Positions 1 through 30,280 of a DNA stretch of 30,280 nucleotides are shown in pieces; positions within the stretch are counted from its first letter, which is position 1; each line of letters begins with the position of its first letter. Location of the stretch: the UHGV virus genome UHGV-0139558, one strand, 5' to 3'. The notes below the pieces were generated by a model. It did no database searches, had not been told where the DNA came from, and was given only the letters and a program-made list of their open reading frames with translations. The translations under genes were made by a program, and so were the position numbers. The stretch comes from a virus.

Positions 1-945
1 AACGATAATTATGAAGAAGCTATAAACAGATTGATTGGCGAATACAATCACTTCTTTGTTCAAAGAACATTCATGGTTATGGTTAATACAATTTTAACAC
101 CGACTCTTAAGAGTGTCCATTATTTGCCAGCAAGTCGTTCGGGTTTGTATCAAGCTCTGAGTGCTTTTGGTCAAATAATTGCAGAGTTATCTAAGAATAG
201 ATCTTTCTTATCAAAAAAAATTGAATTGCCAAGTATATCTGAGCCTGTTAGTGATTACTTCATTAAGTTGTCTGATATTAGAGTTGTTAAACGGAACTAT
301 GAAGATAAGAAATTAAATATCCTTGCCAAAGAAATAGAAGATAAAATATTAGATGGTAGAGTGGAATTTAATCCACAGACAAAACAGCTTCTTTTTTATC
401 CTAATAATACAAATCTTAGATTAGAGTTGTCATCAACATCTTCGATGGTTTCAGAGTTGGCACCTATTGTATCATATTTAAGATACGTGCTTACTAAAGC
501 TGACGAATCGGGTATGAGACGCATCGGAAGCGGGGCTAGGGAATTCAAACGTCCAGAACCTAAACCATTAATTATGATTGAAGAACCAGAAGCTCATTTA
601 CATCCGGAAATTCAAATAAAATTAACAGAGATATTTGCAAAATTAATAGATGCAAATGTTAAACTTATTGTGACATCTCATAGTAATTTTATATTCAACA
701 AGGTTAATAATCTTGTGATTAAGAACACTGCTGAGAACTGCATGACAGGTATCCATAAAAATAATGTATCATCAGTAGTATTTAAAAAGACAGGAACAGG
801 AAGTGTTGCTTTACCGCTAGAAATTGATGAGTTAGGGATTGAGGATAATAACTTTGGCCCAGCTACGAATGAGTTATTTGATGAAAAGATGGATATCTTT
901 CAAACTATAAATGACGAAATGGAAGACGAGGATGGCAAAGAATGA
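1..945 (+). CDS. ABC-type (AAA_15/AAA_21-like) ATPase, C-terminal portion; the reading frame is open to position 1 so the gene starts upstream of the window
   Basis: Frame 1 is open from nt 1. Translation contains a Walker B/D-loop/H-loop block 'LIMIEEPEAHLHPE' typical of OLD/Abi-type ABC ATPases. AT-rich codon usage unlike the phage backbone. 4-bp ATGA overlap with the next gene. Confidence 0.6.
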   Translation, partial: NDNYEEAINRLIGEYNHFFVQRTFMVMVNTILTPTLKSVHYLPASRSGLYQALSAFGQIIAELSKNRSFLSKKIELPSISEPVSDYFIKLSDIRVVKRNYEDKKLNILAKEIEDKILDGRVEFNPQTKQLLFYPNNTNLRLELSSTSSMVSELAPIVSYLRYVLTKADESGMRRIGSGAREFKRPEPKPLIMIEEPEAHLHPEIQIKLTEIFAKLIDANVKLIVTSHSNFIFNKVNNLVIKNTAENCMTGIHKNNVSSVVFKKTGTGSVALPLEIDELGIEDNNFGPATNELFDEKMDIFQTINDEMEDEDGKE

Positions 946-1508
946 TCGAAAAAATTCTTGCAACTCCTGAGTTAACTGCTTTACTTCGTGATGAAGTCGA
1001 AGAAAATAATGTGTTTGTCAAATTGGATGCTGATTTTTATCAGGATAACGGAAAACTAGATTGCCAAAAAATAATCAATCTTTCTGTGGATTCATATTAT
1101 AATTCGCTTCGGTTGCCTATTACACCTCCTTCACCAGATAATATTTTAGTTATTAAGCGAGGGGATAATCGTTTTGCACTTTACATAATTGAGTTGAAGA
1201 ATGTTGCAAAAGTTTCCCGATTAGATGAAGAAAATATACGATGCAAGTATAAGACAGCAGTAGACGATTTCATGCAAGAGCGTTTTTCTGATAGTTTTTT
1301 AAAAGAAGATGTGAAAATTACTGATTTTAATATATGGATTGTATGTAATAGATTCTCTTTTTTAGGGAAAGAACTTACTGATGAACAGTATGCAAAAAAA
1401 GTAATTAATAATGGGGTTATGGAAAAGTTACTACTATCCAAACCTTATAGGTTTAGAGGTAAAATATCTCCTATAACTTTCCAGTTAAGTGGCTCTGAAG
1501 TGTGTTAA
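942..1508 (+). CDS. Hypothetical 188-aa partner protein, translationally coupled to the ATPase; possible PD-(D/E)xK-like nuclease core
   Basis: ATGA start/stop overlap with upstream ATPase. Motif 'GDNRFALYIIELKN' (D ... E-x-K spacing) resembles a restriction-endonuclease-fold active site. AT-rich. Followed by a hairpin terminator. Confidence 0.5.
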   Translation: MIEKILATPELTALLRDEVEENNVFVKLDADFYQDNGKLDCQKIINLSVDSYYNSLRLPITPPSPDNILVIKRGDNRFALYIIELKNVAKVSRLDEENIRCKYKTAVDDFMQERFSDSFLKEDVKITDFNIWIVCNRFSFLGKELTDEQYAKKVINNGVMEKLLLSKPYRFRGKISPITFQLSGSEVC

Positions 1509-1512
1509 AAAG

Positions 1513-1538
1513 TGAGGGGGAGTTTTCCCCCTCATTTT
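1513..1538. terminator. Bidirectional rho-independent terminator between convergent genes
   Basis: Perfect 8-bp stem TGAGGGGG / CCCCCTCA with 6-nt loop, T-run on the plus strand and on the minus strand; the int stop codon lies inside the right arm. Confidence 0.5.
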
Positions 1539-2662
1539 AATTCTAACTTATTCCAATCTTTTCCCCTGTCATCATGGTAACGATCGGTTTGCTGCTGGGT
1601 TTTATGGCCCAGCAGTTTTCTGGTATCTATCCCTTGCTCCTTGTAAAGGCGTTCAGATAAAGATCTTTGTTCATGAAAAGTTGCTGGAGTTCCAGTACCC
1701 CAATCAATTTTTGCCAGATCACGCGCCTTGCTAAAGTTCATCGTTAGTGTATTAGCTTTTACCTGTGCGCCACGTTCAGCCTGTGAGGTTGTGCGAAAAA
1801 AATGTACAAGATATGGACTGACAGCATAGTCACGGCAGCGGGCTACTACATCTCGCAAACTCCAGTTAATCGCATTGAGACGCAGGGAAAGCGGGATGGC
1901 GATTTTGCTCCCAGTTTTTTCCTGGATGACATGGAGATGATCATCCCAAATATCGCTAAATTTCATACGCGAGATATCACCTAACCTCTGACCGGTAACC
2001 AGTGCTAACAGCATGGCATTCCCCATATAACGATGACTGGCATCTGCGATATCAAAGATTTTTTGCCATTCTTCAAGGCTTAACCGTTGTCGGGTAATTT
2101 TTCTTCTGGGCTGTTTGGTCGCTAATGCTGGATTATAGCCAGGAGGGACCTCCCCATAGTGTTGTGCCTCCTTGAATACATCAATTAGAACGGAGCGGAC
2201 TACTTGCGCCATCCTCGGTTGTCCAGCAGTGATATACTCGTCAAGCAATTGTGCTATATCCCTTACATCAACGGATGAAATTAACTTCATTCCTGCTCGT
2301 TCCCTGAGCAAGGATACTGGTTTAGCTTTCTGTTTATAGGTGTTGAGCTTTATATCGCCACTTTTCAGTCTGTCATCCTGGATTGCTTGATAGCGATCTA
2401 ACCAGGTTGACGTTGTGATTGCTTTTCCTTTGCTGGTTGCGATCCTGTCACTGATAGCTAGAATCTGCCGGGTTCTTTGCTCAGCCAGGCGTGTATTGGC
2501 CTCAGTGGCAATAGCAATGGCTTCAGCTTCGTTTGTGCCCAAAGAATGAAACTTCCCGGTCACTGGATGCTTATATCGCCAATAGACTTTATTTACTTTT
2601 CTGCTATAGAGCGGATATAAGTTCGGGACTGAAACATTATTTTTACGTGGTCTGGCTGCCAT
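1532..2662 (-). CDS. int: Tyrosine site-specific integrase, lambda Int family
   Basis: 376 aa; N-terminal arm-binding-like region 'PNLYPLYSRKVNKVYWRYKHPVTGK', C-terminal catalytic region ending '...HEQRSLSERLYKEQ...LLGHKTQQQTDRYHDDRGKDWNKLELK' which parallels lambda Int (R-H-R-Y motifs). 20-bp overlap with xis as in lambda. Confidence 0.9.
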   Translation of the reverse strand: MAARPRKNNVSVPNLYPLYSRKVNKVYWRYKHPVTGKFHSLGTNEAEAIAIATEANTRLAEQRTRQILAISDRIATSKGKAITTSTWLDRYQAIQDDRLKSGDIKLNTYKQKAKPVSLLRERAGMKLISSVDVRDIAQLLDEYITAGQPRMAQVVRSVLIDVFKEAQHYGEVPPGYNPALATKQPRRKITRQRLSLEEWQKIFDIADASHRYMGNAMLLALVTGQRLGDISRMKFSDIWDDHLHVIQEKTGSKIAIPLSLRLNAINWSLRDVVARCRDYAVSPYLVHFFRTTSQAERGAQVKANTLTMNFSKARDLAKIDWGTGTPATFHEQRSLSERLYKEQGIDTRKLLGHKTQQQTDRYHDDRGKDWNKLELK

Positions 2663-2879
2663 TACTTAAAATCCTTTGTAGAATAATAGAATCACTTTTC
2701 TTGATGACAGGAGTAACTAATTCCCCAACTAACTCTGCGTCCTCACGCACTCGCCATAGTCGACCTTGTTTCATTGCCGGTGGACAAAATAAATTCTGCT
2801 TAGCATAACGACGCAATGTGGACACACTTGGAGGATTACTTCTGTATTTTTCCGTAGCCCATTCCTCAAGTGTCAGCAT
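2643..2879 (-). CDS. xis: Excisionase (lambda Xis-like)
   Basis: Translation 'MLTLEEWATEKYRSNPPSVSTLRRYAKQNLFCPPAMKQGRLWRV' resembles lambda Xis 'MYLTLQEW...'. Overlaps the int start. Start chosen at the third in-frame Met to match lambda Xis; the ORF could start as far upstream as 2903. Confidence 0.7.
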   Translation of the reverse strand: MLTLEEWATEKYRSNPPSVSTLRRYAKQNLFCPPAMKQGRLWRVREDAELVGELVTPVIKKSDSIILQRILSNGSQTT

Positions 2880-2931
2880 TTGAAGCATTTTTGATAACCT
2901 CATTTCTTTTGCTACAAAACTATTTCACTAG

Positions 2932-3480
2932 TTAATTTCGCTGTCTGGATTGTTTATGTATCTTATGCAGCTCTTTAAAGCGTTCCATAAACATCCCGTA
3001 GGCATGGCCCGGTGCCAGTGGAATCACGTTGAACATCTCTGTTGCCGGGATGCCTTCCAGTACAGGCCAGAAAGAGCCATCATCAAGCCCGAGATCGCGG
3101 CGTTCGGTTGCCAGCATGATGAGATCGGCATATTTCACGGGCGTACTCATCACCGGGGGTAACCCGTATTTCTCACGGATCACGGCGTCTATTTTTTCTT
3201 CCATCTGTTTATAGTCAGGAAGAAGGCGTTTCAGTGGCGCGGGGATGTCCTGACAATAAGCTTCTGTTGCATCATGCATTAACGCTTCAAAAGCAAATTC
3301 CTGCGGTACCAGCTGGCTGCAAAGCACCGCATGTTGGGCGACGCTGTAGAAGTGTGAAAGATGTCCTGCAAAGCGACAGATATTTGAAAGGGAAACCGCG
3401 ATATCGTTAATAACGATGTCGTCTTTATTTATCTTGTCATAATAAAAATGCTTCCCGGAAAAAGTTTTAATAAATGACAT
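2932..3480 (-). CDS. HD-domain phosphohydrolase (YfdR-like prophage protein)
   Basis: Contains H...HD metal-binding signature ('HAVLCSQLV...ALMHDATEAY'). Start at 3480 has a GGAG RBS 7 nt upstream; the longer ORF start at 3510 has none. Confidence 0.65.
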   Translation of the reverse strand: MSFIKTFSGKHFYYDKINKDDIVINDIAVSLSNICRFAGHLSHFYSVAQHAVLCSQLVPQEFAFEALMHDATEAYCQDIPAPLKRLLPDYKQMEEKIDAVIREKYGLPPVMSTPVKYADLIMLATERRDLGLDDGSFWPVLEGIPATEMFNVIPLAPGHAYGMFMERFKELHKIHKQSRQRN

Positions 3481-3573
3481 TTTGTTCTCCACGTATATGT
3501 GCTGCGCCATACTGAATTTTGGTAAAAGGAAGCCCTCATCATCCGGCGATTATTGAGTTAATTACGTTTCCAT

Positions 3574-3595
3574 AAATGCCCCCGCAGGGGCATTT
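3574..3595. other. Perfect palindrome / hairpin between early-left genes
   Basis: AAATGCCCC-cgca-GGGGCATTT, 9-bp stem, 13 nt downstream of the stop of the 3608..4432 minus-strand gene. Confidence 0.4.
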
Positions 3596-3607
3596 GCAGT
3601 AATGAAA

Positions 3608-4432
3608 TCAGGCGCTGAAAGTACCAATGAAGGTTTCTACTTTGCTGTCTTTGAATTTCTCAACAAGCAGATCACGAAATTCGTTAGCCATTTCTTCCTG
3701 CACTGCTTCCAGCTGAATAATGCGCAGAACCAGTACAGGACGATCGCCAGTGATAATGCTGAGGCGTAATTTAAACGGACGTTCTTTCAGGCCTTCAAAC
3801 GGAACGCATTTAAATTCAAATGCCACTGGCATAATGTCTTTGGTCTTCGCTTCGACAGACTCCATCAGGGAGCGTTTGCCGCTGAAGTCATTATCTTCAA
3901 AATCAGCGGTCTGGTTTGCTTCAATCGTGATTTTACGGACTGCCGCAGCCGCTTTTGTTGCCTGAATGGCGTCACCATTAGCATCAAAGCCCACAAGGTA
4001 GTCGGCCCAGTCTTCAATCCATTCTGCCTGTGACTTCTGGGAGTTGCGCTCGCCGTTAACAGACAACAGAGCAGAGAACGGTGCTGTCTTTTTCAGTTTG
4101 AGAGTGGCGGTGTTATCTGCGTGACCTGGTTCATCAATAGTACCCAGGTTAAGCACACTGACGGCACGCATATTATCAGCATCGATAAAGCAGCGGGTGC
4201 CTTCATCTGCAAGATCTTTAGAATAACGGGTAAAGTCATCGATGCTGGCAGTGGAAAGCGCACCACGGAAACGGAAGCGATTTAAATTAAATTTTTCCAG
4301 ATCATGAATGCGGAAATTCTCAGGCAATGCCACAGCATCGGCACCAATCTTACTGATAATTTCATTAACACCCTGAGCAGAAATAAGGGCATGGATTTGA
4401 TTAATTGCGGTTGCGTCTAAGTTCTGAGACAT
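3608..4432 (-). CDS. Prophage early protein, DUF2303/YfdQ-like (function unknown)
   Basis: 274-aa ORF with GAGG RBS 6 nt upstream of ATG; sequence is recalled as resembling CPS-53-type YfdQ proteins. Family call from memory, not searched. Confidence 0.55.
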
Positions 4433-4497
4433 AATAAGTCCTCACTATATAAAGATATTCAGTGATGAGATAAATAATCAGTTTATTAATAACGATA

Positions 4498-4860
4498 TTA
4501 ATGACCTGCTGCGCGTAGTTTTCCGTCAGGCTCACCGGCAAGAGTCAGTAATTGTCCCTGGTCTTCCTGCAGAATAGTCAGGCGACCACCGCGATTGACA
4601 TACATCGGCGTTTCGGTGGTGTCTTCTTCGGAAATTTTCCCGCGGTTAGTCGGGCGAACATATGAGAGTTTGTGTTTGATTTTCACACGGTTCTCATCAA
4701 ATGGTTCGATTTCCAGGTTGAGTGAGACCTTACCTTTGGTTTTCGTGTTCATCACACCGGAAGCGACTTCACTGAGAACTGCGCCGATTTTGGTTTCAAA
4801 TACGCCGCCGTCCAGCTCCCCGATAAATGCCTGCACATCAGTACTGCGTTCGCTAGCCAT
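4498..4860 (-). CDS. Hypothetical prophage early protein (about 121 aa)
   Basis: Start set at internal ATG (4860) preceded by GAGGAG RBS; the 182-aa extended ORF upstream has Cys/Arg-rich low-complexity translation and no RBS. Confidence 0.5.
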   Translation of the reverse strand: MASERSTDVQAFIGELDGGVFETKIGAVLSEVASGVMNTKTKGKVSLNLEIEPFDENRVKIKHKLSYVRPTNRGKISEEDTTETPMYVNRGGRLTILQEDQGQLLTLAGEPDGKLRAAGH

Positions 4861-5331
4861 TTTGCTGCTCCTCATCATATCGACCCTGCAAGGTCGGTTG
4901 GTTTCTCCACAAAACAGAGAAGAACACCTGCGGTGGCAGCCGCCCGGATGGATTGGGTTATTAGCTCGTCGTCCGGTGATGCTCTTCTCTGTTTTGTAAA
5001 AAGAGCGGTACCAGCCGGAAGCAAGTGTACAAACTGGTACCGCCAAAGCAGTGGCTGTTGTGGTGACCGGTGCTGATCTCCGGCATGCGGTTATTTCAGA
5101 CTCTCACGGGCATTTAATTGCCCCGCCGAACAGCTCTTTTCTGCAATAGCTGCAATGTCTTTCGCGCATCAGCCTGCGCATTCACCACAACGCTAAGGAT
5201 TCTCTCTGGTTGAAAATACTTAGCTGTTATGTGCCTGCTTTTAGCCACATCAGGCGAGGTGGACCTGGTTATTCCCCAACAACAAGGATTCGGTTAATCT
5301 GGTTATCCCCAACAACGCAAAAGGAAAAGAA

Positions 5332-5766
5332 ATGTCCGGTAATATCTACACGTTGTACAAATCCCACTGTGAAAATGTTGGAAAGTATCGGGGCATTGAA
5401 ATCAGTGGGATAGTGTCATCAGTCGAAATAAGCAAAGTGGAATCAAGGGCAACATTACTTACTCTTCTGGATCTTGTCTTACATGAGCACCGGAAGAAAT
5501 TCGGCACTCCCTATAATCAGTTGAATGGGAAAAAGGCTCTGGTTCACCTTATTCTGATGAAGCATCACTGGATGCCAAAACAGATTAATGAGATGAAATT
5601 TGATGAACTTCTTCTTTCAATTCAGGATGAACTCACACTTGATAAAATAAGCGTAACCGCCCAGAAATTTTTAGATTATCGAGACTGGAGATCACAAATT
5701 CATCACTTTGATGATTTTGACGAAAATGAATGGGATCCTAATTTGTCTGCACAATATCTAAAGTAA
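5332..5766 (+). CDS. Hypothetical 144-aa protein, orphan gene oriented against the leftward early operon
   Basis: AGGA RBS 6 nt upstream of ATG; preceded by about 280 bp of noncoding DNA with direct repeats; 3' end overlaps the convergent 5738..5944 gene. Confidence 0.45.
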   Translation: MSGNIYTLYKSHCENVGKYRGIEISGIVSSVEISKVESRATLLTLLDLVLHEHRKKFGTPYNQLNGKKALVHLILMKHHWMPKQINEMKFDELLLSIQDELTLDKISVTAQKFLDYRDWRSQIHHFDDFDENEWDPNLSAQYLK

Positions 5767-5944
5767 CATCCTGTGATAAAACCGTGATTTCCTGATCCAG
5801 TTTTTTTAAGGAGTCTATTGTTTCCTGTCGATAAGACAGCACTTCACGAAGCTGGTTTATAGCTGCCAGCTTCTTTGTCATCCACTCATAAATTTCCTCA
5901 TCTGTGTAGCCAGGCGCGACGATTTTGGGTTCTGTTTTGTGCAT
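5738..5944 (-). CDS. Small hypothetical early protein (about 68 aa), first gene of leftward operon
   Basis: Start at 5944 preceded by GAGGAGGTG RBS; coiled-coil-like translation. Confidence 0.45.
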   Translation of the reverse strand: MHKTEPKIVAPGYTDEEIYEWMTKKLAAINQLREVLSYRQETIDSLKKLDQEITVLSQDVTLDIVQTN

Positions 5945-5992
5945 TTCACACCTCCTCAAGTTATCAGTTACTTGTTGATGGGGACCAGATTG

Positions 5993-6016
5993 TTAAAGAG
6001 CTAAGCGTCCTGTAGG
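5993..6016 (+). terminator. Candidate rho-independent terminator (plus strand)
   Basis: Stem AGCGTCC / GGGCGCT (one G-U wobble) followed by TTTTTTGTTG. Confidence 0.4.
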
Positions 6017-6099
6017 GCGCTTTTTTGTTGCTAACGAATCATCCTGGACTTCATATGCCCCAGGCGGCTACTTCGTGGGTGTCCTGCCTGTTCGTTGTC

Positions 6100-6160
6100 T
6101 TAACACCTTTAAGTTGTAATTTAGTTGTGGTTTTGAATGTTGTCAACAACTTTATGTGGT
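6100..6160. promoter_or_regulatory. Left operator region (OL-like) with repressor half-site repeats
   Basis: Motifs AACACCTTTAAGTTGT and CAACAACTTTATGTGG share the half-site ACAACTT/AAGTTGT with the cI-cro intergenic region. Confidence 0.5.
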
Positions 6161-6209
6161 TTGAACGAGTAGCCAAGGAGTGCAAGGATTATCAAAAAAA
6201 GGAGGTTGT

Positions 6210-6593
6210 ATGGAAGACGCGCTTTACGCTTTTAATTACACACAGAACCGGGACAAGTTATTTGCTAACTTGATTAGCATCATTGATGGAATCATTGCAG
6301 ATGGAGTTGTCCGTGAAGAGGAGGTTCTTTACTTAGATACATGGTTACTTGAAGCAAAGCAGATTATCAATAATGGAGTTATAAAAAGTCTATCTGCTCG
6401 GGTGTCGGATATTCTTGCGGATGGAATAATCACATCAGAAGAACGTGATGACCTTAAAAATAGCCTTCTCCAAATACAGAGGGAAATTCTTGATATCCCT
6501 GAAATTGATTTTTACTCCAAGGATGTAGATGTCCATTTACTTAATGGACTATGTAAAGGATTAATTGCTGATCGGAACTTAACTCAAGAATAA
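6210..6593 (+). CDS. TerB-like domain protein (about 127 aa)
   Basis: AAGGAGG RBS 6 nt before ATG at 6210. Two 'ADG-h-h-x-EE' motifs ('IADGVVREEEV', 'LADGIITSEER') as in TerB-family helical domains. AT-rich. Confidence 0.5.
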   Translation: MEDALYAFNYTQNRDKLFANLISIIDGIIADGVVREEEVLYLDTWLLEAKQIINNGVIKSLSARVSDILADGIITSEERDDLKNSLLQIQREILDIPEIDFYSKDVDVHLLNGLCKGLIADRNLTQE

Positions 6594-6632
6594 ATAAGAT
6601 ATCTTAATTGGTGGCTTGAGCAAAATGGAGCT

Positions 6633-7100
6633 TTGAAGAACAACTACCCAGGAAAAAAACTTTATGCACTTGTAAAGGAAATTCTTAAAGATGGTGTTAT
6701 TACTGAAGATGAGAGTTTAACTCTACATAAGGCATTAGTAGACTTCACAGGATGTGACTTGGAAAGTGGGGTGGTGGATGGTTTGGCGACCAGGCTGCCT
6801 ATTGATGTAGGGGCTTCGATAGAGTTAGAGGGTAAAACCTATTGTCTTACAGGCACTTTTGTTGCAGGAAAGAGAGCCGTAGTTGAAAATTTGATTAAAA
6901 ATGCTGGTGGGAACATCAGTAGTGGAATTACTCAAAAGTTGGATTTTTTAGTAATTGGGACGCTTTCCTCCCGTGATTGGAAATTCTCTAGTCACGGAAG
7001 GAAGATCGAAAAGGCTATATCTTATAGGGATGATAATGGTGCAAAACTTAAAATTATTTCTGAAGAAATGCTTTTCGATGCATTACCAAGTTCGCGATGA
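6633..7100 (+). CDS. BRCT-domain protein with N-terminal TerB-like half-motif; same frame as upstream ORF, separated by one TAA
   Basis: C-terminal 'GKTYCLTGTF...GKRAVVENLIKNAGGNISSGITQKLDFLVIG...ISEEMLF' matches the BRCT pattern of LigA C-termini. Listed ORF starts at TTG; frame is open back to the TAA at 6591. Confidence 0.5.
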   Translation: MKNNYPGKKLYALVKEILKDGVITEDESLTLHKALVDFTGCDLESGVVDGLATRLPIDVGASIELEGKTYCLTGTFVAGKRAVVENLIKNAGGNISSGITQKLDFLVIGTLSSRDWKFSSHGRKIEKAISYRDDNGAKLKIISEEMLFDALPSSR

Positions 7101-7769
7101 CCAGAATACCCTACCTATAACATGAATTCTGGCTCGTCTATCTTCAAAGGTGAGTATTTCATCTGGGTACTCATCTTTGTTGAAGCTTCTAAGAATCAAG
7201 CCACCGTCAGGTAAGTTGATAAGTATTTTAACCCTTAGCAATACACCATCTCGTACGGCATAAAGATCGCCATCACGAATAGGAACGGTTTGAGAAATAT
7301 CAACGGCAACAAGATCTCCATTATTGAGAACCGGTAATAAACTGTTCCCCCATATTTGTACGATCTTGGCATTAGATGCACATACGCCAGATTTTCTCAA
7401 ATCTGCTCTTCTTAACGGAAACCAGTCAATAGCTGATTCAACTATTTCAGCCAGACATCCGTTACCTGCCGATAACTCGACATCTAAAACAGGAATGTTT
7501 ACGAAAATATCGGGGTCTAATGCGGTGCTTTCTGCTTCTTTTACAACAAGATCAGGTATGGATGCGTTGTCTTCAATACCAAGTTGTAACCACTTTTGTG
7601 ATACACCTAAAACTTTTGCAATTTCTTTAATTTTGCGCGGTTGTAGAGTTTCGCCATTCTCTATTTTGGCTACAGATTGTTGTGAAAGTCCAATTTTTTC
7701 AGCTAGTTGAGCTTGGCTCATGCCAGCTTTCTCTCTACCTATCTTTAATCGTTCTGCCAGTGTTTTCAC
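7083..7769 (-). CDS. cI: CI-like prophage repressor (HTH_XRE + S24 LexA-like peptidase domain)
   Basis: N-terminal HTH 'MSQAQLAEKIGLSQQSVAKIENGE'; C-terminal S24-like fold; GTG start with AGAGGG RBS; divergent from Cro-like gene across operator repeats. Confidence 0.85.
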   Translation of the reverse strand: MKTLAERLKIGREKAGMSQAQLAEKIGLSQQSVAKIENGETLQPRKIKEIAKVLGVSQKWLQLGIEDNASIPDLVVKEAESTALDPDIFVNIPVLDVELSAGNGCLAEIVESAIDWFPLRRADLRKSGVCASNAKIVQIWGNSLLPVLNNGDLVAVDISQTVPIRDGDLYAVRDGVLLRVKILINLPDGGLILRSFNKDEYPDEILTFEDRRARIHVIGRVFWSSRTW

Positions 7770-7796
7770 AACATATCCCTCTCTTTTTTGATGAGG

Positions 7797-7885
7797 TTAC
7801 AACTTTATGTTTTAGCTTTCCAACACCTAAAAGTTGTGGTAAAAGTTGTTAATGTTGTATTCTTGCAGCTCGTAACAACTTAACT
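7797..7885. promoter_or_regulatory. Right operator/promoter region (OR-like; pRM/pR expected here)
   Basis: Repeated half-sites ACAACTTTATGT, AACACCTAAAAGTTGT, AAAAGTTGTTAATGTTGT, GTAACAACTT between divergent cI and cro. Confidence 0.55.
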
Positions 7886-7904
7886 ACCAAAAAAGGAGAA
7901 AGCT

Positions 7905-8153
7905 ATGACACCTGAGCAATTAGCCTTATCGGAGGCAATCGCTCTGGCTGGTGGTCAATCAGAATTGGCTCGGAAGCTCACAGCCAGCAGCGGTCATTTA
8001 GTAAAGCAACAACATGTCTGGAACTGGTTGAACAGAGAAAAGCGTCCCCCTGCAAAGCTCTCGATATTCATTGAAAAGACCACTGGCATATCAAAAGAAA
8101 AATTACGTCCAGATATTTTTCAAAAGATTAAAGATTCATCAGATGAAAAGTAA
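7905..8153 (+). CDS. cro: Cro-like / YdaS-family HTH regulator
   Basis: 82 aa, GGAG RBS; 'AGGQSELARKL...' HTH; position immediately right of OR, divergent from cI. Confidence 0.7.
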   Translation: MTPEQLALSEAIALAGGQSELARKLTASSGHLVKQQHVWNWLNREKRPPAKLSIFIEKTTGISKEKLRPDIFQKIKDSSDEK

Positions 8154-8175
8154 CCACAGTTTTAAGGAGATAGCC

Positions 8176-8733
8176 GTGGGTAAGCATCACTGGAAAATAG
8201 AAAAACAGCCTGAGTGGTACGTGAAAGCTGTCAGAAAAACTATCGCGGCGTTGCCGGGGGGTTACGCTGAAGCCGCTGACTGGCTGGATGTAACAGAGAA
8301 CGCTTTATTCAACCGCCTTCGTGCAGATGGCGATCAGATTTTCCCGCTGGGATGGGCAATGGTTTTACAGCGTGCTGGTGGCACTCACTTCATTGCTGAT
8401 GCTGTGGCGCAGTCTGCAAATGGCGTCTTTGTGTCTCTTCCTGACGTCGAGGATGTGGACAACGCCGATATTAACCAGCGTCTGCTGGAAGTCATTGAAC
8501 AGATCGGCAGTTATTCAAAACAGATTCGTTCAGCAATCGAAGACGGCGTAGTGGAACCGCATGAGAAGACAGCAATTAACGACGAGCTGTATCTCTCAAT
8601 TTCGAAGCTGCAGGAGCATGCAGCACTTGTCTACAAAATTTTTTGCATTTCAGAAAGTAATGACGCCCGCGAGTGTGCAGCTCCGGGCGTCGTGGCGTCG
8701 ATTGCTTCTGGTTGTGGAGAAACTAACGCATGA
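8176..8733 (+). CDS. CII-like / YdaT-like regulatory protein (putative)
   Basis: GTG start with AAGGAG RBS at 6-nt spacing; follows cro as in Rac-type immunity regions. Family call from position and recollection. Confidence 0.45.
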
Positions 8734-9088
8734 ACAGTTTAACAACACACTACCGTCGCTCGCAACTGATTGCGCTTCCTGTACCGGGTGGAAAAGCGAA
8801 GGTGGAATATTGCTATGCAGTGAATGTACCAGGTGACAGGGAAATTGTAACCCACAGTTTTGCAGAGTGGGCTGTGGGTGATTTCAACCGGCAGAAGGAG
8901 ACAGTCCTTTGCGACAAGTTAACCGCTGGTTCAAAGATCACTACGGAGTGCCCGTCAGAGTCATTCGTTGGGAGCCGGAAACACAACGGGTTATCTACCT
9001 CCGCGAAGGTTATGAGCATGAATGCTTCAGTCCGCTCGAACAGTTTCGTCGTAAATTCAGGGAAATAGAGGTCGGTCATGAGCACTAA
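8730..9088 (+). pseudogene. Small early gene with apparent frame switch (frame 0 N-terminal part 8730..about 8900; frame -1 C-terminal part 8882..9088)
   Basis: Frame-0 ORF becomes Ser-rich and low-complexity after about 8900, while the -1 frame gives protein-like '[58 protein letters not shown]' ending at 9088. Confidence 0.3.
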
Positions 9089-10019
9089 ATTAACCGGCTA
9101 TGTATGGGATGGTTGCGCTGCATCAGGCATGAAGTTATCCAGCGTGGCAATTATGGCCCGCCTGGCTGATTTCAGTAATGACGAAGGTGTGTGCTGGCCA
9201 TCAATTGAAACCATTGCCCGTCAGATTGGCGCGGGGATGAGTACCGTCAGAACGGCTATCGCACGGCTGGAAGCAGAAGGCTGGTTAACGCGTAAGGCGC
9301 GTCGCCAGGGTAACCGCAATGCGTCGAATGTTTATCAGCTTAACGTTGCGAAGCTTCAGGCAGCGGCATTTTCTCAACTGTCAGATTCTGACCCGTCAAA
9401 ATCTGACGCATCAAAATCTGACCCGTCAAAATTTGATGCGTCGAAATCTGGCAAAAAAGCGGGTTTTCACCCGTCAGAATCTGGCGGGGATCCGTCAGTA
9501 AAATCAAAACATGATCCGTCAGATAAAAAACCTTCTCGTCCGGACGCTTCGCAACCGGACACGCAGACGGATGAACAGGATTTTTTAACTCGCCATCCTG
9601 ATGCGGTTGTATTCAGCCCTAAAAAGCGCCAGTGGGGGACGCAGGATGATTTGACCTGCGCACAGTGGCTCTGGAAAAAAATCATCGCCCTGTACGAGCA
9701 TGCCGCCGAATGTGACGGCGAGGTGGTTCGTCCCAAAGAACCGAACTGGACAGCCTGGGCAAACGAAATTCGCCTGATGTGTGTGCAGGATGGTCGTACT
9801 CATAAACAAATCTGCGAGATGTACAGCCGCGTCAGTCGCGATCCGTTCTGGTGCCGTAACGTGCTCAGCCCGTCGAAGCTGCGGGAAAAATGGGATGAGC
9901 TTTCCCTGCGCTTATCGCCGTCCGTCAGCACGTACACCGAAAAACGCGAAGACCCGTACTTCAAAGCCAGTTACGACAACGTGGACTACAGCCAGATCCC
10001 AGCAGGATTCAGGGGGTGA
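9078..10019 (+). CDS. Phage replication initiator (O-like; N-terminal HTH, repeat linker, C-terminal domain)
   Basis: GAGG RBS; N-terminal winged-helix-like 'SIETIARQIGAGMSTVRTAIARLEAEGWL'; central pentapeptide repeats SDPSK/SDASK encoded by 15-bp iterons; position after cro/cII-like genes. Confidence 0.65.
   Translation: MSTKLTGYVWDGCAASGMKLSSVAIMARLADFSNDEGVCWPSIETIARQIGAGMSTVRTAIARLEAEGWLTRKARRQGNRNASNVYQLNVAKLQAAAFSQLSDSDPSKSDASKSDPSKFDASKSGKKAGFHPSESGGDPSVKSKHDPSDKKPSRPDASQPDTQTDEQDFLTRHPDAVVFSPKKRQWGTQDDLTCAQWLWKKIIALYEHAAECDGEVVRPKEPNWTAWANEIRLMCVQDGRTHKQICEMYSRVSRDPFWCRNVLSPSKLREKWDELSLRLSPSVSTYTEKREDPYFKASYDNVDYSQIPAGFRG
9384..9530. repeat. Candidate origin of replication: four 15-bp iterons plus CCGTCAGA repeats and an A-rich tract inside the initiator gene
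   Basis: ATCTGAC(C/G)C(G/A)TCAAA repeated 4 times at 15-bp period (about 9386-9445); CCGTCAGA at 9471, 9492, 9516; then AGATAAAAAACC. Confidence 0.5.
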
Positions 10020-10021
10020 TT

Positions 10022-10510
10022 ATGAGTCTTTTGAATGATGTTCAGAAATTCATTGAAGCCCATCCGGGGTGTACTTCCGGAGACATTGCGGATGCTTTTG
10101 CAGGTTACTCACGGCAGCGCGTTCTGCAGTCAGCAAGCAAGTTACGTCAGAGTGGGCGTGTGGCTCACCGTTGTGAAGGAGATACACGCAGACATTTCCC
10201 GCGCCTGACTGAGAGAGCGCAGGAGTCGGAACCACAACCAGTTCGTGAAACCAGACCTGTGCGCAATTTCTATGTCGGCACTAACGATCCCCGGGTGATT
10301 TTGTGCCTGACCCGCCAGGCGGAAGAACTGGAGTCCAGGGGCTTATACCGTCGTGCTGCAACGGTGTGGATGGCGGCATTCCGTGAAAGCCACTCCCAGC
10401 CAGAACGAAACAATTTTCTGGCGCGTCGTGAGCAGTGTTTACGGAAAAGCAGCAAGCGCGCTGTATCGGGTGATGAGTGGTATCTGTCAGGGAATTACGT
10501 GGGGGCTTAA
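10022..10510 (+). CDS. Hypothetical protein, probable replication-module accessory protein
   Basis: Start ATG 5 nt after AGGGGG; stop overlaps the next start (TAATG). No recognisable motif. Confidence 0.45.
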   Translation: MSLLNDVQKFIEAHPGCTSGDIADAFAGYSRQRVLQSASKLRQSGRVAHRCEGDTRRHFPRLTERAQESEPQPVRETRPVRNFYVGTNDPRVILCLTRQAEELESRGLYRRAATVWMAAFRESHSQPERNNFLARREQCLRKSSKRAVSGDEWYLSGNYVGA

Positions 10511-11163
10511 TGAGTAATAAATATTGCCAGGAGCTGGTGGAACTGCGGAACAAACCAGCCCATGAACTGAAGGAAGTGGGTGATCAGTGGCGCACGCCGG
10601 ACAACATTTTCTGGGGAATTAACACCCTGTTTGGCCCGTTTGTTCTGGATCTGTTCACTGACGGTGATAACGCCAAATGTGCCGCGTATTACACGGCGGA
10701 AGACAACGCGCTGGCGCATGACTGGTCAGAACGCCTTGCGGAGCTTAAAGGTGCTGCCTTTGGTAATCCTCCATACAGCCGCGCCAGTCAGCATGAGGGG
10801 CAATACATCACCGGCATGCGTTACATCATGAAACATGCCAGTGCCATGCGTGATAAGGGCGGGCGCTATGTTTTCCTGATCAAAGCTGCCACCAGCGAAG
10901 TGTGGTGGCCGGAAGATGCAGATCATATTGCTTTTATTCGCGGGCGTATTGGTTTTGAGCTGCCTGTCTGGTTTATCCCGAAAGACGAGAAGCAGATACC
11001 GACAGGAGCTTTTTTCTCTGGTGCTATTGCTGTTTTTGACAAGACCTGGAAGGGACCGGCAATCAGCTACATCGGGCGCGATGAACTTGAGGCATGTGGT
11101 GAGGCCTTTCTGGCGCAGGTTCGCCAGCAGGCGGAAAAACTGGTCAGGGAGATGGTGGCATGA
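10510..11163 (+). CDS. Phage DNA N6-adenine methyltransferase (orphan, Dam-like)
   Basis: 'GNPPYS' (N/D-PP-Y/F) catalytic motif; 217 aa; typical Nin-region location. Confidence 0.8.
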   Translation: MSNKYCQELVELRNKPAHELKEVGDQWRTPDNIFWGINTLFGPFVLDLFTDGDNAKCAAYYTAEDNALAHDWSERLAELKGAAFGNPPYSRASQHEGQYITGMRYIMKHASAMRDKGGRYVFLIKAATSEVWWPEDADHIAFIRGRIGFELPVWFIPKDEKQIPTGAFFSGAIAVFDKTWKGPAISYIGRDELEACGEAFLAQVRQQAEKLVREMVA

Positions 11164-11486
11164 CGACATTAACTCAATGCCAGCAGCAGGTGCTGGATAT
11201 GCTGATTTCTTACCAGAAAGAACGAGGCTTCCCGCCAACCAATCAGGAGGTGGCAACCATGCTGGGATACCGTTCAGTGAATGCAGCGGTGGAGCATCTT
11301 CGCGCACTGGAGAAAAAAGGCGTCATCACGATAAAGCGTGGCGTGGCCCGGGGGATAACGCTTCATACCGCGGTGAAGGACGACGACAGCGAGGCTGTCT
11401 GGATTATCCGCTCACTGCTTGCCGGTGAGGAAAACGCCAGGCTGCGTGCAACCCACTGGTTACATGAGAGAGGCCTGAAAGTATGA
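11160..11486 (+). CDS. LexA N-terminal DNA-binding-domain-like protein (no peptidase domain)
   Basis: 'QQQVLDMLISYQKERGFPPTNQEVATMLGYRSVNAAVEHLRALEKKGVITI' parallels LexA winged-HTH '[52 protein letters not shown]'; only 108 aa. Confidence 0.6.
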   Translation: MTTLTQCQQQVLDMLISYQKERGFPPTNQEVATMLGYRSVNAAVEHLRALEKKGVITIKRGVARGITLHTAVKDDDSEAVWIIRSLLAGEENARLRATHWLHERGLKV

Positions 11487-11872
11487 AACTGATCCTGCCT
11501 TTCCCGCCCAGCGTGAATACGTACTGGCGACACCCTAACAAAGGGGCGTTTGCTGGTAAAAGCCTGATAAGCGCGGCGGGGCGCAAATTCCAGAGCGCGG
11601 CGTGCGCAGCAATAGTTGAGCAGTTACGTCGTCTTCCGAAACCAACGTCGGCACCTGCTTCAGTGGAGATCGTGTTGTTTCCTCCGGATAACCGGATCCG
11701 CGATCTGGACAACTATAACAAGGCGCTGTTTGACGCCCTGACCCACGCGGGTGTGTGGGAAGACGACAGTCAGGTGAAAAGAATGCTGGTGGAGTGGGGA
11801 CCGGTTATCCCGGAAGGGAAGGTCGAGATCACTATCAGTAAGTACGAGAAAACGGCGGGTGCAGCCGCCTGA
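11483..11872 (+). CDS. rusA: RusA-family Holliday junction resolvase
   Basis: 'LPFPPSVNTYWRH...RDLDNYNKALFDALTHAGVWEDDSQV' matches the RusA catalytic core (DxD...D). Confidence 0.85.
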   Translation: MKLILPFPPSVNTYWRHPNKGAFAGKSLISAAGRKFQSAACAAIVEQLRRLPKPTSAPASVEIVLFPPDNRIRDLDNYNKALFDALTHAGVWEDDSQVKRMLVEWGPVIPEGKVEITISKYEKTAGAAA

Positions 11873-11891
11873 TCAAGAGGAGAAACGAAGT

Positions 11892-12701
11892 ATGAATAAT
11901 CTGATGGTCATTGATGGTATTGAAGTTCGTCGTGATGCTTATGGGCGTTACAGCCTGAACGATCTGCATCGCGCAGCAGTAGCATCTGGTGCAAATGCCA
12001 GAACCAAGGAGCCAGGAAAGTTTCTTTCCAGCCAACAAACTGTTGAACTTGTTCATGAATTGACCAACACCCAGAATTTGGGTGTTGACCCGGTGAGTGT
12101 GATTCATGGGGGAAATGAACGGGGAACTTATGTCTGCAAGGAACTGGTGTATGCCTATGCAATGTGGATCAGCCCGTCATTCCATCTGAAGGTGATCCGT
12201 ACTTTCGATATGATAACCAGCGCACCGGAAAAATTATCCGGACAGGCTGCTGACAAGATGCAGGCTGGTGTGATTCTGCTGGACTTTATGCGTCGGGAGT
12301 TAAACCTGTCTAACTCATCTGTGCTTGGTGCCTGTCAGAAACTCCAGGAGGCTGTTGGCTTACCGAATCTGGCACCGCGCTATGCCATTGATGCTCCTGC
12401 TGATGCACACGATGGCTCAAGTCGCCCGACACTGTCACTGAGTGCACTGCTGAAACAGTATGGTATCCGCCTGACGGCTAATCAGGCATATCACCAGATG
12501 GTGAAGCTGGGGATCGTCGAGCAGCGCGAACGATACAGCCGTACCGCGATTAACAACATCAAAAAATTCTGGTCGCTGACAGCGAAAGGCTGCATGTTCG
12601 GCAAGAACATCACCAGTCCCGCAAATCCGCGCGAGACGCAGCCGCATTTCTTCGAATCCCGATTCCCTGAGCTGTTAAAGCTGCTCGATACCGTTCATTG
12701 A
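11892..12701 (+). CDS. KilA-N domain protein (antirepressor-like)
   Basis: N-terminal 'IDGIEVRRDAYGRYSLNDLHRA...GTYVCKELVYAYAMWISPSFHLKVIRTF' is a KilA-N/APSES-like fold pattern; ATG with GAGGAG RBS. Confidence 0.65.
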   Translation: MNNLMVIDGIEVRRDAYGRYSLNDLHRAAVASGANARTKEPGKFLSSQQTVELVHELTNTQNLGVDPVSVIHGGNERGTYVCKELVYAYAMWISPSFHLKVIRTFDMITSAPEKLSGQAADKMQAGVILLDFMRRELNLSNSSVLGACQKLQEAVGLPNLAPRYAIDAPADAHDGSSRPTLSLSALLKQYGIRLTANQAYHQMVKLGIVEQRERYSRTAINNIKKFWSLTAKGCMFGKNITSPANPRETQPHFFESRFPELLKLLDTVH

Positions 12702-12702
12702 G

Positions 12703-13698
12703 GTGACCGTGAGAGCACTACTGACCCCTGAAATTGCCCCGCGTATGGGGATCGTATTGTTCAGGCCAGGTTCAGAGCTGATGCCTCTGTTTATGCAGGG
12801 GCGTGTCCTGCTGGAGCCTGAGCCGGAACGTTATTCATCTTTCGCCAGTGGTGCCGTTCCCGCGGCATCACAACCGCTGGCGGATGATCCTGCCGTTCGG
12901 GCCGTGTTCCGCAATGAGGTAGTGATCCGTCGTGCTGGTGGCGTGGAATGTCTTGAAAGCTGGTTACTTCGTGAAAAAGGCTGCCAGTGGCTTCATTCCG
13001 ACTGGCACAGCGAGAACATGACCACAATGCGACACGCGCCGGGCGCAATCCGTCTGTGCTGGCACTGCGATAACCAGTTGCGCGATCAGTTCACGGAACG
13101 GCTGGAATCAATGGCAACGGATAACTGTGCCCGCTGGGTGTTGTCTGTCGTGCGTCTGGATCTCGGTTTTGATGATAGTCACGTTGTGACAATGCCGGAA
13201 CTGTGCTGGTGGCTGATTCGTAATGACCTGGCGGATGCCTTACCGGAAAGTGCAGCCCGTAAGGCACTGAGATTACCGAAGCCTGTTGTGCCATCTGTCA
13301 CCCGGGAAAGTGACCTTGTGCCTTCAGTTCCTGCCACCAGCATCATCCAGGATAAAGCGAAAAAGGTGCTGGTACTGAAAGTGGATCCGGAGTCGCCGGA
13401 GTCTTTTATGTTACGCCCCAAACGTCGCCGCTGGGTTAACGAAAAGTACACGCGCTGGGTTAAGACACAGCCGTGTGCATGTTGTGGAAAGCCTGCTGAT
13501 GATCCCCACCACCTGATAGGTCACGGTCAGGGTGGAATGGGTACAAAAGCGCATGACCTCTTTGTGTTGCCTTTGTGCAGAAAGCATCACGACGAGCTGC
13601 ATGCGGATACCGTGGCATTTGAAGAGAAGTATGGCTCCCAACTGGAGCTGATATTTCGTTTTATCGATCGCGCGCTGGCGATTGGTGTGTTGGCCTGA
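12703..13698 (+). CDS. DUF968 (YdfU-like) protein with C-terminal HNH-like Cys/His cluster
   Basis: 331 aa; C-terminal 'CACCGKPADDPHHL...CRKHHDELH'; GTG start near GAGG. Confidence 0.65.
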   Translation: MTVRALLTPEIAPRMGIVLFRPGSELMPLFMQGRVLLEPEPERYSSFASGAVPAASQPLADDPAVRAVFRNEVVIRRAGGVECLESWLLREKGCQWLHSDWHSENMTTMRHAPGAIRLCWHCDNQLRDQFTERLESMATDNCARWVLSVVRLDLGFDDSHVVTMPELCWWLIRNDLADALPESAARKALRLPKPVVPSVTRESDLVPSVPATSIIQDKAKKVLVLKVDPESPESFMLRPKRRRWVNEKYTRWVKTQPCACCGKPADDPHHLIGHGQGGMGTKAHDLFVLPLCRKHHDELHADTVAFEEKYGSQLELIFRFIDRALAIGVLA

Positions 13699-13715
13699 TT
13701 TGGTGGAGAAAGTTG

Positions 13716-14081
13716 ATGCGTGATATTCAGATGGTTCTGGAGCGTTGGGGAGCATGGGCGGCGAGTGATAGTTCTGGAGTAGACTATTCGCCTATAGCTG
13801 CTGGGTTTAAGGGGCTTCTTCCCTACACAAGCAAAACACGTCAGGCTTGTTCAGATAGTGATGCATTAATTATTGAAGGTTGTCTTGCTCGTCTAAAGCA
13901 AAAAAAGCCAGATGAGCACTCGCTGCTTGTGGCACATTATTTATACAGAATATCCAAGCGTAAGATTGCAAAGGTGCGTGGAAAGGATGAAAAATTGGTA
14001 CGCATAGAAATACAACTAGCTGAAGGATTTATTGATGGTTGCCTTTCAATGTTGGATGTTAACCTTGAAATGGACGCTTAG
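13716..14081 (+). CDS. Q: Late-gene antiterminator Q
   Basis: Begins 'MRDIQMVLERWGAWAA...AAGFKGL' as in enterobacterial Q/Quu antiterminators; GGAG RBS; sits upstream of the lysis cassette. Confidence 0.7.
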   Translation: MRDIQMVLERWGAWAASDSSGVDYSPIAAGFKGLLPYTSKTRQACSDSDALIIEGCLARLKQKKPDEHSLLVAHYLYRISKRKIAKVRGKDEKLVRIEIQLAEGFIDGCLSMLDVNLEMDA

Positions 14082-14116
14082 GGTTGCACAGGTTGGCCCC
14101 ATATGAGGCCAACCTG

Positions 14117-14578
14117 TCACAAGTGGGGGAAGATTTTTCGTAACACTAACCAACACCTTCCGAAGGTATATAGCGAAATTATAAGGGAGGATAAGCCTAA
14201 CAGTATGAATAGGAAATCAATAGGTTTGCCCGCAACAATAACATCATCTGGTAGAAACATCGCTATCAATGGAAATATACATGCGACGATGAGAGTTAAC
14301 CCTGTTGAAAGTAATCGATTTACCAGAGTTGGTAACACGTTGTTTTGCTTAAGGGCATTAATTGCTCCTTCCTTATCGCTGTTTGCACTACTAAATATAG
14401 ATATTGCAGCCAGAACAAAACCAAACAGGATGCCTGATATAGTCGAGAGCACCCCCGCTGTTGTGAGTACGTCAGCATGCTTCATCGGTTTAAACAGTTT
14501 TGTCGCTGCATAGGTCAACAGAATCCAGAGGACGCATTTCCAGAGAAAAGTGGCTAATTCTCTCATTGTGTCCTCCAT
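14117..14578 (-). CDS. Polytopic membrane protein (4 predicted TM helices), second gene of cargo operon (candidate membrane effector)
   Basis: Hydrophobic stretches 'FLWKCVLWILLTYAATKLF', 'VLTTAGVLSTISGILFGFVLAAISIF', 'LSTGLTLIVACIFPLIAMFL', 'IDFLFILLGLSSLIISLYTF'. Confidence 0.55.
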   Translation of the reverse strand: MEDTMRELATFLWKCVLWILLTYAATKLFKPMKHADVLTTAGVLSTISGILFGFVLAAISIFSSANSDKEGAINALKQNNVLPTLVNRLLSTGLTLIVACIFPLIAMFLPDDVIVAGKPIDFLFILLGLSSLIISLYTFGRCWLVLRKIFPHL

Positions 14579-14587
14579 GCTTGGTTA

Positions 14588-15529
14588 TTAGTCTCTGCTA
14601 GCGAGCTCATACTGTGCAAGATAGTTCGCGTTATCAATTTTAGCAGATATCATCGCCGTTCTGATATCAGAATCGGATGGATAACCGCTTTTGACAATGA
14701 TTGTCTTTGTACTGACCAATACTTGGTCAAGTAGACTTTTGGGCGTTCTATTGGATGGCTCTGTTACATCAATTTTTTTAATTTTTAGACCTCCAGAACC
14801 TTTTGGAAAAAGTTCAAGTAGTTCCTTAATAGCATCGGTGACAGAAGTTTTTAGATAGTTAAAACCTTGTTTTTTCGGGCGAATCCGACCTCGCATATTT
14901 AATCTTAGATGCGACCCGCCCATACCAACAACCATGTCAATAATTTCATTAGCTAAAGGGTTTTTAATCTTATAATTAGCTTTGTTAAAGTTTCTTGGAG
15001 CAGCAACTATAAGATCGAAACTACGTAGGATATTTCCGTCCTCAAGCAGTTCCTTCATGCTCTCTTGTTTCCAAATGGCTTCAAAAGTGACGCTTTTTAA
15101 ATCAGTTTTGTTATACAAAATGAATGCCAGATCATTTACTTTGGGCCCTATATGGTTGAGGGTCATAGCTAATAAGTCCGTTTCGTAGTAATAGATAAAA
15201 TATGTTCTTTCAACTACAGAATCTTTATCATTTAAAGGAATTGTTCTCTCACTACCTGTAGCATCCTCGATGAACGGTAGTAGGCATTCCCTTCTCCACG
15301 ATACGTAACCAAAGTAACATTGCAGTGTGGTATCTTTTTGAAGAATAACTAACTTTAACCCTCGATTTGGGGTGTCTGTTGTGTAAGTTATTGGAAAAGT
15401 TACAGTATCTGCTGTGGTCATTTGCTCAAAGGCTAGTTTTGCAGCAGATGTGCCATCTTTTTTGCTTCCATTACCAGTGAAAAAACCAACTCTCACTCGC
15501 CTAGTTTTATTCTTATTTTCTGTACTCAT
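14588..15529 (-). CDS. Hypothetical 313-aa soluble protein, first gene of reverse-oriented AT-rich cargo operon (candidate defense/exclusion component)
   Basis: Long ORF in a locally AT-rich segment between Q and the holin gene; no recognisable catalytic motif; 9-nt gap to downstream membrane gene. Confidence 0.55.
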   Translation of the reverse strand: MSTENKNKTRRVRVGFFTGNGSKKDGTSAAKLAFEQMTTADTVTFPITYTTDTPNRGLKLVILQKDTTLQCYFGYVSWRRECLLPFIEDATGSERTIPLNDKDSVVERTYFIYYYETDLLAMTLNHIGPKVNDLAFILYNKTDLKSVTFEAIWKQESMKELLEDGNILRSFDLIVAAPRNFNKANYKIKNPLANEIIDMVVGMGGSHLRLNMRGRIRPKKQGFNYLKTSVTDAIKELLELFPKGSGGLKIKKIDVTEPSNRTPKSLLDQVLVSTKTIIVKSGYPSDSDIRTAMISAKIDNANYLAQYELASRD

Positions 15530-15651
15530 TATCGATCCGAAATAATTTTAGCAACCGTGTGAAAAATACAACAAAAAAAAGAGGAAATCATTAGCGCGGT
15601 CCGCAAAAAACATTGTAATCTGTTAAGAGTGGTTACTTCGCCACACAGCTT

Positions 15652-15680
15652 AAACCCGCCGTCGAGCGGGTTTTGTCGTT
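15652..15680 (+). terminator. Candidate late-region terminator (tR'-like) upstream of lysis genes
   Basis: Stem AAACCCGC / GCGGGTTT, loop CGTCGA, then TTTTGTCGTTTC; lies in a 290-bp noncoding region before the holin gene. Confidence 0.4.
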
Positions 15681-15825
15681 TCTGTGGCTGGGGATTCGTT
15701 GGTCCTGGCCTATTCCGCAGTTCTCCATCGGTTCGGCTTCTTTGATGTTTCCGCTTCTGATTTGCGGTACATGATGTTCCCTCAATTTGCACCTGCTGTA
15801 TCAGCGAGGTGAGAGATAACTACAA

Positions 15826-16152
15826 ATGCCTCATAACCCAAATACCTGGCTGGAGTTGGTCCAGAGCTGGTGGCGTGGAGACACACCGCTGGGCGCAGTG
15901 ATTATGTCGATTGTTATGGCTGGTTTGCGCATTGCCTATTTTGGCGGTGGTGGTGGCTGGAAGCGAAAAACACTCGAAATTCTACTCTGTGGCGCTCTGA
16001 CGCTGACTTTTGCATCCGCTCTTGAGTATGTCGGATGGCCTAAATCGCTTTCTGTTGCCATTGGTGGTGGGGTGGGGCTGATCGGTGTCGATGCTATTCG
16101 TGGGGCTGCAATGAGAGTAATCGGTAATAAGTTTGGTGGCTCTAAGGAGTAA
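15826..16152 (+). CDS. S: Holin (lambda S-like, class I)
   Basis: 108 aa, hydrophobic helices and charged C-terminus; immediately upstream of R endolysin. Confidence 0.7.
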   Translation: MPHNPNTWLELVQSWWRGDTPLGAVIMSIVMAGLRIAYFGGGGGWKRKTLEILLCGALTLTFASALEYVGWPKSLSVAIGGGVGLIGVDAIRGAAMRVIGNKFGGSKE

Positions 16153-16155
16153 TTT

Positions 16156-16632
16156 ATGCAGGTACTAAATTCCCAGCGTAAAGCTTTCCTCGATATGGTG
16201 GCATGGTCAGAAGGAACGGATAACGGGCGACAACCGACACGTAACCACGGTTATGATATTATTGTTGGTGGTGAACTATTCACTGATTACTCCGATCACC
16301 CTCGCAAACTTGTCACGCTAAACCCCAAACTCAAATCAACAGCTGCAGGCCGTTATCAACTTCTTTCACGCTGGTGGGATGCTTACCGCAAGCAGCTTGG
16401 GCTGAAAGACTTCTCTCCAAAAAGCCAGGATGCTGTGGCATTGCAGCAGATTAAAGAGCGTGGCGCTTTACCGATGATTGATCGCGGCGATATTCGTCAG
16501 GCTATCGATCGTTGCAGCAATATCTGGGCTTCACTGCCGGGCGCTGGTTACGGTCAATATGAACATAAAATCGGTGACCTGATTGCCCGATTCAAAGAGG
16601 CTGGCGGGGTGGTAAATGAAGTTGAGCTATAA
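16156..16632 (+). CDS. R: Endolysin, lambda R-type lytic transglycosylase
   Basis: 'NSQRKAFLDMVAWSEGTDNGRQPTRNHGYDIIVGGELFTDYSDHPRKLVTLNPKLKSTAAGRYQLLSRWWDAYRKQLGLKDFSPKSQDAVALQQIKERGALPMIDRGDIRQAIDRCSNIWASLPGAGYGQ' is near-identical in pattern to lambda R. Confidence 0.9.
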   Translation: MQVLNSQRKAFLDMVAWSEGTDNGRQPTRNHGYDIIVGGELFTDYSDHPRKLVTLNPKLKSTAAGRYQLLSRWWDAYRKQLGLKDFSPKSQDAVALQQIKERGALPMIDRGDIRQAIDRCSNIWASLPGAGYGQYEHKIGDLIARFKEAGGVVNEVEL

Positions 16633-17050
16633 GCTGGTTATCGCAGCATTCTTCTCTACTGTCATCGGTTCTTTCATCTGGTCTGCTAACCACTACTACA
16701 GCAAATATCAGCACGAAAAGAAACGTGCTGATGAGGCTGTACAAAATGCTGAATCCGCAACCGCTATTACCAATAATGTCCTGCAATCACTGCAAATCGT
16801 CAATACAGTTCTGGAGGCTAACCAGCATGCAAAACAGCAGATCGCACTGGAGTCACAGAGAACCCAGGCTGATATCAAAGTGGCTGTTGCGGATGATGAT
16901 TGTGCTTTACGCCTTGTGCCTGCTGCCGCTGCTGACCGGTTGCGGAAATACGCGGACAGTTTACGTAACAGTACCTCCAATTCCGCTTCCAGCTACTCTG
17001 ACTTTGGAAACGCCAGTACCGCACATACCCGATACTCTGACCTATGGTGA
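16616..17050 (+). CDS. Rz: i-spanin (Rz-like)
   Basis: N-terminal TM 'LVIAAFFSTVIGSFIWSA', coiled-coil periplasmic domain; follows R. Confidence 0.7.
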   Translation: MKLSYKLVIAAFFSTVIGSFIWSANHYYSKYQHEKKRADEAVQNAESATAITNNVLQSLQIVNTVLEANQHAKQQIALESQRTQADIKVAVADDDCALRLVPAAAADRLRKYADSLRNSTSNSASSYSDFGNASTAHTRYSDLW

Positions 17051-17141
17051 CAGTCTGGAGTTGAATGTGAGTCTGTTGTCAGCGTTGGAACAGTGTAATC
17101 TTGATAAAGCGACAATAAAAAATATCGACGCTAACAAATAA
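16893..17141 (+). CDS. Rz1: o-spanin (Rz1-like lipoprotein), +1 frame, overlapping and extending beyond Rz
   Basis: Internal start 'MMIVLYALCLLPLLTGCGNTR' with lipobox LTGC; Pro-rich mature part. Confidence 0.6.
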   Translation: MMIVLYALCLLPLLTGCGNTRTVYVTVPPIPLPATLTLETPVPHIPDTLTYGDSLELNVSLLSALEQCNLDKATIKNIDANK

Positions 17142-17206
17142 AAGGACCTGTAATTTCATAGAGATGATTCCATGTTAATATTGCTTCTTTAACTGGAGGC
17201 ATATTG

Positions 17207-17692
17207 ATGGATTGGAATATGTGGTCTGCTATTGGGGCTTGTGGTTCGGCTATCGCGTCTTTATGGGCGTTGTGTTATGCACGCAAGGCGTTAAACACAT
17301 GGAATAGACAAGAGCAATTTAAAGTAAAGTTAGAGTTTAAACGAGCTTTACTTGAGCTGGAGGATGCCTTTGAGGCAATGCCCGATAATTGGAATTCCAC
17401 ACAATACAGAATAGCTAGAACAAGAGTTGAACAGCAGTATAATGCTGTTGTTCACCGAGTTGATGATGCAGCACAGCTATATTTCAAGAAAGAAAACCTT
17501 AAATCAGCATACCAGAATGCAGTGAGAGCATGGGTTTTATGTGAAGGGGGGATTAAAGATAAAAGTATACATGCTGAATGGAAACAACTCAGGACTGATT
17601 ATAGTCAATATATTATGACTGGTGGAAATAAAAAGTGCTACTTATCAAAAATAGAAAAAATATATTCTAGAATTGTCGTGTTCATAGATTGA
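17207..17692 (+). CDS. Membrane-anchored hypothetical protein (single N-terminal TM), AT-rich moron
   Basis: GGAGG RBS 8 nt upstream; N-terminal 'WSAIGACGSAIASLWALCYA' hydrophobic helix; AT-rich; between lysis cassette and HNH/terminase. Confidence 0.5.
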   Translation: MDWNMWSAIGACGSAIASLWALCYARKALNTWNRQEQFKVKLEFKRALLELEDAFEAMPDNWNSTQYRIARTRVEQQYNAVVHRVDDAAQLYFKKENLKSAYQNAVRAWVLCEGGIKDKSIHAEWKQLRTDYSQYIMTGGNKKCYLSKIEKIYSRIVVFID

Positions 17693-17738
17693 TTTTTATA
17701 TGAGAGAGACAAGTACTCTCTCATTATGGATATTTTAC

Positions 17739-18089
17739 ATGCCACCACGAACCCCAAAAGCCTGCCGCGTTCGCGGCTGCCGCAATACCACTACTGATCC
17801 GTCAGGCTATTGCGAAAACCACAAAAGCGAGGGCTGGAAGCAATACAAGCCAGGACAATCCCGTCATCAACGCGGTTATGGTTCTAAGTGGGATGTTATT
17901 CGCGTGCGTGTGCTGCAACGTGACAAAGGCCTGTGTCAGTTATGTCTGCGTGCTGGTGTGGTACGTGAGGCGAAAACCGTTGACCACATCATTCCTAAAG
18001 CGCATGGCGGCACAGATGCCGACAGCAATCTGCAGAGTCTGTGCTGGCCGTGTCATAAGGCGAAGACGGCCCGTGAACGGCTTAAGTGA
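17739..18089 (+). CDS. HNH endonuclease (terminase-associated)
   Basis: 'VDHIIPKAHGGTDADSNLQSLCWPCHKAKT' HNH motif with CxxC pairs; directly upstream of terminase genes. Could start at 17700. Confidence 0.8.
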   Translation: MPPRTPKACRVRGCRNTTTDPSGYCENHKSEGWKQYKPGQSRHQRGYGSKWDVIRVRVLQRDKGLCQLCLRAGVVREAKTVDHIIPKAHGGTDADSNLQSLCWPCHKAKTARERLK

Positions 18090-18214
18090 TAATTATTCTC
18101 AACAGCCTGAGGGGAGGGGCGGGTCAAATCTCTGTGACCTGACGTCTTCCGGACTGCCCGCCCCATCGTTTTTTTATACCCGCGAAAAATGAAATTTAAC
18201 CAGGAGTGCCGCAT

Positions 18215-18709
18215 ATGGCTGGAACGGCGGGGCGTTCCGGGCGTCGCCCTAAGCCAACGGCGCGCAAGGCGCTGGCCGGAAACCCCGGCAAGCGAGCCCT
18301 GAACAAAGATGAACCTGTTTTTACGCCCATCAAAGGTGTTGAGCCACCGGAGTGGTTCGCTGAAGAAGAGCTTCCTCTCGCCACGATCATGTGGCAACTG
18401 ACAACCAAAGAACTCTGCGGTCAGGGCCTGCTGTGCGTGACTGACCTCGCAGTGCTTGAGCGGTGGTGCGTGGCCTATGAGTTCTGGCGACGTGCCGTGA
18501 AAAATATTGCCAGACAGGGCAACACCATCACCGGTGCAATGGGCGGCATGGTCAAAAATCCGGAGCTGACCGCCAAAAAAGAACAGGAGTCCGAGATGAG
18601 CAGTACGGGGGCAATGCTCGGACTCGACCCCAGCAGCCGCCAGCGTCTGATTGGCCTGGCGGGGCAGAAGAAAGCCACTAACCCGTTTCTGAAAATTATC
18701 GAATCATGA
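18215..18709 (+). CDS. Terminase small subunit (P27/HK97 family)
   Basis: '[34 protein letters not shown]' N-terminus characteristic of this family; GGAG RBS. Confidence 0.8.
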
Positions 18710-20439
18710 GCCGGAAATCTTACCCCAACGTAAATGCTGCAAATCAGTATGCCCGGGATGTCGTGCGCGGAAAGATTGTGGCCTGCCAGTTTGTGATTCA
18801 GGCCTGCCAGCGCCATCTTGATGACCTGATGGCGGAAAAAAGTAAGTCGTTTCGTTACCGCTTCGACAAGGACCTGGCTGAACGGGCTGCCAAATTTATT
18901 CAGCTGTTGCCGCACACCAAGGGTGAGTGGGCATTTAAACGGATGCCCATCACGCTGGAGCCGTGGCAGCTATTTGTGATCTGCTGTGCGTTTGGCTGGG
19001 TCAATAAAGGCACCCGATTGCGCCGCTTCCGGGAGGTGTATACCGAAATCCCCCGTAAGAACGGCAAATCGGCAATCTCTGCCGGTGTCGCCCTGTATTG
19101 TTTTGCCTGTGATAACGAGTTCGGCGCGGAAGTGTATTCCGGTGCCACGACGGAGAAACAGGCATGGGAAGTCTTTCGTCCGGCAAGACTGATGTGTAAA
19201 CGCACACCCATGCTGACGGAAGCGTTCGGGATTGAGGTTAACGCCTCAAACATGAACCGTCCGGAGGATGGTGCGCGTTTTGAACCGCTGATCGGTAACC
19301 CCGGTGATGGTTCATCACCCCACTGTGCGGTGGTGGATGAATATCACGAGCACGCCACAGATGCGCTTTACACCACGATGCTTACCGGGATGGGGGCGCG
19401 ACGCCAGCCACTGATGTGGGCCATTACCACCGCCGGGTACAACATTGAGGGGCCGTGCTACGACAAACGGCGGGAAGTCATCGAGATGCTCAACGGCTCG
19501 GTGCCCAACGATGAACTGTTCGGGATCATCTATACCGTTGATGAAGGTGACGACTGGACCGACCCGCAGGTGCTGGAAAAAGCCAATCCAAATATTGGTG
19601 TGTCGGTTTATCGCGAGTTTTTGTTAAGCCAGCAGCAACGTGCGAAAAATAACGCCCGTCTGGCAAACGTCTTTAAAACAAAACACCTCAATATCTGGGT
19701 GTCGGCGCGTTCGGCGTATTTCAACCTGGTGAGCTGGCAGAGCTGCGAGGATAAATCACTGACCCTTGAGCAGTTCGAGGGGCAGCCGTGCATTCTGGCC
19801 TTTGACCTGGCGCGTAAGCTGGATATGAACAGCATGGCGCGACTTTATACCCGCGAGATTGACGGTAAAACGCATTACTACAGTGTGGCCCCGCGTTTCT
19901 GGGTACCGTATGACACGGTGTACAGCGTCGAGAAAAATGAAGATCGACGGACAGCCGAACGCTTTCAGAAATGGGTGGAAATGGGCGTTCTGACCGTTAC
20001 CGATGGTGCGGAGGTGGATTATCGCTACATCCTCGAGGAGGCCAAAGCGGCGAACAAAATCAGCCCGGTCAGTGAGTCACCCATCGACCCCTTCGGGGCG
20101 ACCGGGTTGTCACATGACCTTGCTGATGAAGACCTGAACCCCATCACTATCATTCAGAACTACACCAACATGTCCGACCCGATGAAAGAGCTGGAAGCGG
20201 CAATTGAATCGGGGCGCTTTCATCATGATGGCAATCCCATCATGACCTGGTGTATCGGCAACGTGGTCGGCAAAACCATTCCGGGTAACGATGATGTGGT
20301 GAAGCCCGTCAAAGAGCAGGCGGAAAACAAAATCGATGGTGCAGTTGCGCTGATTATGGCGGTTGGCAGAGCCATGCTGTACGAGAAAGAAGACACGCTG
20401 TCTGACCACATTGAGTCCTATGGGATCCGCTCGCTTTAA
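18706..20439 (+). CDS. Terminase large subunit
   Basis: 577 aa; ATPase region '[14 protein letters not shown]', 'VVDEYHEH'; C-terminal nuclease-like domain; ATGA overlap with small subunit. Confidence 0.9.
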
Positions 20440-20450
20440 CTGAGGTAATT

Positions 20451-20633
20451 ATGATCATGCTGATTCTCGCGCCTCTGGTGGGCGTGCTGGGGGCGCTTTT
20501 GCTGGCTTATGGTGCCTGGCTGATTTATCCCCCGGCGGGGTTTGTTGTTGCCGGGGCGTTGTGCCTGTTCTGGTCGTGGCTGGTGGCGCGATATCTCGAC
20601 CGTACACAGTCGTCTGTCGGCGGAGGTAAATAG
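20451..20633 (+). CDS. Small hydrophobic protein between terminase and portal
   Basis: 60 aa, two hydrophobic helices; stop overlaps portal GTG start. Confidence 0.4.
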
Positions 20634-21874
20634 TGTTCTTTTCGGGATTATTTCAACGAAAAAGTGACGCACCGGTGACCACGCCAGCAGAGCTGGCGGA
20701 TGCTATCGGGTTGTCCTACGACACCTATACCGGAAAGCAGATCAGCAGTCAGCGAGCCATGCGACTGACGGCGGTTTTTTCCTGTGTCAGGGTGCTGGCG
20801 GAGTCGGTCGGGATGTTGCCCTGCAACCTGTATCACCTGAACGGCAGCCTGAAGCAGAGAGCCACCGGCGAACGTCTGCATAAGCTGATCTCCACGCATC
20901 CCAATGGCTATATGACGCCGCAGGAGTTCTGGGAGCTGGTGGTCACCTGTCTGTGCCTGCGGGGAAACTTTTACGCCTACAAAGTGAAAGCATTTGGCGA
21001 AGTGGCTGAACTGCTGCCCGTCGATCCCGGCTGTGTGGTACCGAAGCTTAACAGTAGCTGGGAGCCGGTCTATCAGGTCACATTCCCGGATGGCTCCACG
21101 GATGTACTGAGCCAGGAGGATATCTGGCATGTGCGCACGCTGACGCTGGACGGACTGGTGGGGCTGAATCCCATCGCCTATGCCCGCGAGGCAATATCGC
21201 TGGCGGCAGCGACCGAAGAGCACGGGGCCAGACTGTTCAGCAATGGCGCGGTGACGTCGGGTGTGTTGCGTACAGAGCAGACGTTGTCAGATCAGGCTTA
21301 TGAGCGCCTGAAGAAAGATTTTGAGGAGCGTCACACCGGGCTTGGCAATGCTCACCGCCCGATGATCCTTGAGATGGGGCTGGACTGGAAGTCGATGGCG
21401 CTGAACGCCGAGGACAGCCAGTTCCTGGAAACCCGCAAGTTTCAGCTTGAAGAAATCTGTCGTCTGTTCCGGGTGCCGTTGCACATGGTGCAGAACACCG
21501 ATCGCGCCACCTTCAACAATATCGAAGAGCTGGGGCTGGGATTTATCAACTATTCACTGGTGCCGTATCTGACCCGCATCGAACAGCGGATCAACACCGG
21601 ACTGGTACGAAAAAGTAAGCAGGGCGTTTATTACGCCAAATTTAACGCCGGGGCGTTACTGCGCGGGGATATGAAGTCCCGTTTTGAAGCCTACGCCACC
21701 GGGATCAACTGGGGAATTTACTCTCCCAATGACTGCCGCGACCTGGAAGATATGAATCCCCGTCCCGGTGGGGATGTCTATCTCACACCGATGAACATGA
21801 CCACGAAACCCTCCGATGGCAGTAAAGCCGGTAAGCAGAAGGATAACGCCAATGCAGACGAAACAACGTCTTGA
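20633..21874 (+). CDS. Portal protein (HK97 family)
   Basis: 413 aa, GTG start after GGAGG; order terminase-portal-protease-capsid. Confidence 0.85.
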   Translation: MFFSGLFQRKSDAPVTTPAELADAIGLSYDTYTGKQISSQRAMRLTAVFSCVRVLAESVGMLPCNLYHLNGSLKQRATGERLHKLISTHPNGYMTPQEFWELVVTCLCLRGNFYAYKVKAFGEVAELLPVDPGCVVPKLNSSWEPVYQVTFPDGSTDVLSQEDIWHVRTLTLDGLVGLNPIAYAREAISLAAATEEHGARLFSNGAVTSGVLRTEQTLSDQAYERLKKDFEERHTGLGNAHRPMILEMGLDWKSMALNAEDSQFLETRKFQLEEICRLFRVPLHMVQNTDRATFNNIEELGLGFINYSLVPYLTRIEQRINTGLVRKSKQGVYYAKFNAGALLRGDMKSRFEAYATGINWGIYSPNDCRDLEDMNPRPGGDVYLTPMNMTTKPSDGSKAGKQKDNANADETTS

Positions 21875-22502
21875 TGTACCGCTGAGTCTGAAATCTGTCA
21901 GTGACTCCGGGGAGTTTGAAGGGTATGGCTCCGTCTTTGGTGTAAAGGACAGCCACGATGATGTGGTGATGTCCGGGGCATTTGCTGCTTCCCTGCGGGC
22001 GTGGAGTGACAGAAAAGCGTTACCTGCGCTGCTCTGGCAGCACCGCATGGATGAGCCCATCGGTGTTTACACCGAAATGAAGGAAGACGATGTCGGGCTT
22101 TACGTCAGGGGGCGGTTGCTCATTGATGATGATCCCCTGGCAAAACGCGCACATGCACACATGAAGGCCGGTTCGTTAACCGGCCTTTCTATTGGGTACG
22201 TCCTGAAGGACTGGGAATACGACCGGACGAAAGAAGCCTTTCTGCTGAAAGAAATCGACCTCTGGGAAGTCAGTCTGGTGACGTTCCCGTCTAACGACGA
22301 GGCACGGATCAGCGACGTCAAGAACGCGCTGGCCCGCGGGGAAATCCCCGAACAGAAAAAAATCGAAAGAGTCCTGCGTGATGTCGGACTCTCCCGTACC
22401 CAGGCCAAAGCATTCATGGCCGGGGGCTATAGCGCACTGTCCCTGCGCGACGCTGAGGATGTGAGCTCTGCACTGAATGCACTGAAAAATCTGAACTTCT
22501 AA
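21852..22502 (+). CDS. Prohead protease (HK97 family)
   Basis: Position and size; 'SVFGVKDSHDDVV...' ; start at internal ATG 21852 overlapping the portal 3' end. Confidence 0.75.
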   Translation: MQTKQRLDVPLSLKSVSDSGEFEGYGSVFGVKDSHDDVVMSGAFAASLRAWSDRKALPALLWQHRMDEPIGVYTEMKEDDVGLYVRGRLLIDDDPLAKRAHAHMKAGSLTGLSIGYVLKDWEYDRTKEAFLLKEIDLWEVSLVTFPSNDEARISDVKNALARGEIPEQKKIERVLRDVGLSRTQAKAFMAGGYSALSLRDAEDVSSALNALKNLNF

Positions 22503-22516
22503 TCAGGAGAAATACG

Positions 22517-23722
22517 ATGGCGGTAGATATTAAAGATGTCGAACAGGTCGCGCAGGAGCTGCAGCAGAAGTTTGACGACTTCAAAGCAAAGAACGACAAG
22601 CGCGTGGATGCGATTGAGCAGGAAAAAGGCAAACTTGCCGGGCAGGTGGAAACCCTGAACGGGAAACTCAGCGAGCTGGAAAACCTCAAAAGCGATCTTG
22701 AAAAAGAGCTGCTTGAGCTGAAACGTCCGGCAGGTGGTGCGCAAAATAAACTGGCCACCGAGCATAAAGAAGCGTTTGTGGGCTTCCTGCGTAAAGGCCG
22801 TGAAGATGGTCTGCGCGATCTGGAGCGTAAGGCATTGCAGGTGGGCACCGATGAAGACGGTGGCTATGCCGTGCCGGAAGCGCTGGATCGCAACATTCTC
22901 ACCCTGCTGAAAGATGAAGTGGTGATGCGCCAGGAAGCCACGGTGATCACCGTTGGCGGTTCCGACTACAAAAAACTGGTGAATCTGGGCGGCACGGCTT
23001 CCGGATGGGTGGGGGAAACGGATACGCGATCCCAGACTGCCACCTCCAGACTGGAGCTGATTGAACCTCTCATGGGGGAAATCTACGGCAACCCGCAGGC
23101 CACCCAGAAAATGCTGGACGATGCCTTCTTCAACGTGGAGGCCTGGATCAACAGCGAGCTGGCAACCGAATTTGCCGAACAGGAAGAAATTGCCTTTACC
23201 TCAGGCGATGGCACCAAGAAGCCGAAAGGGTTCCTGGCGTATGAATCCACTGATGAAACCGATAAGGTCCGGGCGTTCGGCAAACTTCAGCATATTGTAT
23301 CCGGCGAAGCGACTGCGGTGACCGCAGACGCCATTATCAAACTTATTTACACGCTGCGTAAGGCACACCGCACCGGTGCGAAGTTCATGATGAACAACAA
23401 CAGCCTGTTTGCCATCCGTCTGCTGAAAGACAGCGAGGGTAACTATCTGTGGCGTCCGGGGCTGGAGCTGGGGCAGCCGTCCTCTCTGGCGGGTTACGGT
23501 ATCGCTGAAAACGAACAGATGCCGGATATCGCCGCTGATGCGAAAGCCATTGCATTTGGTAACTTCAAACGGGGTTACACCATCGTTGACCGTATCGGCA
23601 CCCGCATTCTGCGTGACCCGTACACCAATAAACCGTTTGTCGGTTTTTATACCACCAAACGCACCGGCGGCATGCTGGTCGATTCGCAGGCCATCAAACT
23701 GCTGAAGATTGCAGTGGCGTAA
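22517..23722 (+). CDS. Major capsid protein (HK97 fold)
   Basis: 401 aa; N-terminal coiled-coil delta/scaffold-like region followed by capsid domain; GGAG RBS. Confidence 0.85.
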   Translation: MAVDIKDVEQVAQELQQKFDDFKAKNDKRVDAIEQEKGKLAGQVETLNGKLSELENLKSDLEKELLELKRPAGGAQNKLATEHKEAFVGFLRKGREDGLRDLERKALQVGTDEDGGYAVPEALDRNILTLLKDEVVMRQEATVITVGGSDYKKLVNLGGTASGWVGETDTRSQTATSRLELIEPLMGEIYGNPQATQKMLDDAFFNVEAWINSELATEFAEQEEIAFTSGDGTKKPKGFLAYESTDETDKVRAFGKLQHIVSGEATAVTADAIIKLIYTLRKAHRTGAKFMMNNNSLFAIRLLKDSEGNYLWRPGLELGQPSSLAGYGIAENEQMPDIAADAKAIAFGNFKRGYTIVDRIGTRILRDPYTNKPFVGFYTTKRTGGMLVDSQAIKLLKIAVA

Positions 23723-23770
23723 TCACTCAGGGGCGCGGAACCGCGCCCCTGTTCTGACGGGTGAAGAATC

Positions 23771-23971
23771 ATGATCCTGAAACAAGATCTGAAATGGTCA
23801 CCGGACGGTATGCGTGTTGAGGTCATTCGGGCCGGTGAGTATGACGACGGGGCGCTTCCTGCCCGGGTGCAGGAGATTGCACTTCAGGCCGGGTTAGCAG
23901 AGCGCGGAACCAGTGCAAAAAGCAGTAAAGCGACAAAAGAGAAAAAAGCCACGACCAGTAAAGAGGGCTGA
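23771..23971 (+). CDS. Small hypothetical head-associated protein
   Basis: 66 aa ORF in the structural operon between capsid and connector genes; Lys-rich tail. Confidence 0.4.
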   Translation: MILKQDLKWSPDGMRVEVIRAGEYDDGALPARVQEIALQAGLAERGTSAKSSKATKEKKATTSKEG

Positions 23972-23973
23972 GT

Positions 23974-24297
23974 ATGCTTCTGACAATGGAAGAGATTAAA
24001 GCCCAACTCCGGCTGGATGAGGATTTCGATGCTGATGACCGCCATCTGCAACTGCTGGCCTGTGCGGCACAAAAGCGGACGGAAACGTATCTGAACCGGA
24101 AGCTCTATGCACCGGATGAAACCATTCCGGACAGCGATCCGGACGGGCTGCACCTGCCGGATGATATTCGTCTGGGGATGCTGATGCTTATCAGCCATTT
24201 TTACGAAAACCGCTCGTCGGTTACGGAAGTGGAGAAACTCGACATGCCGCAGAGTTTTGGCTGGCTTGTCGGCCCGTACAGGTACTTTCCGCAATGA
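23974..24297 (+). CDS. Head-tail connector protein (gp6-like)
   Basis: 'MLLTMEEIKAQLRLDEDFDADD...' typical N-terminus of this family; position after capsid. Confidence 0.6.
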   Translation: MLLTMEEIKAQLRLDEDFDADDRHLQLLACAAQKRTETYLNRKLYAPDETIPDSDPDGLHLPDDIRLGMLMLISHFYENRSSVTEVEKLDMPQSFGWLVGPYRYFPQ

Positions 24298-24704
24298 AAA
24301 TTCGTCAGGCGCAGACCAGCGCAACCTACATTCTGCCGGACCCCGGTGAACTGAATAAACGCGTCCTGATCCGCCAGCGGGTGGATATGCCCGCGGATAA
24401 CTTTGGCGTGGAGCCTCAATACCCGGTTACGTTCCGGACATGGGCGAAGGTTGTCCAGACCAGTGCCACCACCTGGCAGGAAACCGCGCAGACCGGAGAT
24501 GCCATCACCCATTACATCACCATTCGTTACCGCCGGGGGATCACCGCTGATTATGAGGTGGTCTGCGGTGACAGTGTGTACCGGGTGAAACGTCAGCGCG
24601 ATCTGAACGGGGCGCGGCGTTTTCTGCTGCTGGAGTGTACGGAGCTGGGCGAATGTAGGCAGAGTCACGGAGGCAACAATGGCGACTTCCTTTTTGCACG
24701 TTGA
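24294..24704 (+). CDS. Head closure / head-tail joining protein
   Basis: Translationally coupled, 136 aa, position in morphogenesis operon. Confidence 0.5.
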   Translation: MKIRQAQTSATYILPDPGELNKRVLIRQRVDMPADNFGVEPQYPVTFRTWAKVVQTSATTWQETAQTGDAITHYITIRYRRGITADYEVVCGDSVYRVKRQRDLNGARRFLLLECTELGECRQSHGGNNGDFLFAR

Positions 24705-25185
24705 TTTTCAGCAGCCCGCGGAGATGCGCTTTAACCGCGCCCGTGTCCGGCGGGCTTTTGTCACGATTGGTCAGCGTCATATGCGTGATGCCCGTCGGCT
24801 GGTGATGCGCCGTGCGCGGTCGGCACCGGGTGAAAACCCCGGTTATCAGACCGGACGCCTGGCTCGTTCGATTGGTTACATGGTACCCAGAGCCAGTAAA
24901 CATCGCCCTGGTTTTATGGCACGTATAGCCCCTAACCAGCGTAATGGAGAGGGAAACCGCCGTATCACCGGTGATTTTTATCCGGCTTTTTTGTTCTATG
25001 GCGTGAGGCGAGGGGCAAAGCGTCGTCGCAGCCATCATCGTGGTGCATCCGGTGGCAGCGGCTGGCGACTGGCTCCACGTAATAACTTCATGGTGGAAAC
25101 GCTTGAAAAGAACCGCAGCTGGACACGCTATTTTCTGGCGCGGGAATTGCGTAAATCACTGAAGCCGGAGCGACGACACAGATGA
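24679..25185 (+). CDS. Virion morphogenesis / tail completion protein (P2 gpS / Mu gpG-like)
   Basis: Arg-rich 168-aa protein with 'TGRLARSIGY' motif; position before tail genes. Confidence 0.5.
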   Translation: MATSFLHVDFQQPAEMRFNRARVRRAFVTIGQRHMRDARRLVMRRARSAPGENPGYQTGRLARSIGYMVPRASKHRPGFMARIAPNQRNGEGNRRITGDFYPAFLFYGVRRGAKRRRSHHRGASGGSGWRLAPRNNFMVETLEKNRSWTRYFLARELRKSLKPERRHR

Positions 25186-25742
25186 AACTGACGCCTGTTA
25201 TTGCTGCGCTGCGTGCCCGCTGCCCGTATTTTGAAAACCGGGTTGCAGGCGCGGCACAGTTCAAAAATCTGCCGGAGGTCGGAAAGCTGAGACTCCCGGC
25301 GGCGTATGTGGTGCCGGGTGATGACTCTCCGGGAGAAAACAAAAGCCAGACCGACTACTGGCAGGAGCTGAAAGAGGGCTTCTCCGTGGTTGTCATACTG
25401 AGTAACGGGCGTGATGAGCGCGGTCAGTTTGCTTCGTATGATGTGGTGGACGATGTCCGGCAGATGCTCTTTAAGACTCTGCTGGGCTGGAACCCGGAAG
25501 CGTGCGGTAACCCGATTACCTATGACGGCGGCACGCTGCTGGATCTGAATCGTCATGAGCTGATTTATCAGTTCGATTTTTCGGTCATCAGCGAGCTGAC
25601 CGAAGACGATACCCGCCAGCAGGATGACCTGAACAGTCTGGATGAACTGCAAACGCTGGCGATTGATGTTGATTATCTCGATCCCGGTAACGGGCCTGAC
25701 GGCGATATCGAACATCACACCGAAATAACCTTTCCTTCCTGA
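25182..25742 (+). CDS. Tail-associated structural protein (Mu gpK-like position)
   Basis: 186 aa, overlapping start; immediately upstream of the sheath module. Confidence 0.45.
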   Translation: MKLTPVIAALRARCPYFENRVAGAAQFKNLPEVGKLRLPAAYVVPGDDSPGENKSQTDYWQELKEGFSVVVILSNGRDERGQFASYDVVDDVRQMLFKTLLGWNPEACGNPITYDGGTLLDLNRHELIYQFDFSVISELTEDDTRQQDDLNSLDELQTLAIDVDYLDPGNGPDGDIEHHTEITFPS

Positions 25743-25750
25743 GGATCATC

Positions 25751-25921
25751 ATGTTTGTGAAACCTGTTAAAGGGCGGTCAGTGCCTGACCCTGCCCGCGG
25801 CGACCTTTTGCCCGCCGAAGGGCGAAATGTTGATGAGAACAACTACTGGCTGCGCCGTGAAGCAGCGGGTGATATCCGGCGCGTGAATAAAAAGGTGAAC
25901 ACCGATGACGATAAGCTTTAA
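25751..25921 (+). CDS. Small protein upstream of tail sheath (DUF2635-like); not in the supplied ORF track (under 60 aa)
   Basis: 56-codon ORF 'MFVKPVKGRSVPDPARGDLLPAEGRNVDENNYWLRREAAGDIRRVNKK...' overlapping the sheath start, as in Mu-like tail modules. Confidence 0.45.
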   Translation: MFVKPVKGRSVPDPARGDLLPAEGRNVDENNYWLRREAAGDIRRVNKKVNTDDDKL

Positions 25922-27401
25922 CACCATTCCGTCGAATACGCTGGTTCCGCTGTTTTATGCGGAAATGGATAACCAGGCTGCGAATACTGCACAGGACAGC
26001 GGAGCATCGCTGCTGATTGGTCATGTCAATAACGGTGCAGAGATTGTTGCCAACAGTCTGGTGCTGATGCCGTCGGCAGACTATGCACGCCAGATTTGTG
26101 GTGCTGGAAGTCAGCTGGCGCGTATGGTCGAGGCTTATCGTCAGACCGACCCGTTTGGTGAGCTGTATGTGATTGCCGTTCCTGAATCCACGGGCGCGGC
26201 GGCAACAGTTACGCTGACGGTGACCGGGGCGGCAACCGAAACCGGCACGGTGAATGTTTATGTGGGACGTACCCGCGTGCAGGCACCGGTGACCAACGGC
26301 GATAACGTCACGACGATTGCCAGCAGTATCCAGGATGCCATTAATGCCGTTCCGGCCCTGCCGTTTACGGCCTCATCTTCGGCAGGCGTGGTCACGCTGA
26401 CCGCGCGTCATAAGGGGCTTTGCGGGAATGAAATTCCTGTCAGCCTCAATTACTACGGCTTTGGTGGGGGCGAAGTGCTGCCAGCGGGCGTACAGATTGC
26501 CGTAGCGACGGGGACCGCCGGAACGGGCGCTCCGGTTCTCACCGGCGCGGTGGCTGCAATGGCGGATGAGCCGTTTGATTATATCGGCCTGCCGTTCAAC
26601 GACACGGCCTCCGTTAACACGCTGGTGACCGAGATGAACGATACCAGCGGTCGCTGGAGCTATGCGCGTCAGCTGTATGGCCATGTGTATACGGCAAAGA
26701 TCGGCACGCTGTCAGAACTGGTGACCGCAGGTGACCAGTTTAACCAGCAGCACATTACCCTGGCGGGGTACGAAAAAGACACTCAGACGCCTGCCGACGA
26801 GCTGGCGGCAAGCCGTACCGCCCGCGCAGCGGTGTTTATCCGCAACGATCCGGCTCGTCCCACGCAGACCGGTGAGCTGGTGGGTATGCTGCCTGCGCCG
26901 AAGGGGAAACGGTTCACGATGACCGAACAACAGACCCTGCTGTCTCATGGCGTGGCAACGGCGTATGTCGAAAGCGGGGTACTGCGCATTCAGCGTGATG
27001 TCACCACGTACAGGAAAAACGCTTACGGGGTTGCGGATAACAGCTACCTCGACAGTGAGACGCTGCATACCAGTGCGTATGTACTGCGCAAACTGAAATC
27101 CGTCATTACCAGTAAGTACGGGCGTCACAAGCTTGCCAGTGACGGTACCCGCTTTGGTCCCGGTCAGGCGATTGTCACCCCGGCGGTGATCAAAGGGGAA
27201 CTGCTGGCAACCTACCGTCAGCTTGAGCGTGCGGGGATCGTGGAAAACTACGAACTGTTTAAGCAGTACCTGGTTGTGGAGCGTGATGCCAGCGATCCGA
27301 ACCGCCTGAACACGCTGTTCCCGCCTGACTATGTTAACCAGTTGCGTGTCTTTGCCGTGGTTAACCAGTTCCGTCTTCAGTATTCAGAGGAGTCTGCATA
27401 A
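25905..27401 (+). CDS. Contractile tail sheath protein (Mu gpL-like)
   Basis: 498 aa; followed directly by tube, chaperone and tape measure genes. Confidence 0.8.
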   Translation: MTISFNTIPSNTLVPLFYAEMDNQAANTAQDSGASLLIGHVNNGAEIVANSLVLMPSADYARQICGAGSQLARMVEAYRQTDPFGELYVIAVPESTGAAATVTLTVTGAATETGTVNVYVGRTRVQAPVTNGDNVTTIASSIQDAINAVPALPFTASSSAGVVTLTARHKGLCGNEIPVSLNYYGFGGGEVLPAGVQIAVATGTAGTGAPVLTGAVAAMADEPFDYIGLPFNDTASVNTLVTEMNDTSGRWSYARQLYGHVYTAKIGTLSELVTAGDQFNQQHITLAGYEKDTQTPADELAASRTARAAVFIRNDPARPTQTGELVGMLPAPKGKRFTMTEQQTLLSHGVATAYVESGVLRIQRDVTTYRKNAYGVADNSYLDSETLHTSAYVLRKLKSVITSKYGRHKLASDGTRFGPGQAIVTPAVIKGELLATYRQLERAGIVENYELFKQYLVVERDASDPNRLNTLFPPDYVNQLRVFAVVNQFRLQYSEESA

Positions 27402-27757
27402 TGGCCCGTATCGGGGGAACCTGTTATTTCAAAATTGACGGTCAGCAGCTATCGCTGACCGGCGGCATTGAGGTGCCCATGAACAAGACGGTAAATGATG
27501 ACATCATCGGCCTGGACGGTTCAGTGGACCGCAAGGAAACTCACCGTGCGCCTTATGTCAAAGGGACCTTCAAGGTGCCGAAGAATTTTCCGGTGAGCAA
27601 AATCACCTCGTCTGATGAGATGACCATCACTGCCGAGCTGGCAAACGGTCAGGTCTATGTACTGTCGTCTGCCTGGCTGCACGGCGAAGCGAACCATAAT
27701 GCCGAAGAAGGCACGGTCGATCTTGAGTTCCACGGTGAAGAAGGGGATTACCAGTAA
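27401..27757 (+). CDS. Tail tube protein (Mu gpM-like)
   Basis: 118 aa, ATGGCC start overlapping sheath stop; canonical position. Confidence 0.75.
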   Translation: MARIGGTCYFKIDGQQLSLTGGIEVPMNKTVNDDIIGLDGSVDRKETHRAPYVKGTFKVPKNFPVSKITSSDEMTITAELANGQVYVLSSAWLHGEANHNAEEGTVDLEFHGEEGDYQ

Positions 27758-28026
27758 TGAAAGAGCTTGAGTTAAAGAAACCGATTACCGCTCATGGCGA
27801 GACACTCTCCGTACTGGAGTTTGATGAGCCCACCGGGAAAGATGTCCGCGAGCTGGGATATCCCTACCAGATGAATCAGGATGAGTCCGTCAGACTTCTG
27901 GCGCATGTGGTATCGAAATACATTGTGCGGCTGGCGAAAGTGCCGCAAAGCTCTGTCGACCAGATGTCTCCGGCAGACCTGAATGCAGCGGCGTGGCTTG
28001 TGGCTGGTTTTTTCCTCCAGGCCTGA
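27757..28026 (+). CDS. Tail assembly chaperone (G-like), zero-frame product
   Basis: 89 aa acidic protein immediately before the tape measure; ends just after a T-TTT-TTC slippery site. Confidence 0.7.
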   Translation: MKELELKKPITAHGETLSVLEFDEPTGKDVRELGYPYQMNQDESVRLLAHVVSKYIVRLAKVPQSSVDQMSPADLNAAAWLVAGFFLQA

Positions 28027-28175
28027 CGGCTGAATACCTCACTGATCGCTTTTTTGATTGCGCCAGCTACTGGCGCATTAATCCCTTCGAATTGCTGAAT
28101 ATGCCGATCAGTGAAATTCCCTTGCTGGTCAGTCAGGCAAACAGGATAGAGCAGGAGAAACGCACACATGGCTGA
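28008..28175 (+). other. Programmed -1 frameshift site (T TTT TTC at 28008-28014) and -1 frame extension of the tail chaperone (GT-like fusion)
   Basis: Heptamer X XXY YYZ = T TTT TTC in the chaperone zero frame; -1 frame is open from there to 28175, ending 8 nt after the tape measure start. Confidence 0.6.
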
Positions 28176-30003
28176 ATTTGAGCTTAAGGCGTTGATCACC
28201 GGTGTCGACAGGCTTTCTCCCGCGCTGTCGAAAATGCAAAAGAAAATCCGGGGATTTAAACGCCAGGCGGAAGAAGCGTCACAGGGTGGGCTGGCGCTTG
28301 GTGGCGGACTGGCAGCGGGTCTGACGCTTTCCCTGAAATCTTATGCCGATCAGGAAAACGCCGCCACCGGGCTGAAAGTCGCCATGATGGATGCGAACGG
28401 CGAGGTTGGAAAGAGCTTTCAGGACATCAATAAACTGGCTATTGGCCTGGGTAACCAGCTACCCGGTACAACGGCTGATTTCCAGAACATGATGCAGATG
28501 CTGGTGCGTCAGGGGATCCCGGCAGAAAACATTCTTGGTGGTGTGGGTAAAGCGACAGCTTATCTTGCGGTACAACTGAAAAAAACACCGGAAGCGGCTG
28601 CTGAGTTTGCTGCAAAGATGCAGGATGCTACCGGAACGGCGTCAGAAGACATGATGGGGCTGTTCGACACTATCCAGAAGGCGTTTTATCTGGGCGTTGA
28701 TGATACCAACATGTTGTCCTTCTTCACTAAAACCAGTTCTGTTCTGAAAATGGTGAATAAGGACGGTCTTCAGGCTGCACAGAGCCTTGCCCCTATCAGC
28801 GTCATGATGGATCAGATGGGGATGAACGGGGAGTCGGCAGGTAATGCCCTGCGAAAAGTTATCCAGTCCGGATTAAGCGTTAAGAAAATCAGGGACGTCA
28901 ATAAAGTCATGGCCCGCCAGAAACTCGGAGTGCAGCTCGATTTTACTGACGGCAAAGGGAGTTTTGGCGGTCTTGATAACATGTTTAAGCAACTGGCAAA
29001 GCTGCGAAAACTGACCGACGTTAAGCGAACAGGTGTACTTAAGGCAATATTTGGTGATGATGCCGAAACCCTTCAGGTGGTCAATGCTCTGATCGATAAA
29101 GGAAAGGATGGTTACGATCAGATCCAGCAGAAGATGAATAAACAGGCCAGCCTGAATAAACGTGTTCAGGCCCAGCTTGGTACGCTGTCCAACCTGTGGG
29201 AGGCAATGACGGGGACCGCAACTAACGGCCTTGCGGCTATTGGCGGCGCATTTTCTGGTGACGCCAAAAATATCACGCAATGGCTGGGGGAGTTGGGGGA
29301 AAAATTCACGAAGTTTGCGGATGAAAATCCCCAGGTTATTCGCGGCGTCGTCGGGCTTGCTGCCGGTCTTGCGATTCTGAAACTGGGATTGATGGGCGTT
29401 GGCGGTGCCATCAGTATTGTCAGCAGGATTATGTCGATGACGCCGATTGGCATGATTGCGACGGCGATAGCCCTGGCTGCGGGATTAATTATCACTAACT
29501 GGGATGTTGTCGGACCTTATTTCAAGAAGCTCTGGGAAACCATTAGTCCTTATTTTGAGGCTGGCTGGGAACTTCTGAAGAAGGTTTTTGCCTGGTCGCC
29601 GCTGGGGATGGTGATCAATAACTGGGGACCGGTTGTTAAGTGGTTTCAGGATATGTGGGATAAGCTGAAGCCGATTATTGAATGGTTTACCGACAGTTCC
29701 GGTGACACGGTCGATGCCATTAACTCTGCGCAGTGGGGCGTGGGTGCTTATGATGCTTATGGGACGGGAATACCGGCGCGGGGATACACGCCTTATCCGG
29801 CGATGGATCCGGCTCAGGCAAACAACGCCTCTGATGCCAAAGGCCCGAATCCCTTCATGATTAATAAAGCTACTGCGCCAAAAGTTGATGGTGAGATCAA
29901 GGTCTCTTTTGTGAATTCACCTCCGGGGATGCGGGTTATGGAAACGCGATCCAGCGGTTTTGATGTCAGCCATGATGTTGGCTATACGCGCTTTGGCAGG
30001 TAA
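28168..30003 (+). CDS. Tail tape measure protein
   Basis: 611 aa, Gly/Ala-rich with hydrophobic central segment; downstream of frameshifted chaperone. Confidence 0.85.
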   Translation: MAEFELKALITGVDRLSPALSKMQKKIRGFKRQAEEASQGGLALGGGLAAGLTLSLKSYADQENAATGLKVAMMDANGEVGKSFQDINKLAIGLGNQLPGTTADFQNMMQMLVRQGIPAENILGGVGKATAYLAVQLKKTPEAAAEFAAKMQDATGTASEDMMGLFDTIQKAFYLGVDDTNMLSFFTKTSSVLKMVNKDGLQAAQSLAPISVMMDQMGMNGESAGNALRKVIQSGLSVKKIRDVNKVMARQKLGVQLDFTDGKGSFGGLDNMFKQLAKLRKLTDVKRTGVLKAIFGDDAETLQVVNALIDKGKDGYDQIQQKMNKQASLNKRVQAQLGTLSNLWEAMTGTATNGLAAIGGAFSGDAKNITQWLGELGEKFTKFADENPQVIRGVVGLAAGLAILKLGLMGVGGAISIVSRIMSMTPIGMIATAIALAAGLIITNWDVVGPYFKKLWETISPYFEAGWELLKKVFAWSPLGMVINNWGPVVKWFQDMWDKLKPIIEWFTDSSGDTVDAINSAQWGVGAYDAYGTGIPARGYTPYPAMDPAQANNASDAKGPNPFMINKATAPKVDGEIKVSFVNSPPGMRVMETRSSGFDVSHDVGYTRFGR

Positions 30004-30026
30004 TGAAAAATTAATCTGTTAATGAG

Positions 30027-30048
30027 TCCCACTCCGGTGGGATTTTTT
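30027..30048 (+). terminator. Rho-independent terminator/attenuator after tape measure gene
   Basis: Stem TCCCAC / GTGGGA, loop TCCG, followed by TTTTTT. Confidence 0.5.
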
Positions 30049-30063
30049 ATGTACGGAGTTTAT

Positions 30064-30280
30064 ATGACGTGGAAAGACAGACTTCAGGACGCGTCATTTC
30101 GCGGCGTGCCGTTTAAGGTTGAAGAAGAAAGTGCGGGAACCGGTCGCCGTGTGGAAACACATGAATACCCGAACCGCGACAAACCCTATACCGAAGACCT
30201 GGGGAAAATCACTTTTCGCCCGTCCATCACGGCTTATGTGGTGGGAGATGACTGCTTTGACCAGCGCGATCGCCTGATTG
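30064..30280 (+). CDS. DNA circulation protein (Mu gpN-like), N-terminal fragment; continues past window end
   Basis: 'MTWKDRLQDASFRGVPFKVEEE' N-terminus as recalled for Mu N-family proteins; follows tape measure. Confidence 0.55.
   Translation, partial: MTWKDRLQDASFRGVPFKVEEESAGTGRRVETHEYPNRDKPYTEDLGKITFRPSITAYVVGDDCFDQRDRLI

Follow-up and report, generated by a model that had tools for sequence, protein, structure and literature searches.

ABC ATPase plus small PD-(D/E)xK nuclease operons have already been validated as defence systems, as reported for WonAB (PMC12137116) and likewise for PD-T4-4 (PMC9519451; bioRxiv 10.1101/2025.07.10.664194). Defence by WonAB, which acts by abortive infection, requires each of the two genes, the motifs of the ATPase and the lysine of the nuclease; upon inactivation of WonA, WonB is lost (PMC12137116). 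For PD-T4-4, defence against T4 was validated and the components were found to co-purify as a complex (PMC9519451; bioRxiv 10.1101/2025.07.10.664194). A wider range of ‘OLD-ABC ATPase + novel REase’ operons is attributed to Krishnan et al. 2020, as cited in PMC12137116.

A gene pair of similar layout is described here from the start of a stretch of viral DNA of 30,280 nucleotides (UHGV virus genome UHGV-0139558), hereafter called the window. The pair is most probably a hitherto uncharacterised relative of the known ATPase-plus-nuclease anti-phage systems. The reading preferred here, with a probability of roughly two thirds, is that of a candidate two-gene anti-phage cassette that an icd-integrated e14-like prophage carries as a ‘moron’, or accessory cargo.

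Organization of the cassette

The features of the cassette and its surroundings are listed in Table 1. The GC content is 31% for the cassette versus 50% for the remainder of the window and frame 1 is open from the first base of the window to the end of the ATPase gene, in line with the AT-rich, already open gene noted in a preliminary description made from the window. The complete cassette was located in locus L001. BLASTN against MG1655 placed the homology breakpoints at L001:7354 and L001:9552; these are common with e14 of K-12, at the site of Lit. With respect to the K-12 annotation, the cassette takes the place of the 3.2-kb C0293-ymfD-ymfE-lit segment of e14.

Table 1. Features of the ATPase–partner cassette and the adjacent prophage genes, in window positions.
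Position	Strand	Feature	Basis or remark
1..1551	.	Cargo cassette, window part	Whole cassette 2.2 kb, 31% GC, L001:7355-9551
1..945	+	OLD-type ABC ATPase (WP_024246526), last 314 codons and stop	ORF, translation
124..144	+	LPASRSG (aa 235-241), Q-loop-equivalent block	Invariant in 35/35 family members
442..456	+	SMVSE (aa 341-345), degenerate ABC-signature-like block	S341, M342, V343, S344, E345 invariant
568..609	+	LIMIEEPEAHLHPE (aa 383-396), Walker B (E387/E388) and D-loop region	Sequence
673..684	+	TSHS (aa 418-421), H-loop with H420	H420, S421, N422 invariant
739..942	+	Conserved ATPase C-terminal extension (aa ~440-507), beta-hairpin and long helix	Alignment, AF2
928..945	+	GAGGA Shine-Dalgarno (928-932) and ATGA stop/start overlap (942-945)	Sequence
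942..1508	+	188-aa partner (WP_024246527), predicted divergent PD-(D/E)xK protein	ORF
1089-1091	+	Partner D50	Key residue
1137-1139	+	Partner D66	Key residue
1191-1193	+	Partner E84	Key residue
1197-1199	+	Partner K86	Key residue
1245-1247	+	Partner K102	Key residue
1513..1534	.	GC-rich hairpin TGAGGGGGAGTTTTCCCCCTCA between T/A runs, bidirectional terminator (L001:9513-9534)	Terminator scan, both strands
1532..2662	-	intE, lambda-type tyrosine integrase of icd-integrated e14-like prophage	Pfam, RefSeq annotation
2643..2903	-	xisE excisionase	ORF list 2643-2903; RefSeq 2643-2888

The terminator hairpin separates the partner gene from intE, which encodes a protein of 376 aa (Pfam Arm-DNA-bind_1 2e-37, Phage_integrase 2e-16) and is convergent with the pair, so that the integrase was rightly placed next to it in the preliminary description. 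The overlap of the ATPase stop with the partner start and the Shine-Dalgarno sequence before it indicate, at the level of sequence, translational coupling, as had been proposed for the 188-aa reading frame. A scan for sigma-70 promoters upstream of the ATPase gene gave no convincing candidate and nothing above background, and Rfam and tRNA scans of the window returned no matches.

The ATPase

The N-terminal 193 aa of the ATPase, including the Walker A lysine K33, fall upstream of the window. Recovery of this part had been recommended, and the complete gene (L001:7422-8945), encoding a protein of 507 aa, was found in eight E. coli genomes at 99.9% identity. Its Walker A, GQNSIGKS, was read from L001, outside the window. 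The full-length protein matched Pfam AAA_15 with 81.3 bits (cut-off 32.1) and AAA_21 with 53.4 bits (cut-off 27). The fragment in the window scored 53.7 bits (E 3.4e-14) and 44.3 bits (E 3.1e-11) respectively, and since both scores exceed the gathering cut-offs, this match is not due to chance.

In an alignment of 35 family members, G27-x4-G32-K33-S34, I386-E387-E388 and H420 are invariant, as are I386-H392, H394 and P395 within the LIMIEEPEAHLHPE block. This block had been taken for Walker B and H-loop together; the Walker B assignment stands, but the rest of the block is the D-loop region and the H-loop lies further downstream, in TSHS. The LPASRSG block corresponds, as judged from sequence, to the ‘IPAGRS’ block of WonA homologues, which by its position probably holds the essential R182 of WonA. 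In the C-terminal extension, G460, G472, D475, N477, F478, L485 and E488 are invariant, and the AF2 model of an Enterobacter orthologue (72% identical) has strands at 448-464 and a helix at 479-505. By analogy with the C-terminal extensions of WonA, this region is a candidate docking surface for the partner.

The best solved structural relatives of the ATPase are PtuA of Septu and the retron I-A effectors (Foldseek E 1e-10), with weaker matches to SMC_N (25 bits) and to Rad50 structures (Foldseek E 1e-8). Taken together, the data support the assignment of gene 1 as an OLD/ABC-3C-type ATPase, neither a transporter nor an SMC housekeeping gene, and uphold the OLD/Abi-type ATPase suggested at the outset. 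A housekeeping transporter subunit or SMC-type protein with conserved synteny, named there as the opposing possibility, was rejected, since the gene occurs in only eight of 5426 complete E. coli genomes, lies in no transporter context and has a foreign GC content, and the transporter, RecF and RecN models reach at most 16 bits.

The partner protein

D50, E84 and K102 do not vary among 59 diverse members of the partner family, and D66 is present in 58 of them. Position 86 is a lysine in 37 members and an arginine in 22. The spacing between D66 and E84 amounts to 16-19 residues in 57 of the 59, and K102 stands 15 residues past ExK in 47. The preliminary description had read a PD-(D/E)xK-like ‘D-x9-ELK’ motif. 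A motif of this kind is present, but its aspartate was wrongly chosen: D75 is separated from ELK by eight residues and is an Asp in only 16 of 59 members, whereas the conserved residue is D66 of ‘SPD’, giving PD-x17-ELK. In the predicted fold, D66 opens one strand and E84-x-K/R86 closes the next, as in the canonical PD...ExK layout. The partner has in addition an N-terminal beta-meander and YYNS/TPPS motifs. The predicted fold resembles that of restriction endonucleases, with weak matches, and has conserved acidic and lysine residues where expected. An arginine for the ExK lysine, as in 22 of the 59 members, is unusual among active PD-(D/E)xK enzymes. Sequence searches with the partner of Pfam, NCBIfam, PHROGs, PADLOC and PDB sequences gave no match, nor did searches of INPHARED phages and PLSDB plasmids.

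The arginine at position 86 (37% of the members) and the weak fold matches of the partner could also be explained by an inactive nucleic-acid-binding or adaptor subunit built on a degenerate REase scaffold, the ATPase complex acting by other routes, for instance by binding or clamping DNA, consuming ATP or recruiting host factors. The (near-)invariance of D50, D66 and E84 together with the K102 pattern is, however, hard to explain without catalysis, and the register of the profile alignment agrees with the WonB/‘novel REase’ family, whose lysine is essential. An inactive partner is considered unlikely.

Distribution and the icd-intE slot

The ATPase and partner families were adjacent in 16 of 16 testable loci, 15 of them intact and mostly with overlapping stop and start, and one with a partner gene split by an IS element. 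Most of the other intact loci that were checked (L002, L005-L007, L010-L015, L017) retain an overlap of 4 to 14 bp. This strict linkage extends across Gammaproteobacteria, Desulfobacterota, Spirochaetes, Clostridiales and Bacteroidota, hence at least four phyla, and at 50% identity the partner sequences fall into about 260 clusters. The loci are mostly situated in prophages or beside toxin-antitoxin genes. The pair is carried by e14-like prophages of E. coli and Enterobacter, it adjoins a prophage integrase in Vibrio and is a moron of a lambdoid prophage in Serratia; in Pectobacterium it adjoins AbiEi, and in Desulfolutivibrio RelB/YafQ and HicB. Between the E. coli and Enterobacter copies, dN is 0.22-0.27 with saturated synonymous sites.

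In E. coli, the cassette occupies the slot between icd and intE, where e14 of K-12 has Lit, and no third gene was found between icd and intE. Among the roughly 503 E. coli genomes that have an intE-type integrase, only eight carry the pair (the same number out of all 5426 complete genomes), and sister prophages with a common backbone carry unrelated cargo in the slot. In other strains this cargo is Septu (PtuA at 794 bits, with an HNH protein), an ATPase with a PD-Lambda-5_B-like methylase, a TrlF-family ATPase pair or one of several pairs of unknown kind. Ten sampled strains yielded eight distinct gene sets, of which only three are recognisable defence systems. These observations support the view of the pair as mobile prophage cargo, occupying a variable slot that elsewhere has known defence genes. 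No literature was found on an e14/icd hotspot or on WP_024246526/WP_024246527.

Proposed function and alternatives

OLD-family ABC ATPases work as dimers or higher oligomers. If the pair is an anti-phage cassette, the ATPase would be the sensor and regulator and the divergent PD-(D/E)xK nuclease the effector. If the pair works like WonAB, PD-T4-4, Septu and PARIS, the nuclease is probably held by the ATPase in a complex that keeps it inactive or stabilised, perhaps through binding at the conserved C-terminal extension. A cue from a heterologous infecting phage, the presumed trigger, would shift the state of the ATPase and license nuclease activity on a nucleic acid, which may be DNA or RNA/tRNA. 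The resulting defence phenotype would be a halt of phage development, probably with the infected cell ceasing to grow (abortive infection), by which the lysogen population and the prophage would be protected.

The association with a prophage cargo slot is also compatible with a toxin-antitoxin or another accessory role. An addiction or toxin-antitoxin-like module, with a nuclease toxin checked by the ATPase and serving mainly to stabilise the prophage or island by post-segregational killing instead of sensing phage, would account for the RelB/YafQ, HicB and AbiEi genes next to homologous pairs; the place beside int/att fits element maintenance, the IS element disrupting the nuclease gene of one copy is what a costly toxin would lead to expect, and the loss of WonB with inactive WonA implies that such pairs can act as regulator and toxin. 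Yet the e14 slot has bona fide phage exclusion (Lit, Septu) and not classical toxin-antitoxin pairs, large ABC ATPases are atypical as antitoxins, and toxin-antitoxin-like behaviour is itself compatible with defence by abortive infection. We give this explanation only a small probability. Much less probable again is a function in the prophage’s own life cycle, as a RecF/SbcC-like ATPase and nuclease for recombination, replication or packaging: although Rad50/SbcC/RecF-class ATPases appear among the weak matches (SMC_N, Rad50), the pair is missing from most intE-type E. coli genomes, where sister prophages hold unrelated cargo, the cassette is foreign in its GC content and is not part of the early or late operons, and the pair also occurs in non-phage chromosomal contexts.

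The anti-phage reading could be widened, tentatively and at somewhat less than even odds, to an unnamed, phylum-spanning defence family in which the partner is always tied to one ATPase subfamily, the effector is a non-canonical REase (E-x-K/R, the invariant helix lysine K102 and an added N-terminal beta domain) and the icd-intE slot of the e14 family is a defence hotspot. As in WonAB, the target of this effector might be other than bulk DNA, for example RNA/tRNA, its attack aborting infection.

The pair is a good anti-phage candidate, not a surprising one. If validated, it would be a new family in the growing class of anti-phage systems that pair an OLD-type ABC ATPase with an REase-fold protein, and a third, sequence-independent example would help to sort the essentials of the class, possibly the C-terminal docking surface of the ATPase and the D/D/ExK/Lys constellation, from incidental features. 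The practical impact is modest, because the pair extends a known theme and opens no new one. The attL-to-int slot of e14-like prophages is a compact and easily mined cargo site. The icd-intE slot is present in ~9% of complete E. coli genomes; should it truly be a hotspot, it would rank alongside the P2/P4 hotspots, and several of its cargo sets would escape recognition by current models.

Comparison with known systems

Lit of K-12 e14 is a classic phage-exclusion (abortive infection) gene, coding for a peptidase that cleaves EF-Tu. Like the pair, it is cargo of the attL-to-intE slot in the same prophage family, but it is an unrelated protein without sequence or mechanistic similarity.

PARIS (AriAB), Gabija (GajAB) and P2 Old resemble the pair, as it is read here, in joining an OLD-family ABC ATPase sensor to a nuclease effector. 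These systems, frequently carried by prophages or satellites, work through abortive infection. Their nucleases, unlike the partner, are of the TOPRIM type (fused in Old and GajA, DUF4435 in AriB). Membership was rejected, as neither protein has a TOPRIM or DUF4435 match and there is no GajB helicase; the AriA matches of the ATPase in PADLOC are effectively those of generic AAA_15/AAA_21 profiles. Septu and retron I-A PtuAB share the ATPase plus nuclease logic and include the nearest solved structures to the ATPase, but with structural TM-scores of only 0.34-0.48, and PtuB is an HNH nuclease, of which the pair has none. The NCBIfam PtuA model gave 33.5 bits against a cut-off of 500 and the partner had no HNH or PtuB match, so that Septu was rejected as well. 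The preliminary description was accordingly right that the partner differs from the HNH and TOPRIM partners.

PD-T4-4 (Vassallo et al. 2022), from an ICE-like element of E. coli, is a two-gene system that combines a P-loop/ABC ATPase with a PD-(D/E)xK nuclease. Membership was rejected: PADLOC PD-T4-4_A gave a partial match of 82 bits, best over Walker B and H-loop, and PD-T4-4_B none (E <=1). The PADLOC comparison suggested earlier thus assigned the pair to no known system. For PD-T4-4, Septu, PARIS, Gabija, Menshen (NsnB) and PDC-M47 alike, ATPase matches stayed at motif level and did not exceed 93 bits, where a true PtuA scores ~800 bits, and none of the PADLOC models recognised the partner.

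WonAB, from the V. cholerae WASA-1 prophage, is like the pair a two-gene prophage operon, with the ATPase followed by the small nuclease. WonA shares with the ATPase the OLD type, an EEPEAHL Walker B, the (I/L)PA(G/S)RS block and a THS/SHS H-loop, and WonB is a small protein with a variant PD-(D/E)xK core, as predicted for the partner. The likeness of the ATPases is restricted to these motifs. With phmmer, three of four WonA homologues (sequences cut at ~430 aa) scored 27-34 bits and the other had no reportable match, the matches being short stretches centred on the motifs and falling short of full-length homology. The ATPase (~507 aa) appears longer than WonA, with its Walker B glutamates at 387/388 versus E300 in WonA, which would imply larger inserts. 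HMM searches between the partner and WonB/‘novel REase’ gave no significant match. In hhalign, the partner profile (59 sequences) aligned to the WonB/‘novel REase’ profile (8 sequences) with a probability of 18% and a pairwise E of 1.3e-3, at best a remote superfamily link, though with the motifs in register and in the same order: vD, (C/P)D, ELK and a polar residue in the next helix. The partner has 188 aa compared to ~143-190 aa for WonB/‘novel REase’, and differs by its extra N-terminal beta-meander and its YYNS/TPPS motifs. Diagnostic partner peptides and the WP accessions are absent among the WonAB homologues listed.

By sequence, then, the two proteins are not detectable members of the WonAB or PD-T4-4 families. 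A ‘new pairing’, as first supposed, does not hold for the kind of system, the same architecture having been described in WonAB and PD-T4-4; what is new here are the protein families, and that of the partner may already figure in Krishnan et al. 2020.

Gene organization at the window start

The window opens inside an ATPase gene, as the preliminary description had proposed. Its first frame is open from base 1, and Pfam matched the 314-residue fragment to AAA_15 (E 3.4e-14) and AAA_21 (E 3.1e-11), both above the cut-offs. The ATGA coupling to a 188-aa ORF, called the partner here, and the neighbouring integrase were also recovered. On this evidence the initial observation was correct, with two corrections. 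The block LIMIEEPEAHLHPE, taken for Walker B and H-loop, does hold the Walker B with the D-loop region, but the H-loop lies further downstream; the second correction concerns the nuclease motif of the partner.

Bases 1-1600 were present in 8 out of 5426 complete E. coli genomes with 99.9 % identity (megablast), all eight annotated in the order 'AAA family ATPase', 'hypothetical protein', 'intE'. As had been suggested, the full ATPase with its Walker A could be retrieved from upstream sequence: in strain ARS-C101 (locus L001) the gene spans L001:7422-8945 and encodes 507 aa, with GQNSIGKS at residues 27-34, so the first 193 residues are missing from the window. No promoter was conspicuous in front of the ATPase gene, and Rfam and tRNA scans over the window gave no matches.

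Features of the window, with residues numbered on the full-length proteins
Feature	Position	Strand	Basis
ATPase, C-terminal part, 314 residues	from base 1, stop 943-945	+	open frame 1
Walker B and D-loop block LIMIEEPEAHLHPE	568-609	+	located in ATPase translation
H-loop H420 within TSHS	673-684	+	ATPase
GAGGA ahead of partner start	928-932	+	sequence
ATGA overlap, ATPase stop / partner start	942-945	+	sequence
Partner ORF, 188 aa	942-1508	+	ORF call
GC-rich hairpin, scoring as terminator on both strands	1513-1534		terminator scan
Lambda-type integrase intE, convergent to the pair	1532-2662	-	ORF call and Pfam
YfdR/YfbR-like gene	2932-3510	-	
DUF2303/YfdQ-family gene	3608-4432	-	
BRCT-domain gene, 155 aa	6633-7100	+	
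CI-like repressor	7083-7769	-	HTH_3 and Peptidase_S24
DUF968 gene	12703-13698	+	
Q-antiterminator-like gene	~14103-14513	+	
ORF, 153 aa	14117-14578	-	
ORF, 313 aa	14588-15529	-	
Lysis genes	from ~16156		

ATPase family

The full-length ATPase matched AAA_15 from end to end (81 bits). Models for transporters, RecF and RecN were marginal at 16 bits or less, which sets aside the housekeeping transporter considered beforehand. When 5.8 billion proteins were searched by word index, a coherent subfamily of 460-507 aa emerged, sharing 39-72 % identity across 98 % of the length; its members originate from Enterobacterales, Aeromonas, Vibrio, Desulfobacterota, CPR bacteria and many metagenomes. In an alignment of 35 sequences, invariant positions were found in the Walker A (G27, N29, G32-K33-S34), the block LPASRSGLY (235-243), the degenerate signature SMVSE (341-345), IEEPEAH (386-392), H420-S-N and the C-terminal extension (G460, G472, D475, N477, F478, L485, E488).

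The AF2 model of a 72 %-identical Enterobacter orthologue (pLDDT 82, pTM 0.85) consists of an ABC head with a large insert, helical and beta in structure, and at the C-terminus a beta-hairpin and a long helix. Its nearest solved structures were Septu PtuA and retron I-A effectors, followed by Rad50 (Foldseek E 1e-10 to 1e-8, TM 0.3-0.5); by ATPase sequence, the top PDB relatives were PtuA and an OLD-family nuclease, at 23-34 bits only. A PADLOC search, advised earlier as a check for a named system, yielded none: the partner had no match and the ATPase only motif-level ones, to the generic AriA (93 bits, a model equivalent to AAA_15), PD-T4-4_A (82), NsnB (79) and PDC-M47A (71), against 794 bits for a real PtuA from the same slot of another E. 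coli strain with its own model. Judged by these scores, the protein is an OLD-type/ABC-3C ATPase outside every named defence ATPase family.

The partner protein

No match to the partner was found in Pfam, PADLOC, NCBIfam or PHROGs, nor by tblastn in phage and plasmid collections, and its family profile retrieved nothing from PDB sequences at E up to 10. Despite these empty searches the partner is a real, conserved gene. A word-indexed search gave 14 clusters, and scanning 1.84 billion cluster representatives exhaustively with a profile gave 258 proteins at E ≤1e-3, 219 of them at E ≤1e-10; among the matches listed, they are stand-alone proteins, mostly of ~165-205 aa, some being shorter and probably partial.

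Across 59 diverse members D50, E84 and K102 are invariant, D66 and P62 are each kept in 58 and Y53 in 57. The conserved motif is S-P-D66-x17-E84-L-K86, with 16-19 residues between D66 and E84 in 57 members. The aspartate of the 'D-x9-ELK' motif first proposed is D75, an Asp in only 16/59, and has to be replaced by D66. Position 86 is K in 37 members and R in 22, and K102 follows 15 residues later in 47; this variability at the ExK lysine, combined with the invariant K102, suggests from the alignment that the basic residue is arranged non-canonically.

The AF2 model of the partner is confident (pLDDT 85.7, pTM 0.84). D66 opens strand 67-72, E84 and K86 close strand 77-86 and K102 lies in the next helix (96-114); the predicted placement of D66, E84 and K86 is the canonical PD...ExK topology. 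N-terminal to this part, the model has a small beta-meander (19-47) and a short helix bearing D50. A restriction-endonuclease fold with intact acidic constellation is the likely prediction for the partner, and a non-catalytic protein is improbable.

Linkage of the two genes

The ATPase subfamily was located directly upstream of a partner homologue in 16/16 testable loci, the E. coli locus included; a Treponema locus beginning at a contig end was left out of this count. Fifteen of the linked loci are intact, most of these with an overlap of 4-14 bp, and all second genes scored 198-217 bits against the partner profile. The loci derive from Aeromonas and from deltaproteobacterial, spirochaete, Clostridiales and Chitinophagales MAGs (the ATPase frame being split in two in the deltaproteobacterial and Clostridiales ones), and further from Serratia (two), Vibrio, Desulfolutivibrio, Enterobacter, Pectobacterium and two metagenome contigs. 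In ERZ25039478 contig_15574, an IS3-family element (HTH_Tnp_1 and rve; L016:8470-10397) breaks the partner gene after codon 35 with both halves detectable, a natural inactivation of the putative nuclease that leaves the ATPase intact. The E. coli and Enterobacter copies differ by a dN of 0.22 (ATPase) and 0.27 (partner); their synonymous sites are saturated.

Chromosomal location and cargo

In E. coli and Enterobacter, icd is followed by the ATPase, the partner, intE and xisE (the last two on the minus strand) and then by a complete prophage. Since e14 starts inside icd in K-12, the pair lies ~330 bp inside the left end of the prophage, between attL and int. Homology with MG1655 runs up to L001:7354 and resumes at L001:9552, window position 1552 (BLASTN); a cassette of 2.2 kb and 31 % GC stands in place of 3.2 kb in K-12 with C0293, ymfD, ymfE and lit. 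Lit is the classical T4-exclusion peptidase. An intE-type integrase occurs in ~503 of the 5426 E. coli genomes, the cassette in only 8 (at least 99 % identity).

Between icd and the ATPase, ahead of the window start, TTATCAA is present as three direct repeats (L001:7322-7358). They fall within the stretch common to this prophage and K-12 e14, immediately inside its left end, and are possible arm-type binding sites for IntE in attL.

The icd-intE slot was highly variable among nine other E. coli prophages and K-12 (loci L018-L026 and L008). Besides Lit in K-12, it contained PtuA (794 bits) with an HNH nuclease (two strains), a 569-aa ATPase with a PD-Lambda-5_B-like Dam methylase (361 bits), a TrlF-family ATPase with a 389-aa protein, proteins of 1040 and 156 aa (two strains), a 271-aa and 142-aa pair, or three unknown genes beside an integrase remnant (two strains); PADLOC gave no match for the 1040/156-aa pair or the three-gene set. 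The homologous pair adjoins a prophage integrase in Vibrio, lies between replication and nin-like genes of a lambdoid prophage in Serratia, and neighbours AbiEi in Pectobacterium and RelB/YafQ and HicB in Desulfolutivibrio. With the variable slot, these contexts are the hallmark of mobile, defence-type accessory cargo. A literature search on the pair's accessions or an e14/icd hotspot found nothing.

Other features of the prophage

Two ORFs of 153 and 313 aa, without Pfam or PADLOC match, are situated between the Q-antiterminator-like gene and the lysis genes. As this is the classic lambdoid moron slot, the prophage may carry in them a second candidate for cargo or defence. Over the early region (~3500-8000) the window departs from the ARS-C101 prophage (L009), to which it is otherwise nearly identical, having for example the DUF2303/YfdQ-family gene and extra small ORFs; this points to mosaic recombination between e14-like prophages with the same cargo cassette. 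Next to the CI-like repressor, an early-region protein carries a BRCT domain (Pfam 26.4 bits, cut-off 21.3) and weakly matches PADLOC PDC-S48 (21.5 bits). Two further genes are common lambdoid accessories: one beside xis for an HD-domain 5'-deoxynucleotidase (YfdR/YfbR-like), and one in the nin-like region for a DUF968 protein whose nuclease domain is HNHc_6-like.

Proposed function

The most likely explanation of the pair is an anti-phage system, probably of the abortive-infection type, with a probability of about two in three. An ATPase oligomer would sense infection and would then license the nuclease. The analysis shows the protein families and their motifs, the predicted folds, the linkage, the mobility and the defence-rich location; that the two proteins form a complex, that the partner is catalytic, and what substrate, trigger and phenotype the pair has are inferred. 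A TA-like addiction module is unlikely, to the same degree as a non-catalytic partner. That the pair serves the phage's own life cycle is very improbable. As an anti-phage system it is a solid candidate, which would not surprise a specialist: of the variant or new pairing first envisaged, the protein families are new but the kind of system is known.

Comparison with known systems

Membership of Septu, PARIS and Gabija was ruled out by the partner type, with no HNH, no TOPRIM and no helicase. The class of an OLD-type ABC ATPase with a small PD-(D/E)xK nuclease is already established. WonAB from the V. cholerae WASA-1 prophage depends on each of its two genes, on K34, R182, E300 and H333 in the motifs of the ATPase and on K71, the nuclease lysine. 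It aborts infection independently of lysis once phage DNA replication has begun, without bulk DNA degradation; its authors connect it with PD-T4-4 and with the 'OLD-ABC ATPase + novel REase' operons from Krishnan et al. 2020 (PMC12137116). PD-T4-4 protects against T4, and its proteins purify together in a higher-order complex (PMC9519451; bioRxiv 10.1101/2025.07.10.664194).

WonA and 'novel REase' homologues were taken from a portion of the supplementary tables of PMC12137116. With these WonA homologues the ATPase aligns around the motifs only (27-34 bits). The partner profile reached an hhalign probability of 18 % against a profile of eight 'novel REase' sequences (pairwise E 1.3e-3), in an alignment where D50, D66, ELK and K102 match the register of vD, CD, ELK and a conserved Gln. 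None of the pair's diagnostic peptides occurs in the examined portion of those tables. On these comparisons the pair is filed as one that would work like WonAB and PD-T4-4 while being a member of neither.

Follow-up and report, generated by a model that had tools for sequence, protein, structure and literature searches.

The 144-aa plus-strand open reading frame (ORF) at 5332-5766 of the window, that is, the whole stretch of 30,280 nucleotides of virus genome UHGV-0139558, lies within a replaceable cassette (5263-6032). The edges of this cassette, a repeat A-TAATCT-repeat B block on the left and an arm C-boxA-terminator block on the right, are common to at least 31 unrelated cargo clusters and occur in roughly one in five complete E. 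coli genomes. The best explanation for the ORF is that it is the cargo of an "opposed moron" scaffold, which is located promoter-proximal in the early-left operon of lambdoid prophages of the SfIV/SfV/e14 type; the whole of this account, with the promoter, the boxA, the arms and the mutual exclusion described below, was given a probability of about 0.58.

Two direct repeats were found upstream of the ORF, repeat A CTGGTTATTCCCCAACAAC at 5265-5283 and repeat B CTGGTTATCCCCAACAAC at 5299-5316, which differ only by one extra T and are spaced by 34 nt, and a third GGTTA was found at 5292-5296. The ORF extends from an ATG at 5332 to a stop at 5766, with the sequence AAGGA 7 nt upstream of the ATG, and its 3' end overlaps by 29 nt the minus-strand 68-aa gene (5738-5944). 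The pattern CTGGT-N0-5-CCCCA-N0-1-CAAC gave three matches in the 30-kb window versus 0.00 expected from 100 shuffles. Both the direct repeats and the ORF claimed in the preliminary description are thus present, and far beyond chance. The third match, at 5974-5988, lies inverted on the minus strand; this copy, the boxA and the sharing of the repeats with other cargos had gone unseen in that description. Absence of the repeats from otherwise identical loci had been named as grounds for rejecting the claim, and the repeats were kept in all 120 near-identical loci, with seven variants of 1-2 substitutions apiece. The repeats belong to the shared scaffold and are not specific to the 144-aa gene.

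The limits of the cassette were given by SfV, which matches only 4400-5262 and 6033-6098 of this region and does not contain 5263-6032, while matching both flanks. The left conserved flank (5177-5262) is common to prophages of any cargo, e14 and SfV included, is also found at the e14 ymfH/ymfI region, and was matched in most of the 2370 (out of 5426) complete E. coli genomes with any match. The right flank (6033-6098, minus strand), at which SfV identity resumes, constitutes the leader region of the early leftward transcript and was also matched in E. coli genomes bearing other cargo types. Of the 5426 genomes, 2370 had the flanks, 1042 contained the A-B block and 407 carried this cargo. The base composition differs from that of the neighbouring DNA, with a GC content of 0.37-0.41 across 5300-5900 versus 0.50-0.53 at 4700-5300. 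In S42 and UMNK88 identical repeats, boxA and terminator surround unrelated genes, and a scan of viral contigs resulted in at least 31 unrelated cargo clusters within the scaffold; since the A core and the boxA served as anchors to gather the scaffold copies, the conservation of the scaffold across cargos is in part by construction. A predicted early-left promoter pL, TTGACA-17-TAAATT (6118-6146, minus strand; 10/12 consensus match), lies among ACAACTTWA operator-like repeats, a motif also found in the cI/cro intergenic region (7795-7885). A put-like structured pL leader was considered and rejected, no significant fold being found in 6033-6098 (z = 0.21).

The right edge of the cassette contains a one-way intrinsic terminator (6003-6028, plus strand), AAGCGTCC-TGTA-GGGCGCTT followed by T6, with a fold energy of -11.5 kcal/mol and a U6 tract on the plus strand (z = -4.0); read from the minus strand, the hairpin reaches only -7.5 kcal/mol and lacks a U tract. 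The terminator was found in 39 of the 45 distinct scaffold tails, and the cassette therefore has a factor-independent terminator of its own. Since there is, besides, a promoter-like element at the position typical of the family, the term "moron" used in the preliminary description is right in kind: this is a replaceable low-GC cassette with its own terminator and promoter-like element.

The ORF opposes the early-left genes and, as had been claimed, is a real plus-strand gene, being conserved and under purifying selection (dN/dS 0.12-0.20); a search of 1.84 billion representatives gave 76 clusters at 50% identity for its product. The homology search that had been proposed showed a match to NCBIfam NF033230 (157.8 bits against a cutoff of 70) with residues 4-144 corresponding to positions 2-142 of the 142-position profile. 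The ORF is thus a full-length member of the ECs1072 family, above the curated cutoff, but the family is only a name, with no assigned function. The AF2 model of the 144-aa protein was all-helical (pLDDT 93.5), and no relative of this model was found in the PDB.

The designation "orphan" did not hold, because a conserved convergent partner gene travels with the ORF. This is the 68-aa gene at 5738-5944 of the minus strand (phrog_1744), which is preceded by the SD sequence GAGGAGG and comes first among the ORFs on the early leftward transcript. Its N-terminal motif M-x-K-x-EP...EE-x-x-W is conserved in every lineage that has the partner, and its homologues are hypothetical proteins only. Relatives of the cargo down to 34% identity retain the small convergent partner, and one lineage (L003/L047) has lost it. 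Homologous partners were found beside ECs1072 relatives in E. albertii, Serratia, metagenome loci, lineage L132 and the Sakai prophage Sp4. In Sp4 the ECs1072 gene and its partner are found in the pR operon with their relative orientation unchanged, so that this prototype opposes the pR operon and not pL; it has a perfect TATAAT, and Sakai ECs1072 gave a microarray signal (PMC2241611). A toxin-antitoxin pair was rejected, since the two genes converge instead of being co-transcribed, the cargo persists without a partner in the L003/L047 lineage, and the cassette genes gave no match to toxin-antitoxin or defence HMMs. From position and regulation, our guess is that the cargo may be a lysogen-benefit or superinfection-related protein and that the partner may act in lytic growth.

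Upstream of the ORF, repeat A (5265-5283, plus strand) holds a predicted -35 TTCCCC at 5272-5277, and a predicted -10 TAATCT is located at 5295-5300. The third GGTTA, present as reported, overlaps this predicted -10. Repeat A together with the following spacer is the best-conserved non-coding block of the cassette: 5271-5300 is 100% identical in lineage L005, though the two cassettes are 59% identical overall with saturated dS, and the only 100%-identical 20-nt windows between them fall in 5271-5300 (from the -35 to the -10) and in 5991-6010 (boxA and terminator). TTCCCC-17-TAATCT was the best PWM match upstream of the ORF, with a poor -35, no extended TG and a score of 5.7 against a median best score of 6.0 in random 210-nt tiles. 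TAATCT ends 31 nt before the ATG, and transcription is predicted to start at about 5305-5308. In all relatives and sister cassettes scored, the best sigma-70 match was an extended -10, TGnTAnnCT, 27-35 nt before the start codon; with scores of 8.5-9.4, these matches approach or exceed the 90th percentile of the window tiles, which is 8.8. In L132, TGgTAGTCT was located by eye 37 nt before the start, and across the relatives the distance is 27-38 nt. TAATCT aligns with the position of TGnTAnnCT in the relatives and is kept in nearly all the scaffold variants listed, some of which read TATAATCT or GATAATCT, and the UMNK88-type scaffold has TTATTATG in its place. We infer that a weak sigma-70 promoter in the A-TAATCT-B block drives the cargo.

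Repeats A and B would have arisen by a 34-nt tandem duplication of the promoter-leader unit of the family, repeat A supplying the -35 TTCCCC and the spacer, TAATCT acting as the -10, and transcription starting near 5306 inside repeat B, which forms a C/A-rich leader before the SD sequence AAGGA (5321-5325). The 34-nt duplication was not reported by Tandem Repeats Finder. Inspection of the region by eye showed no convincing match to the sigma-54, sigma-32, sigma-E, LexA, ArcA, PhoP or IHF consensus sequences.

Conservation of the spacer is unexpected for a plain promoter and may mean that a further factor binds there or that the RNA has a function. One such possibility is that the repeats and their inverted copy are operators for DnaA, CI/Cro or a protein of the cassette, controlling both the cargo promoter and the early-left leader. 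There are three copies, each pointing toward the gene behind it, the spacer is conserved, which a plain promoter would not require, and a 5-bp dyad GGATT-N5-AATCT (5286-5300) shows one compensatory change in L003. Of the DnaA-box likeness at one mismatch put forward in the preliminary description, the part concerning repeat B stands (TTATCCCCA, 5303-5311) and the part concerning repeat A does not. A cluster of DnaA boxes (TTATNCACA) was rejected, as only repeat B comes within one mismatch, this mismatch lies in the CACA core, and the 12 one-mismatch matches of the window versus 7.0 ± 2.7 expected, a number reached in 5 of 100 shuffles, do not amount to a significant enrichment. AACAAC is common to the repeats and to the CI operators of the window; OR and OL here read ACAACTTWA. 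The cassette with identical repeats is found beside several differing immunity regions, so that the CI/Cro sites also suggested in the preliminary description were discarded. The same repeats precede unrelated cargo proteins, and a specificity factor encoded by the cassette is therefore unlikely. Neither the cargo nor the partner protein showed a DNA-binding domain or fold, and further copies of the repeats were absent across the 30 kb. Taken as a whole, control by operators is improbable.

An RNA role in which the C/A-rich repeats would be GcvB/Hfq target sites or part of a structured 5' UTR governing translation is scarcely credible. CAACAAC is complementary to GUUGUUG of GcvB R1, and AACAACAAG fits the ARN motif bound by Hfq (PMC4104026); the R1 duplex energy of -19.0 kcal/mol, however, cannot be told apart from that of shuffles (-18.2 ± 2.9), 65% of the window segments pair equally well, and a GcvB/AgvB-type target was rejected on this ground. 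AgvB-type sRNAs sit at a different site, PR' (PMC4104026). The consensus fold of the leader was only -1.9 kcal/mol, an Rfam search of the leader gave no match at the gathering threshold (E-values above 1, i.e., noise), and repeat A is probably not transcribed.

On the leftward transcript, the scaffold contains a boxA-like element GCTCTTTAACAA (5990-6001, minus strand). Its core GCUCUUUAACAA is an exact 12-mer at 6001-5990, about 110 nt downstream of the predicted pL, and is the sole exact match in the window, against about 0.004 expected by arithmetic for an exact 12-mer in 60 kb. The boxA is kept in L004, L005, L133 and L134 and in 214 of the 236 scaffold copies; the pR operon contained no further match. 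Directly downstream of the boxA is the right arm C, TCTGGTCCCCATCAACAA (5972-5989, minus strand), which, with repeat B as left arm (TCTGGTTATCCCCAACAAC, 5298-5316, plus strand), forms an inverted repeat flanking the cargo.

Arms B and C co-vary between cargo types. The 16-bp arm helix was 83.6% paired versus 80.1 ± 0.7% in shuffles, none of 500 reaching this value, and in 8 of the 16 pairs both sides had changed, which was reached by 3 of 500 shuffles; slid controls gave 23-49%. An early test of 5'/3' pairing with broad windows gave no lineage-specific signal, and its result was superseded by the anchored arms. Arm C of L005 is poorly conserved (40-50%). Gene conversion, or inheritance of an ancestral palindrome, could also explain the co-variation in place of selection for pairing.

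Co-variation alone fails to separate the two strands, and the inverted repeat might act in the plus-strand cargo mRNA. Repeat B, at the 5' end of this mRNA, would then base-pair with the sequence immediately before the terminator and so stabilise the message or gate its translation, as do fbi and tac of the hok mRNA. Own-pair duplexes on this strand are favourable (mean -25.0 kcal/mol; -24.6 in this window), and the right arm is found directly upstream of the cargo terminator in 39 of the 45 scaffold variants. The best-matched half of the arms, TCTGGATAT, is however upstream of the predicted transcription start and so would fall outside the mRNA, and a terminator-like hairpin lies ahead of the right arm in L003. 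Moreover, the minus-strand RNA gave the better own-pair duplex in 24 of 31 cargo types (p = 0.003), and 64 wobble pairs fit the minus strand versus 25 the plus strand; this preference is modest (83.6% versus 79.9% paired) and in part expected from the C/A-rich arm B. Action in the cargo mRNA is unlikely.

Less probable still is that the arms are recombination sites or terminal inverted repeats which mobilise or invert the cargo, with the direct repeats as by-products. Imperfect inverted repeats of 15-20 bp do bracket a highly variable insert, and the two arms of an element resemble each other more than the arms of some other elements, as where GGATGACT or GTAACCCTC replaces GGATATCC. An invertible or transposable cassette was nevertheless rejected: no recombinase or transposase was found in or beside it, and the inverted orientation was seen in none of 216 cargo copies and none of the 120 loci of this cargo. 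Furthermore, the arms overlap the -10 and abut the boxA, which fits transcription signals, and the conserved flanks suffice for exchange by homologous recombination.

Under the opposed-moron account, when pL is repressed in the lysogen the weak promoter would make a cargo mRNA that crosses the 68-aa gene in antisense and ends at the terminator at 6003-6028. After induction, the pL transcript would reach the terminator hairpin from its weak side and recruit host Nus factors at the boxA, and it is proposed that it therefore resists Rho. This transcript would translate the 68-aa protein, run antisense through the cargo and continue into yfdP/yfdQ, while arm C would pair with the complement of arm B, looping out the opposed insert of 650 nt. 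Convergent transcription would silence the cargo in an excludon-type mutual exclusion. The two reading frames share 29 nt, and the start codon of the partner is passed before the cargo terminator is reached; the transcripts are predicted to overlap. The e14 and SfV sister scaffolds carry an opposed cargo with neither boxA nor arms, and these elements are therefore not indispensable.

HK97 gp15 is an example of a moron. Morons are described, in the passage of PMC4104026 that cites Juhala et al. 2000, as a gene with its own promoter and terminator between conserved genes. The cassette likewise consists of an extra low-GC gene, absent from collinear relatives, with its own terminator and a promoter-like element, and its cargo is presumably expressed from the repressed prophage, for which the Sakai ECs1072 microarray signal and the listing of e14 ymfI-ymfJ as an excludon are indirect evidence from other members of the locus. 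Unlike the lambdoid morons, it is inserted against an essential early operon, with a convergent partner gene alongside, and belongs to a set of at least 31 cargos that occupy a fixed scaffold with an opposite-strand boxA and inverted repeats.

A close arrangement in E. coli K-12 is ymfI-ymfJ of e14, a pair reported among the convergent excludons (PMC12288877). Its ymfJ is reportedly induced at a late stage of the SOS response, far more strongly than ymfI. The e14 pair shares with the present one the site (from the ymfH/yfdP side to the CI-like repressor), the flanks and the convergent overlap. Its proteins are unrelated, it has a clear extended -10 (TGGTATGCT), and it is a single unit without the A/B duplication, boxA, inverted arms or terminator block. 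In lambda nutL, the leader that separates pL from the first early-left gene likewise contains a boxA, but the first pL gene is here not N-like (68 aa, acidic and not arginine-rich), and inspection by eye around the boxA revealed no boxB hairpin.

In the leader of rrn operons, a boxA is followed by long-range stems that loop out the 16S rRNA, with Nus antitermination and RNase III processing. The present scaffold resembles this arrangement in that it agrees with the boxA core at 12/12 positions and has, immediately behind, one arm (5') of a long-range helix; the 3' arm follows 580-790 nt downstream, the enclosed segment being untranslated on that strand. It differs in that the helix is of about 16 bp, imperfect, and encloses an antisense protein gene rather than a structural RNA, and in that the action of Nus factors and RNase III is here a prediction. 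A broader proposal, that the boxA and its distant pairing arm form an rrn-like, Nus-assisted long-range RNA loop acting as a general insulator, is tentative and rather doubtful.

Taken alone, the ORF would be one more hypothetical prophage gene, and it is the repeats that lead to the scaffold, which has so far been unannotated. It is present in some 20% of complete E. coli genomes and accommodates at least 31 different cargos. A sequence handle made up of the A core, TAATCT, the arms, the boxA and the terminator could serve to harvest genes likely to be expressed in lysogens, and the cargos so obtained may include genes for superinfection exclusion, defence or host modulation. The scaffold also poses the question of how an essential phage operon tolerates a gene inserted against its transcription. 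The host-type boxA and the co-varying long-range helix beside it point to a solution that may have been taken from the ribosomal RNA operons. If the insulator proposal were true, the early-left transcript could read through backward inserts, fold them away and perhaps have them excised by RNase III, and phages could swap dozens of opposed, lysogen-expressed cargos with the operon intact.

Repeat A (CTGGTTATTCCCCAACAAC, 5265-5283), repeat B (CTGGTTATCCCCAACAAC, 5299-5316) and a third GGTTA (5292-5296) were read on the plus strand of the window, followed by an ORF of 144 codons (ATG at 5332, end at 5766) with AAGGA before the ATG and a 29-nt overlap with the minus-strand gene for a 68-aa protein (5738-5944), all as given in the preliminary description. 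The composite pattern of the repeats was matched three times in the window and never in 100 shuffles. The third match, absent from that description, lies inverted on the minus strand (5974-5988), directly upstream of the 68-aa gene.

The homology search suggested for the ORF identified it as a real gene, whose family has a name but has not been characterised. Its product matched NCBIfam NF033230 ("ECs1072 family phage-associated protein") with 157.8 bits (cutoff 70), as well as phrog_5286; the exact protein was found on at least 1000 contigs, and comparison with the E. albertii copy gave a dN/dS of 0.20, that with a 56% relative 0.12. At 50% identity the family forms only 76 clusters among 1.84 billion representatives and is thus small. 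No match was found in Pfam, PADLOC or PDB sequences, and the SfIV paper says of the product only that it is unique and functionally unknown (PMC3851460). The term orphan does not fit the gene, since a small convergent partner is kept in the examined relatives down to 34% identity (E. albertii, two metagenome loci, Serratia, locus L132 and the family prototype in Sakai prophage Sp4), with the common N-terminal motif M-x-K-x-EP ... EE-x-x-W-L/M-x-x-K. The exception is the L003/L047 lineage, in which the partner was lost and a 7-codon remnant left; both this loss and the convergent layout speak against a toxin-antitoxin pair. The prototype ECs1072 (now ECs_5703; Sp4 locus, 9168 onwards and 9361-9816) lies between the cII-like and O genes, directed against the pR operon, and faces an unannotated partner ORF with the N-terminal motif of the 68-aa protein. 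In another prophage a CsrA-like gene (L132:2-169) adjoins a 38%-identical ECs1072 homologue.

Across 4400-6100 the window shared about 98% identity with SfIV (gp36), vB_EcoS-569R4 and further phages, which differ in their repressor regions. The proposal that the repeats are CI/Cro sites was not supported, as the cassette is near-identical beside different repressor regions. Similarity to SfV was confined to 4400-5262 and 6033-6098; thus, 5263-6032 is a replaceable unit. The GC content of the cassette was 0.37-0.41 vs. 0.50-0.53 to its left. Its flanks were present in 2370 of the 5426 complete E. coli genomes, the cargo of the window in 407. The same site is occupied in e14 of K-12 by the convergent, overlapping ymfI (plus) and ymfJ (minus), in SfV (U82619, 3399-3644) by an unannotated 81-aa plus-strand ORF convergent with orf33 and preceded by an extended -10 (TGGTATCCT), and in three further genomes by other plus-strand genes; as a rule, then, a plus-strand gene at this locus faces the early-left operon. 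An RNA-seq listing gives ymfI-ymfJ as a convergent excludon (PMC12288877), and the late SOS induction of ymfJ far exceeds that of ymfI (PMC11002266).

The left neighbours (3608-4432 and adjacent) are homologues of K-12 CPS-53 yfdP and yfdQ. YfdR is reported to bind DnaA, and overexpression of yfdQ-yfdT to inhibit replication initiation (PMC4776307), which links DnaA to the operon and not to the repeats. The reading of the repeats as DnaA boxes was not supported. The designation moron was right in kind, and the binding sites proposed for the repeats were unsupported. Two strong inverted repeats (4909-4933/4973-4997, 25-nt arms, 84% complementarity; 5005-5014/5034-5043, 10-nt arms, 100% complementarity) lie in the 470 nt that separate the yfdP start from the predicted cargo promoter; both are kept in the E. 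albertii locus and have no Rfam match. To the right, the leader of the leftward early transcript (6033-6098, minus strand) is conserved across thousands of E. coli genomes irrespective of immunity type and cargo, with a predicted fold no better than shuffles (z = 0.21). Between OL/pL and cI, and convergent with cI, lies a BRCT-domain gene (296 aa, phrog_3989; 6210-7100, plus strand), split by one nonsense change (GAA to TAA, stop at 6591-6593) and otherwise 99.3% identical to intact copies.

The block formed by repeat A, TAATCT and repeat B was also found upstream of unrelated genes of 171 and 164 aa in E. coli S42 and UMNK88, which also have the window's boxA-plus-terminator block at the right end of the cassette. 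The repeats are part of a shared scaffold rather than of the cargo gene. Scanning viral contigs for the core of repeat A yielded 120 loci. Among 236 scaffold copies, with 59 distinct end combinations and 31 cargo clusters, the boxA complement was located 447-864 nt downstream in 214. Among the cargos are several ECs1072 relatives, a large coiled-coil plus four-cysteine family and a secreted LprI-like protein, none of them with a known function. The most diversified cargo is a family of proteins of 147-178 aa starting MIAELSAAM (L133:557-1072, L230, L221, L233, L251, L150, L151, L164, L165 and L186, among others), with a coiled coil at the N-terminus and CPxC...CxxC at the C-terminus, which matched no known family or defence model. 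The 55-nt A-B block was present in 1042 of the 5426 complete E. coli genomes and annotated in none. None of the 216 cargo copies was inverted and no recombinase was found, against an invertible or transposable element. A limited literature search found no description of a scaffold that is reused in this way and combines a duplicated promoter unit with co-varying arms, boxA and a one-way terminator.

The extended -10 TGnTAnnCT was the best sigma-70 match in the single-unit relatives Serratia and L048 and in the sister cassettes of e14 and SfV, and was seen by eye, not from the scan, in L132 (also single-unit). It ends 27-37 nt before the start codon and scores 8.5-9.4, near or above the 90th percentile of window tiles (8.8); Sakai ECs1072 has a perfect TATAAT 38 nt upstream. 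When start codons were aligned, TAATCT of the window (5295-5300, 31 nt upstream) fell at the -10 position of the relatives, and CCCCAACAAC of repeat B aligned with the C/A-rich leader of single-unit relatives. Repeat A plus the sequence to its left would be an upstream copy of the promoter-leader unit, at a period of 34 nt, in which the -10 has decayed to GGACCT. The promoter predicted by the sigma-70 scan (-35 TTCCCC at 5272-5277, 17-nt spacer, -10 TAATCT at 5295-5300, plus strand) scored 5.7, about the median of random tiles. The prediction is supported despite this score because nearly all of the listed scaffold variants retain TAATCT (with TATAATCT or GATAATCT in some) and because 5271-5300, exactly -35 to -10, is identical in L005, a cassette 59% identical overall with saturated dS. 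Only one other stretch was 100% identical to L005 in 20-nt windows, namely boxA plus terminator (5991-6010). Repeat A would then be promoter DNA, the third GGTTA the -10 and repeat B the mRNA start; a bound factor would be compatible with the conservation of the spacer and with a small dyad (GGATT-N5-AATCT, one compensatory change).

At the right end, the minus strand carries, in order from a pL candidate rated good (TTGACA-17-TAAATT, 6146-6118), the weak side of a terminator hairpin, an exact boxA core unique in the window (GCTCTTTAACAA, 6001-5990), arm C (TCTGGTCCCCATCAACAA, 5989-5972), an SD and the 68-aa gene. The hairpin (6003-6022) is predicted at -11.5 kcal/mol with U6 on the plus strand and at -7.5 kcal/mol without a U tract on the other, as expected for a good, one-way plus-strand terminator. 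Hairpin and T-run were present in 39 of 45 variants, and the U.G pair was kept in those inspected.

Repeat B is also the left arm of an inverted repeat with arm C. The two arms are complementary in every cargo type and change together (GGATATCC, GGATGACT, GTAACCCTC; in the window GGTTATCC/GGT---CC). Over 38 distinct arm pairs the 16-bp helix was 83.6% paired, vs. 80.1 ± 0.7 in shuffles (reached by none of 500) and 23-49% in slid controls; 8 of the 16 base pairs showed changes on both sides, a number reached by 3 of 500 shuffles. Action of the arms in the leftward RNA is modestly favoured, since pairing energy was better on this strand in 24 of 31 cargo types (p = 0.003), 64 wobble pairs fit it vs. 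25, and the predicted plus-strand start falls downstream of that half of arm B which is best matched. The layout, in which a long-range helix enclosing an untranslated segment comes after a boxA, presumably recalls rrn leaders. Readings as a GcvB or Hfq target, and as a structured leader or known RNA family, were rejected or weakened.

Sister scaffolds without boxA or arms exist, so these elements would be helpful rather than obligatory. In the lysogen, the weak scaffold promoter would drive the cargo, its mRNA running antisense across the partner gene and ending at 6028. Upon induction, transcripts from pL would run through the one-way terminator, take up Nus factors at boxA and withstand Rho along the antisense cargo. 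The arms may fold the insert away, and convergent transcription would shut the cargo off while the partner protein is made.

Follow-up and report, generated by a model that had tools for sequence, protein, structure and literature searches.

The window studied here, a 30,280-nucleotide stretch of viral DNA (UHGV-0139558), very probably contains the immunity module of a lambdoid Escherichia coli prophage, with the order OL, BRCT gene, cI, OR and cro, and with the CI repressor acting at the predicted operators. The motif repeats are best read as conserved, predicted OL and OR sites for a 434-like repressor, a reading which the sequence data support, and are ordinary save for one feature: the left operator seems in addition to hold a second promoter, dependent on the repressor, for the BRCT gene. 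Prophages with this immunity type are found in E. coli, Citrobacter, Serratia, Klebsiella, Salmonella, Providencia, Proteus and Plesiomonas. A search for an isolated phage of the same immunity using megablast and tblastn yielded none, no sequenced isolated phage having a cI more than 45% identical, and searches of the literature for the motif brought up no work on this operator. The operator sequences given here, with their code, the promoters and the module boundaries, define an immunity type which is widespread in Enterobacterales prophages and has no studied representative. The operator definition can be used in annotation, in the prediction of heteroimmunity, and in the design of induction and reporter work.

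The half-site motif and the 15-bp palindrome

The initial annotation drew attention to the half-site ACAACTT (AAGTTGT on the opposite strand) at both ends of the immunity region, and these repeats are real. Exact copies are located near the operators at 6111 (-), 6146 (+), 7799 (+), 7831 (-), 7843 (-) and 7875 (+), copies with one mismatch occur at 6103, 6122, 6137 and 7852, and two further exact copies lie outside the operator regions at 265 and 7581. The total number of exact 7-mers in the window is unremarkable (8 versus 4.5 expected; at least 8 in 6 of 100 shuffles), whereas their clustering is unusual in that four fall within 100 bp, the maximum being two in 500 first-order Markov simulations.

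The half-site is part of a 15-bp palindrome with two-fold symmetry, ACAACTT-N-AAGTTGT (ACAACTTNAAGTTGT). With up to two mismatches permitted, it occurs in the 30 kb only at 6103 and 6146 (OL) and at 7799 and 7823 (OR), all inside the two intergenic regions. The count of four compares with 0.115 expected and with a maximum of two in 200 simulations, and it is not an independent measure since the palindrome was taken from these same four sites. The independent test of the sites is their conservation in relatives. Each operator region contains two full palindromes at this threshold together with additional conserved half-sites that have no partners.

In 84 loci whose cI homologues are 57–100% identical, all four sites occupy the same positions. 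They are also present in loci recovered via the BRCT gene, where cI identity falls as low as 50%, and in Plesiomonas. Across these relatives the operators and the -35 and -10 hexamers are kept while the spacers and flanking DNA diverge. The intragenic copy at 7581 served as a negative control. It is part of an 11-nt perfect inverted match to 7795-7805 (repeat I8), and it was discarded as a site, its synonymous positions not being preserved in relatives. The ATGTTGT at 6137 was likewise set aside, its conservation being confined to the closest lineage.

It is exceedingly improbable that the shared motifs arose by chance, or that they are neutral remnants of an AT-rich intergenic duplication with no function in binding. 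The overall 7-mer count, which is not significant, and the copies at 265 and 7581, which are evidently due to chance, are what such an origin would produce, but the clustering and palindrome counts are far beyond simulation and the sites do not vary between lineages in which changes have reached saturation in the spacers and flanks. As far as sequence comparison can speak to this, conservation already contradicts a chance origin.

The repressor, Cro and the two predicted operator regions

The cI gene (7083..7769, minus strand) has a GTG start and specifies a protein of 228 amino acids whose N-terminal domain is a 434-like helix-turn-helix (HTH) and whose C-terminal domain is of the self-cleaving S24 type (HTH_3 and Peptidase_S24 in Pfam). 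Among proteins of solved structure, the nearest to the N-terminal domain is the repressor of phage 434, with which it gives an ungapped alignment (E 4e-13). In the 434 repressor a Gln-Gln pair reads ACAA; this pair (Gln28/Gln29) is kept as Q30 and Q31 and the minor-groove arginine (R43) is also kept, while residue 33 is Lys where the 434 repressor has Gln. The recognition helix has the form QQS[VI][AQ]K, its recognition residues are invariant across the family, and the Ala-Gly and GNS...RVK motifs are conserved. The cro-like gene (7905..8153, plus strand) encodes an 82-amino acid protein of the YdaS family, in which the motif VKQQ[HQ][VI]WNWL is invariant in relatives and which shows weak similarity to the all-alpha Cro structure 3BD1.

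A natural domain swap (locus L160) combines the CI N-terminal domain found here with a C-terminal domain that is unrelated, and its operators are the same, which ties the motif to the N-terminal domain of CI; Cro is also retained there. Since CI and Cro are always co-inherited, the comparison cannot assign the sites to either protein. A CII-like (YmfL/CP76) gene is inherited together with the module. On the left, homology to the heteroimmune phages SfIV, Kati, SfV and SfII breaks off at 6098-6101, just left of the first operator; as placed by these alignments, the mosaic boundary is the exact left edge of the left cluster. The position of the sites, their phylogenetic footprint, the 434-like HTH, the L160 domain swap and the mosaic boundary together support the earlier proposal, at the level of sequence, that the two clusters are OL and OR for a CI-like repressor.

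In the right region two divergent promoters are predicted. PRM (7794..7823, minus strand) comprises a -35 TTGGAA (7823..7818), an 18-nt spacer and a -10 TAACCT (7799..7794), with a predicted start near 7787. It is weak, ranking 146 of 302,450 candidate positions; among relatives the -35 is invariant and the -10 varies as TA[AG]nnT, with T1, A2 and T6 preserved. PR (7834..7863, plus strand) comprises a -35 TTGTGG (7834-7839), an 18-nt spacer and a -10 TATTCT (7858-7863), the last being TATAAT in most relatives; its start is predicted near 7870. Operator OR-a (7799..7813; ACAACTTTATGTTTT) lies within the PRM spacer and is the positional counterpart of lambda OR3. Operator OR-b (7823..7837; ACACCTAAAAGTTGT), the centre of which is at -43 of PRM and -40 of PR, is the counterpart of lambda OR2. 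In the lambda switch OR2 activates PRM and OR3 represses it.

Two lone half-sites without a palindromic partner are located in the PR spacer at 7843..7858 (AAGTTGT, 7843-7849, and ATGTTGT, 7852-7858). In the PR region the GTTGT cores are conserved, as is the spacing between them (12 and 9 bp), Plesiomonas included. A further lone half-site, ACAACTT at 7875..7881 (about +5 to +11 of PR), is invariant in 15/15 representative lineages with both flanks variable. No third full palindrome was found in PR, either by hand at spacings of 14, 15 and 16 bp or by the palindrome scan. The site expected to block the -10 and start of PR is present only as lone half-sites, and this the dimer model does not explain.

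These half-sites bear upon a further explanation, in which a protein different from CI, either Cro (YdaS-type) by itself or the activator resembling CII (YmfL/CP76), would occupy the motifs or, at the minimum, the lone half-sites and direct repeats; CI need not then be the protein that binds the full palindromes. The lambda CII protein recognizes direct repeats, and here three GTTGT cores stand in direct repeat at conserved spacing, the ACAACTT at 7875, which has no partner, does not vary, and both Cro and the CII-like gene travel with the module. We nevertheless think it quite unlikely, for the ACAA that opens the half-site suits the Gln-Gln recognition helix common to this protein and the 434 repressor, the four full sites are two-fold symmetric with imperfect halves that swap sides, and the motif stays with the N-terminal domain of CI when the C-terminal domain is exchanged, though Cro was kept there too.

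With CI as the preferred ligand, the 15-bp operator would be read by dimers of the 434-like repressor, and most likely by Cro too. CI at OR-b, aided by the conserved half-sites inside PR, would block PR, and from about -43 it would also stimulate the weak PRM. The placement of OR-a within the PRM spacer suggests that PRM would be shut off at high levels of CI.

The left region contains the best sigma-70 match in the window (rank 1 of 302,450 candidate positions), the leftward early promoter PL (6118..6146, minus strand). It has a -35 TTGACA (6146..6141), a 17-nt spacer and a -10 TAAATT (6123..6118), with 10/12 matches to the consensus in the consensus scan and a predicted start near 6111, and both hexamers are kept in relatives. 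Operator OL-a (6103..6117; ACACCTTTAAGTTGT), with one mismatch against the palindrome, spans about -6 to +9 of PL, so placed over the start that CI bound there would be expected to block this strong promoter. In relatives the imperfect half of OL-a is on the opposite side (ACAACTTTAAGGTGT), a swap between lineages that is as expected for a symmetric dimer site. A lone half-site (TAGTTGT, 6122..6128) in the spacer and -10 region of PL is kept in most relatives and absent in Plesiomonas. Operator OL-c (6146..6160; ACAACTTTATGTGGT), with two mismatches, lies between two divergent -35 hexamers, those of PL and of the predicted rightward promoter P_brct, its centre being at -42 of the former and -43 of the latter. 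It is ACAACTTTATGTTGT in the Providencia relatives and a perfect palindrome, ACCACTTTAAGTGGT, in L160. The role of OL-c in PL repression is uncertain because it overlaps the PL -35 by just one base.

A second leftward promoter-like match (TTGGCT-16-TAAAGT, 6176..6149; rank 17) was rejected, its -35 falling in a variable stretch. An exact boxA consensus is present. A structured antitermination RNA at the PL leader is without support: no RNA family matched either strand of 5600-8300 in an Rfam scan (E up to 1), and the folding of the leader shows no unusual stability (z = 0.34).

The BRCT gene and its predicted promoter

A TerB/BRCT gene pair had been placed between OL and cI in the initial annotation. 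The BRCT gene is indeed there; the supposed pair is a single gene of 296 amino acids split by a stop codon, and its TerB half finds no support. The gene (6210..7100, plus strand) has 296 codons in relatives, and here carries an in-frame TAA at 6591-6593. A G to T change at 6591 is the sole difference from the intact gene, a copy of which is carried by E. coli 2018-166 (NZ_CP075632); as read from the sequence, the BRCT gene is dead in this window through this nonsense mutation. Its 3' part overlaps the 3' end of the convergent cI by 18 bp. The domain is recognized by Pfam (PF00533, above cut-off), PDB profile matches are to the BRCT domains of Rad4, RFC1 and LigA, and a Foldseek search of the PDB found BRCT folds alone, the input being a low-confidence model (pLDDT 61.6). 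Homologues form 354 clusters across the Enterobacterales. As to TerB, Pfam gave no match at E up to 1 with either the fragment 6210-6593 or the full protein, and the label gained no support from NCBIfam, the PDB profile search, or the predicted structure with Foldseek; the sole TerB resemblance is a repeated aDGxhxxxE motif. The BRCT protein shows a weak relationship to PDC-S48, a defence candidate. The literature searched contained nothing relevant on BRCT prophage defence.

Upstream of this gene is the predicted promoter P_brct (6161..6189, plus strand), which has a -35 TTGAAC (6161-6166), a 17-nt spacer ending in TG, and a -10 AAGGAT (6184-6189) without the first T; the predicted start is near 6196. 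The match has the form TTGAAC-17-TGcAAGGAT and ranks 33 of 302,450 candidate positions. Among some 45 different upstream sequences, and also in Plesiomonas, the hexamers and the 17-nt spacing are constant while the sequence of the spacer varies. The -10 occurs as AAGGAT, AAAGAT, AAATAT or AAGGCT, with A2 and T6 in all. The TG, -10 and -35 have decayed only in the lineage from which the BRCT gene is deleted, and there OL is intact, 191 and 234 bp from cI. The BRCT gene was not found beside a different type of repressor in the best 80 of 130 viral-contig loci or in Plesiomonas.

OL-c ends one base before the TTGAAC of P_brct, and the distance from operator centre to -10 is 31 bp both here and from OR-b to the -10 of PRM. 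OR-b with its adjacent -35 is an inverted copy of OL-c with its -35 (repeat I3). When OL-c, -35 and leader are set against OR-b, PRM -35 and leader, they align in one register with 37/67 positions matching, the best non-self match in the window and modestly above the next best (34). The geometry of OL-c and P_brct is base-for-base that of OR-b and PRM, from which activation, not repression, of the BRCT gene by CI is predicted, the argument being from geometry alone. The suggestion of a CI-controlled rightward promoter at OL also has support in silico, a conserved sigma-70 promoter adjoining OL-c, and the repression originally implied gives way to predicted activation.

We propose tentatively, and with rather less than even confidence, that OL is a second OR-like two-way switch, in which a dimer at OL-c would activate a BRCT gene expressed in the lysogen and so tie cargo or defence to repressor occupancy. 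PL and P_brct have their -35 elements back to back with OL-c between them, and CI bound at OL-c would probably activate, or at least permit, BRCT expression in the lysogen. Antisense transcription from P_brct into cI could feed back on repressor synthesis. The sites could also be CI/Cro operators with P_brct itself constitutive, or repressed by CI at OL-c, so that BRCT expression would be independent of the prophage state or confined to the period after induction. P_brct outscores PRM as a bare promoter (rank 33 versus 146) and may need no help, and OL-c is placed just as symmetrically to PL, at -42, which shows that position alone does not dictate activation. We hold this to be unlikely all the same: OL-c overlaps neither the P_brct -35 hexamer nor the core promoter, making steric repression improbable, the palindrome scan finds no second site downstream of the P_brct -35, and the geometry of the OR-b/PRM pair is reproduced exactly. 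If the proposal of a two-way switch at OL is true, a conserved BRCT gene has a PRM-like promoter of its own that links it to the repressor, and the module would be a compact example of a prophage in which lysogeny governs accessory or defence genes.

Comparison with phages SfV, 434 and lambda

The left arm, with its yfdP/Q/R-like genes, and a 66-nt leader just downstream of PL are common to phages SfV, SfII and SfIV and to E. coli prophages of the CPS-53 type (97-99% identity). SfV differs in its cI and, at the equivalent position, in its operator repeat (GGGTACAT), and it lacks a BRCT gene; its immunity is thus of another kind.

The operators of phage 434 start with ACAA and are 14 bp in length (PMC1636474). 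As in the module described here, 434 half-sites begin with ACAA and end with TTGT, and the OR and OL clusters overlap PR, PRM and PL. The two differ in the operator itself (14-bp ACAA-N6-TTGT in 434, 15-bp ACAA-N7-TTGT here, with a conserved C at position 5) and in the residue that corresponds to Gln33, which is Lys in our repressor. Given the 15-bp operator and Lys 33, the analogy with the contacts made by the 434 repressor is partial. The Cro protein is of the YdaS type and not a paralogue of 434 Cro, and these differences together indicate that the specificity is different. Both 434 and lambda have three operators per region, in contrast to the two full palindromes and lone half-sites found here.

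The likeness to lambda lies in the layout. In both, two divergent promoters separated by about 83-85 bp lie on either side of an operator that they share, the centre of this operator is about -42/-43 relative to a weak maintenance promoter, PL has an operator cluster of its own about 1.65 kb away, and the repressor has an S24 self-cleaving C-terminal domain. To our knowledge lambda OL has no rightward promoter. The lysogen-expressed cargo of lambda, rexAB, is co-transcribed with cI from PRM, whereas the BRCT cargo gene converges on cI and apparently has a PRM-like promoter of its own at OL.

Predicted operator sites and their conservation

The window, a lambdoid E. coli prophage, carries a repressor gene, cI (7083-7769, minus strand; 228 amino acids with HTH_3 and Peptidase_S24 domains), and, on the plus strand, genes for a Cro-like protein of the YdaS family (7905-8153) and a CII-like (CP76/YmfL) protein (8176-8733). 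Its left arm, with yfdP/Q/R-like genes and an ECs1072-family gene, is common to the CPS-53/SfV-type phages. Region 5960-7905 is covered to at least 80% in 48 of 5,426 complete E. coli genomes. The isolated phages of the collection searched included none with a cI more than 45% identical, and literature searches on this operator turned up nothing.

Exact copies of ACAACTT or AAGTTGT lie at 6111, 6146, 7799, 7831, 7843 and 7875, and also at 265 and 7581. Their total (8 observed, 4.5 expected) is not significant; their clustering is, four copies falling inside 100 bp where 500 simulations gave at most two. The half-sites are parts of a 15-bp palindrome, ACAACTT-N-AAGTTGT, which with two or fewer mismatches occurs exactly four times (0.115 expected): as the predicted left operators OL-a (6103, ACACCTTTAAGTTGT) and OL-c (6146, ACAACTTTATGTGGT), and as the predicted right operators OR-a (7799, ACAACTTTATGTTTT) and OR-b (7823, ACACCTAAAAGTTGT) between cI and cro. 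Every site has one perfect and one imperfect half. The motif that the initial annotation placed at both ends of the immunity region is real, and within the window palindromes of this quality are confined to these four sites.

As an independent test we compared 84 loci with cI homologues of 57-100% identity from E. coli, Providencia, Proteus, Serratia and many viral contigs. Two sites lie 36-42 and 60-67 bp upstream of cI in every locus with enough flanking sequence, and two more, 43 bp apart, lie downstream of cI in nearly all, at about 933 and 976 bp (191 and 234 bp in one lineage). When 15 representative lineages were aligned, the operators and promoter hexamers were invariant or nearly so, and the spacers and flanks were scrambled. 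The imperfect half of OL-a switches side among lineages (ACACCTTTAAGTTGT versus ACAACTTTAAGGTGT), as predicted for a symmetric dimer site; OL-c is ACAACTTTATGTTGT in the Providencia relatives and a perfect palindrome, ACCACTTTAAGTGGT, in viral locus L160. The intragenic copy at 7581, used as a negative control, shows no conservation at synonymous positions.

A fifth near-operator, ACAGCATAAAGTTGT, was seen in the intergenic region upstream of yfdP in locus L012 and about 28 others, 1775-2021 bp past the cI stop codon; its counterpart in the window (ca. 5045-5060) has diverged (…GCTGTTGTGGTG…) and the site is lost. One enterobacterial-type immunity module (L002, JAWQUI010000002.1; cI 71% identical and near that of IMG/VR contig L085) comes from a "Pseudomonas lundensis" assembly, which suggests contamination or misassignment, or else an unusually broad host range.

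Predicted early promoters and the leftward transcript

The predicted leftward early promoter, PL (-35 TTGACA, 6146..6141; spacer 17; -10 TAAATT, 6123..6118; start at about 6111), ranks first of 302,450 candidate positions in the window and was also picked up by a consensus scan. OL-a spans approximately -6 to +9 of this promoter. Since OL-c, centred at -42, overlaps the PL -35 by a single base, the site that represses PL is probably OL-a. On the right, the predicted cro-side promoter PR (-35 TTGTGG, 7834-7839; spacer 18; -10 TATTCT, 7858-7863; start at about 7870) and the predicted cI maintenance promoter PRM (-35 TTGGAA, 7823..7818; spacer 18; -10 TAACCT, 7799..7794; start at about 7787) each rank 146 of 302,450, their starts being some 83 bp apart. 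OR-a occupies the PRM spacer, and the centre of OR-b is at -43 of PRM and -40 of PR. The PRM -10 follows TA[AG]nnT among relatives (T1, A2 and T6 constant). That of PR is TATTCT in the window and its closest relatives and matches the consensus, TATAAT, in nearly all the remaining lineages; PR may be weakened in the window's lineage.

Two features fit the operator scheme poorly: each region has only two full palindromes, and four conserved half-sites stand without a partner, GTTGT at 7845 and 7854, ACAACTT at 7875 and TAGTTGT at 6122. In the Providencia and Proteus relatives the last PR half-site is paired tail-to-tail with AAGTTGT. These lone half-sites may be the equivalent of OR1, bound via one specific half, or else sites for Cro.

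Several features accompany the PL transcript. A 66-nt leader (6033-6098; …GGCGGCTACTTCGTGGGTGTCCTGCCTGTTCG…) is 97-98% identical in the heteroimmune phages SfV and SfII, at the same position after their PL, and may affect the early leftward transcript in cis; it had no Rfam match and its folding energy is not unusual. On the minus strand, 5990-6001 matches the rrn-type boxA consensus (GCTCTTTAACAA) exactly. Read in the PL direction, it comes just after a GC-rich hairpin (6003-6022) which also resembles a plus-strand terminator for the ECs1072-family gene. The two may form a nut-like antitermination site in which, unusually, the hairpin precedes boxA; the PR operon yielded no second copy. The first ORF of the transcript (68 codons; 5738-5944, minus strand) has GAGGAGG as a strong ribosome-binding site and runs into the 3' end of the ECs1072-family gene (5332-5766), with which it converges; the ORF matched no family, and RefSeq relatives carry no annotation for it.

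The BRCT gene and a predicted rightward promoter at OL

The separate TerB and BRCT genes initially annotated between OL and cI are a single gene (6210..7100, plus strand). Compared with the intact 296-codon gene of strain 2018-166, the window differs only by G to T at 6591 (GAA to TAA), and the in-frame stop (6591-6593) divides the gene into two ORFs, a pseudogene in the window. Nearly all relatives keep it intact (292-296 codons). In locus L035 (5700-5830) and the 93%-identity lineage an internal deletion of about 742 bp has left a 34-codon remnant, the first codons fused to part of the BRCT domain, and has brought OL to 191-234 bp from cI. Homologues form 354 clusters across Enterobacterales, and at every locus examined, Plesiomonas included, the gene shares a module with this type of cI. 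Its known-family match (BRCT) is limited to the C-terminal 90 residues; neither the fragment nor the full protein matched TerB, the predicted structure has low confidence (pLDDT 61.6), and the match to defence candidate PDC-S48 is weak and partial. The gene and cI are convergent and overlap by 18 bp (7083-7100), and no clear terminator separates them; transcripts starting at the BRCT promoter would extend antisense into cI.

That predicted promoter, P_brct (-35 TTGAAC, 6161-6166; 17-nt spacer ending in TG; -10 AAGGAT, 6184-6189; plus strand), ranks 33 of 302,450 and is the top plus-strand match from OL to the BRCT start codon. In about 45 different upstream sequences, and in Plesiomonas, both hexamers persist (-35 TTGA[AT][CT]; -10 AAGGAT, AAAGAT, AAATAT or AAGGCT, with A2 and T6 constant), and the spacing is a constant 17 with free sequence. 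In the BRCT-deleted lineage OL-c is untouched, while the TG, the -10 (now AAGGGT) and the -35 (now TTTGAC) show decay. OL-c ends one base before the -35, and the distance from its centre to the -10, 31 bp, is identical to that of OR-b/PRM. A repeat finder paired OL-c and its -35 with the PRM -35 and OR-b (I3), and the two leaders with each other (I5), in one register; the 67-nt ungapped alignment of OL-c/P_brct with OR-b/PRM has 37 identities, the best non-self value in the window (next best 34). The rightward promoter at OL proposed in the initial annotation is supported in silico, as a conserved match adjoining OL-c. Its control by CI is read from the shared geometry, by which CI on OL-c might stimulate P_brct, a proposal that we rate at even odds or slightly less; the BRCT gene would then be lysogen-expressed cargo.

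The repressor and known switches

An ungapped alignment matches the N-terminal domain of CI to the phage 434 repressor (E 4e-13); Gln28, Gln29 and Arg43 are retained, and Lys stands in place of Gln33. In the 434 co-crystal work of Aggarwal et al. in 1988, Gln28 and Gln29 reportedly read the first bases of ACAA. The recognition helices of CI (QQS[VI][AQ]K) and Cro (VKQQ[HQ][VI]WNWL) do not vary across the family. L160 (IMGVR_UViG_2585427967_000001; cI start 4621, minus strand) encodes a natural hybrid, in which an N-terminal DNA-binding domain about 85% identical to that of the window's CI is followed by a C-terminal S24 domain that is lambda-like and unrelated to the window's; the locus shows no change at OL, OR, the BRCT gene or cro. 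Homology to the heteroimmune phages Kati, SfIV, SfV and SfII stops at 6098-6101, directly left of OL-a, and SfV has its own repeat, GGGTACAT, at the equivalent place beside its own TTGACA. Taken together, the 434 likeness, the invariant helices, the L160 swap, this boundary and the SfV repeat assign 6103-6160 to the immunity module and link the motif with the DNA-binding domain of CI (and Cro). From sequence we infer that CI would bind the predicted operators; their assignment as OL and OR is well supported in silico by site conservation, promoter overlap, the 434-like domain and the L160 swap.

In the lambda switch OR3 lies within the PRM spacer, as OR-a does here, and OR2 is placed as OR-b is. 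The operators of 434 are 14 bp long with a conserved outer ACAA...TTGT (PMC1636474). The present switch is an unstudied new specificity of a well-known type, ordinary to the specialist, and its testable twist is the predicted PRM-like promoter at OL for a conserved BRCT-domain gene.

Follow-up and report, generated by a model that had tools for sequence, protein, structure and literature searches.

Several temperate phages carry, in the immunity region beside the repressor gene, exclusion or abortive-infection genes that are expressed in the lysogen, among them rexAB of lambda, sieB of P22 and lambda, and bstA of the Salmonella prophage BTP1. The window analysed here is the whole 30,280-nucleotide stretch of the virus genome UHGV-0139558, and its gene at 6210..7100 (+ strand) resembles these exclusion genes in that it lies beside cI, is bracketed by operators, is AT-rich, and is accessory and dispensable to the prophage. 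Its place in the immunity region, adjoining the repressor, is the same, and the analogy with the position of lambda rexAB drawn in an earlier, sequence-only reading is strengthened by distant relatives in other phages, which lie inside the repressor operon itself. The differences are equally clear. The gene has no sequence relationship to rexAB, sieB or bstA; unlike rexAB, the gene of the lambdoid cassette is convergent to cI and not co-transcribed with it; and in the window it is a pseudogene, without a membrane or effector domain. The best explanation, which we consider likely, is that the locus is one gene of a lambdoid immunity cassette, killed by a G-to-T change; its intact form would be a lysogen-expressed sensor or blocker of foreign DNA. 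The family to which it belongs has already been catalogued, and the new observations are modest: the linkage to repressors, the geometry of operators and promoter, and a duplication of the helical domain.

Translation shows that 6210-7100 is a single frame of 296 codons with a sole internal stop at codon 128, the TAA at 6591-6593. The two open reading frames that had been described, 6210-6593 and 6633-7100 (both + strand), indeed share this frame, are separated by 39 nt and have no other stop between them. A Shine-Dalgarno sequence, AGGAGG (6200..6205, + strand), lies 4 nt before the ATG at 6210. The first reading frame encodes a truncated product of 127 aa, comprising the first helical domain (domain A) and the first helix of the second (domain B), and the exact protein (P0271) is found in public assemblies. 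The second is a 3' remnant of 155 codons, counted from a TTG, that covers the fourth helical unit and the BRCT domain. This TTG at 6633 is the next canonical start, and the GGAG before it, the only purine-rich stretch there, ends 2 nt upstream, which leaves no usable Shine-Dalgarno spacing; an in-frame ATG comes only at codon 287. As judged from these signals, the only efficient product of the allele (E128*) would be at most the 127-aa N-terminal fragment, the BRCT half being without a proper start signal.

The locus is one base off an intact CDS (L001). Its intact counterpart in RefSeq is an 891-nt CDS, WP_000389078.1, annotated as 'BRCT domain-containing protein' and belonging to PHROG 3989, which the window protein matches over its full length at 1.5e-128. 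The CDS of strain 2018-166 and the window are exactly one base apart, at G6591T, which turns GAA (Glu128) into TAA (6591..6593, + strand). The locus is a recent pseudogene without a second mutation. The split itself is ordinary, and such alleles are flagged 'internal stop' by RefSeq.

Comparison with orthologues, which the sequence-only reading had proposed as a check, shows that the two reading frames are fused elsewhere and that the TAA is not conserved. The locus is present in 47 of 5,426 complete E. coli genomes (megablast), where RefSeq annotates a single 891-nt CDS, one other allele being flagged 'internal stop'. The TAA at codon 128 is absent from these 47 genomes and from 80 viral contigs, and the 71-mer around the window's stop occurs in none of the 47. 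An uninterrupted frame of 292-297 codons is present in 88 of 91 loci (3 E. coli genome regions, 8 from other genome assemblies and the 80 viral contigs). The 120 homologues listed, at 68-100% identity and from Escherichia, Salmonella, Citrobacter, Klebsiella, Serratia, Enterobacter, Cronobacter and Plesiomonas, are 279-304 aa long, bar one partial sequence of 245 aa, and every listed orthologue of at least 279 aa is a single ORF. Glu128 is invariant both in an alignment of 23 sequences and in an alignment of 75 relatives at 25-45% identity. With these 891 nt read as a single CDS without interruption in 47 E. coli genomes and some 80 viral contigs, the arrangement is more than chance, and of the possibilities raised earlier it is that of one gene disrupted by a nonsense mutation that is borne out. 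At the megablast level, no deposited phage among the GenBank phage records carries the gene (query 6000-7150); only the first ~100 nt of the query matched, to about 6099 in the window, upstream of the gene.

The E128* allele is not the only broken one. G117* (GGA to TGA) was found at two loci (L002 and L094), W135* (TGG to TAG) in GCA_022180125.1 and others, and Q242* (CAA to TAA) at two further loci (L039 and L040), and the 5' part of the gene is replaced in L096 and L097. In addition, 24 E. coli genomes have a variant of the same cI, 83% identical, beside which a BRCT gene is not annotated. In the one of these that was inspected (L104), the remnant consists of the first ~25 nt of the gene joined to its last ~130 nt, the result of an internal deletion of ~730 bp. 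The nonsense alleles, 5' replacements and deletion remnant indicate that the prophage can persist without the gene. Where it is kept, however, it is constrained: intact orthologues have a dN of 0.14-0.25 with saturated synonymous sites, as a result of which NG86 dN/dS gave no value for most pairs, and the sole computable omega is 0.08. By these sequence measures the intact gene is under purifying selection.

The N-terminal part of the protein is helical. Four copies of a repeat motif can be recognised at aa 17-48, 57-93, 108-139 and 150-180, each a helix-loop-helix unit with a [A/K]-D-[G/R]-h-h-x-x-x-E loop; the motif seen earlier is thus real, and its copy number is four and not three. An AF2 model (mean pLDDT 71.6) has nine helices over aa 4-180. 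Helical domain A (aa ~14-93; 6249..6488, + strand), with the loops ADGVVREEE and ADGIITSEE, corresponds to the model helices 4-29, 36-52, 56-69 and 76-93, and helical domain B (aa ~104-183; 6519..6758, + strand), with the loops ADRNLTQEE and KDGVITEDE, is its duplicate in the model and by hhalign. The comparison of aa 10-97 with aa 100-185 by hhalign gives 99.7% probability (E 8e-27), and the helical region is therefore a tandem duplication of a four-helix domain of ~80 aa. The stop falls in the third copy of the motif (ADRNLTQE-E128*), within the first loop of domain B.

The assignment of these units to TerB holds as a likeness of motif and fails at the Pfam gathering cut-off. Neither the window protein nor either ORF matches Pfam TerB (PF05099) at E <= 1, and the family consensus, aligned over 24 residues within unit 4, stays at 17.7 bits where the cut-off is 24.4. 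Among the distant relatives, 12 of 75 match TerB and 2 of 75 match DUF533 at a whole-protein E <= 0.05, the best TerB match being 9.5e-5. As the TerB matches are below threshold, we call the loops TerB-like in motif only. TerB and DUF533, which are helical domains that bind metal, have the same kind of helix-loop-helix with an acidic 'aDG....E' loop, whereas the unit here lies within a duplicated domain of ~80 aa. The same helix-loop-helix motif is shared by YmfL, a cII-like protein of the same cassette.

The C-terminal part is a BRCT domain, as the sequence-only reading had supposed, and is of the RFC1/LigA type (aa 206-290; 6825..7079, + strand). Pfam PF00533 matches aa 206-290 at 29 bits, above its gathering cut-off of 21.3 (26.4 bits for the second ORF alone), it also matches 66 of 75 distant relatives, and the domain has the alpha/beta fold of BRCT. 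In profile searches against PDB sequences, the best matches in both sequence and fold are the BRCT domains of RFC1 (2.7e-8) and LigA (5e-7). HMM alignment to 2ebu/2k6g places CLTG, GKR and TQKL opposite ITG, IER and SKK. In this alignment T214-G215, R222 and K242/K243 fall on the RFC1 residues that form its pocket for the DNA 5'-phosphate, and they are candidates for the same role here; T214, G215 and R222 are at least 90% conserved in the 75-sequence alignment of distant relatives (A2). The domain differs from those of RFC1 and LigA in a conserved insertion, SSRDWKFSSHGRKIEKA, and the protein has neither the clamp-loader nor the ligase catalytic domains.

An identity as NAD-dependent DNA ligase LigA can be rejected. 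The ligase models match aa ~175-255 only, at 20-28 bits against cut-offs of 369-1051, and the adenylation, OB, zinc-finger and HhH domains are missing. Since ligase catalytic domains are lacking, the 'NAD-dependent DNA ligase' names in source records are mis-annotations. The DEDDh exonuclease-BRCT proteins (PRK06195, 'DNA polymerase III subunit epsilon') match in their BRCT tail, and the window gene differs from them in having no exonuclease domain. The protein as a whole is without a recognisable effector or membrane domain.

The gene is part of a lambdoid immunity cassette, in the order OL operators, BRCT gene (rightward), cI (leftward), OR operators and cro. The cI-type repressor gene (7083..7769, - strand; HTH_3 and Peptidase_S24 by Pfam) converges on the BRCT gene, and their 3' ends overlap by 18 nt. 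The gene had been described as AT-rich, rightward and convergent with cI, and all three hold, its GC content being 37.9% and that of the window 49.2%. Across the 30 kb of the window, just four sites match the 15-bp palindrome ACAACTTnAAGTTGT with at most two mismatches. These are the OL and OR operators, and they bracket the BRCT-cI pair, in agreement with the earlier placement of the gene between OL and cI. Operator O-a (ACACCTTTAAGTTGT, 6103..6117) lies over the start of a leftward PL-like sigma-70 promoter and is invariant in the alignment. The promoter itself (6118..6146, - strand) consists of TTGACA, 17 nt and TAAATT; it scores 10/12 in a promoter scan, and the block is invariant across loci. 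Operator O-b (ACAACTTTATGTGGT, 6146..6160) lies between the -35 of PL and the -35 of a putative promoter for the BRCT gene. The OR operators O-c (7799..7813) and O-d (7823..7837) follow the pattern ACAACTTnAAGTTGT.

The putative BRCT-gene promoter (6161..6189, + strand) has a -35 of TTGAAC (6161-6166), a variable spacer of 17 nt, and an extended -10 of TGc plus AAGGAT (6181-6189). A scan for consensus promoters reported none on the + strand ahead of the gene, and the -10 hexamer has 3 of 6 consensus positions; the proposal rests on conservation. The motif TG[CT]AA[AG]GAT recurs at a constant distance downstream of the operator block ...GGTTTGA in 97 loci, which represent 28 distinct sequences, and the 13-14 nt between block and motif vary freely. 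The -35 reads TTGA(A/T)(C/T) across loci. In L104, the inspected genome of the deletion lineage, the extended -10 motif is mutated to GGGCAAGGGT. Transcription is predicted to start at ~6196, which would center O-b near -43. In lambda, OR2 is centered near -43 relative to PRM, and because of this shared geometry cI probably permits or activates the BRCT gene. Transcription in the lysogen would thus start, while cI is bound, at a weak extended -10 promoter belonging to the gene, and such expression would fit the placement of its relatives in repressor operons.

The window protein belongs to a large family. A scan of 1.84 billion representative proteins gave 2,854 clusters (at 50% identity) at E <= 1e-3 and 1,590 at E <= 1e-10. 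Many members are short, ~210 aa, with one helical domain and BRCT. Other members occur as fusions with a DEDDh exonuclease, with a LigA-like HhH2-BRCT tail and, in a protein of 2,042 aa, with an AAA_11/AAA_12 helicase, an MTES_1575 nuclease and DUF3320. The natural short forms keep domain B plus BRCT, and no natural member of the family has domain A alone.

Temperate phages of several unrelated architectures carry the gene next to the repressor operon or within it. Some 80 enterobacterial loci have it convergent with a cI of one and the same family, the ends of the two genes overlapping, and there its identity to the query (69-100%) follows that of cI (57-100%). Elsewhere it is co-directional with the repressor. 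In Pantoea the order is a 186-type CI, the BRCT gene and an integrase; in Seminibacterium, an S24 cI, the BRCT gene and an integrase, followed by an AlwI endonuclease; in Kosakonia, an HTH protein, a 207-aa protein, the BRCT gene and an integrase; and in a P2-like element of Oceanimonas, an S24 protein, the BRCT gene, GmrSD, HEPN, a methyltransferase and an integrase. Short forms are located 3' of an S24 repressor, with one small gene between, in unrelated viral contigs, one of them high-GC and the others low-GC. Searches for related loci with P0121 or P0125 gave no match. Other relatives have further partners: one in Shewanella adjoins AbiE, one adjoins a JetC-like ATPase, and one operon runs helicase-nuclease, SMC-like ATPase, RNase_T, BRCT protein and ion channel, the same partners being found also as fusions.

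By PADLOC, no homology to a known exclusion or defence protein was found beyond a partial match to PDC-S48, which is itself only a candidate system. What the two share is a C-terminal module made up of helical domain B and the N-terminal half of BRCT; in every family member tested, the match covers profile positions ~200-405 of 411. The match is weak (21-58 bits), and the N-terminal ~200 positions of the profile are unmatched. No paper on PDC-S48 was found in the literature searched.

From these features a mechanism can be proposed. A lineage-specific G-to-T transversion has turned the invariant Glu128 codon into TAA. The intact gene would be transcribed in lysogens from the extended -10 promoter, with cI permitting or activating it. 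Its BRCT domain may bind 5'-phosphorylated DNA ends or nicks, or a phospho-ligand, and the acidic helical loops may bind a metal or a partner. The protein would then sense or block foreign DNA entering the lysogen, and so act in superinfection exclusion or defence, interfering either alone or via a partner from the host; elsewhere this module is joined to exonuclease, helicase-nuclease or channel effectors. In the window allele the function would be lost. As to function, it is plausible, if somewhat doubtful, that the intact gene provides a lysogen-made protein that recognises 5'-phosphorylated ends or nicks or a phospho-ligand and interferes with foreign DNA. The wider generalisation, that repressor-linked proteins with a duplicated acidic-loop helical domain and an RFC1-type BRCT domain are widespread lysogen sensors of DNA ends or nicks, directed against phages alone or, in some genomes, with exonuclease, helicase-nuclease or ion-channel effectors, and wired to cI in lambdoid prophages by PRM-like geometry at OL, is more doubtful still, and we put it forward only as a possibility.

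Alternatives to a simple loss of function concern either the stop or the product upstream of it. That the TAA is a sequencing or assembly error is hardly credible, even though a single base separates it from the common allele: the exact 127-aa and 155-aa products recur on at least 10 contigs from at least 5 independent runs or metagenomes, with the same neighbours, and this recurrence in independent samples marks E128* as a real allele. The same persistence in several samples, together with the shared frame, the 39-nt gap and the intact flanks, could be taken to mean that the split is functional, either through programmed read-through or re-initiation or as a coupled pair giving TerB-like and BRCT proteins, as the sequence-only reading had also allowed. 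Yet the stop is missing from every orthologue examined, all of which read as one ORF, and other lineages stop instead at codons 117, 135 and 242; the TAA is thus private to its lineage, and we reject programmed recoding. UAA followed by A is an efficient terminator in E. coli, and this is the context here. A translationally coupled pair is likewise rejected, given the single-ORF orthologues, the GGAG that lies only 2 nt from the TTG at 6633, and an in-frame ATG that comes no earlier than codon 287. The stop moreover cuts through a helix-loop-helix unit of a domain, and a functional split is very improbable. A neofunctionalised truncation, in which the 127-aa fragment with domain A keeps partial or dominant-negative activity and the allele is not null, is slightly easier to entertain, though still quite improbable. 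The first ORF does retain the native promoter, the Shine-Dalgarno sequence and a complete domain A, and three independent stops (117, 128 and 135) fall within 19 codons just after that domain. This clustering, however, is mostly a matter of ascertainment, since two of the three were found via a shared look-up of the second ORF (its called product, P0285, is also produced by the G117* and W135* alleles). The gene has also been lost through lesions elsewhere along its length (Q242*, the 5' replacements, the ~730-bp deletion), and the absence of any natural member with domain A alone likewise argues against an active fragment.

For the intact protein, the chief competing view is a lysis-lysogeny regulator, in which BRCT would be a DNA-damage sensor that tunes repressor stability or induction, so that loss of the gene would alter induction. 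It would account equally well for the tight co-inheritance with one cI family, with convergent overlapping 3' ends and identities that track each other, and for the position inside the repressor operons of distant phages; the cII-like YmfL of the same cassette, with its shared helix-loop-helix motif, points the same way. The module is nevertheless kept without the gene in the 24 genomes with the deletion variant, and several lineages carry nonsense alleles. The association also holds with a 186-type CI, and CI of this type is not known to be cleaved through RecA. Defence genes, furthermore, are frequent as neighbours, with GmrSD, HEPN, AlwI and AbiE lending the surroundings of the relatives a leaning towards defence. 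In the literature searched, no study characterising the family was found, and the only relevant item is a passing remark in a 2026 preprint that regulatory modules of Roseobacter prophages carry cI and BRCT-domain genes, which it reads as DNA-damage sensing (PMC13345283). That reading favours a regulator, but the remark comes with no experiment. On balance we regard a regulatory role as unlikely.

For the window, the outcome is mainly a clean-up: the supposed gene pair is one dead gene, without recoding. The lead is the family, which is large, under purifying selection, linked to the repressor in very different temperate phages, and has modules and neighbours in common with nucleases and defence genes. 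A cI-controlled sensor of DNA ends that excludes phages would, if true, be a new kind of immunity-region defence and an instance of DNA sensing by BRCT in bacteria. Ready controls are at hand in E128*, W135*, G117* and Q242* and the deletion, all of them natural nulls. Three distant relatives (L111, L112 and L114) lie in housekeeping-like chromosomal contexts, which indicates that the superfamily is broader than phages and defence.

Two relatives of the BRCT-domain protein occur in neighbourhoods that may be related to defence systems. Comparison locus L110 (1-5588) carries a five-gene operon, whose products are successively a DUF4011/AAA_11/AAA_12/MTES_1575/DUF3320 helicase-nuclease, an SMC-like ATPase, an RNase_T exonuclease, a BRCT-family protein and an ion-channel protein. 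The operon adjoins an integrase and an HTH-Peptidase_M78 (ImmA/IrrE-type) gene, and its partners are also found as fusions (proteins P0233, P0190 and P0216). Its composition suggests a defence-like system of several genes that has not been described before. At L113 (486-5357), a family member is flanked by a JetC-like SMC ATPase (AAA_23, AAA_29, SbcC_Walker_B) and a 79-aa DUF3375 (JetA-like) fragment, possibly the remains of a decayed Wadjet-type locus or an interrupted one.

The short-form relatives, of about 210 aa with one helical domain and a BRCT domain, follow directly on a small conserved gene (132-168 aa), its stop codon overlapping the short-form start. This small gene lies at 3472-3978 in L100, at 2450-2848 in L102 and also at 3579-3977 in L103. 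The small genes had no match in a Pfam search; they share motifs, among them ...NPEL..(K/R)AL.GEL......GG... and LRG(E/D)DL.I(D/E). The small gene may be an obligate partner of the short forms.

In L104 (NZ_AP042519.1), the BRCT gene is reduced to a remnant of about 150 nt in which its 5' start is joined to its 3' end (2842-2990). The remnant adjoins a cI variant of 83% identity, and the putative extended -10 motif upstream of it has decayed. This cI variant (~83% identical) occurs in 24 genomes, and the remnant is described from one of the 24, L104.

The operator of the immunity cassette is a 15-bp palindrome, ACAACTTnAAGTTGT. Only four sites with at most two mismatches occur in the 30-kb window, two in OL (within 6103-6160) and two in OR (within 7799-7837). 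The operator blocks are invariant between loci, while the identity of cI to that of the window ranges from 57 to 100%. For the cro-position gene (7905-8153), public records give the name "YdaS family helix-turn-helix protein" (Pfam YdaS_toxin), which is the cro/antitoxin-like family of cryptic prophages. The helix-loop-helix motif of the BRCT protein also occurs once in the cassette's YmfL (cII-like, Phage_CP76; ~8180-8733), and residues 58-92 of the BRCT protein are matched by the NCBIfam YmfL model (1.6e-4).

Left of OL, window positions 5332-6022 form a variable slot. It holds an ECs1072-family gene (5332-5766, + strand), a 68-aa gene on the opposite strand (5741-5944) and a strong terminator (6003-6022, + strand). 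In three prophages sharing the immunity cassette (L003, L092 and L104), a ClpX-type zinc-finger gene replaces this content.

What the first reader, a model, noticed from the sequence alone, without database searches (positions are those of the whole stretch)
9384..9530. Iteron array inside the replication initiator gene: candidate phage origin
Seen in sequence: four 15-bp direct repeats ATCTGAC(C/G)C(G/A)TCAAA, then three CCGTCAGA copies and an A-rich tract, all within the linker-coding part of the O-like gene (encoding SDPSK/SDASK repeats). Established knowledge: lambda ori consists of iterons plus an AT-rich region embedded in gene O, bound by O protein itself.
Basis: partly seen in the sequence, partly recalled or inferred. 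Interest (0 to 1): 0.45.

Follow-up and report, generated by a model that had tools for sequence, protein, structure and literature searches.

The report
Prophage replication origin inside initiator gene
The repeats are real and are almost certainly the replication origin of a very common E. coli/Shigella prophage (SfII/SfIV/CPS-53 type), written into the flexible-linker coding part of the phage's own initiator gene as in phage lambda; this is an uncharacterised example of a well-known design, not a new kind of element.

Summary
Observation confirmed and sharpened. Window 9380-9485 holds six copies of a 13-bp near-palindrome, GTCAGAWTCTGAC: five in tandem every 15 bp and a sixth 33 bp later. 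A conserved block follows, with two GATC sites and the least stable 40 bp of the gene (9497-9536). All of it lies in the predicted disordered linker (residues 102-158) of a 313-aa initiator (9078-10019).

Three results point to a cis-acting DNA element, not a peptide repeat.
- In 73 homologous genes, Ser/Lys codons in the repeats are fixed (TCA 95%, AAA 100%, TCT 89%). Synonymous sites in the adjacent N-domain are saturated.
- The repeat sequence follows the N-terminal DNA-binding domain, not the C-terminal domain.
- The motif occurs nowhere else in the 30-kb window.

It fails on three points. The N-domain is Pfam HTH_36, not lambda Phage_rep_O. The downstream gene is a PerC-family regulator, not a helicase loader. 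Two of the three "CCGTCAGA copies" belong to a block that does not track initiator type.

How the helicase is recruited is unknown. The initiator ends in SQIPAGFRG, almost identical to the conserved C-terminus of host DnaT.

Verdict: a new member of a known kind. No binding or replication experiment was found.

The parts
9078..10019 (+). Replication initiator gene (313 aa), 'O-like' in architecture. Residues 1-101 form a winged-helix N-domain, 102-158 a disordered linker, 166-279 a helical C-domain, and 281-313 a disordered tail.
9380..9452 (.). Five tandem iterons with a 15-bp period. Each has a 13-bp near-palindromic core (G/A)TCA(A/G)AWTCTGA(C/T). They start at 9380, 9395, 9410, 9425 and 9440.
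   Evidence: The array is defined. The position matrix comes from 404 units in 73 genes.
9453..9472 (.). Spacer AAAAAAGCGGGTTTTCACCC (an A6 run, then a T4 run) between iterons 5 and 6. Together with iteron 6 it forms an inverted repeat with iterons 1-2.
   Evidence: The inverted repeats are I1/I2. GGT-TTT-(G/C)AC-CCG is fixed at synonymous sites. A weak minus-strand hairpin followed by T6 lies at 9460-9473; terminator-like sites were not in clear excess over shuffles (8 found against 4.3 expected, sd 2.2).
9473..9485 (.). Iteron 6 (GTCAGAATCTGGC), set 33 bp after iteron 5.
   Evidence: It is found. An isolated last unit 11 or 16 codons after the tandem array recurs in the homologous genes. TCA-GAA-TCT is 97-100% fixed.
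9489..9536 (.). Conserved A-rich block holding two GATC boxes, GATCCGTCAGTA (9489) and GATCCGTCAGAT (9513), 24 bp apart. It contains the least stable 40 bp of the gene (9497-9536) and is the candidate unwinding region.
   Evidence: Synonymous sites are about 100% fixed. The GATC pair is exactly 24 bp apart in 58 of 69 genes. The block is retained in relatives that have different iterons.
9537..9560 (.). Conserved end of the element (TCTCGTCCGGACGCTTCGCAACCG). It also coincides with the mosaic junction where N-domain and C-domain modules are exchanged.
   Evidence: The homology breakpoints are at query 443 for mEp460_4F5 and query 479 for phiNP. Codon conservation is and the protein alignment.
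9990..10016 (+). C-terminal tail SQIPAGFRG, a short linear motif shared with the extreme C-terminus of host DnaT.
   Evidence: It matches E. coli DnaT at 8 of 9 residues, at the C-terminus of both proteins. P308, G310, F311 and R312 are invariant or nearly so in 30 homologues. Of 107 DnaT orthologues, 99 end in GFRG.
10016..10510 (+). Downstream gene: a PerC/YfdN-family transcriptional activator, not a helicase loader.
   Evidence: It matches PF06069 PerC at 1e-09 and phrog_1324 at 4e-78. RefSeq annotates it as yfdN.
10477..11163 (+). Phage Dam (N6-adenine) methyltransferase. It may be relevant to the conserved GATC pair in the origin; this link is inferred only.
   Evidence: It matches PF05869 at 2.2e-45. 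A Dam-like gene follows the initiator in many relatives.

Best explanation
Window ~9380-9560 is the vegetative replication origin of this lambdoid prophage. It is embedded in the linker-coding part of the prophage's own initiator gene.

**Proposed mechanism.** Items 1 and 5 rest on tool results here; items 2-4 are inferred.
1. The gene lies in the rightward early gene cluster, downstream of a cI-like repressor gene and Cro/CII-like genes.
2. Dimers of the winged-helix N-domain (residues 1-101) bind the six 13-bp near-palindromic iterons. Five are spaced every 15 bp and one is offset by 33 bp. Binding builds a higher-order complex like the lambda O-some.
3. That complex strains and opens the adjacent A-rich block (9489-9536). 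The block carries two GATC sites 24 bp apart that the phage's own Dam methylase could modify.
4. The C-terminal domain, together with the DnaT-like tail SQIPAGFRG, then brings in the host helicase-loading machinery, either DnaB-DnaC or the PriA primosome.
5. No phage helicase or loader gene was found within 3 kb downstream of the initiator, which is why host machinery is invoked.
For: **1. Real, local and non-random.** All matches to the 13-mer with 2 or fewer mismatches in the 30 kb fall at 9380-9485. The tandem array scores 86-100 in Tandem Repeats Finder.

**2. Selection acts on the DNA, not the peptide.** I defined units only by the protein pattern x-S-[KENQ]-S-[DE]. That gave 168 units from 73 genes, drawn mostly from one-genome-per-species contigs of many Enterobacterales genera.

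| Position in unit | Codon used | Share in repeats | Share elsewhere in the same genes |
|---|---|---|---|
| First Ser | TCA | 160/168 | 16% |
| Lys | AAA | 121/121 | 63% |
| Glu | GAA | 30/30 | 56% |
| Second Ser | TCT | 150/168 | 9% |
| Any Ser | AGC | 0/336 | 33% |

The spacer codon is free in both nucleotide and amino acid. In the adjacent N-domain, third positions of codons with identical amino acids are only 44.5% identical between pairs. The commonest codon there has a median share of 0.53.

**3. The next ~100 bp shows the same fixation of synonymous sites,** in a position-specific pattern interrupted by variable columns. That pattern argues against a recent sweep.

**4. A two-way modular test.**
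- The same N-domain with three different C-termini keeps the same iterons. The three types are the window type, the TIGR02220 type (phiNP, Flotzy) and the YeP2 type.
- The same C-domain with four different N-domains carries four different repeats:

| N-domain source | Repeat |
|---|---|
| window | TCAGAATCTGA |
| L096 | GTCCAGAAWCTGRAC |
| L094 | CCCCTCAAATATTGA |
| mEp460_4F5 | 23-bp CATCGGGTCAAAGTGACCTGATG |

- Of 13 phage homologues, 11 have a TRF-detected array of 15-24-bp period directly after the wHTH.

**5. Position in the protein.** The element coincides with the predicted disordered linker (pLDDT below 50 for residues 102-158). This is the arrangement reported for lambda, P22 and L (PMC8022706). 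In a lambda-type phage, synonymous iteron mutations abolish plasmid replication (PMC7466680).

**6. The module works in viable phages.** SfII, SfIV, Kati and PhiR29 carry it at 98-99% identity.
Against: - No experiment on binding or origin activity for this initiator type turned up. The SfIV genome paper does not mention an origin.
- The AT-rich region is modest: 70% A+T over 40 bp, 94th percentile of the window.
- The 15-bp spacing puts neighbouring sites on nearly opposite faces of the helix. This differs from what I recall of lambda's phased iterons, which I did not check here.
- The helicase-recruitment step is entirely inferred.
- The DnaT-like tail also occurs on initiators that are followed by a DnaC-like gene (L094; K-12 YdaU/YdaV). 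It therefore does not simply replace a loader.
- About 27 no-tail relatives lack both the tail and a detectable loader; they include the YeP2-type genes and a few distant homologues.
- Nucleotide-level conservation proves a cis function, but not that the function is replication initiation.
Confidence: 0.8

Rival explanations
1. The repeats are only a by-product of a low-complexity (S-D-x-S-K)n protein linker that grew by slippage. They have no function as DNA.
For: The copy number varies widely among homologues, from about 1 to 10 units, as expected for a slippage-prone array. The region is predicted to be disordered.
Against: Protein-level selection cannot explain the codon pattern. TCA and TCT are each fixed at their own serine position, AAA is used 121 times out of 121, and AGC is never used in 336 serine codons. 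Neighbouring synonymous sites are saturated. The spacer amino acid is free while the nucleotide core is conserved. The repeat sequence changes with the N-domain.
Confidence: 0.04
2. The repeats are binding sites for the initiator or another regulator, used for autoregulation, as a transcriptional roadblock or for copy control. The true origin lies elsewhere in the phage.
For: A winged-helix protein with an array of cognate sites inside its own gene could repress its own transcription. The AT-rich region is weak. Origin activity has not been shown.
Against: The motif does not occur anywhere else in the 30-kb window. The architecture matches characterised origins point for point: iterons, then a low-stability block, in the linker of an O-like initiator. 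The conserved non-iteron block next to the array has no obvious role in simple autorepression.
Confidence: 0.1
3. The nucleotide conservation of 9489-9560 reflects a recombination 'linker' that is conserved because it is the junction where lambdoid modules are swapped. It would not be an unwinding element.
For: Homology breakpoints between mosaic relatives fall at about 9520-9556. The block is shared by initiators with different N-domains.
Against: The conservation is position-specific, with variable columns interleaved, rather than a uniform recently exchanged tract. The exact 24-bp spacing of the GATC pair is kept in 58 of 69 genes. The two roles are not mutually exclusive.
Confidence: 0.06

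Closest known systems
Bacteriophage lambda ori inside gene O (also the 933W/Stx phage origins)
   Same: The iterons have internal dyad symmetry and lie inside the initiator's own coding sequence, in the segment between the DNA-binding N-domain and the C-terminal recruitment domain. An A+T-rich stretch lies to their right, and the whole element sits in the rightward early gene cluster. In the lambda type, synonymous iteron changes kill replication (PMC7466680).
   Different: The N-domain is Pfam HTH_36, not Phage_rep_O. The unit is a 13-bp core on a 15-bp period arranged 5+1; lambda has four repeats of about 20 bp (PMC8022706) and the Stx phages six (PMC7466680). The A+T-rich part is weaker and carries a conserved GATC pair. 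There is no P gene; the next gene belongs to the PerC family. The C-terminus carries a DnaT-like tail.
P22 gene 18 and phage L gene 18 origins
   Same: These are distantly related O-like initiators that each carry their own iteron set within the coding region. Phage L has six imprecise 11-bp repeats. The general rule is stated in PMC8022706.
   Different: Those initiators are paired with a DnaB-type helicase, gene 12. The initiator here has no helicase or loader gene next to it. The iteron sequences are unrelated.
SfV/mEp460/ST64B-type and phiP27 L17-type initiators (same PHROG neighbourhood)
   Same: They share the HTH_36 wHTH, repeats, C-domain layout. SfV, mEp460 and ST64B share the last ~25 codons and tail with the window gene and have the same PerC, Dam, LexA-like, RusA gene order. 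phiP27 has a 60%-identical N-domain and related 15-bp repeats, TCTGAACCGTCAAAA.
   Different: The mEp460/ST64B repeats are unrelated 21-24-bp units. phiP27 lacks the tail and is followed by DnaC and a helicase.
E. coli DnaT (primosomal protein I)
   Same: The extreme C-terminus is shared: DnaT ends SQIPPGFRG and the initiator ends SQIPAGFRG. The motif is conserved in DnaT orthologues. This shared tail probably explains why many phage records name the gene 'primosomal protein (I)'.
   Different: There is no similarity outside the tail. The initiator has no PF17948 DnaT domain, so it is not a DnaT homologue.
Iteron-containing plasmid replicons (pPS10, R6K, F, RK2 Rep proteins)
   Same: A winged-helix initiator binds an array of direct repeats next to an unwinding region and relies on the host DnaB/DnaC.
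   Different: To my knowledge plasmid iterons lie outside the rep coding sequence and Rep proteins have a WH1-WH2 fold; this is from memory and was not tested here. In this search only a sub-threshold RP-C match appeared (E 0.0047, 17.2 bits against a cut-off of 24.4).

Membership tests
Lambdoid 'origin inside the initiator gene' (lambda/P22/L type) | An array of three or more direct repeats (iterons) inside the initiator ORF | tested here: met
   There are six copies at 9380-9485.
Lambdoid 'origin inside the initiator gene' (lambda/P22/L type) | The iterons lie between the DNA-binding N-domain and the C-terminal recruitment domain | tested here: met
   AlphaFold2 predicts a wHTH at 1-101, disorder at 102-158 (nt 9381-9551) and a helical domain at 166-279.
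Lambdoid 'origin inside the initiator gene' (lambda/P22/L type) | The iteron sequence is specific to, and exchanged together with, the initiator's N-terminal domain | tested here: met
   The same N-domain with three different C-termini keeps the same iterons. The same C-domain with four different N-domains carries four different repeats.
Lambdoid 'origin inside the initiator gene' (lambda/P22/L type) | Nucleotide-level constraint on the repeats beyond what coding requires | tested here: met
   TCA 95%, AAA 100% and TCT 89% in the repeats, against 16%, 63% and 9% elsewhere. N-domain synonymous sites are saturated.
Lambdoid 'origin inside the initiator gene' (lambda/P22/L type) | An A+T-rich unwinding region flanking the iterons | tested here: inconclusive
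   Bases 9497-9536 are 70% A+T. This is the least stable 40-mer in the gene but only the 94th percentile of the window.
Lambdoid 'origin inside the initiator gene' (lambda/P22/L type) | The initiator binds the iterons, and the fragment supports initiator-dependent replication | not testable with these tools
   This needs EMSA or footprinting and a plasmid replication assay. No such data were found for this initiator type.
Lambda O/P replication module | The N-terminal domain belongs to Pfam PF04492 (Phage_rep_O) | tested here: not met
   hmmscan returns PF13730 HTH_36 and other wHTH families, and no PF04492 match at E <= 0.01.
Lambda O/P replication module | A helicase loader (P or DnaC-like) or a helicase is encoded immediately downstream | tested here: not met
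   The next genes are PerC-like, Dam, LexA-like and RusA. tblastn with seven loader or helicase references finds nothing within 3 kb.
PHROG 391 'replication initiation O-like' | A full-length profile match | tested here: met
   E 4e-135, residues 1-313 against profile positions 1-298 of 298.
DnaT / primosomal protein I (PF17948) | The DnaT domain | tested here: not met
   Only the last 9 residues match, and there is no PF17948 hit. The database label 'primosomal protein' is not justified as a claim of homology.

The most novel reading that the evidence does not exclude
The initiator may dispense with a phage helicase loader because its conserved C-terminal motif (D-Y-S-x-I-P-x-G-F-R-G) copies the invariant C-terminal tail of host DnaT. 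Through that motif it would plug the phage origin directly into the host machinery, either DnaB-DnaC or the PriA primosome. The same portable tail sits on at least two unrelated initiator families (HTH_36 here, DUF1376 in Rac YdaU) and on DnaT itself. This would make it a shared 'helicase-recruitment tag' whose partner could be identified using the phage. In addition, the strictly conserved GATC pair 24 bp apart in the unwinding block, together with the phage-encoded Dam, may couple firing to methylation state.
Probability: 0.3. Interest if true: 0.6.

Novelty: new member of a known kind. Interest (0 to 1): 0.35.

Why it matters
This replication module is in about half of complete E. coli genomes: 2723 of 5426 have a match and 1576 carry most of the gene. 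It is also in the Shigella serotype-converting phages SfII and SfIV. A 5'-truncated copy that keeps the repeat region (query 234-942) is in the K-12-derived strain JW5503, next to yfdN. From memory, this corresponds to yfdO of the K-12 CPS-53 remnant.

I found no description of its origin. Pinning the origin to ~9380-9560 has four practical uses.
- It gives a testable minimal replicon.
- It warns that recoding or 'synonymous' editing of this gene will destroy a cis element.
- It corrects the misleading database names 'primosomal protein' and 'helix-turn-helix domain-containing protein'.
- It provides a natural series of matched initiator/iteron pairs for studying winged-helix specificity.

The DnaT-like tail may offer a handle on how DnaT recruits DnaB/DnaC, which is described as still unknown in PMC13377028.

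Tried and rejected
- **Prior description of this origin.** Literature searches for SfV/SfIV/yfdO found nothing. The SfV genome paper is not held.
- **Experimental support from Kozlowska et al. 2020.** Their 'P27' O protein is a lambda-type O with lambda-type iterons. It is not the phiP27 (AJ298298) L17 homologue, so it is only an analogy.
- **Rac prophage oriJ as a characterised relative.** K-12 YdaU is a DUF1376 protein unrelated to this initiator except for the tail. It has no comparable repeat array.
- **Simple rule 'tail means no loader gene'.** The first sample supported it: 0/49/9/27 for tail+loader / tail only / loader only / neither, Fisher p = 2e-4. L094 and YdaU-YdaV then contradicted it.
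- **Extra CCGTCAGA copies at 8952, 9218 and 9244 as outlying sites.** The N-domain codons concerned are not fixed at the nucleotide level, so these are probably chance matches.
- **RNA element.** Rfam gives only a spurious mir-5880 match, 30.7 bits against a gathering score of 97, caused by the dyad symmetry.
- **Internal promoter.** No sigma-70-like site was found between 7000 and 10600.
- **One literature search returned only noise** ('GFRG', 'initiator-solo').
- **Circular 37-44-kb 'plasmid' records that carry the module**. These look like phage circles in assemblies and do not prove origin function.

Full report
**Context**

The window is an E. coli/Shigella lambdoid prophage. Around the finding the gene order is as follows:

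| Coordinates | Strand | Product |
|---|---|---|
| 7083-7769 | - | cI-like S24 repressor |
| 7905-8153 | + | YdaS/Cro-like protein |
| to 8733 | + | CII-like (CP76) regulator |
| 8730-9088 | + | two small overlapping ORFs |
| 9078-10019 | + | initiator |
| 10016-10510 | + | PerC/YfdN-family activator |
| 10477-11163 | + | Dam methylase |
| 11160-11486 | + | LexA-like protein |
| 11483-11872 | + | RusA |

The initiator gene is 98-99% identical to that of the viable phages SfII, SfIV, Kati and PhiR29. It matches 2723 of 5426 complete E. coli genomes. In the K-12-derived strain JW5503 the match covers only query 234-942, so the 5' part of the gene is missing there but the repeat region is kept.

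**Observation**

Tandem Repeats Finder reports a 15-bp array at 9387-9450 with 4.3 copies and a score of 86, or 100 when read as a 30-bp unit. The repeat finder gives six copies spaced 15, 15, 15, 15 and 33 bp.

Read in the other register, the unit is a 13-bp near-palindrome, GTCAGAWTCTGAC, followed by 2 variable bases. Copies start at 9380, 9395, 9410, 9425, 9440 and 9473. All matches with 2 or fewer mismatches in the 30-kb window are in this cluster.

CCGTCAGA occurs 7 times against 0.73 expected. Only the copies at 9471 and 9516 are exact within the stated interval.

The 'A-rich tract' is modest. Bases 9497-9536 are 70% A+T. That is the least stable 40-mer of the gene but only the 94th percentile of the window.

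**Peptide repeat or DNA element?**

I collected 79 loci encoding a closely related N-domain from one-genome-per-species contigs (69-100% identity for 72 of them, seven more distant), plus phage records. In 73 usable genes the array has 1-9 in-frame units, most often 5 or 6. The step between units is 5 codons in 277 of 331 cases.

To avoid circularity I then defined units only by the protein pattern x-S-[KENQ]-S-[DE]. That gave 168 units.

| Position in unit | Codon | Share in repeats | Share elsewhere in the same genes |
|---|---|---|---|
| First Ser | TCA | 160/168 | 16% |
| Lys | AAA | 121/121 | 63% |
| Glu | GAA | 30/30 | 56% |
| Second Ser | TCT | 150/168 | 9% |
| Any Ser | AGC | 0/336 | 33% |

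The spacer codon varies freely (GCA, GCG, CCG, ACG, GGG, ACA, CTG and others). In the adjacent N-domain, third positions of codons with identical amino acids are only 44.5% identical between pairs. The commonest codon there has a median share of 0.53. Synonymous sites are therefore saturated around the array but frozen within it. This is selection on the nucleotide sequence.

The same freezing extends about 100 bp further, through GGTTTT(G/C)ACCCGTCAGAATCTGG.GGGGATCCGTCAGTAAA.TCAAAA...GATCC.TCAGAT and beyond. Variable columns are interleaved, so it is not a recently exchanged tract. The element is therefore about 9380-9560.

**What the repeats go with**

Nature has done the swap experiment.
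- phiNP, Flotzy, YeP2 and many chromosomal copies have the same N-domain joined to a different C-terminal domain (TIGR02220 type, with or without an extension). They keep the same iterons with the same spacing.
- Genes with the window's C-domain but other N-domains carry other repeats at the same place:

| Gene | Repeat |
|---|---|
| L096 | GTCCAGAAWCTGRAC x4.6 |
| L094 | TGACCCCTCAAATAT x3.2 |
| mEp460_4F5 | 23-bp CATCGGGTCAAAGTGACCTGATG x4-5 |

- More distant HTH_36 initiators (mEp460, Min27, RAH1, ZF40) each have their own 21-24-bp array directly after the wHTH. TRF detected an array of 15-24-bp period in 11 of 13 phage homologues. ST64B keeps only a degenerate version and none was detected in SF6.

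So the iterons track the DNA-binding domain. The GATC-containing block downstream does not: L094 and L096 keep GATCCGTCAGTA...GATCCGT despite having different iterons.

**Protein**

AlphaFold2 was run with 30 homologues; mean pLDDT was 65.8, with the structured domains at 70-90. It predicts four parts:
- a winged helix at residues 1-101;
- a disordered segment at 102-158, which maps to nt 9381-9551 and so coincides with the cis element;
- a helical C-domain at 166-279;
- a disordered tail.

**Mechanism and its gaps**

The architecture matches the rule stated for lambda, P22 and L, in which each initiator binds its own iterons within its own coding region (PMC8022706). It also fits the lambda-type Stx phage work, where synonymous iteron mutations abolish plasmid replication (PMC7466680). 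I therefore read 9380-9560 as the origin, made of six initiator sites followed by a low-stability block. Binding, unwinding and origin activity are all inferred.

Helicase recruitment is the open step. The downstream gene is PerC-like. tblastn with seven loader or helicase references finds nothing within 3 kb.

The initiator ends in SQIPAGFRG, which matches 8 of 9 residues at the extreme C-terminus of E. coli DnaT. The motif is nearly invariant among homologous initiators and among DnaT orthologues, 99 of 107 of which end in GFRG.

In the first sample the counts were as follows:

| Class of initiator | Count |
|---|---|
| Tail and a loader or helicase gene next door | 0 |
| Tail only | 49 |
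| Loader or helicase only | 9 |
| Neither | 27 |

That rule is not absolute. L094 has both the tail and a DnaC-like gene. The unrelated Rac YdaU ends in SAIPPGFRG and precedes the DnaC-like YdaV, just as dnaT precedes dnaC.

How DnaT recruits DnaB/DnaC is stated to be unknown (PMC13377028). The tail's partner therefore cannot be named.

**GATC pair**

The two GATC sites are exactly 24 bp apart in 58 of 69 genes, against 0.38 GATC per 138 nt elsewhere in those genes. At these positions the Asp codon is GAT in every sequence that has Asp there, whereas GAC dominates in the iterons. A Dam gene follows in this phage and in many relatives. A link to methylation or SeqA is speculation.

**Verdict**

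This is a new, uncharacterised member of the known 'origin inside the initiator gene' class, with a different winged-helix family, a different iteron geometry and no partner gene. Interest is moderate to low. The DnaT-like tail is the most promising lead.

Noticed in passing
window 9990-10016: The initiator's last nine residues, SQIPAGFRG, match the extreme C-terminus of host DnaT (SQIPPGFRG). The same tail ends the unrelated Rac protein YdaU (SAIPPGFRG). It is conserved in 99 of 107 DnaT orthologues, which suggests a portable interaction motif.
   Followed up: partly
window 9489-9516: Two GATC sites exactly 24 bp apart are fixed at synonymous positions. The spacing is kept in 58 of 69 related genes. 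The phage encodes its own Dam methylase two genes downstream (10477-11163).
   Followed up: partly
window 8730-9068 and 8909-9088: Two same-strand ORFs overlap by 160 nt in different frames, and both have strong family matches (phrog_1170 at 7.6e-70; DUF4222/phrog_1343 at 2e-34). SfIV annotates the first and RefSeq E. coli annotates the second. This is either dual coding or a propagated mis-annotation.
   Followed up: no
window 9520-9556: Homology with mosaic relatives breaks here. mEp460_4F5 shares only the part to the right and phiNP only the part to the left. The end of the origin therefore doubles as the junction where N-domain/iteron and C-domain modules are exchanged.
   Followed up: partly
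L006 (YeP2) 2501-3517; L027, L033, L050, L054, L063-L079: A third C-terminal type of about 340 aa ends in ...IWKE..QR...AA. It has neither the DnaT-like tail nor any detectable loader or helicase gene downstream. How it recruits a helicase is unexplained.
   Followed up: no
window 9460-9473 (minus strand): A 5-bp GC hairpin, CGGGT-GAAA-ACCCG, followed by T6 lies on the minus strand between iterons 5 and 6. It resembles a terminator, but such sites were not in clear excess over shuffles (8 found against 4.3 expected, sd 2.2) and the stem is not well conserved in relatives.
   Followed up: partly
window 8952, 9218, 9244: Extra exact CCGTCAGA copies lie upstream of the array, in the preceding ORF and in the N-domain coding part. 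The N-domain codons involved are not fixed in relatives, so these are probably chance matches.
   Followed up: partly
L098 (NZ_CP081716.1) and other 37-44-kb circular 'plasmid' records: Several PLSDB 'plasmids' of phage-genome size carry this replication module, and no plasmid replicon type is shown for them. They are probably circular phage genomes captured in assemblies.
   Followed up: partly
L066, L085 (E. coli CP178308.1, CP178306.1): In these genomes the initiator reading frame departs from the family after residue 79 and continues into unrelated sequence, giving a 455-aa ORF. The copy is disrupted or fused.
   Followed up: no

Follow-up and report, generated by a model that had tools for sequence, protein, structure and literature searches.

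The stretch of DNA analysed here (the window; 30,280 nt of the virus genome UHGV-0139558) is a lambdoid prophage, in which minus-strand integrase and CI repressor genes are followed by Cro-like, CII-like, O-like replication and PerC genes and then by a nin cassette recognised from Pfam domains and conserved gene order (Table 1). Within this cassette, the gene between those for a Dam-type methylase and RusA encodes a protein with a LexA-type DNA-binding domain (LexA-DBD) followed by a C-terminal tail. The gene is tightly packed, with a Shine-Dalgarno sequence ahead of its ATG and an ATGA overlap at either end, shared with the Dam stop and the RusA start, implying translational coupling to both neighbours. 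Plus-strand promoter-like sites were absent between positions 7000 and 16000 and plus-strand terminator-like sites between 8700 and 13385, which places the LexA-DBD gene in the nin transcript, the rightward delayed-early one; as judged from lambda, its product would be made after induction or infection. Lysis and morphogenesis genes come after Q, and late transcription in this prophage is Q-dependent.

Table 1. Genes and sequence features of the prophage and of its LexA-DBD gene (positions refer to the window)
Feature	Position	Strand	Description
Integrase	1532-2662	-	Lambdoid prophage
CI repressor	7083-7769	-	Lambdoid prophage; HTH_3 + S24
Cro-like gene	7905-8153		Lambdoid prophage
CII-like gene	8071-8733		Lambdoid prophage
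O-like replication gene	9078-10019		Lambdoid prophage
PerC	10016-10510		Lambdoid prophage
nin cassette	10477..14081	+	Dam, LexA-DBD, RusA, KilA-N, DUF968/HNH, Q; Pfam and conserved order
Dam-type methylase	10477-11163		Pfam; 5' neighbour of LexA-DBD gene
Shine-Dalgarno AGGGAG	11146-11151	+	8 nt 5' of ATG; read from sequence
Dam stop (11161-11163)/LexA-DBD ATG (11160-11162) overlap	within 11146..11163	+	ATGA; sequence
LexA-DBD-plus-tail protein, CDS	11160..11486	+	108 aa; ATG start, TGA stop included
LexA-type winged HTH, residues 1-68	11160..11363	+	H1 6-22, H2 28-35, H3 40-52, strands 56-58 and 66-68
Recognition helix, residues 39-52	11274..11315	+	SVNAAVEHLRALEK; HMMER alignment to 1lea/1jhh
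Linker, residues 69-77	11364..11390	+	HTAVKDDDS; acidic, variable; low confidence
Two-helix tail, residues 78-108	11391..11483	+	Consensus EAVxLLRALLxxExxARxRAxxxLxxRG
LexA-DBD stop/RusA start overlap	11483..11486	+	ATGA; sequence
RusA	11483-11872		PF05866; 3' neighbour of LexA-DBD gene
KilA-N protein	11859-12701		Pfam
DUF968/HNH-like	12703-13698		Pfam
Antiterminator Q	13713-14081		Pfam

Searching domain and structure collections with the protein, we found that residues 1-65 cover the entire 65-position Pfam LexA DNA-binding model (PF01726, LexA_DNA_bind; E = 3e-19; 69 bits, with the cutoff at 23.7) and that among PDB sequences the best-scoring entries are without exception E. coli LexA (1lea, 1jhh and 3jso; E ~1e-15). 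The initial annotation, which had recognised a LexA N-terminal winged helix-turn-helix (HTH) in this 108-aa product, is thereby borne out, and so is its statement that the S24 autocleavage domain is absent: the S24 peptidase model PF00717 found no match in the protein in the Pfam search, and the NCBIfam lexA equivalog TIGR00498 aligned over model positions 1-91 of 203 only, with 69.6 bits falling below its cutoff of 110.95. There is also no room for a lost S24 domain, because the RusA start overlaps the LexA-DBD stop codon, and the names 'LexA repressor/protease' and 'RecA-mediated autopeptidase' found in databases are wrong for this gene. PADLOC returned no meaningful defence-system match for the protein, the one match being a weak one to a CARF model (E = 3.7e-4).

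To describe the head of the protein, we used an AlphaFold model computed from a 35-sequence family alignment (mean pLDDT 83.8), in which it superposes at 0.9 A on the LexA N-terminal domain of the operator complex 3jso, with 50-51% identity. LexA contacts DNA through S39, N41, A42, E44 and E45, as listed second-hand in PMC3091678, and the protein keeps four of the five, E44 being replaced by V. The recognition helix thus reads SVNAAVEHL where E. coli LexA has SPNAAEEHL (the LexA sequence aligned here agrees with the PDB alignments over residues 2-86), and the two proteins have in common S39, N41, A42, E45 and H46 in this helix as well as R64 and G65 in the wing. Across the 35 family members, which range from 40 to 95% identity, no sequence departs from S39, N41, K53, R64 or G65, 29 retain A42 and 16 retain E45; the remaining 19, the abundant Klebsiella subfamily included, carry D (nine members), L (six), T (two), G (one) or A (one) at position 45. 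The nearest full-length LexAs with names belong to Burkholderiales and Halothiobacillaceae (beta/gamma-proteobacterial), a group that uses the E. coli-type box CTGT-N8-ACAG. Because the contact residues are kept and the nearest LexAs are of that lineage, the E. coli subfamily is a good candidate for predicted CTGT recognition, whereas the family as a whole is a less certain case and may not share LexA specificity, since E45 is replaced in 19 of 35 members. That the protein is a sequence-specific DNA-binding regulator acting through its LexA-type winged helix we regard as highly probable.

The description of the protein as a DNA-binding domain alone has to be amended, as residues 78-108 form a conserved two-helix tail besides, one that is particular to this family. 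The tail is reached through a linker whose identity across the family ranges from 0 to 71%, and the mean pLDDT of the model drops to 62 in the residue block 71-80. The tail helices (75-88 and 93-103) are predicted at pLDDT ~87-88, and A97 and L101 are invariant in the family alignment. Pfam found nothing significant on the tail (the best match, to the NIL domain at E = 0.0047, lies below cutoff), and a search of the tail against the PDB gave no match. The hydrophobic stripes on both tail helices are broad, and the model leaves the placement of tail and head towards each other uncertain (pTM 0.57), from which we infer that the tail would be satisfied by dimerisation or by a partner protein. The motif 'LLAGE', considered as a kept LexA cleavage site (pseudo-substrate), was rejected: its A88-G89 aligns with A84-G85 of LexA (site VAA/GE), and the motif occurs in the E. 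coli subfamily only and is predicted to be helix, not loop, in a protein with no catalytic domain.

We evaluated how widely this head-plus-tail architecture is distributed. The protein matches PHROG 362 over its full length, tail included (residues 1-108 against 1-106 of 106, E = 6e-59), and shares 96-99% protein identity with mEp460 gp46, SfV orf42 and the copies in SfII, the cdtI phage and Stx2a/2c phages; the gene is 98-100% identical to the catalogued genes of mEp460 (gp46), SfV (orf42) and Stx2 phages. The cassette shows 95-98.5% nucleotide identity in mEp460, SfV, SfII, the cdtI phage and many Stx2a/Stx2c phages, the upper value being that of mEp460, where gp46 ('LexA DNA binding domain protein') sits between the same flanking genes. 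Of 5426 complete E. coli genomes, 2233 carry the gene at an identity of at least ~90%, in up to four copies each, and 2222 have its ORF intact (at least 80% coverage). Beyond E. coli, a profile search recovered the family (105-135 aa, 40-60% identity) in Cronobacter, Klebsiella, Enterobacter, Salmonella, Citrobacter, Atlantibacter, Kosakonia and Hafnia, with length and motifs kept across at least eight enterobacterial genera. In Stx phages the family appears as the catalogued pham 237 (PMC8136144), and a full-text literature search for functional studies of the family found none, returning catalogue mentions and the gp6 analogue discussed below only. The gene is already catalogued, by domain content, and very common, and truncated LexA homologues of phages are an established class of protein.

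Such conservation bears directly on the most deflationary account of the gene, that of a functionless remnant of a captured lexA drifting in prophages. Many database copies are indeed frameshifted or truncated (e.g., P0021, P0036, P0055, P0067 and P0117), and some records still carry the labels 'protease' or 'autopeptidase'. Set against these are intact copies of constant length (105-135 aa) in Escherichia and Shigella as well as in each of the genera named above, 15 invariant positions in a family alignment with 41% mean column identity, carriage by viable isolated phages, and a good Shine-Dalgarno sequence together with translational coupling. The added tail is conserved too, which simple truncation would not yield. 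Given this conservation at the sequence level, we consider the remnant account very unlikely.

Comparison of more distant loci showed that the surroundings of the gene are conserved while the gene itself changes quickly. Prophages of Cronobacter, Salmonella and a metagenome phage keep the same nin order, with a LexA-DBD protein of 48-54% identity, and the distant gene order runs methylase(s), LexA-DBD, RusA, a KilA-N or Rha/ANT protein, DUF968 and Q; Klebsiella prophages have dinI, orf96, LexA-DBD, a 67-aa ORF and DUF968, without Dam and RusA. LexA-DBD is the fastest-diverging gene of the cassette: its identity is 48-54%, where RusA reaches 69-85%, Dam 70-81% and DUF968 65-85%. Within the protein, identity between genera is highest in the HTH core (residues 23-53), at 55-77%, and lowest in helix 1 and the tail, the latter at 23-52%.

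This combination of fixed neighbourhood and fast-evolving tail could be read as the signature of a protein-protein adaptor, whose tail recruits a partner such as RusA, the DUF968/HNH-like protein or an SOS protein like RecA while the head tethers the assembly to DNA, or which titrates a host factor. Under such a reading, strict gene order and translational coupling with RusA recur in E. coli, Cronobacter, Salmonella and a metagenome phage, and of five distinct contexts four, Klebsiella (without RusA and Dam) included, have DUF968 within two genes downstream; in the fifth (L009), the contig ends inside the gene at the DUF968 position, and Pfam gives no call for it. An in-frame fusion that joins a LexA-DBD to the HNH half of DUF968, its C-terminal one, is present on one contig (P0157), the tail keeps its hydrophobic pattern even though it evolves fast, and its orientation is free in the model, as noted. 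The fusion, however, is represented by one sequence from one contig and is without the tail, and it is probably a deletion product because it occurs as a single copy in a prophage with a split recA. Synteny is moreover common in the nin region for functionally unrelated genes, and the Pfam and PDB searches of the tail show no known interaction motif. Taken together, we regard a role as adaptor as improbable.

We assessed the window and related loci for SOS boxes and other operators. Exact CTGT-N8-ACAG has no match in the 30-kb window, and matches with one mismatch are not enriched (13 versus 9.4 expected). A position weight matrix for the 20-bp SOS box, built from E. coli boxes, reached a best score in the window of 10.7, below both its weakest training box (12.8) and the mean maximum of shuffled sequences (11.3). 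Searching for recurrent palindromic operators in the window, we found no combination of half-site and spacing that repeats. The spacing ACAG-N13-CTGT did occur four times against 0.37 expected, and was rejected as an operator and treated as chance, the four sites being dissimilar and lying in late coding regions.

Related phages differ from one another in this respect. mEp460 has strong SOS boxes: a pair 5' of a dinI-like gene, another where a methylase gene starts and another within the repressor gene. The dinI-orf96-LexA-DBD string of Klebsiella prophages has a promoter that a strong SOS box overlaps, and at one related locus a phage recA has an SOS-like box just upstream. Around the Cronobacter and Salmonella LexA-DBD loci, by contrast, no SOS box lies within 6 kb. 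A tblastn search for a DinI homologue, which neighbours the gene in Klebsiella and lies elsewhere in mEp460, found none in the window. SOS boxes are no constant feature of phages that carry the gene, and if the protein does recognise such boxes, its targets for this phage are most likely chromosomal or on other elements, or would lie in prophage sequence beyond the window, since the 30 kb hold no SOS box.

Bringing these observations together, the reading that we favour, at a probability of about 0.4, is that the protein is a non-cleavable surrogate of LexA on SOS-box-type sites, which restores repression after host LexA has been cleaved. In this scheme, the protein would be made only after induction or infection, when host LexA is already destroyed; it would bind CTGT-type (SOS-box-like) operators as a dimer, joined via the hairpin tail; and, since activated RecA (RecA*) would be unable to inactivate it, LexA-controlled promoters would be repressed again during lytic growth. 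Possible targets would be host SOS genes, the LexA-controlled modules of co-resident prophages and colicin operons. Such a mechanism is reasonable because work on S. aureus has shown that CI and LexA cut down to their N-terminal fragments still act as repressors unless ClpX(P) removes these fragments (PMC10584840). In weighing the surrogate role we counted in its favour the LexA-type fold, the kept contact residues and the missing peptidase, the box class of the nearest LexAs, the contrast with gp6 in the recognition helix, the operon position, the conservation of the HTH core, the SOS-themed neighbours (dinI, recA) in relatives and the widely intact ORF, and against it the lack of an SOS box in the window, the change of E44 to V, the variability of E45 and the one characterised precedent, gp6 of the Bacillus phage GIL01, which is no LexA mimic. 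The fastest divergence in the cassette is likewise unexpected for a surrogate, because its target would be an invariant host site. The suggestion in the initial annotation that the protein binds SOS boxes non-cleavably is thereby partly supported, whereas its second proposal, that of a decoy or antirepressor-type regulator in prophage induction, found nothing specific in its favour: the repressor of this phage is an ordinary RecA-cleavable CI with HTH_3 and S24 domains, so that no antirepressor is needed.

In a second DNA-binding reading, the main rival of the surrogate, the protein is a LexA-derived, phage-specific transcription factor that has drifted to an operator of its own in the phage or host and tunes phage timing as repressor or activator. 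GIL01 gp6 is the precedent: a 66-aa truncated LexA homologue encoded in an early operon and made after SOS induction, it has its binding site, GaCACAn nTGTGaC, at the late promoter P3, from which it activates transcription (PMC6182141). Stand-alone LexA-DBD proteins of 65-150 aa are also widespread in unrelated phages (PHROGs 24920, 3502 and 29443), recognition-helix positions 44 and 45 vary within the family, and the gene diverges ~2x faster than its neighbours, as specificity determinants often do. The window nonetheless offers no recurrent palindrome or repeated operator-like site, and CTGT/ACAG pairs at other spacings are dissimilar sites within coding regions only. The recognition helix of the E. 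coli subfamily is, unlike that of gp6, near-identical to that of host LexA, the protein has no sequence relationship to gp6, and lambdoid late transcription is already served by Q. A private operator is, in our judgement, somewhat less probable than the surrogate; if it exists, the protein would join GIL01 gp6 as another LexA head that a phage has made its private regulator, evolved independently of the first.

Returning to the non-cleavable surrogate, its extension from this one protein to the whole family is speculative. Tentatively, the family could constitute a phage 'SOS off-switch', that is, a RecA-insensitive surrogate, dimerised by a helical hairpin not described before and made after induction, that re-closes SOS boxes while host LexA is absent. 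The family is carried by ~40% of complete E. coli genomes, strains with Stx2 prophages included, and in Klebsiella prophages the switch may be expressed from an SOS-box-controlled dinI operon. Were the idea true, it would curb mutagenesis by the SOS response, the release of colicins and the LexA-controlled modules that induce rival prophages, and many lysogens of E. coli, Shigella, Salmonella and Klebsiella would hold a RecA-insensitive brake on the SOS response, so that antibiotic-induced mutagenesis, co-induction of Shiga-toxin and other prophages, and colicin release could be affected.

Placing the protein among known systems, we compared it first with LexA itself. E. coli LexA (TIGR00498/COG1974) possesses an S24 peptidase/dimerisation domain with a Ser119/Lys156 dyad that is absent here, and it is the product of an autoregulated chromosomal gene, whereas the LexA-DBD gene is phage-encoded in a nin operon. 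The N-terminal cleavage fragment of LexA (1-84) and CI fragments are heads alone that keep repressor activity (PMC10584840; PMC3159453). Unlike the LexA fragment, the LexA-DBD protein is a stable product encoded as such by a gene; it carries a conserved tail in addition, and it ends in ...GLKV instead of ...VAA. The ...VAA end exposed by LexA cleavage is what ClpX recognises. From PHROG 362 and the proteins called 'LexA family transcriptional regulator' at NCBI (mEp460 gp46, SfV orf42), the protein shows no difference.

Other phage modulators of the SOS response include GIL01 gp7, which contacts LexA (PMC6182141), and Listeria phage AriS, which acts via an ANT/KilAC domain (PMC9043618). These proteins, like prophage DinI (with RecA), act by protein-protein contacts, and none is homologous to LexA's DNA-binding domain; DinI genes adjoin the LexA-DBD gene in Klebsiella prophages. 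In kind, the protein comes closest to GIL01 gp6, which among truncated LexA homologues encoded by phages is the only one characterised and is an activator rather than a LexA mimic; gp6 is likewise a LexA-type DNA-binding domain without a catalytic domain, encoded in an early operon, and demonstrates that a LexA head can be put to a new use. The resemblance is one of kind only: BLASTP gave no alignment between the two proteins at E<=100, and because no sequence similarity is detectable, they are independent acquisitions. The recognition helix of gp6 reads SHKTAHRYL, unlike that of B. subtilis LexA (a stand-in for the LexA of its host), and an essential K38 of gp6 lies in the recognition-helix region, where the LexA-DBD protein has SVNAAVEH and no lysine. 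A palindromic operator lies over the -35 of the gp6-controlled late promoter, whereas the window showed neither a recurrent palindrome nor an SOS-like site for the LexA-DBD protein; and gp6 is a tailless protein of 66 aa, whereas the LexA-DBD protein, at 108 aa, adds to its LexA-type head a two-helix tail.

Comparing the nin-region cassette of the window (10477-13698) with the Cronobacter, Salmonella and metagenome loci that share it (L005, L008 and L009), we found 48-54% identity for the gene encoding the LexA-type DNA-binding domain (LexA-DBD gene), versus 65-85% for RusA, Dam and DUF968, making it the fastest-evolving gene in its slot of an otherwise well-conserved cassette. The same 108-aa gene is carried by five GenBank records (AB285204, the cdtI phage; KF030445; LR595868; LR595862; MT225100), where it is labelled 'RecA-mediated autopeptidases', 'SOS-response repressor and protease LexA' or 'LexA repressor', names that imply a protease domain, and the 108-aa protein is without one. 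Among related architectures are five metagenomic proteins of 160-220 aa (P0131, P0151, P0154, P0159 and P0164) in which two LexA-type DNA-binding domains stand in tandem without a peptidase; these proteins would be single-chain pseudo-dimers. In one metagenome prophage, a phage recA is divided between two ORFs and preceded by an SOS-like box (PWM 17.6, on a 20-bp matrix built from E. coli SOS boxes, weakest training box 12.8). Beyond a 77-aa ORF, a LexA-DBD is fused in frame to the HNH-like C-terminal half of DUF968 (P0157, 240 aa); this single-contig fusion is probably a deletion product.

In the Klebsiella prophages, a dinI homologue is preceded at 40 nt by an SOS box (TACTGTTTATTTATACAGTA, PWM 27.5) and followed across short gaps by an orf96 and then the LexA-DBD gene. 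No + strand terminator-like site was found in the gaps between these three Klebsiella genes, and one stem lies just inside the coding start of the LexA-DBD gene. In Klebsiella, the SOS response may induce the LexA-DBD gene while the prophage is repressed. Near-perfect SOS boxes also occur within the coding sequences of S24-type CI-like repressor genes in mEp460 (TACTGTTTTTACATACAGTA, PWM 25.3) and the metagenome phage L009 (TACTGTTTATAAATACAGTA, PWM 26.6), in both cases ~180-210 nt from the gene start, and no such box was found inside the CI gene of the window.

Features of the window and of comparison loci, with coordinates
Feature	Coordinates	Remark
AAA_15/AAA_21 ATPase gene (3' part) and 188-aa ORF	window 31-1508	adjoins integrase
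BRCT-domain protein, 155 aa	window 6633-7100	PF00533, E=8.5e-6
Repetitive stretch	window 9330-9520	inside O-like replication gene (9078-10019)
KilA-N protein, 280 aa	window 11859-12701	gene after RusA
28-bp perfect hyphenated palindrome, CAGGTTGGCC-CCATATGA-GGCCAACCTG	window 14089-14116	
pRha/ANT protein	L005:6726-7451 (Cronobacter)	gene after RusA
SOS box, dinI homologue, orf96 and LexA-DBD gene	L002:5362-5960; also L003, L004	Klebsiella prophages
Split phage recA, 77-aa ORF and LexA-DBD fusion gene	L012:4529-6723	single metagenome prophage
Intragenic SOS box	L001:2306-2325	mEp460
Intragenic SOS box	L009:836-855	metagenome phage

Elsewhere in the window, the BRCT-domain gene adjoins the CI repressor gene, and Cronobacter loci L005 and L007 have a BRCT-like ORF in the corresponding place. 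The O-like replication protein contains the repetitive stretch SDSDPSKSDASKSDPSKFDASKS and its gene the inverted repeat GTCAGATT...AATCTGAC at 9380; judged from sequence, these repeats look like origin iterons embedded in the gene. The Q stop codon is separated from the next ORF by 21 nt; the 28-bp palindrome lies in this spacer and continues into that ORF.

At the prophage end or just outside it, the ATPase gene is cut by the window start and the ORF after it has no family assignment. In PADLOC, the ATPase best matches PD-T4-4_A, NsnB and AriA, with E-values as low as 9e-20, and we regard these two integrase-adjacent genes as a candidate pair for anti-phage defence. In the Klebsiella loci, AAA_15 with DUF4435 lies at one locus end, and several genes separate it from the LexA-DBD gene downstream. 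Downstream of RusA, the next gene in the window encodes a KilA-N protein, and its counterpart in Cronobacter and in the metagenome phage L009 encodes a pRha/ANT protein; down-regulation of the SOS response by an ANT/KilAC domain is described for the Listeria phage protein AriS (PMC9043618).

Follow-up and report, generated by a model that had tools for sequence, protein, structure and literature searches.

A minus-strand gene pair between antiterminator Q and the late promoter of an Escherichia coli prophage as a probable, highly diverged member of the RexAB superfamily

What is the function of two tightly coupled minus-strand genes, one (A) encoding a soluble protein of 313 aa and the other (B) a protein with four transmembrane (TM) helices, that lie between the antiterminator and lysis genes of an Escherichia coli prophage? 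The pair belongs to the virus genome UHGV-0139558, of which a stretch of 30,280 nucleotides, referred to here as the window, was analysed. The original prediction, made from the nucleotide sequence alone, described the locus as an AT-rich insertion between Q and the holin region and compared its architecture to that of RexA/RexB of phage lambda. The two open reading frames were recovered at exactly the predicted coordinates (Table 1), with 9 nt between the A stop and the 153-aa version of B. The cassette has a GC content of 38.9 % compared to 49.2 % for the window (locally 0.36-0.44, with the flanks at 0.50-0.59), so that the local AT-richness is borne out, as is the position: Q, of the PF06530 type, adjoins the pair on one side, and a lambda-family holin, followed by an endolysin and Rz, on the other. 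The CI-like gene of this prophage is located at 7083-7769, about 6.3 kb from the cassette, and the locus thus differs, as had been stated, from that of lambda rexAB, downstream of cI. Rfam and tRNA scans of the whole window found nothing.

Table 1. Features of the cassette and its boundaries (window coordinates)
Feature	Position	Strand	Description
Antiterminator Q, PF06530 type	13713..14081	+	Pfam 7.7e-52; convergent with the cassette
Hairpin between the convergent Q and B stops	14084..14122	.	Overlaps the B stop; without U-tract
Gene B	14117..14566 (ORF up to 14578, 153 aa)	-	Most likely 149 aa; four-TM, RexB-like; putative pore/ion-channel effector
A/B intercistronic spacer	14567..14587	-	21 nt; GGAGGA ribosome-binding site for B at 14576-14571
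Gene A	14588..15529	-	313 aa, soluble, basic, pI 9.3; RexA-like putative DNA-binding sensor; peripheral member of Pfam DUF6731
Upstream region of A	15530..15591	-	AT-rich, allele-specific; putative extended -10 TGcTAAAAT at 15553-15545; TTGTTG/TTGTAT at 15574-15566
Late-promoter/Q-utilisation region (boundary, outside the cassette)	15592..15682	+	Palindrome GCGGTCCGC; then tR'-like terminator hairpin at 15652-15673 and T-run

The A protein contains no hydrophobic segment (KD19 maximum of 0.86 in the hydropathy profile). Direct scans of A and B against Pfam, PADLOC and NCBIfam yielded no match, and PHROG gave only families of unknown function; the original remark that the 313-aa protein has no recognisable motif is therefore correct for the direct Pfam, PADLOC and NCBIfam scans. 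Specifically, A did not match the RexA models of Pfam (PF15969) and PADLOC at E<=1, with lambda RexA, the positive control, scoring 1e-97 and 9e-110, respectively. Profile searches and structure prediction nevertheless brought out a remote homology to RexA and a RexA-like fold. The top PDB structural match of the A protein, with two methods agreeing, is lambda RexA, which was also the sole PDB match at E<=1e-3 in the Foldseek search (E 1.1e-6, probability 1.0). The secondary-structure elements follow one another as expected for a split globular domain into which a further domain is inserted, and the structural model assigns A the RexA/RdgC-like two-domain fold, in which a dimerisation domain is inserted into the split globular domain.

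Profile-profile comparison points in the same direction. Using hhalign, a broad profile of 176 sequences of the A family was aligned with the RexA family at a probability of 87.3 % and E 3.8e-6, in a full-length, collinear alignment of 255 columns; among the controls, the reversed profile and 30 column-shuffled profiles, the maximum score was 22.8 (2.3 %). Only the broad profile gave a significant result: the close A family alone aligned with the RexA family at E 0.034, which is not significant, and produced no significant match to the single RexA sequence, and the A family HMM did not match any PDB sequence even at E<=10. Two residues with which RexA contacts DNA, R219 and K221, lack conserved counterparts in A at the positions to which they align. 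No confident homology of the 313-aa protein to a structural or metabolic family was found.

The wider family of A can be named. The window protein itself does not match the DUF6731 model (PF20505) at E<=1, but this model matches 18 of the 27 aligned members of the A family (the 27 including the unmatched window protein), with a best E-value of 1e-11. In RefSeq, the 45 %-identical E. coli allele of A is named 'DUF6731 family protein', the cdtI-type allele being labelled DUF6731. An exhaustive profile search united A and the DUF6731 members in a single family, which comprises about 170 clusters when grouped at 50 % identity. Sequence comparison thus places A at the periphery of DUF6731, with membership through transitive homology. 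The Vibrio A protein has no relatives in IMG/VR. The searched literature contained no paper on DUF6731 or on the RefSeq accessions, so that neither the connection with RexA nor the obligate 4-TM partner seems to be on record there.

Evidence on this partner, B, begins with its start codon. Homologs of B are 145-149 aa long, the RefSeq annotation spans 450 nt, and a GGAGGA Shine-Dalgarno site (14576-14571) precedes a second ATG at 14566. These three observations jointly indicate that translation most likely starts at M5, yielding a product of 149 aa and a spacer of 21 nt; the originally proposed 153 aa hold for the length of the reading frame and most likely not for the product. The four hydrophobic helices predicted for B were recovered both in the hydropathy profile and in the AF2 model (pLDDT 79.5; helices 2-24, 30-60, 77-104 and 116-145). 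In the family alignment, TM2 is strongly conserved (AGVLST-SGILFGFVLAAISIFSS), and the central loop contains an invariant L72-K73.

B resembles RexB in size (149 vs 144 aa), in pI (9.4 vs 9.3), in having four TM helices and in being encoded directly after a soluble partner. A BLASTP comparison of B with lambda RexB gave no match, and the window protein did not match the RexB models of Pfam (PF15968) and PADLOC. By hhalign, however, the B family aligned with RexB locally and collinearly (51 %, E 1.5e-4; B 16-82 on RexB 20-85), and the alignment brings an H-x-D motif, TM2 and the central loop of both into register; the real score was 31.2, compared to 18.4 or less for forty shuffles. Bridging sequences were detected as well: a Vibrio homolog that is 31 % identical to window B matches the PADLOC RexB model at 1.6e-4, and the partner proteins from distant loci were all positive with the RexB HMM (10 of 10, up to 18.9 bits), with which four unrelated 4-TM proteins, the control, scored 1 bit or less. 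Among the best 50 BFVD structural matches of the B model, lambda RexB was absent; the second-best viral match was a 165-aa protein of phage Sbash, equated by its length with the RexB-like gp31. B can thus be described as RexB-like in size, topology and gene order, with a probable partial homology at the sequence level. With RexA as the best PDB match and the end-to-end profile alignment of A, the originally proposed RexA/RexB-like architecture, for which sequence similarity could not be established by eye, is upheld; by the profiles and models, the likeness reflects real remote homology, and a very distant one.

The two genes travel together. A and B are translationally close-coupled: the distance from A to B, compared across five diverged loci, varies between -1 and +23 nt. 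A B homolog follows A in E. coli, in one of two Pectobacterium loci, in Yersinia, in phage cdtI and in a PM2-like element of Vibrio, as it does in 10 of 10 distant loci; in one Pectobacterium locus (L006), no B gene was called after A. The divergence of A correlates with that of B (Spearman 0.74). Loci of the A-then-B order were seen in tailed as well as PM2-like prophages, in hosts as far apart as Zetaproteobacteria, Vibrio and Enterobacterales. Among 5426 complete E. coli genomes, 73 contain this A/B allele and 25 the cdtI allele, together about 2 %. The A/B branch is also represented in Yersinia, Serratia, Salmonella, Pectobacterium, Vibrio, Halomonas, Zetaproteobacteria and others, in tailed, Mu-like and PM2-like prophages. 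The annotation of the genes as hypothetical and the lack of direct family matches might be taken to mean decaying or selfish cargo without a current function. We regard this as extremely improbable because both reading frames are uninterrupted in homologs of 99 % to about 20 % identity, in many taxa and types of elements, and the invariant motifs are kept.

The surroundings of the cassette were compared among relatives. In Enterobacterales, it is always located directly downstream of a PF06530-type Q, and its other border is a boundary element containing the late promoter, which registered as a terminator-like site in the scan (fold of -22.4 kcal/mol). This element is conserved in every one of the E. 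coli, Pectobacterium and Yersinia alleles, and many lambdoid and Stx2 phages have a match to it in their Q-proximal regions. Many E. coli matches stop at window position 15674, and homology to phage SfII resumes only at 15592. The original prediction equated this site with the slot that carries Shiga toxin genes, which proved imprecise: in an Stx2a phage, the stx genes are downstream of a conserved 85-bp late-promoter/terminator element (equivalent to window 15591-15675), whereas the window cassette lies upstream of this pR'/tR' element, between it and Q.

In the same slot, phage SfII carries the gene pair SfII_50/49, which matches the PADLOC candidate system PDC-M53 at 2e-32 and 3e-54, and the Stx2a phage carries a third cassette of a soluble and a 4-TM protein, gp27/gp26. 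Both were considered as alleles of A/B and rejected because hhalign and BLASTP revealed no relationship to A/B or to RexA/RexB; A and B do not match the PDC-M53A/B HMMs, and hhalign finds no similarity between the SfII and window cassettes. These are, therefore, different cassettes rather than alleles, and the A/B pair is dispensable cargo, given that unrelated cassettes fill the slot in close relatives. The IMG/VR relatives of PDC-M53A are all identical. The AT-rich block and the slot shared with PDC-M53 and the third cassette constitute an accessory/defence gene context.

Proximity to holin, endolysin and spanin genes, together with the small polytopic membrane protein B, could suggest a lysis-cassette accessory, that is, a holin, an antiholin or a regulator of lysis timing. 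This is very unlikely: the cassette is oriented opposite to the late operon and is upstream of pR'/tR', no holin family was matched, and among relatives, the pair is linked to differing lysis cassettes and occurs in elements far from lysis genes. By analogy with lambda, the module could instead serve the prophage's own development, A modulating late transcription or the commitment to lysis and B acting as a membrane anchor or modulator. Lambda RexA binds DNA and biases the CI/Cro switch to lytic growth. It has a RexB-independent role in the bistable switch (PMC11077077), and in Enterobacterales, the cassette is strictly tied to one type of Q, within about 100 bp of the conserved late-promoter element. 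Such a role appears improbable to us, given that the slot holds unrelated cassettes in close relatives and that the A+B pair also adjoins an integrase in the PM2-like Vibrio element, resides inside Mu-like head-gene regions and sits beside P4-type integrases, in each case with no Q gene nearby. In P. putida, RexApp may not be required for repressor control (PMC12894663).

The evidence in its entirety makes it probable that the cassette belongs, as a highly diverged member, to the RexAB superfamily and is a two-gene, prophage-borne phage-exclusion module of the abortive-infection type. On the strength of the distant relationship to RexA/RexB, its most likely role is the protection of the lysogen from other phages. 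Precedents for defence with an equal or weaker similarity to RexA exist in Sbash gp30/31 and in Sucellos of V. cholerae (bioRxiv 10.1101/2024.07.02.601686).

The course of events that we infer, from expression in the lysogen to the exclusion of target phages, would be the following. In the lysogen, a promoter of its own would drive the operon, in a direction divergent from the late promoter pR' and convergent with Q. A would be a cytoplasmic protein of the RexA/RdgC fold; it probably forms dimers and binds either DNA or a phage replication/protein-DNA intermediate. B would be RexB-like, an inner-membrane protein of four helices whose oligomers probably make up a pore or ion channel. When a susceptible phage infects the cell, A would be triggered and would then activate B; the membrane would be depolarised or permeabilised, ATP would drop, and the infected cell would arrest or die before the invader completes its cycle.

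A non-abortive defence, either a Sie-type block of DNA entry by the membrane protein or a Kiwa-like action, is an unlikely alternative to this abortive mechanism. In Kiwa, the 4-TM sensor KwaA detects phage attachment and the soluble KwaB binds the incoming DNA, without the cell being killed. A small 4-TM protein next to a protein of about 310 aa with a DNA-binding fold fits this system in outline, and whether Rex activation results in death or reversible arrest is itself debated. In Kiwa, however, the membrane gene comes first, whereas in the window cassette the soluble gene does, and neither PADLOC, which presumably includes Kiwa, nor Pfam gave a match of A/B to the models of KwaA or KwaB/DUF4868. 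The Kiwa-like, Sie-type and holin/antiholin readings were all ranked low relative to the RexAB-type one.

Expression signals were examined on both sides of the pair. The region upstream of A (15530..15591), divergent in direction from the late promoter, is not conserved between alleles, whereas its flank is. A consensus scan upstream of A revealed no strong sigma-70 site, and the promoter of A is accordingly a putative one. At the opposite end, the hairpin between the Q and B stops folds at -27.3 kcal/mol (z -5.95) on the minus strand and at -21.5 kcal/mol (z -3.15) on the plus strand. It was not among the calls of the terminator scan and is possibly a 3'-end or a bidirectional barrier to transcription.

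A joint reading of these observations can be offered tentatively, and we hold it with little confidence: the Q/pR' junction of this lambdoid lineage would be a dedicated swap-slot for interchangeable abortive modules of a soluble sensor and a 4-TM effector, of which there would be at least three sequence-unrelated types (the DUF6731 type, PDC-M53 in SfII and gp27/gp26 in the Stx2a phage), and the placement of the cassette convergent to the early-right operon may silence it on induction. Under this scenario, transcription that continues across Q would shut the cassette down, either by antisense or by collision, so that the prophage's own replication would not trigger suicide; the control of lambda rexAB by pRM/pLIT would be a functional analogue. 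As a corollary, DUF6731 and its partner may form a large unrecognised branch of the RexAB superfamily across Proteobacteria and virus realms.

RexAB is the oldest known phage-exclusion system, its mechanism is still not settled, and a 2026 paper counts only about five described Rex-like systems. Our comparisons suggest that the whole DUF6731 family, with its obligate 4-TM partner, is a diverged RexAB branch. If so, far more comparative material would become available on how RexA-like sensors gate RexB-like channels, including invariant motifs, co-varying pairs and natural chimeras, and current defence-annotation tools would be overlooking the DUF6731-type family; PADLOC 2.0 also misses the validated Sbash gp30/gp31. 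The Q/pR' junction, adjoining the Shiga-toxin slot and distinct from it, would also stand out as a site at which to search for further defence cassettes in prophages of pathogenic E. coli and Shigella.

Among known systems, the cassette shares with lambda RexA/RexB (PF15969/PF15968; PDB 8TWQ) a prophage location and the close coupling of a soluble and then a 4-TM gene; A and RexA have in common the predicted RexA/RdgC-like fold and a full-length profile alignment, and B and RexB their size, pI, topology, collinear motifs and bridging homologs. The lambda system combines a DNA-binding sensor with a four-helix membrane effector: RexA forms dimers with non-specific affinity for DNA, RexB depolarises the membrane, and superinfecting phages, T4 rII among them, are kept out. 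The identity between the lambda and window proteins is only about 12-13 %, and A is 34 aa longer than RexA. Canonical rexAB always follows cI, five diverged loci all reading cI, rexA, rexB, whereas the window cassette is reversed and located between Q and pR'; being outside the immunity region downstream of cI, it is not under the control of pRM or pLIT.

Two further systems are RexAB-like by fold similarity and have been validated: RexABpp (PP_5643/PP_5644) of the P. putida prophage P1 (Sci Rep 2026, PMC12894663), and Sucellos (SclA/SclB), the V. cholerae superintegron cassette VCA0367-0368 (bioRxiv 10.1101/2024.07.02.601686). The claim that the locus represents an undescribed system therefore holds only in part. 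Sucellos has predicted RexAB-like structures with no Pfam RexA/RexB match and its own promoter, requires both genes, is abortive and has its homologs mostly in enterobacterial prophages (bioRxiv 10.1101/2024.07.02.601686). By description, these features agree with those of the window cassette, and the A/B family, which likewise includes members from Vibrio, may be the same as that of Sucellos. Alternatively, the counterpart of Sucellos may be PDC-M53, on the circumstantial basis that both are reported together in S. Enteritidis.

The Rex-like systems of actinobacteriophages (Sbash gp30/gp31, CarolAnn gp44/gp43 and Butters gp30/gp31) likewise combine a soluble with a 4-TM protein, are expressed from the prophage and mediate validated exclusion. 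Their soluble components are larger (337-372 aa, compared to 313 aa for A). Sbash gp30/gp31, tried as a bridge, had as single sequences no profile similarity to A/B or to lambda RexA/RexB. In its genomic setting, the Sbash pair (PMC4939774) is similar to the window cassette, as both lie beside a lysis cassette rather than beside the repressor.

The cassette consists of two minus-strand ORFs, A and B, encoding 313 aa and, in the longest form, 153 aa, at the positions that had been assigned to them (see the table). Only the start of the 153-aa product probably needs revision: translation of B most likely begins at the internal ATG at 14566, yielding a 149-aa protein, because B homologs are 145-149 aa long, the RefSeq annotation of the gene spans 450 nt, and a GGAGGA Shine-Dalgarno sequence is located shortly 5' of this ATG. 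The block is indeed AT-rich (38.9% GC, compared to 49.2% in the window and 0.50-0.59 in the flanks) and, as originally placed, is bounded by the antiterminator gene Q (Pfam type PF06530, 7.7e-52) on one side and a lambda-family holin gene, followed by endolysin and Rz, on the other side. Overall, the window represents a lambdoid, e14/SfV-like prophage, from integrase to tape measure. Hydropathy analysis detected no hydrophobic segments in A and the expected four in B, the latter also seen in the AF2 model (pLDDT 79.5).

Features of the cassette and its borders (window positions)
Feature	Position	Strand	Description
Hairpin	14084-14122		strong, 13-bp stem; -27.3 kcal/mol, z -5.9 on minus strand
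Gene B ORF, longest form	14117-14578	-	153 aa, ORF reading
Gene A ORF	14588-15529	-	313 aa, ORF reading
Shared flank	15592-15682		...ATTAGCGCGGTCCGCAAAAA...TAAGAGTGGTTAC... conserved in every allele
Terminator-like hairpin with T-run	15652-15673		after conserved flank sequence

Neither A nor B showed a meaningful match to Pfam, PADLOC 2.0, or NCBIfam, in agreement with the lack of a recognizable motif noted for the 313-aa protein; lambda RexA and RexB, the positive control, matched the library RexA and RexB models at 1e-97 to 9e-61. PHROGs assigns A and B to families 7651 and 8552, neither with a known function. The exact locus is present in 73 of the 5426 complete E. coli genomes, with both genes annotated 'hypothetical protein', and a 45%-identical allele, orf54/orf53 of phage cdtI, in a further 25 complete E. 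coli genomes. The first gene of the cdtI-type allele is named 'DUF6731 family protein' in RefSeq, and 18 of the 27 aligned A sequences match PF20505 (DUF6731), the window protein being among the 27 and without a match. Among 1.84 billion representatives, searched exhaustively with HMMER, only 170 A-family clusters reached E<=1e-3, and a literature search found no paper mentioning DUF6731 or the RefSeq accessions. Two Escherichia phage records, ON470608.1 (30277-31179) and ON470622.1 (15473-16375), label an A homolog 'portal (connector) protein', almost certainly a mis-annotation.

Profile searches and structure predictions of the kind proposed for both proteins were performed, and links to RexA and RexB emerged. 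The AF2 model of A (pLDDT 72.7, pTM 0.64) was compared with PDB by two methods. RexA was the sole Foldseek match at E<=1e-3 (1.1e-6, probability 1.0, full-length alignment), with RdgC next; RdgC, Iml3, and Chl4 are the structural neighbors of RexA itself according to the RexA structure paper, and the strand/helix order of the model fits the plan described there. The global TM-score is low (0.33-0.36), as would be expected from two hinged domains in differing relative orientations. With hhalign, the close enterobacterial A family aligned with RexA only in a 'GPxxxDL' segment (E = 0.034); a broad A profile (176 sequences, Neff 6.9) aligned A 13-308 with RexA 2-270 (87%, E = 3.8e-6) at a score of 46.9, compared to at most 22.8 (at most 2.3%) for a reversed control and 30 column shuffles. 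At the level of profiles, kinship with RexA is thus supported independently of the structure search, and A, judged by its sequence and predicted fold, is a remote homolog of RexA, where the original prediction had proposed an analogy. R219 and K221, through which RexA contacts DNA, lack conserved counterparts where the two families align, so that putative DNA binding by A rests on the fold and the basic pI of 9.3.

B resembles lambda RexB in length (149 and 144 aa), pI (9.4 and 9.3), the presence of four TM helices, and the location of the gene directly after that of a soluble protein, all of which bear out the proposed likeness; homology between the two is likely rather than proven, and the profile match is local. 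The B family profile aligned B 16-82 with RexB 20-85 (hhalign, 51%, E = 1.5e-4, score 31.2, with 40 column shuffles reaching at most 18.4), spanning the end of TM1, an H-x-D motif, TM2, and the loop. A Vibrio B homolog matches the PADLOC RexB model (E = 1.6e-4, residues 9-104 against positions 7-103 of 141), and a small RexB HMM was positive for 10 of 10 partner proteins from distant loci (see below), with long collinear alignments (best 18.9 bits, E = 6.5e-6), compared to at most 1 bit for four unrelated 4-TM proteins. Within the B family, the second helix is strikingly conserved and L-K in the central loop is invariant; in gp31 of Mycobacterium phage Sbash, a validated RexB-like effector, central-loop mutations abolish defense (PMC6426596). 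Among viral predicted structures, the B model had no match at E<=1e-3; the second-best match was a 165-aa Sbash protein (probability 1.0, TM 0.5), exactly the length of gp31, and lambda RexB was absent from the best 50.

E. coli, Pectobacterium, Yersinia, and inducible phage cdtI have pairs of A and B with 44-49% identity at one and the same site, directly downstream of a PF06530 Q gene and convergent with it, and the surrounding lysis and packaging modules differ between loci. At L006, one of the two Pectobacterium loci, the gene calls include no B. Both Pectobacterium loci (L005, 4843-5691; L006, 2852-3712) carry an Endonuclease_NS (PF01223) gene that separates A from the holin genes and runs in the direction of the late genes; this is a distinct cargo, in the slot downstream of the late promoter. 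The pair is also found beside the integrase of a PM2-like prophage element (Vinavirales, double jelly-roll) of Vibrio cyclitrophicus, Vibrio phage 10N.286.54.F4_PE001 (PQ189356; locus positions 1389-2896), with 35% identity for A (hhalign probability 100%) and 31% for B, and therefore, the cassette crosses virus realms. The B protein of this element is the family member that matches the PADLOC RexB model directly. In a distant DUF6731 branch (Acidiferrobacterales MAG, Sulfuritalea, Halomonas, Mariprofundaceae, Magnetococcus, Neptuniibacter, Amphritea, and Parathalassolituus), the A-like gene is followed by a same-strand ORF of 146-175 aa with about four TM segments in all 10 complete loci, and the HMM of the window's B family recognizes these ORFs (5e-17 to 2.5e-5). 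In the last three genera, the pair lies between Mu F/G-type head morphogenesis-like genes and a Mu I-like protease gene, as assigned by eye from N-terminal sequences only, and hence is also a cargo within Mu-like prophage head-gene regions. Across 15 non-independent loci, similarity of A and of B to the window proteins is correlated (Spearman 0.74, p = 0.0016), and the intergenic gaps range from -1 to +23 nt; by these sequence criteria, A and B are one unit.

Homology to the close relative, Shigella phage SfII (NC_021857), ends at position 13759 and restarts at 15592; the variable block therefore comprises the Q allele, the cassette, and about 60 nt upstream of A. Many E. coli matches stop exactly at the terminator-like hairpin with the T-run. 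In the Stx2a phage WGPS2 (NC_049941), Q is followed, in this sequence, by a reverse two-gene cassette, the conserved element, a methylase gene, tRNA genes, and stxAB. Given this order, its position and its conservation, the element is best read as the pR'/qut/tR' region, which would put the cassette slot upstream of the late promoter and outside Q control. Thus, the predicted location between Q and holin stands, but not the equation with the Stx slot, because stxAB lies beyond the conserved element and the cassette before it. A consensus promoter scan upstream of A found no strong promoter; a candidate extended -10 (TGcTAAAAT, 15553-15545) is plausible. At the opposite end, the strong hairpin sits precisely where the convergent Q and B genes meet, between their stop codons, lacks a U-tract on either strand, and may be a terminator, an RNA 3'-end stabilizer, or a recombination boundary.

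The same slot accommodates other reverse cassettes. In SfII (L050, 834-2448), it contains SfII_50 (340 aa, soluble) and SfII_49 (194 aa, multi-TM), which match the PADLOC candidate defense system PDC-M53A/B at 2e-32 and 3e-54; this cassette (32% GC) occurs in 9 of the 5426 E. coli genomes. In the Stx2a phage (L051, 1889-3452), the stretch from Q to the conserved late-promoter element encodes gp27 (343 aa, soluble) and gp26 (179 aa, 4 TM; 38% GC), and the region with the methylase, tRNA, and stxAB genes lies farther downstream; gp27 and gp26 have no match in PADLOC and may be a candidate undescribed defense in Shiga-toxin phages. The three cassettes share an AT-rich composition (32-39% GC) and the reverse orientation, with no relatedness among them by BLASTP or hhalign, and, from these comparisons, the slot appears as a swap-site for cassettes of common design.

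Elsewhere in the window, a second AT-rich island (17204-17692, plus strand; GC 0.34-0.42), between Rz/spanin and HNH/terminase genes, is possibly another moron; its 162-aa product has a hydrophobic segment at the N terminus and no Pfam or PADLOC match. Left of the integrase gene (1532-2662, minus strand), an AAA_15/AAA_21 ATPase (31-1508, plus strand), which the window start truncates, matches PD-T4-4_A, NsnB, AriA, and GajA-type models and is followed by a 188-aa ORF; at the homologous locus in E. coli, the annotations read 'AAA family ATPase' and 'RloB family protein'. This looks like a defense-type pair just outside the prophage integrase.

Taken together, the cassette very probably belongs to the RexAB superfamily; with somewhat less confidence, we consider it a likely prophage-encoded exclusion system, in which a RexA-like sensor, A, would activate a RexB-like membrane effector, B. 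Beyond this, the analysis links DUF6731 to RexA, adds a 4-TM partner as a family-wide trait, traces the cassette across virus realms, and points to the Q/pR' junction as a swap-slot.

Canonical rexAB follows cI in all five diverged loci examined, unlike the present cassette. Rex-like systems without family-level sequence similarity have been experimentally validated, namely, Sbash gp30/31 and CarolAnn gp44/43 (PMC6426596) and Sucellos (SclA/SclB) of the V. cholerae superintegron, VCA0367-0368 according to the primer list of the paper (bioRxiv 10.1101/2024.07.02.601686). Sbash gp30/gp31 (KP027201; L049, 4934-6509) had no match in Pfam or PADLOC 2.0 and, compared as single sequences with hhalign, no similarity to the lambda RexA/RexB families, so that the failure of current libraries to recognize Rex-like systems is systematic. 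The Sbash pair is located just after the lysis cassette. Because DefenseFinder Sucellos (in ~98%) and PADLOC PDC-M53 have both been reported from strains of S. Enteritidis (PMC13656390), Sucellos may, on this circumstantial evidence, correspond to the SfII-type cassette instead of the present family. Whether or not this family is Sucellos, RexAB-type two-gene abortive modules are already known as a kind of system.

Follow-up and report, generated by a model that had tools for sequence, protein, structure and literature searches.

Lambda Bor is an outer-membrane lipoprotein that is coded on the opposite strand, right after Rz/Rz1. In the fold-back inhibition of IS10, an inverted repeat masks the ribosome-binding site of the transposase only in transcripts that come from outside. 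Morons are defined as insertions that have a differing GC content and a promoter and a terminator of their own, and HK97 gp15 is an inner-membrane exclusion protein (PMC3594210). [quoted passage not shown] The Mu releasin gp25 (DUF2730) has an N-out/C-in topology with few periplasmic residues, a basic pair at the membrane junction, and an anionic cytoplasmic domain of 73 aa, and its gene is located a few genes past the endolysin gene, ahead of the terminase gene (PMC9239132). Prophage defence genes, phi80 Tai among them, are known to reside in the region that precedes the packaging module (PMC11364771).

Here, we describe a gene of the PHROG 6169 family in a virus genome of 30,280 nucleotides (UHGV-0139558, referred to at its full length as the window), which is an E. 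coli/Shigella-type lambdoid prophage. The gene resembles the morons of the HK97 gene 15 type in that it is a single small gene with a deviant GC content between genes that are adjacent in relatives, oriented with the late operon, accompanied by promoter-like and terminator elements, and predicted to encode a small inner-membrane product. Unlike HK97 gene 15, it is found at the lysis/packaging junction and not in the tail operon, its promoter is putative, and its terminator in the window is at best degenerate; its product lacks similarity to gp15/YebO (no Pfam match) and is larger (161 aa), with a predicted folded cytoplasmic bundle. Homology to YebO or to holins found no support in Pfam/PHROG searches. 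The phi80 protein TaiEcA is also encoded between Rz/Rz1 and the packaging module, but it has 204 aa with no membrane segment mentioned and is transcribed against the late operon (PMC11364771); homology to it was rejected (hhalign probability, 0.07%). HepS was also considered and is unrelated, and the paper describing it never mentions a transmembrane segment (PMC13043305).

Location and distribution of the gene

The gene and its immediate neighbourhood consist of the following features.

15826-16152: lambda-type holin, upstream neighbour
16156-16632: endolysin, upstream neighbour
16616-17050: Rz, upstream neighbour
16980-17141: Rz1/LysC, embedded in the Rz region
17113..17141, + strand: last Rz1/LysC codons, forming the left island edge; they differ from those of the empty-slot prophage
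17195..17199, + strand: Shine-Dalgarno (SD) GGAGG, 7 nt 5′ of the ATG
17207..17692, + strand: coding sequence of the PHROG 6169 family, 161 aa plus stop, 18.9 kDa, pI 9.1
17739 (probable start, the ATG of the RefSeq homologue) to 18089: HNH endonuclease, downstream neighbour
ending at 18709: P27-type small terminase TerS, downstream neighbour
18706-20439: large terminase TerL, downstream neighbour, with the portal gene next

The open frame spans 17204..17692 on the + strand when counted from a TTG, and it encodes 161 aa from the ATG at 17207, in line with the initial annotation, which had also placed the ORF correctly at the lysis/packaging junction, between Rz/Rz1 and HNH/TerS/TerL. The region is 100% identical to an E. 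coli FT130 prophage over 1.6 kb, and Shigella flexneri SFBU0723 shows 100% identity across the protein-coding stretch. Rfam and tRNA scans of the window gave no match. The AT-rich island that had been described was evident: the GC content of the ORF is 0.379 (GC3, 0.321), compared with 0.492 for the whole window and 0.48-0.58 for the flanks (Rz, 0.478; HNH, 0.528; TerS, 0.585; TerL, 0.541).

Relatives of the prophage differ at this site. In E. coli D53-1 and many related prophages, Rz1 is followed directly by the HNH gene with a 26-nt gap, and in other prophages the same slot is occupied by YodC (on the opposite strand), a GrlR-family gene, or one of several hypothetical genes, the size of the insert ranging from 0 to about 1.2 kb. 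Alignment with the empty slot of D53-1 placed the bounds of the island at ~17113, within the last Rz1 codons, and ~17730. The Rz1 3′ end of the window is common to all close homologues and travels with the cargo gene.

The window protein matched PHROG 6169, labelled "unknown function," over its full length (E, 5.6e-65), and this was the sole PHROG matched. A family profile searched against 1.84 billion representative proteins gave 45 matches at E≤1e-3, nearly all of them 160-220 aa long, and of these 27 reached E≤1e-10. The profile search of a 5.8-billion-protein set yielded no more than 6 proteins. Near homologues were found in Salmonella (a cluster with 134 members), Citrobacter, and E. coli, and remoter ones in Enterobacter, Pantoea, Atlantibacter, and Yersinia genomes. 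In IMG/VR viral contigs, many of which derive from isolate genomes, the family occurs at 80 places; family loci were grouped at 80% identity into 40 clusters. The related-locus search used a 13-sequence subset, as it detected no conserved stretch in the full 29-sequence alignment. The gene is present in 9 of 5,426 complete E. coli genomes, and a tblastn search with four family members found a single positive, Salmonella phage 118970_sal3, among 50,697 phage records. A megablast of the AT-rich island against phage records gave no match, and no copy of the family gene was found on the plasmids searched. The family is thus far seen within the phage late region exclusively, not on chromosomes or plasmids outside prophages.

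The initial annotation had named a lack of conservation across related prophages among its refuting results, and the ORF proved to be conserved in 40 clusters. Measured against a 69%-identical variant, dN/dS was 0.31 overall, 0.09 for codons 1-62, and 0.30 for the remainder, and by this measure the ORF is under purifying selection. The rarity of the gene in E. coli and its lack of an annotated function or known domain would also suit a spurious ORF, i.e., a chance frame or a decaying remnant in an AT-rich spacer, but this is highly improbable given the full-length PHROG match, the 27 representatives at E≤1e-10, the conserved motif, length, and start context, the dN/dS of 0.09-0.31, and the model confidence (pLDDT, 93.5). 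Because of the PHROG match, the homologues in 40 clusters, and the low dN/dS, we conclude from sequence comparison that the ORF is a real, conserved prophage gene, far beyond a chance reading frame.

No relative of the window protein was found in Pfam, NCBIfam, PADLOC, or, by sequence, the PDB. In PADLOC-DB 2.0 the window protein had no match at E≤1, and a PADLOC search with 29 relatives returned only four weak single-member matches (best E, 0.0013). Some 98%-identical Salmonella proteins carry the UniRef label "DUF4760"; the Pfam DUF4760 profile matched neither the window protein and its close homologues at E≤10 nor the 29 family members at E≤0.01, and the precomputed Pfam column is empty for the family proteins; any relationship to DUF4760 would have to be a distant one. 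One prophage holds two paralogues that are 31% identical.

Across the 40 clusters, the family gene lies on the late-gene strand throughout, with a lysis gene at most four ORFs upstream in 31 of them and a packaging gene no further than four ORFs downstream in 28; the reverse, with lysis downstream or packaging upstream, was seen in 1 cluster each. The flanking holin, endolysin, spanin, and terminase genes each belong to several unrelated families. The GC content of the gene was below that of its flanks in 37/37 clusters (median difference, −0.108), and three loci have a glycosyltransferase as neighbouring cargo. Judged from the empty and alternatively filled slots of relatives, the AT-richness in 37/37 clusters, and the moron-like signals of the family, the gene is single-gene cargo, as had been claimed initially, and occupies a polymorphic slot. 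The cassette appears to have spread among Enterobacterales prophages, lodging at the lysis/packaging junction.

The strict synteny, with the gene distal to the spanin genes, on the same strand, and few genes from the endolysin gene, is also compatible with a late lysis accessory, which would be made from the late transcript together with the holin, endolysin, and spanins and would tune lysis at the cytoplasmic side of the membrane as a releasin, an antiholin, or another timing factor. This explanation, the main rival to the role proposed below, appears rather unlikely to us. The partner lysis genes come from several unrelated families, which argues against a specific partner; among E. coli genomes with the Rz/HNH region, the gene is found in 9 of 1,233 (more than 99% are without it), and every inspected gene-free locus retains the full lysis cassette. 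In addition, neither the lambda-type holin nor the soluble endolysin of the window requires a helper, and the AT-richness at all loci marks the gene as mobile cargo.

Predicted membrane anchor and helical bundle

The protein is predicted to consist of a short membrane anchor and a soluble domain, encoded as follows.

17222..17281, + strand: N-terminal transmembrane helix WSAIGACGSAIASLWALCYA, codons 6-25, followed by R26 K27; predicted N-out/C-in
17279..17341, + strand: juxtamembrane motif A..AL.TW..QE..K.K..FK, codons 25-45, where conservation in the family is highest
17303..17671, + strand: four/five-helix bundle, codons 33-155, cytoplasmic by prediction (AlphaFold2)

The N-terminal hydrophobic helix noted in the initial annotation is moderate in the window copy, with a best 19-residue Kyte-Doolittle mean of 1.45, and clear in the family, the median of which is 1.87. 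In locus L090, a neighbouring ORF has only the N-terminal anchor in common and is without a Pfam domain. Family-wide, the 15 residues before the hydrophobic segment contain 28 K/R and those after it 135, compared with 54 and 65 D/E, respectively. By the positive-inside rule, this K/R difference across the helix places the bundle in the cytoplasm. The product is thus predicted to be a single-pass inner-membrane protein of N-out/C-in topology, with ~5 residues outside and a bundle of ~135 residues inside.

The soluble C-terminal domain that had been proposed is predicted confidently as a helical bundle. AlphaFold2 with a 29-sequence alignment yielded a model with a pLDDT of 93.5 and a pTM of 0.81, replacing an earlier run with a 4-sequence alignment, in which four of five models had a pLDDT of <50. 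The modelled helices comprise an unbroken one at residues 3-57, which includes the transmembrane segment, and further ones at 64-81, 89-112, 119-138, and 143-155. In the alignment, A25, W32, and P59 are invariant, and A28, Q35, E36, K39, F44, and K45 are at least 90% conserved; all of these except P59 line the juxtamembrane part of the long helix, so that the membrane-proximal helix face is conserved and the remaining bundle divergent. Fold searches returned generic four-helix bundles only (sensor-kinase and chemoreceptor domains, CheA P1, the NasR NIT domain, and Csx28 at rank 56), and a fold as generic as that of the model is no clue to activity. When compared with HEPN-type membrane effectors such as Csx28, the protein lacked the combination of an R-x4-6-H motif and a specific fold match.

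These features bear on the analogy to lambda Bor that had been drawn earlier. Both are cargo genes directly past Rz/Rz1 of a lambdoid phage, but the window protein is predicted to be a C-in inner-membrane protein without a lipoprotein signal and is encoded in the late-gene orientation, opposite to that of bor. An IGAC sequence is found at residues 9-12, without a basic n-region, and Cys12 is not conserved. Membership in the Bor family was rejected given the missing Bor Pfam match, the absent basic n-region, and the charges (28 versus 135), which predict a C-in anchor. Because of the topology, the missing lipoprotein signal, and the orientation, neither the analogy nor the serum-resistance role suggested with it is supported. 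P22 SieA is also a prophage-borne inner-membrane protein of similar length, but it has three predicted transmembrane segments, compared with one in the window protein, and a different genome position.

The architecture also resembles that of the Mu releasin (PMC9239132), a point in favour of a lysis accessory: the predicted topology, the few periplasmic residues, the basic pair at the junction, and the site downstream of the endolysin gene are alike. On the other hand, the cytoplasmic domain of the window protein has 134 aa instead of 73 and the protein is basic overall (pI 9.1), and the PHROG 6169 gene, which is optional in its phage group, stands beside canonical holins and soluble endolysins, with a translation start predicted to be masked in read-through RNA. 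The endolysin of the window is without an N-terminal hydrophobic segment, and there is therefore no apparent need for SAR-endolysin release. Homology to Mu gp25/DUF2730 was rejected as well, with an hhalign probability of 0.2% for the family profile and no Pfam match.

Putative expression signals around the gene

Three elements of the window may govern the expression of the gene.

17173..17181, + strand: extended −10-like TGtTAATAT (hexamer, 17176-17181), the hexamer ending 26 nt 5′ of the ATG, as read by eye from the sequence; putative promoter
17175..17207, + strand: fold-back hairpin, in which a 5′ arm (17175-17181 and 17183-17188) pairs with 17195-17207, which covers the SD and ends on the first start-codon base
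17703..17723, + strand: hairpin GAGAGAG-N7-CTCTCTC between the stop codon and the HNH start, without a T run

The −10-like hexamer of the window matches TATAAT at 4/6 positions, in addition to the extended TG, and a consensus −35/−10 scan of the window found no promoter at the ORF, a result that would be expected of a lysis accessory. In the family, a TATAAT-like hexamer (at least 5/6 matches to TATAAT, with A2 and T6) occurs 20-45 nt 5′ of the ATG in 31/40 clusters, compared with 11.1 ± 2.65 in dinucleotide shuffles (maximum, 18), this enrichment being confined to the position-restricted test, as promoter motifs over the full 230-nt upstream region were not enriched. The modal position of the hexamer is −26 to −28, and that of the window is at the mode. 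In about half of the loci, the hexamer could be conserved by its pairing with the ..TTATG start region, not as a promoter. Clear promoter sequences are predicted in locus L063 (TTTCCA-18-TATAAT plus a terminator) and in the group-B loci, and an upstream block GGCATTCAnnnAGTGCCTGTGATAAT, with TAGGCA-16-TGnGATAAT, is common to loci with unalignable left flanks. In the group-B loci, the hairpin is preceded by the better promoter, whose transcripts would include the anti-SD arm. A promoter of the gene's own in the window is putative and probably weak.

The initial annotation had described a strong GGAGG ribosome-binding site. The GGAGG is indeed present 7 nt from the ATG, but it is buried in a stable predicted hairpin. 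The fold of 17175-17209 has a free energy of −11.2 kcal/mol and a z score of −5.16, and none of 200 shuffles was equally stable. The start regions of the family (−30 to +3) have a mean z of −1.87, and 26/40 reach an MFE of ≤−8 kcal/mol, compared with a mean z of −0.07 and 19/150 for other SD-bearing genes of the same loci. In these start regions, a pyrimidine-rich arm directly 3′ of the hexamer pairs with the SD and, in some loci, also with the AUG.

Run over 565 kb, a covariance model from 12 loci located the starts of the gene in five additional family loci at E<0.3; it did not recover the hairpin of the window at E≤10, and that hairpin rests on the single-sequence fold. In the alignment to the covariance model, 79.7% of the cells pair, compared with 73.6 ± 2.0 in shuffles and 40-48% in slid controls, and there are 11 double-change cells, compared with 4.5 ± 1.7 in shuffles; since this alignment was fitted to the model, the covariation is supporting evidence and not proof. 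RNAalifold predicted no pairs on the MAFFT alignment of the start regions because the 3′ arms are out of register there. The arrangement is similar to that of IS10, in that an inverted repeat precedes the start site that belongs to the gene and, going by the sequence alone, would pair in entering transcripts. It differs from IS10 in that the gene is phage cargo rather than a transposase gene and its own transcription start is putative.

Downstream of the gene, the fold of 17685-17745 has a free energy of −14.1 kcal/mol and a z score of −2.96. The terminator scan of the window did not call the hairpin at 17703..17723, which, because it lacks a T run, is at best a degenerate terminator. In the family, a canonical intrinsic terminator follows ~0-90 nt past the stop codon in 22/39 clusters, compared with 3.3 ± 1.5 in dinucleotide shuffles and a rate of 18% for 618 other genes of the same loci. 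Many of these terminators have the hairpin AACCGCCnnnnGGCGGTT in common, its variants being compensatory. A terminator of this type also precedes the start by 100-200 nt in at least six loci, and the gene, with terminators on both sides, is therefore insulated there.

Two of these results count against a lysis accessory. The SD and AUG are predicted to be sequestered in exactly the late read-through RNA from which such a protein would have to be made, and in at least six loci the lysis cassette is cut off from the gene by a strong terminator. The anatomy of the cassette would make it a moron by the definition in the literature, with a terminator that is at best degenerate in the window.

Proposed role in the lysogen

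Taken with the location of the gene, these signals suggest that it is probably an accessory cassette with its own means of expression. A sigma-70 start site usually lies ~7 nt past the −10 element. In the lysogen, the weak promoter of the gene (−10 at 17176-17181) would start a transcript within the 5′ hairpin arm or directly past it, as follows from this usual spacing, and the SD of this short transcript would be left free, so that the protein may be made at a low level. In the Q-antiterminated late RNA that reads through from the lysis genes, the whole hairpin would form and bury the SD and AUG, damping translation. Given the co-orientation with the late operon, some late expression would be unavoidable. 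Under this expression logic, the protein would serve the lysogen and not lysis.

The protein would then work at the cytoplasmic face of the lysogen's inner membrane, where its most likely role may be to stop superinfecting phages via a block of genome entry or membrane-level abortive infection, two of the functions that the initial annotation had suggested for such cargo. Whether the cassette has such an anti-phage role appears evenly balanced to us. More specifically, we tentatively favour a lysogen-expressed inner-membrane protein that blocks superinfecting phages from a self-contained moron cassette, although the chances of this full reading seem somewhat lower. A role in the lysogen would fit the near-absence of the gene from deposited phages, the divergent paralogues, and the use of the region for defence genes. 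A domain facing the cytoplasm cannot contact an incoming tail in the periplasm, which is a counterpoint to exclusion. The most elaborate form of the proposal, which is doubtful, is a previously unrecognised single-gene prophage immunity module with a built-in switch, in which the −10 element directly adjoins the 5′ arm of the hairpin, only the gene's own lysogen transcript could be translated, late read-through RNA would be silenced, and the bundle would block genome entry or trigger abortive infection from the inner side of the membrane.

A lysogenic-conversion factor unrelated to defence, acting for instance in transport, envelope stress, or colicin/antibiotic tolerance, would be equally compatible with the cassette anatomy and the restriction to prophages, and both the other cargo of the slot (YodC, GrlR-family genes, and, in three loci, a glycosyltransferase) and the missing match to defence databases accord with it. 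We nevertheless consider it unlikely: no host target in particular is suggested, family members occur solely in the late region of phages, and divergent paralogues together with a fast-evolving C-terminal domain fit inter-phage conflict better than housekeeping.

The location, topology, and fold have been established or can be predicted with confidence, and the expression logic, as we infer it, is backed by family-wide statistics; the function is a proposal. If it fails, the gene would be one more conserved phage protein without an assigned function. If it is true, an easily cloned cassette of 600 bp would join the protective genes that prophages encode, representing a family missed by current defence finders. 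The lysis/packaging junction would then be a general cargo site in lambdoid phages with unrelated lysis and terminase modules, and the gene would offer a simple case of late-operon cargo that is translated in the lysogen and muted in lytic growth.

Translation start of the family gene and the spacer before HNH

In the window, the copy of the family gene (PHROG 6169) between the lysis and packaging genes has three closely spaced in-frame start codons, an arrangement reminiscent of dual-start motifs and not kept in distant family members.

17204 (TTG), 17207 (ATG) and 17219 (ATG), within 17204-17221: the three starts, reading M-M-D-W-N-M-W

The HNH ORF directly 3′ of it spans 17700-18089 at its longest. 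Its homologue in RefSeq is 351 nt, and alignments favor ATG 17739 as the start, which therefore leaves a 46-nt spacer ahead of HNH, with a hairpin at 17703-17723 falling within it.

Upstream palindrome and flanking terminators

Comparing other prophage and viral loci that carry the family gene (numbered L, each with its own coordinates), we found a palindrome, GGCA-N9-TGCC, conserved approximately 40 to 70 nt 5′ of the gene start in L042, L044, L047, L053, L061, L065, L067, and L068. In these eight loci, it overlaps a good promoter-like element, TAGGCA-16-TGnGATAAT, and the DNA farther 5′ is unalignable among them. The palindrome is a possible operator for some regulator. Near-identical terminator hairpins (AACCGCCnnnnGGCGGTT followed by a T run) lie on both sides of the family gene in L035, L039, L042, L047, and L068, and it may be at these hairpins that phages swap the cassette.

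L068 7829-7848 and 8500-8517: example of the paired hairpins

Several cargo genes at one junction

Some prophages carry two family members within the same lysis-packaging junction, among them L038 and likewise L008. The adjacent ORFs of L090 are related by the N-terminal anchor alone; the C-terminal domain of the ORF adjoining the family gene is unrelated and had no Pfam match.

L038 7944-8465 and 10100-10660: family pair, 31% identity, 1.6 kb between
L090 1331-1861 and 1968-2540: adjacent ORFs
L044 8825-10336: glycosyltransferase of ~500 aa, phrog_1579 (PHROG category "moron"), directly 3′ of the family gene

The same glycosyltransferase occupies the equivalent position in L047 and L057, and the junction can therefore take several consecutive cargo genes.

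A second AT-rich island

Another AT-rich island is flanked by a Q-type antiterminator (13713-14081) and the holin.

14117-15529, - strand: second AT-rich island, GC 0.36-0.42

It encodes a 313-aa ORF (phrog_7651) and a 153-aa hydrophobic ORF (phrog_8552), the latter probably a multi-pass protein. Both are labeled "unknown function" in PHROG, and neither had a match in Pfam, NCBIfam, or PADLOC. Related prophages fill the antiterminator-holin slot differently, with a DNA methyltransferase, with a KAP NTPase, or with IS1 and a nucleoid-associated protein. The island is a candidate two-gene cargo or defense unit.
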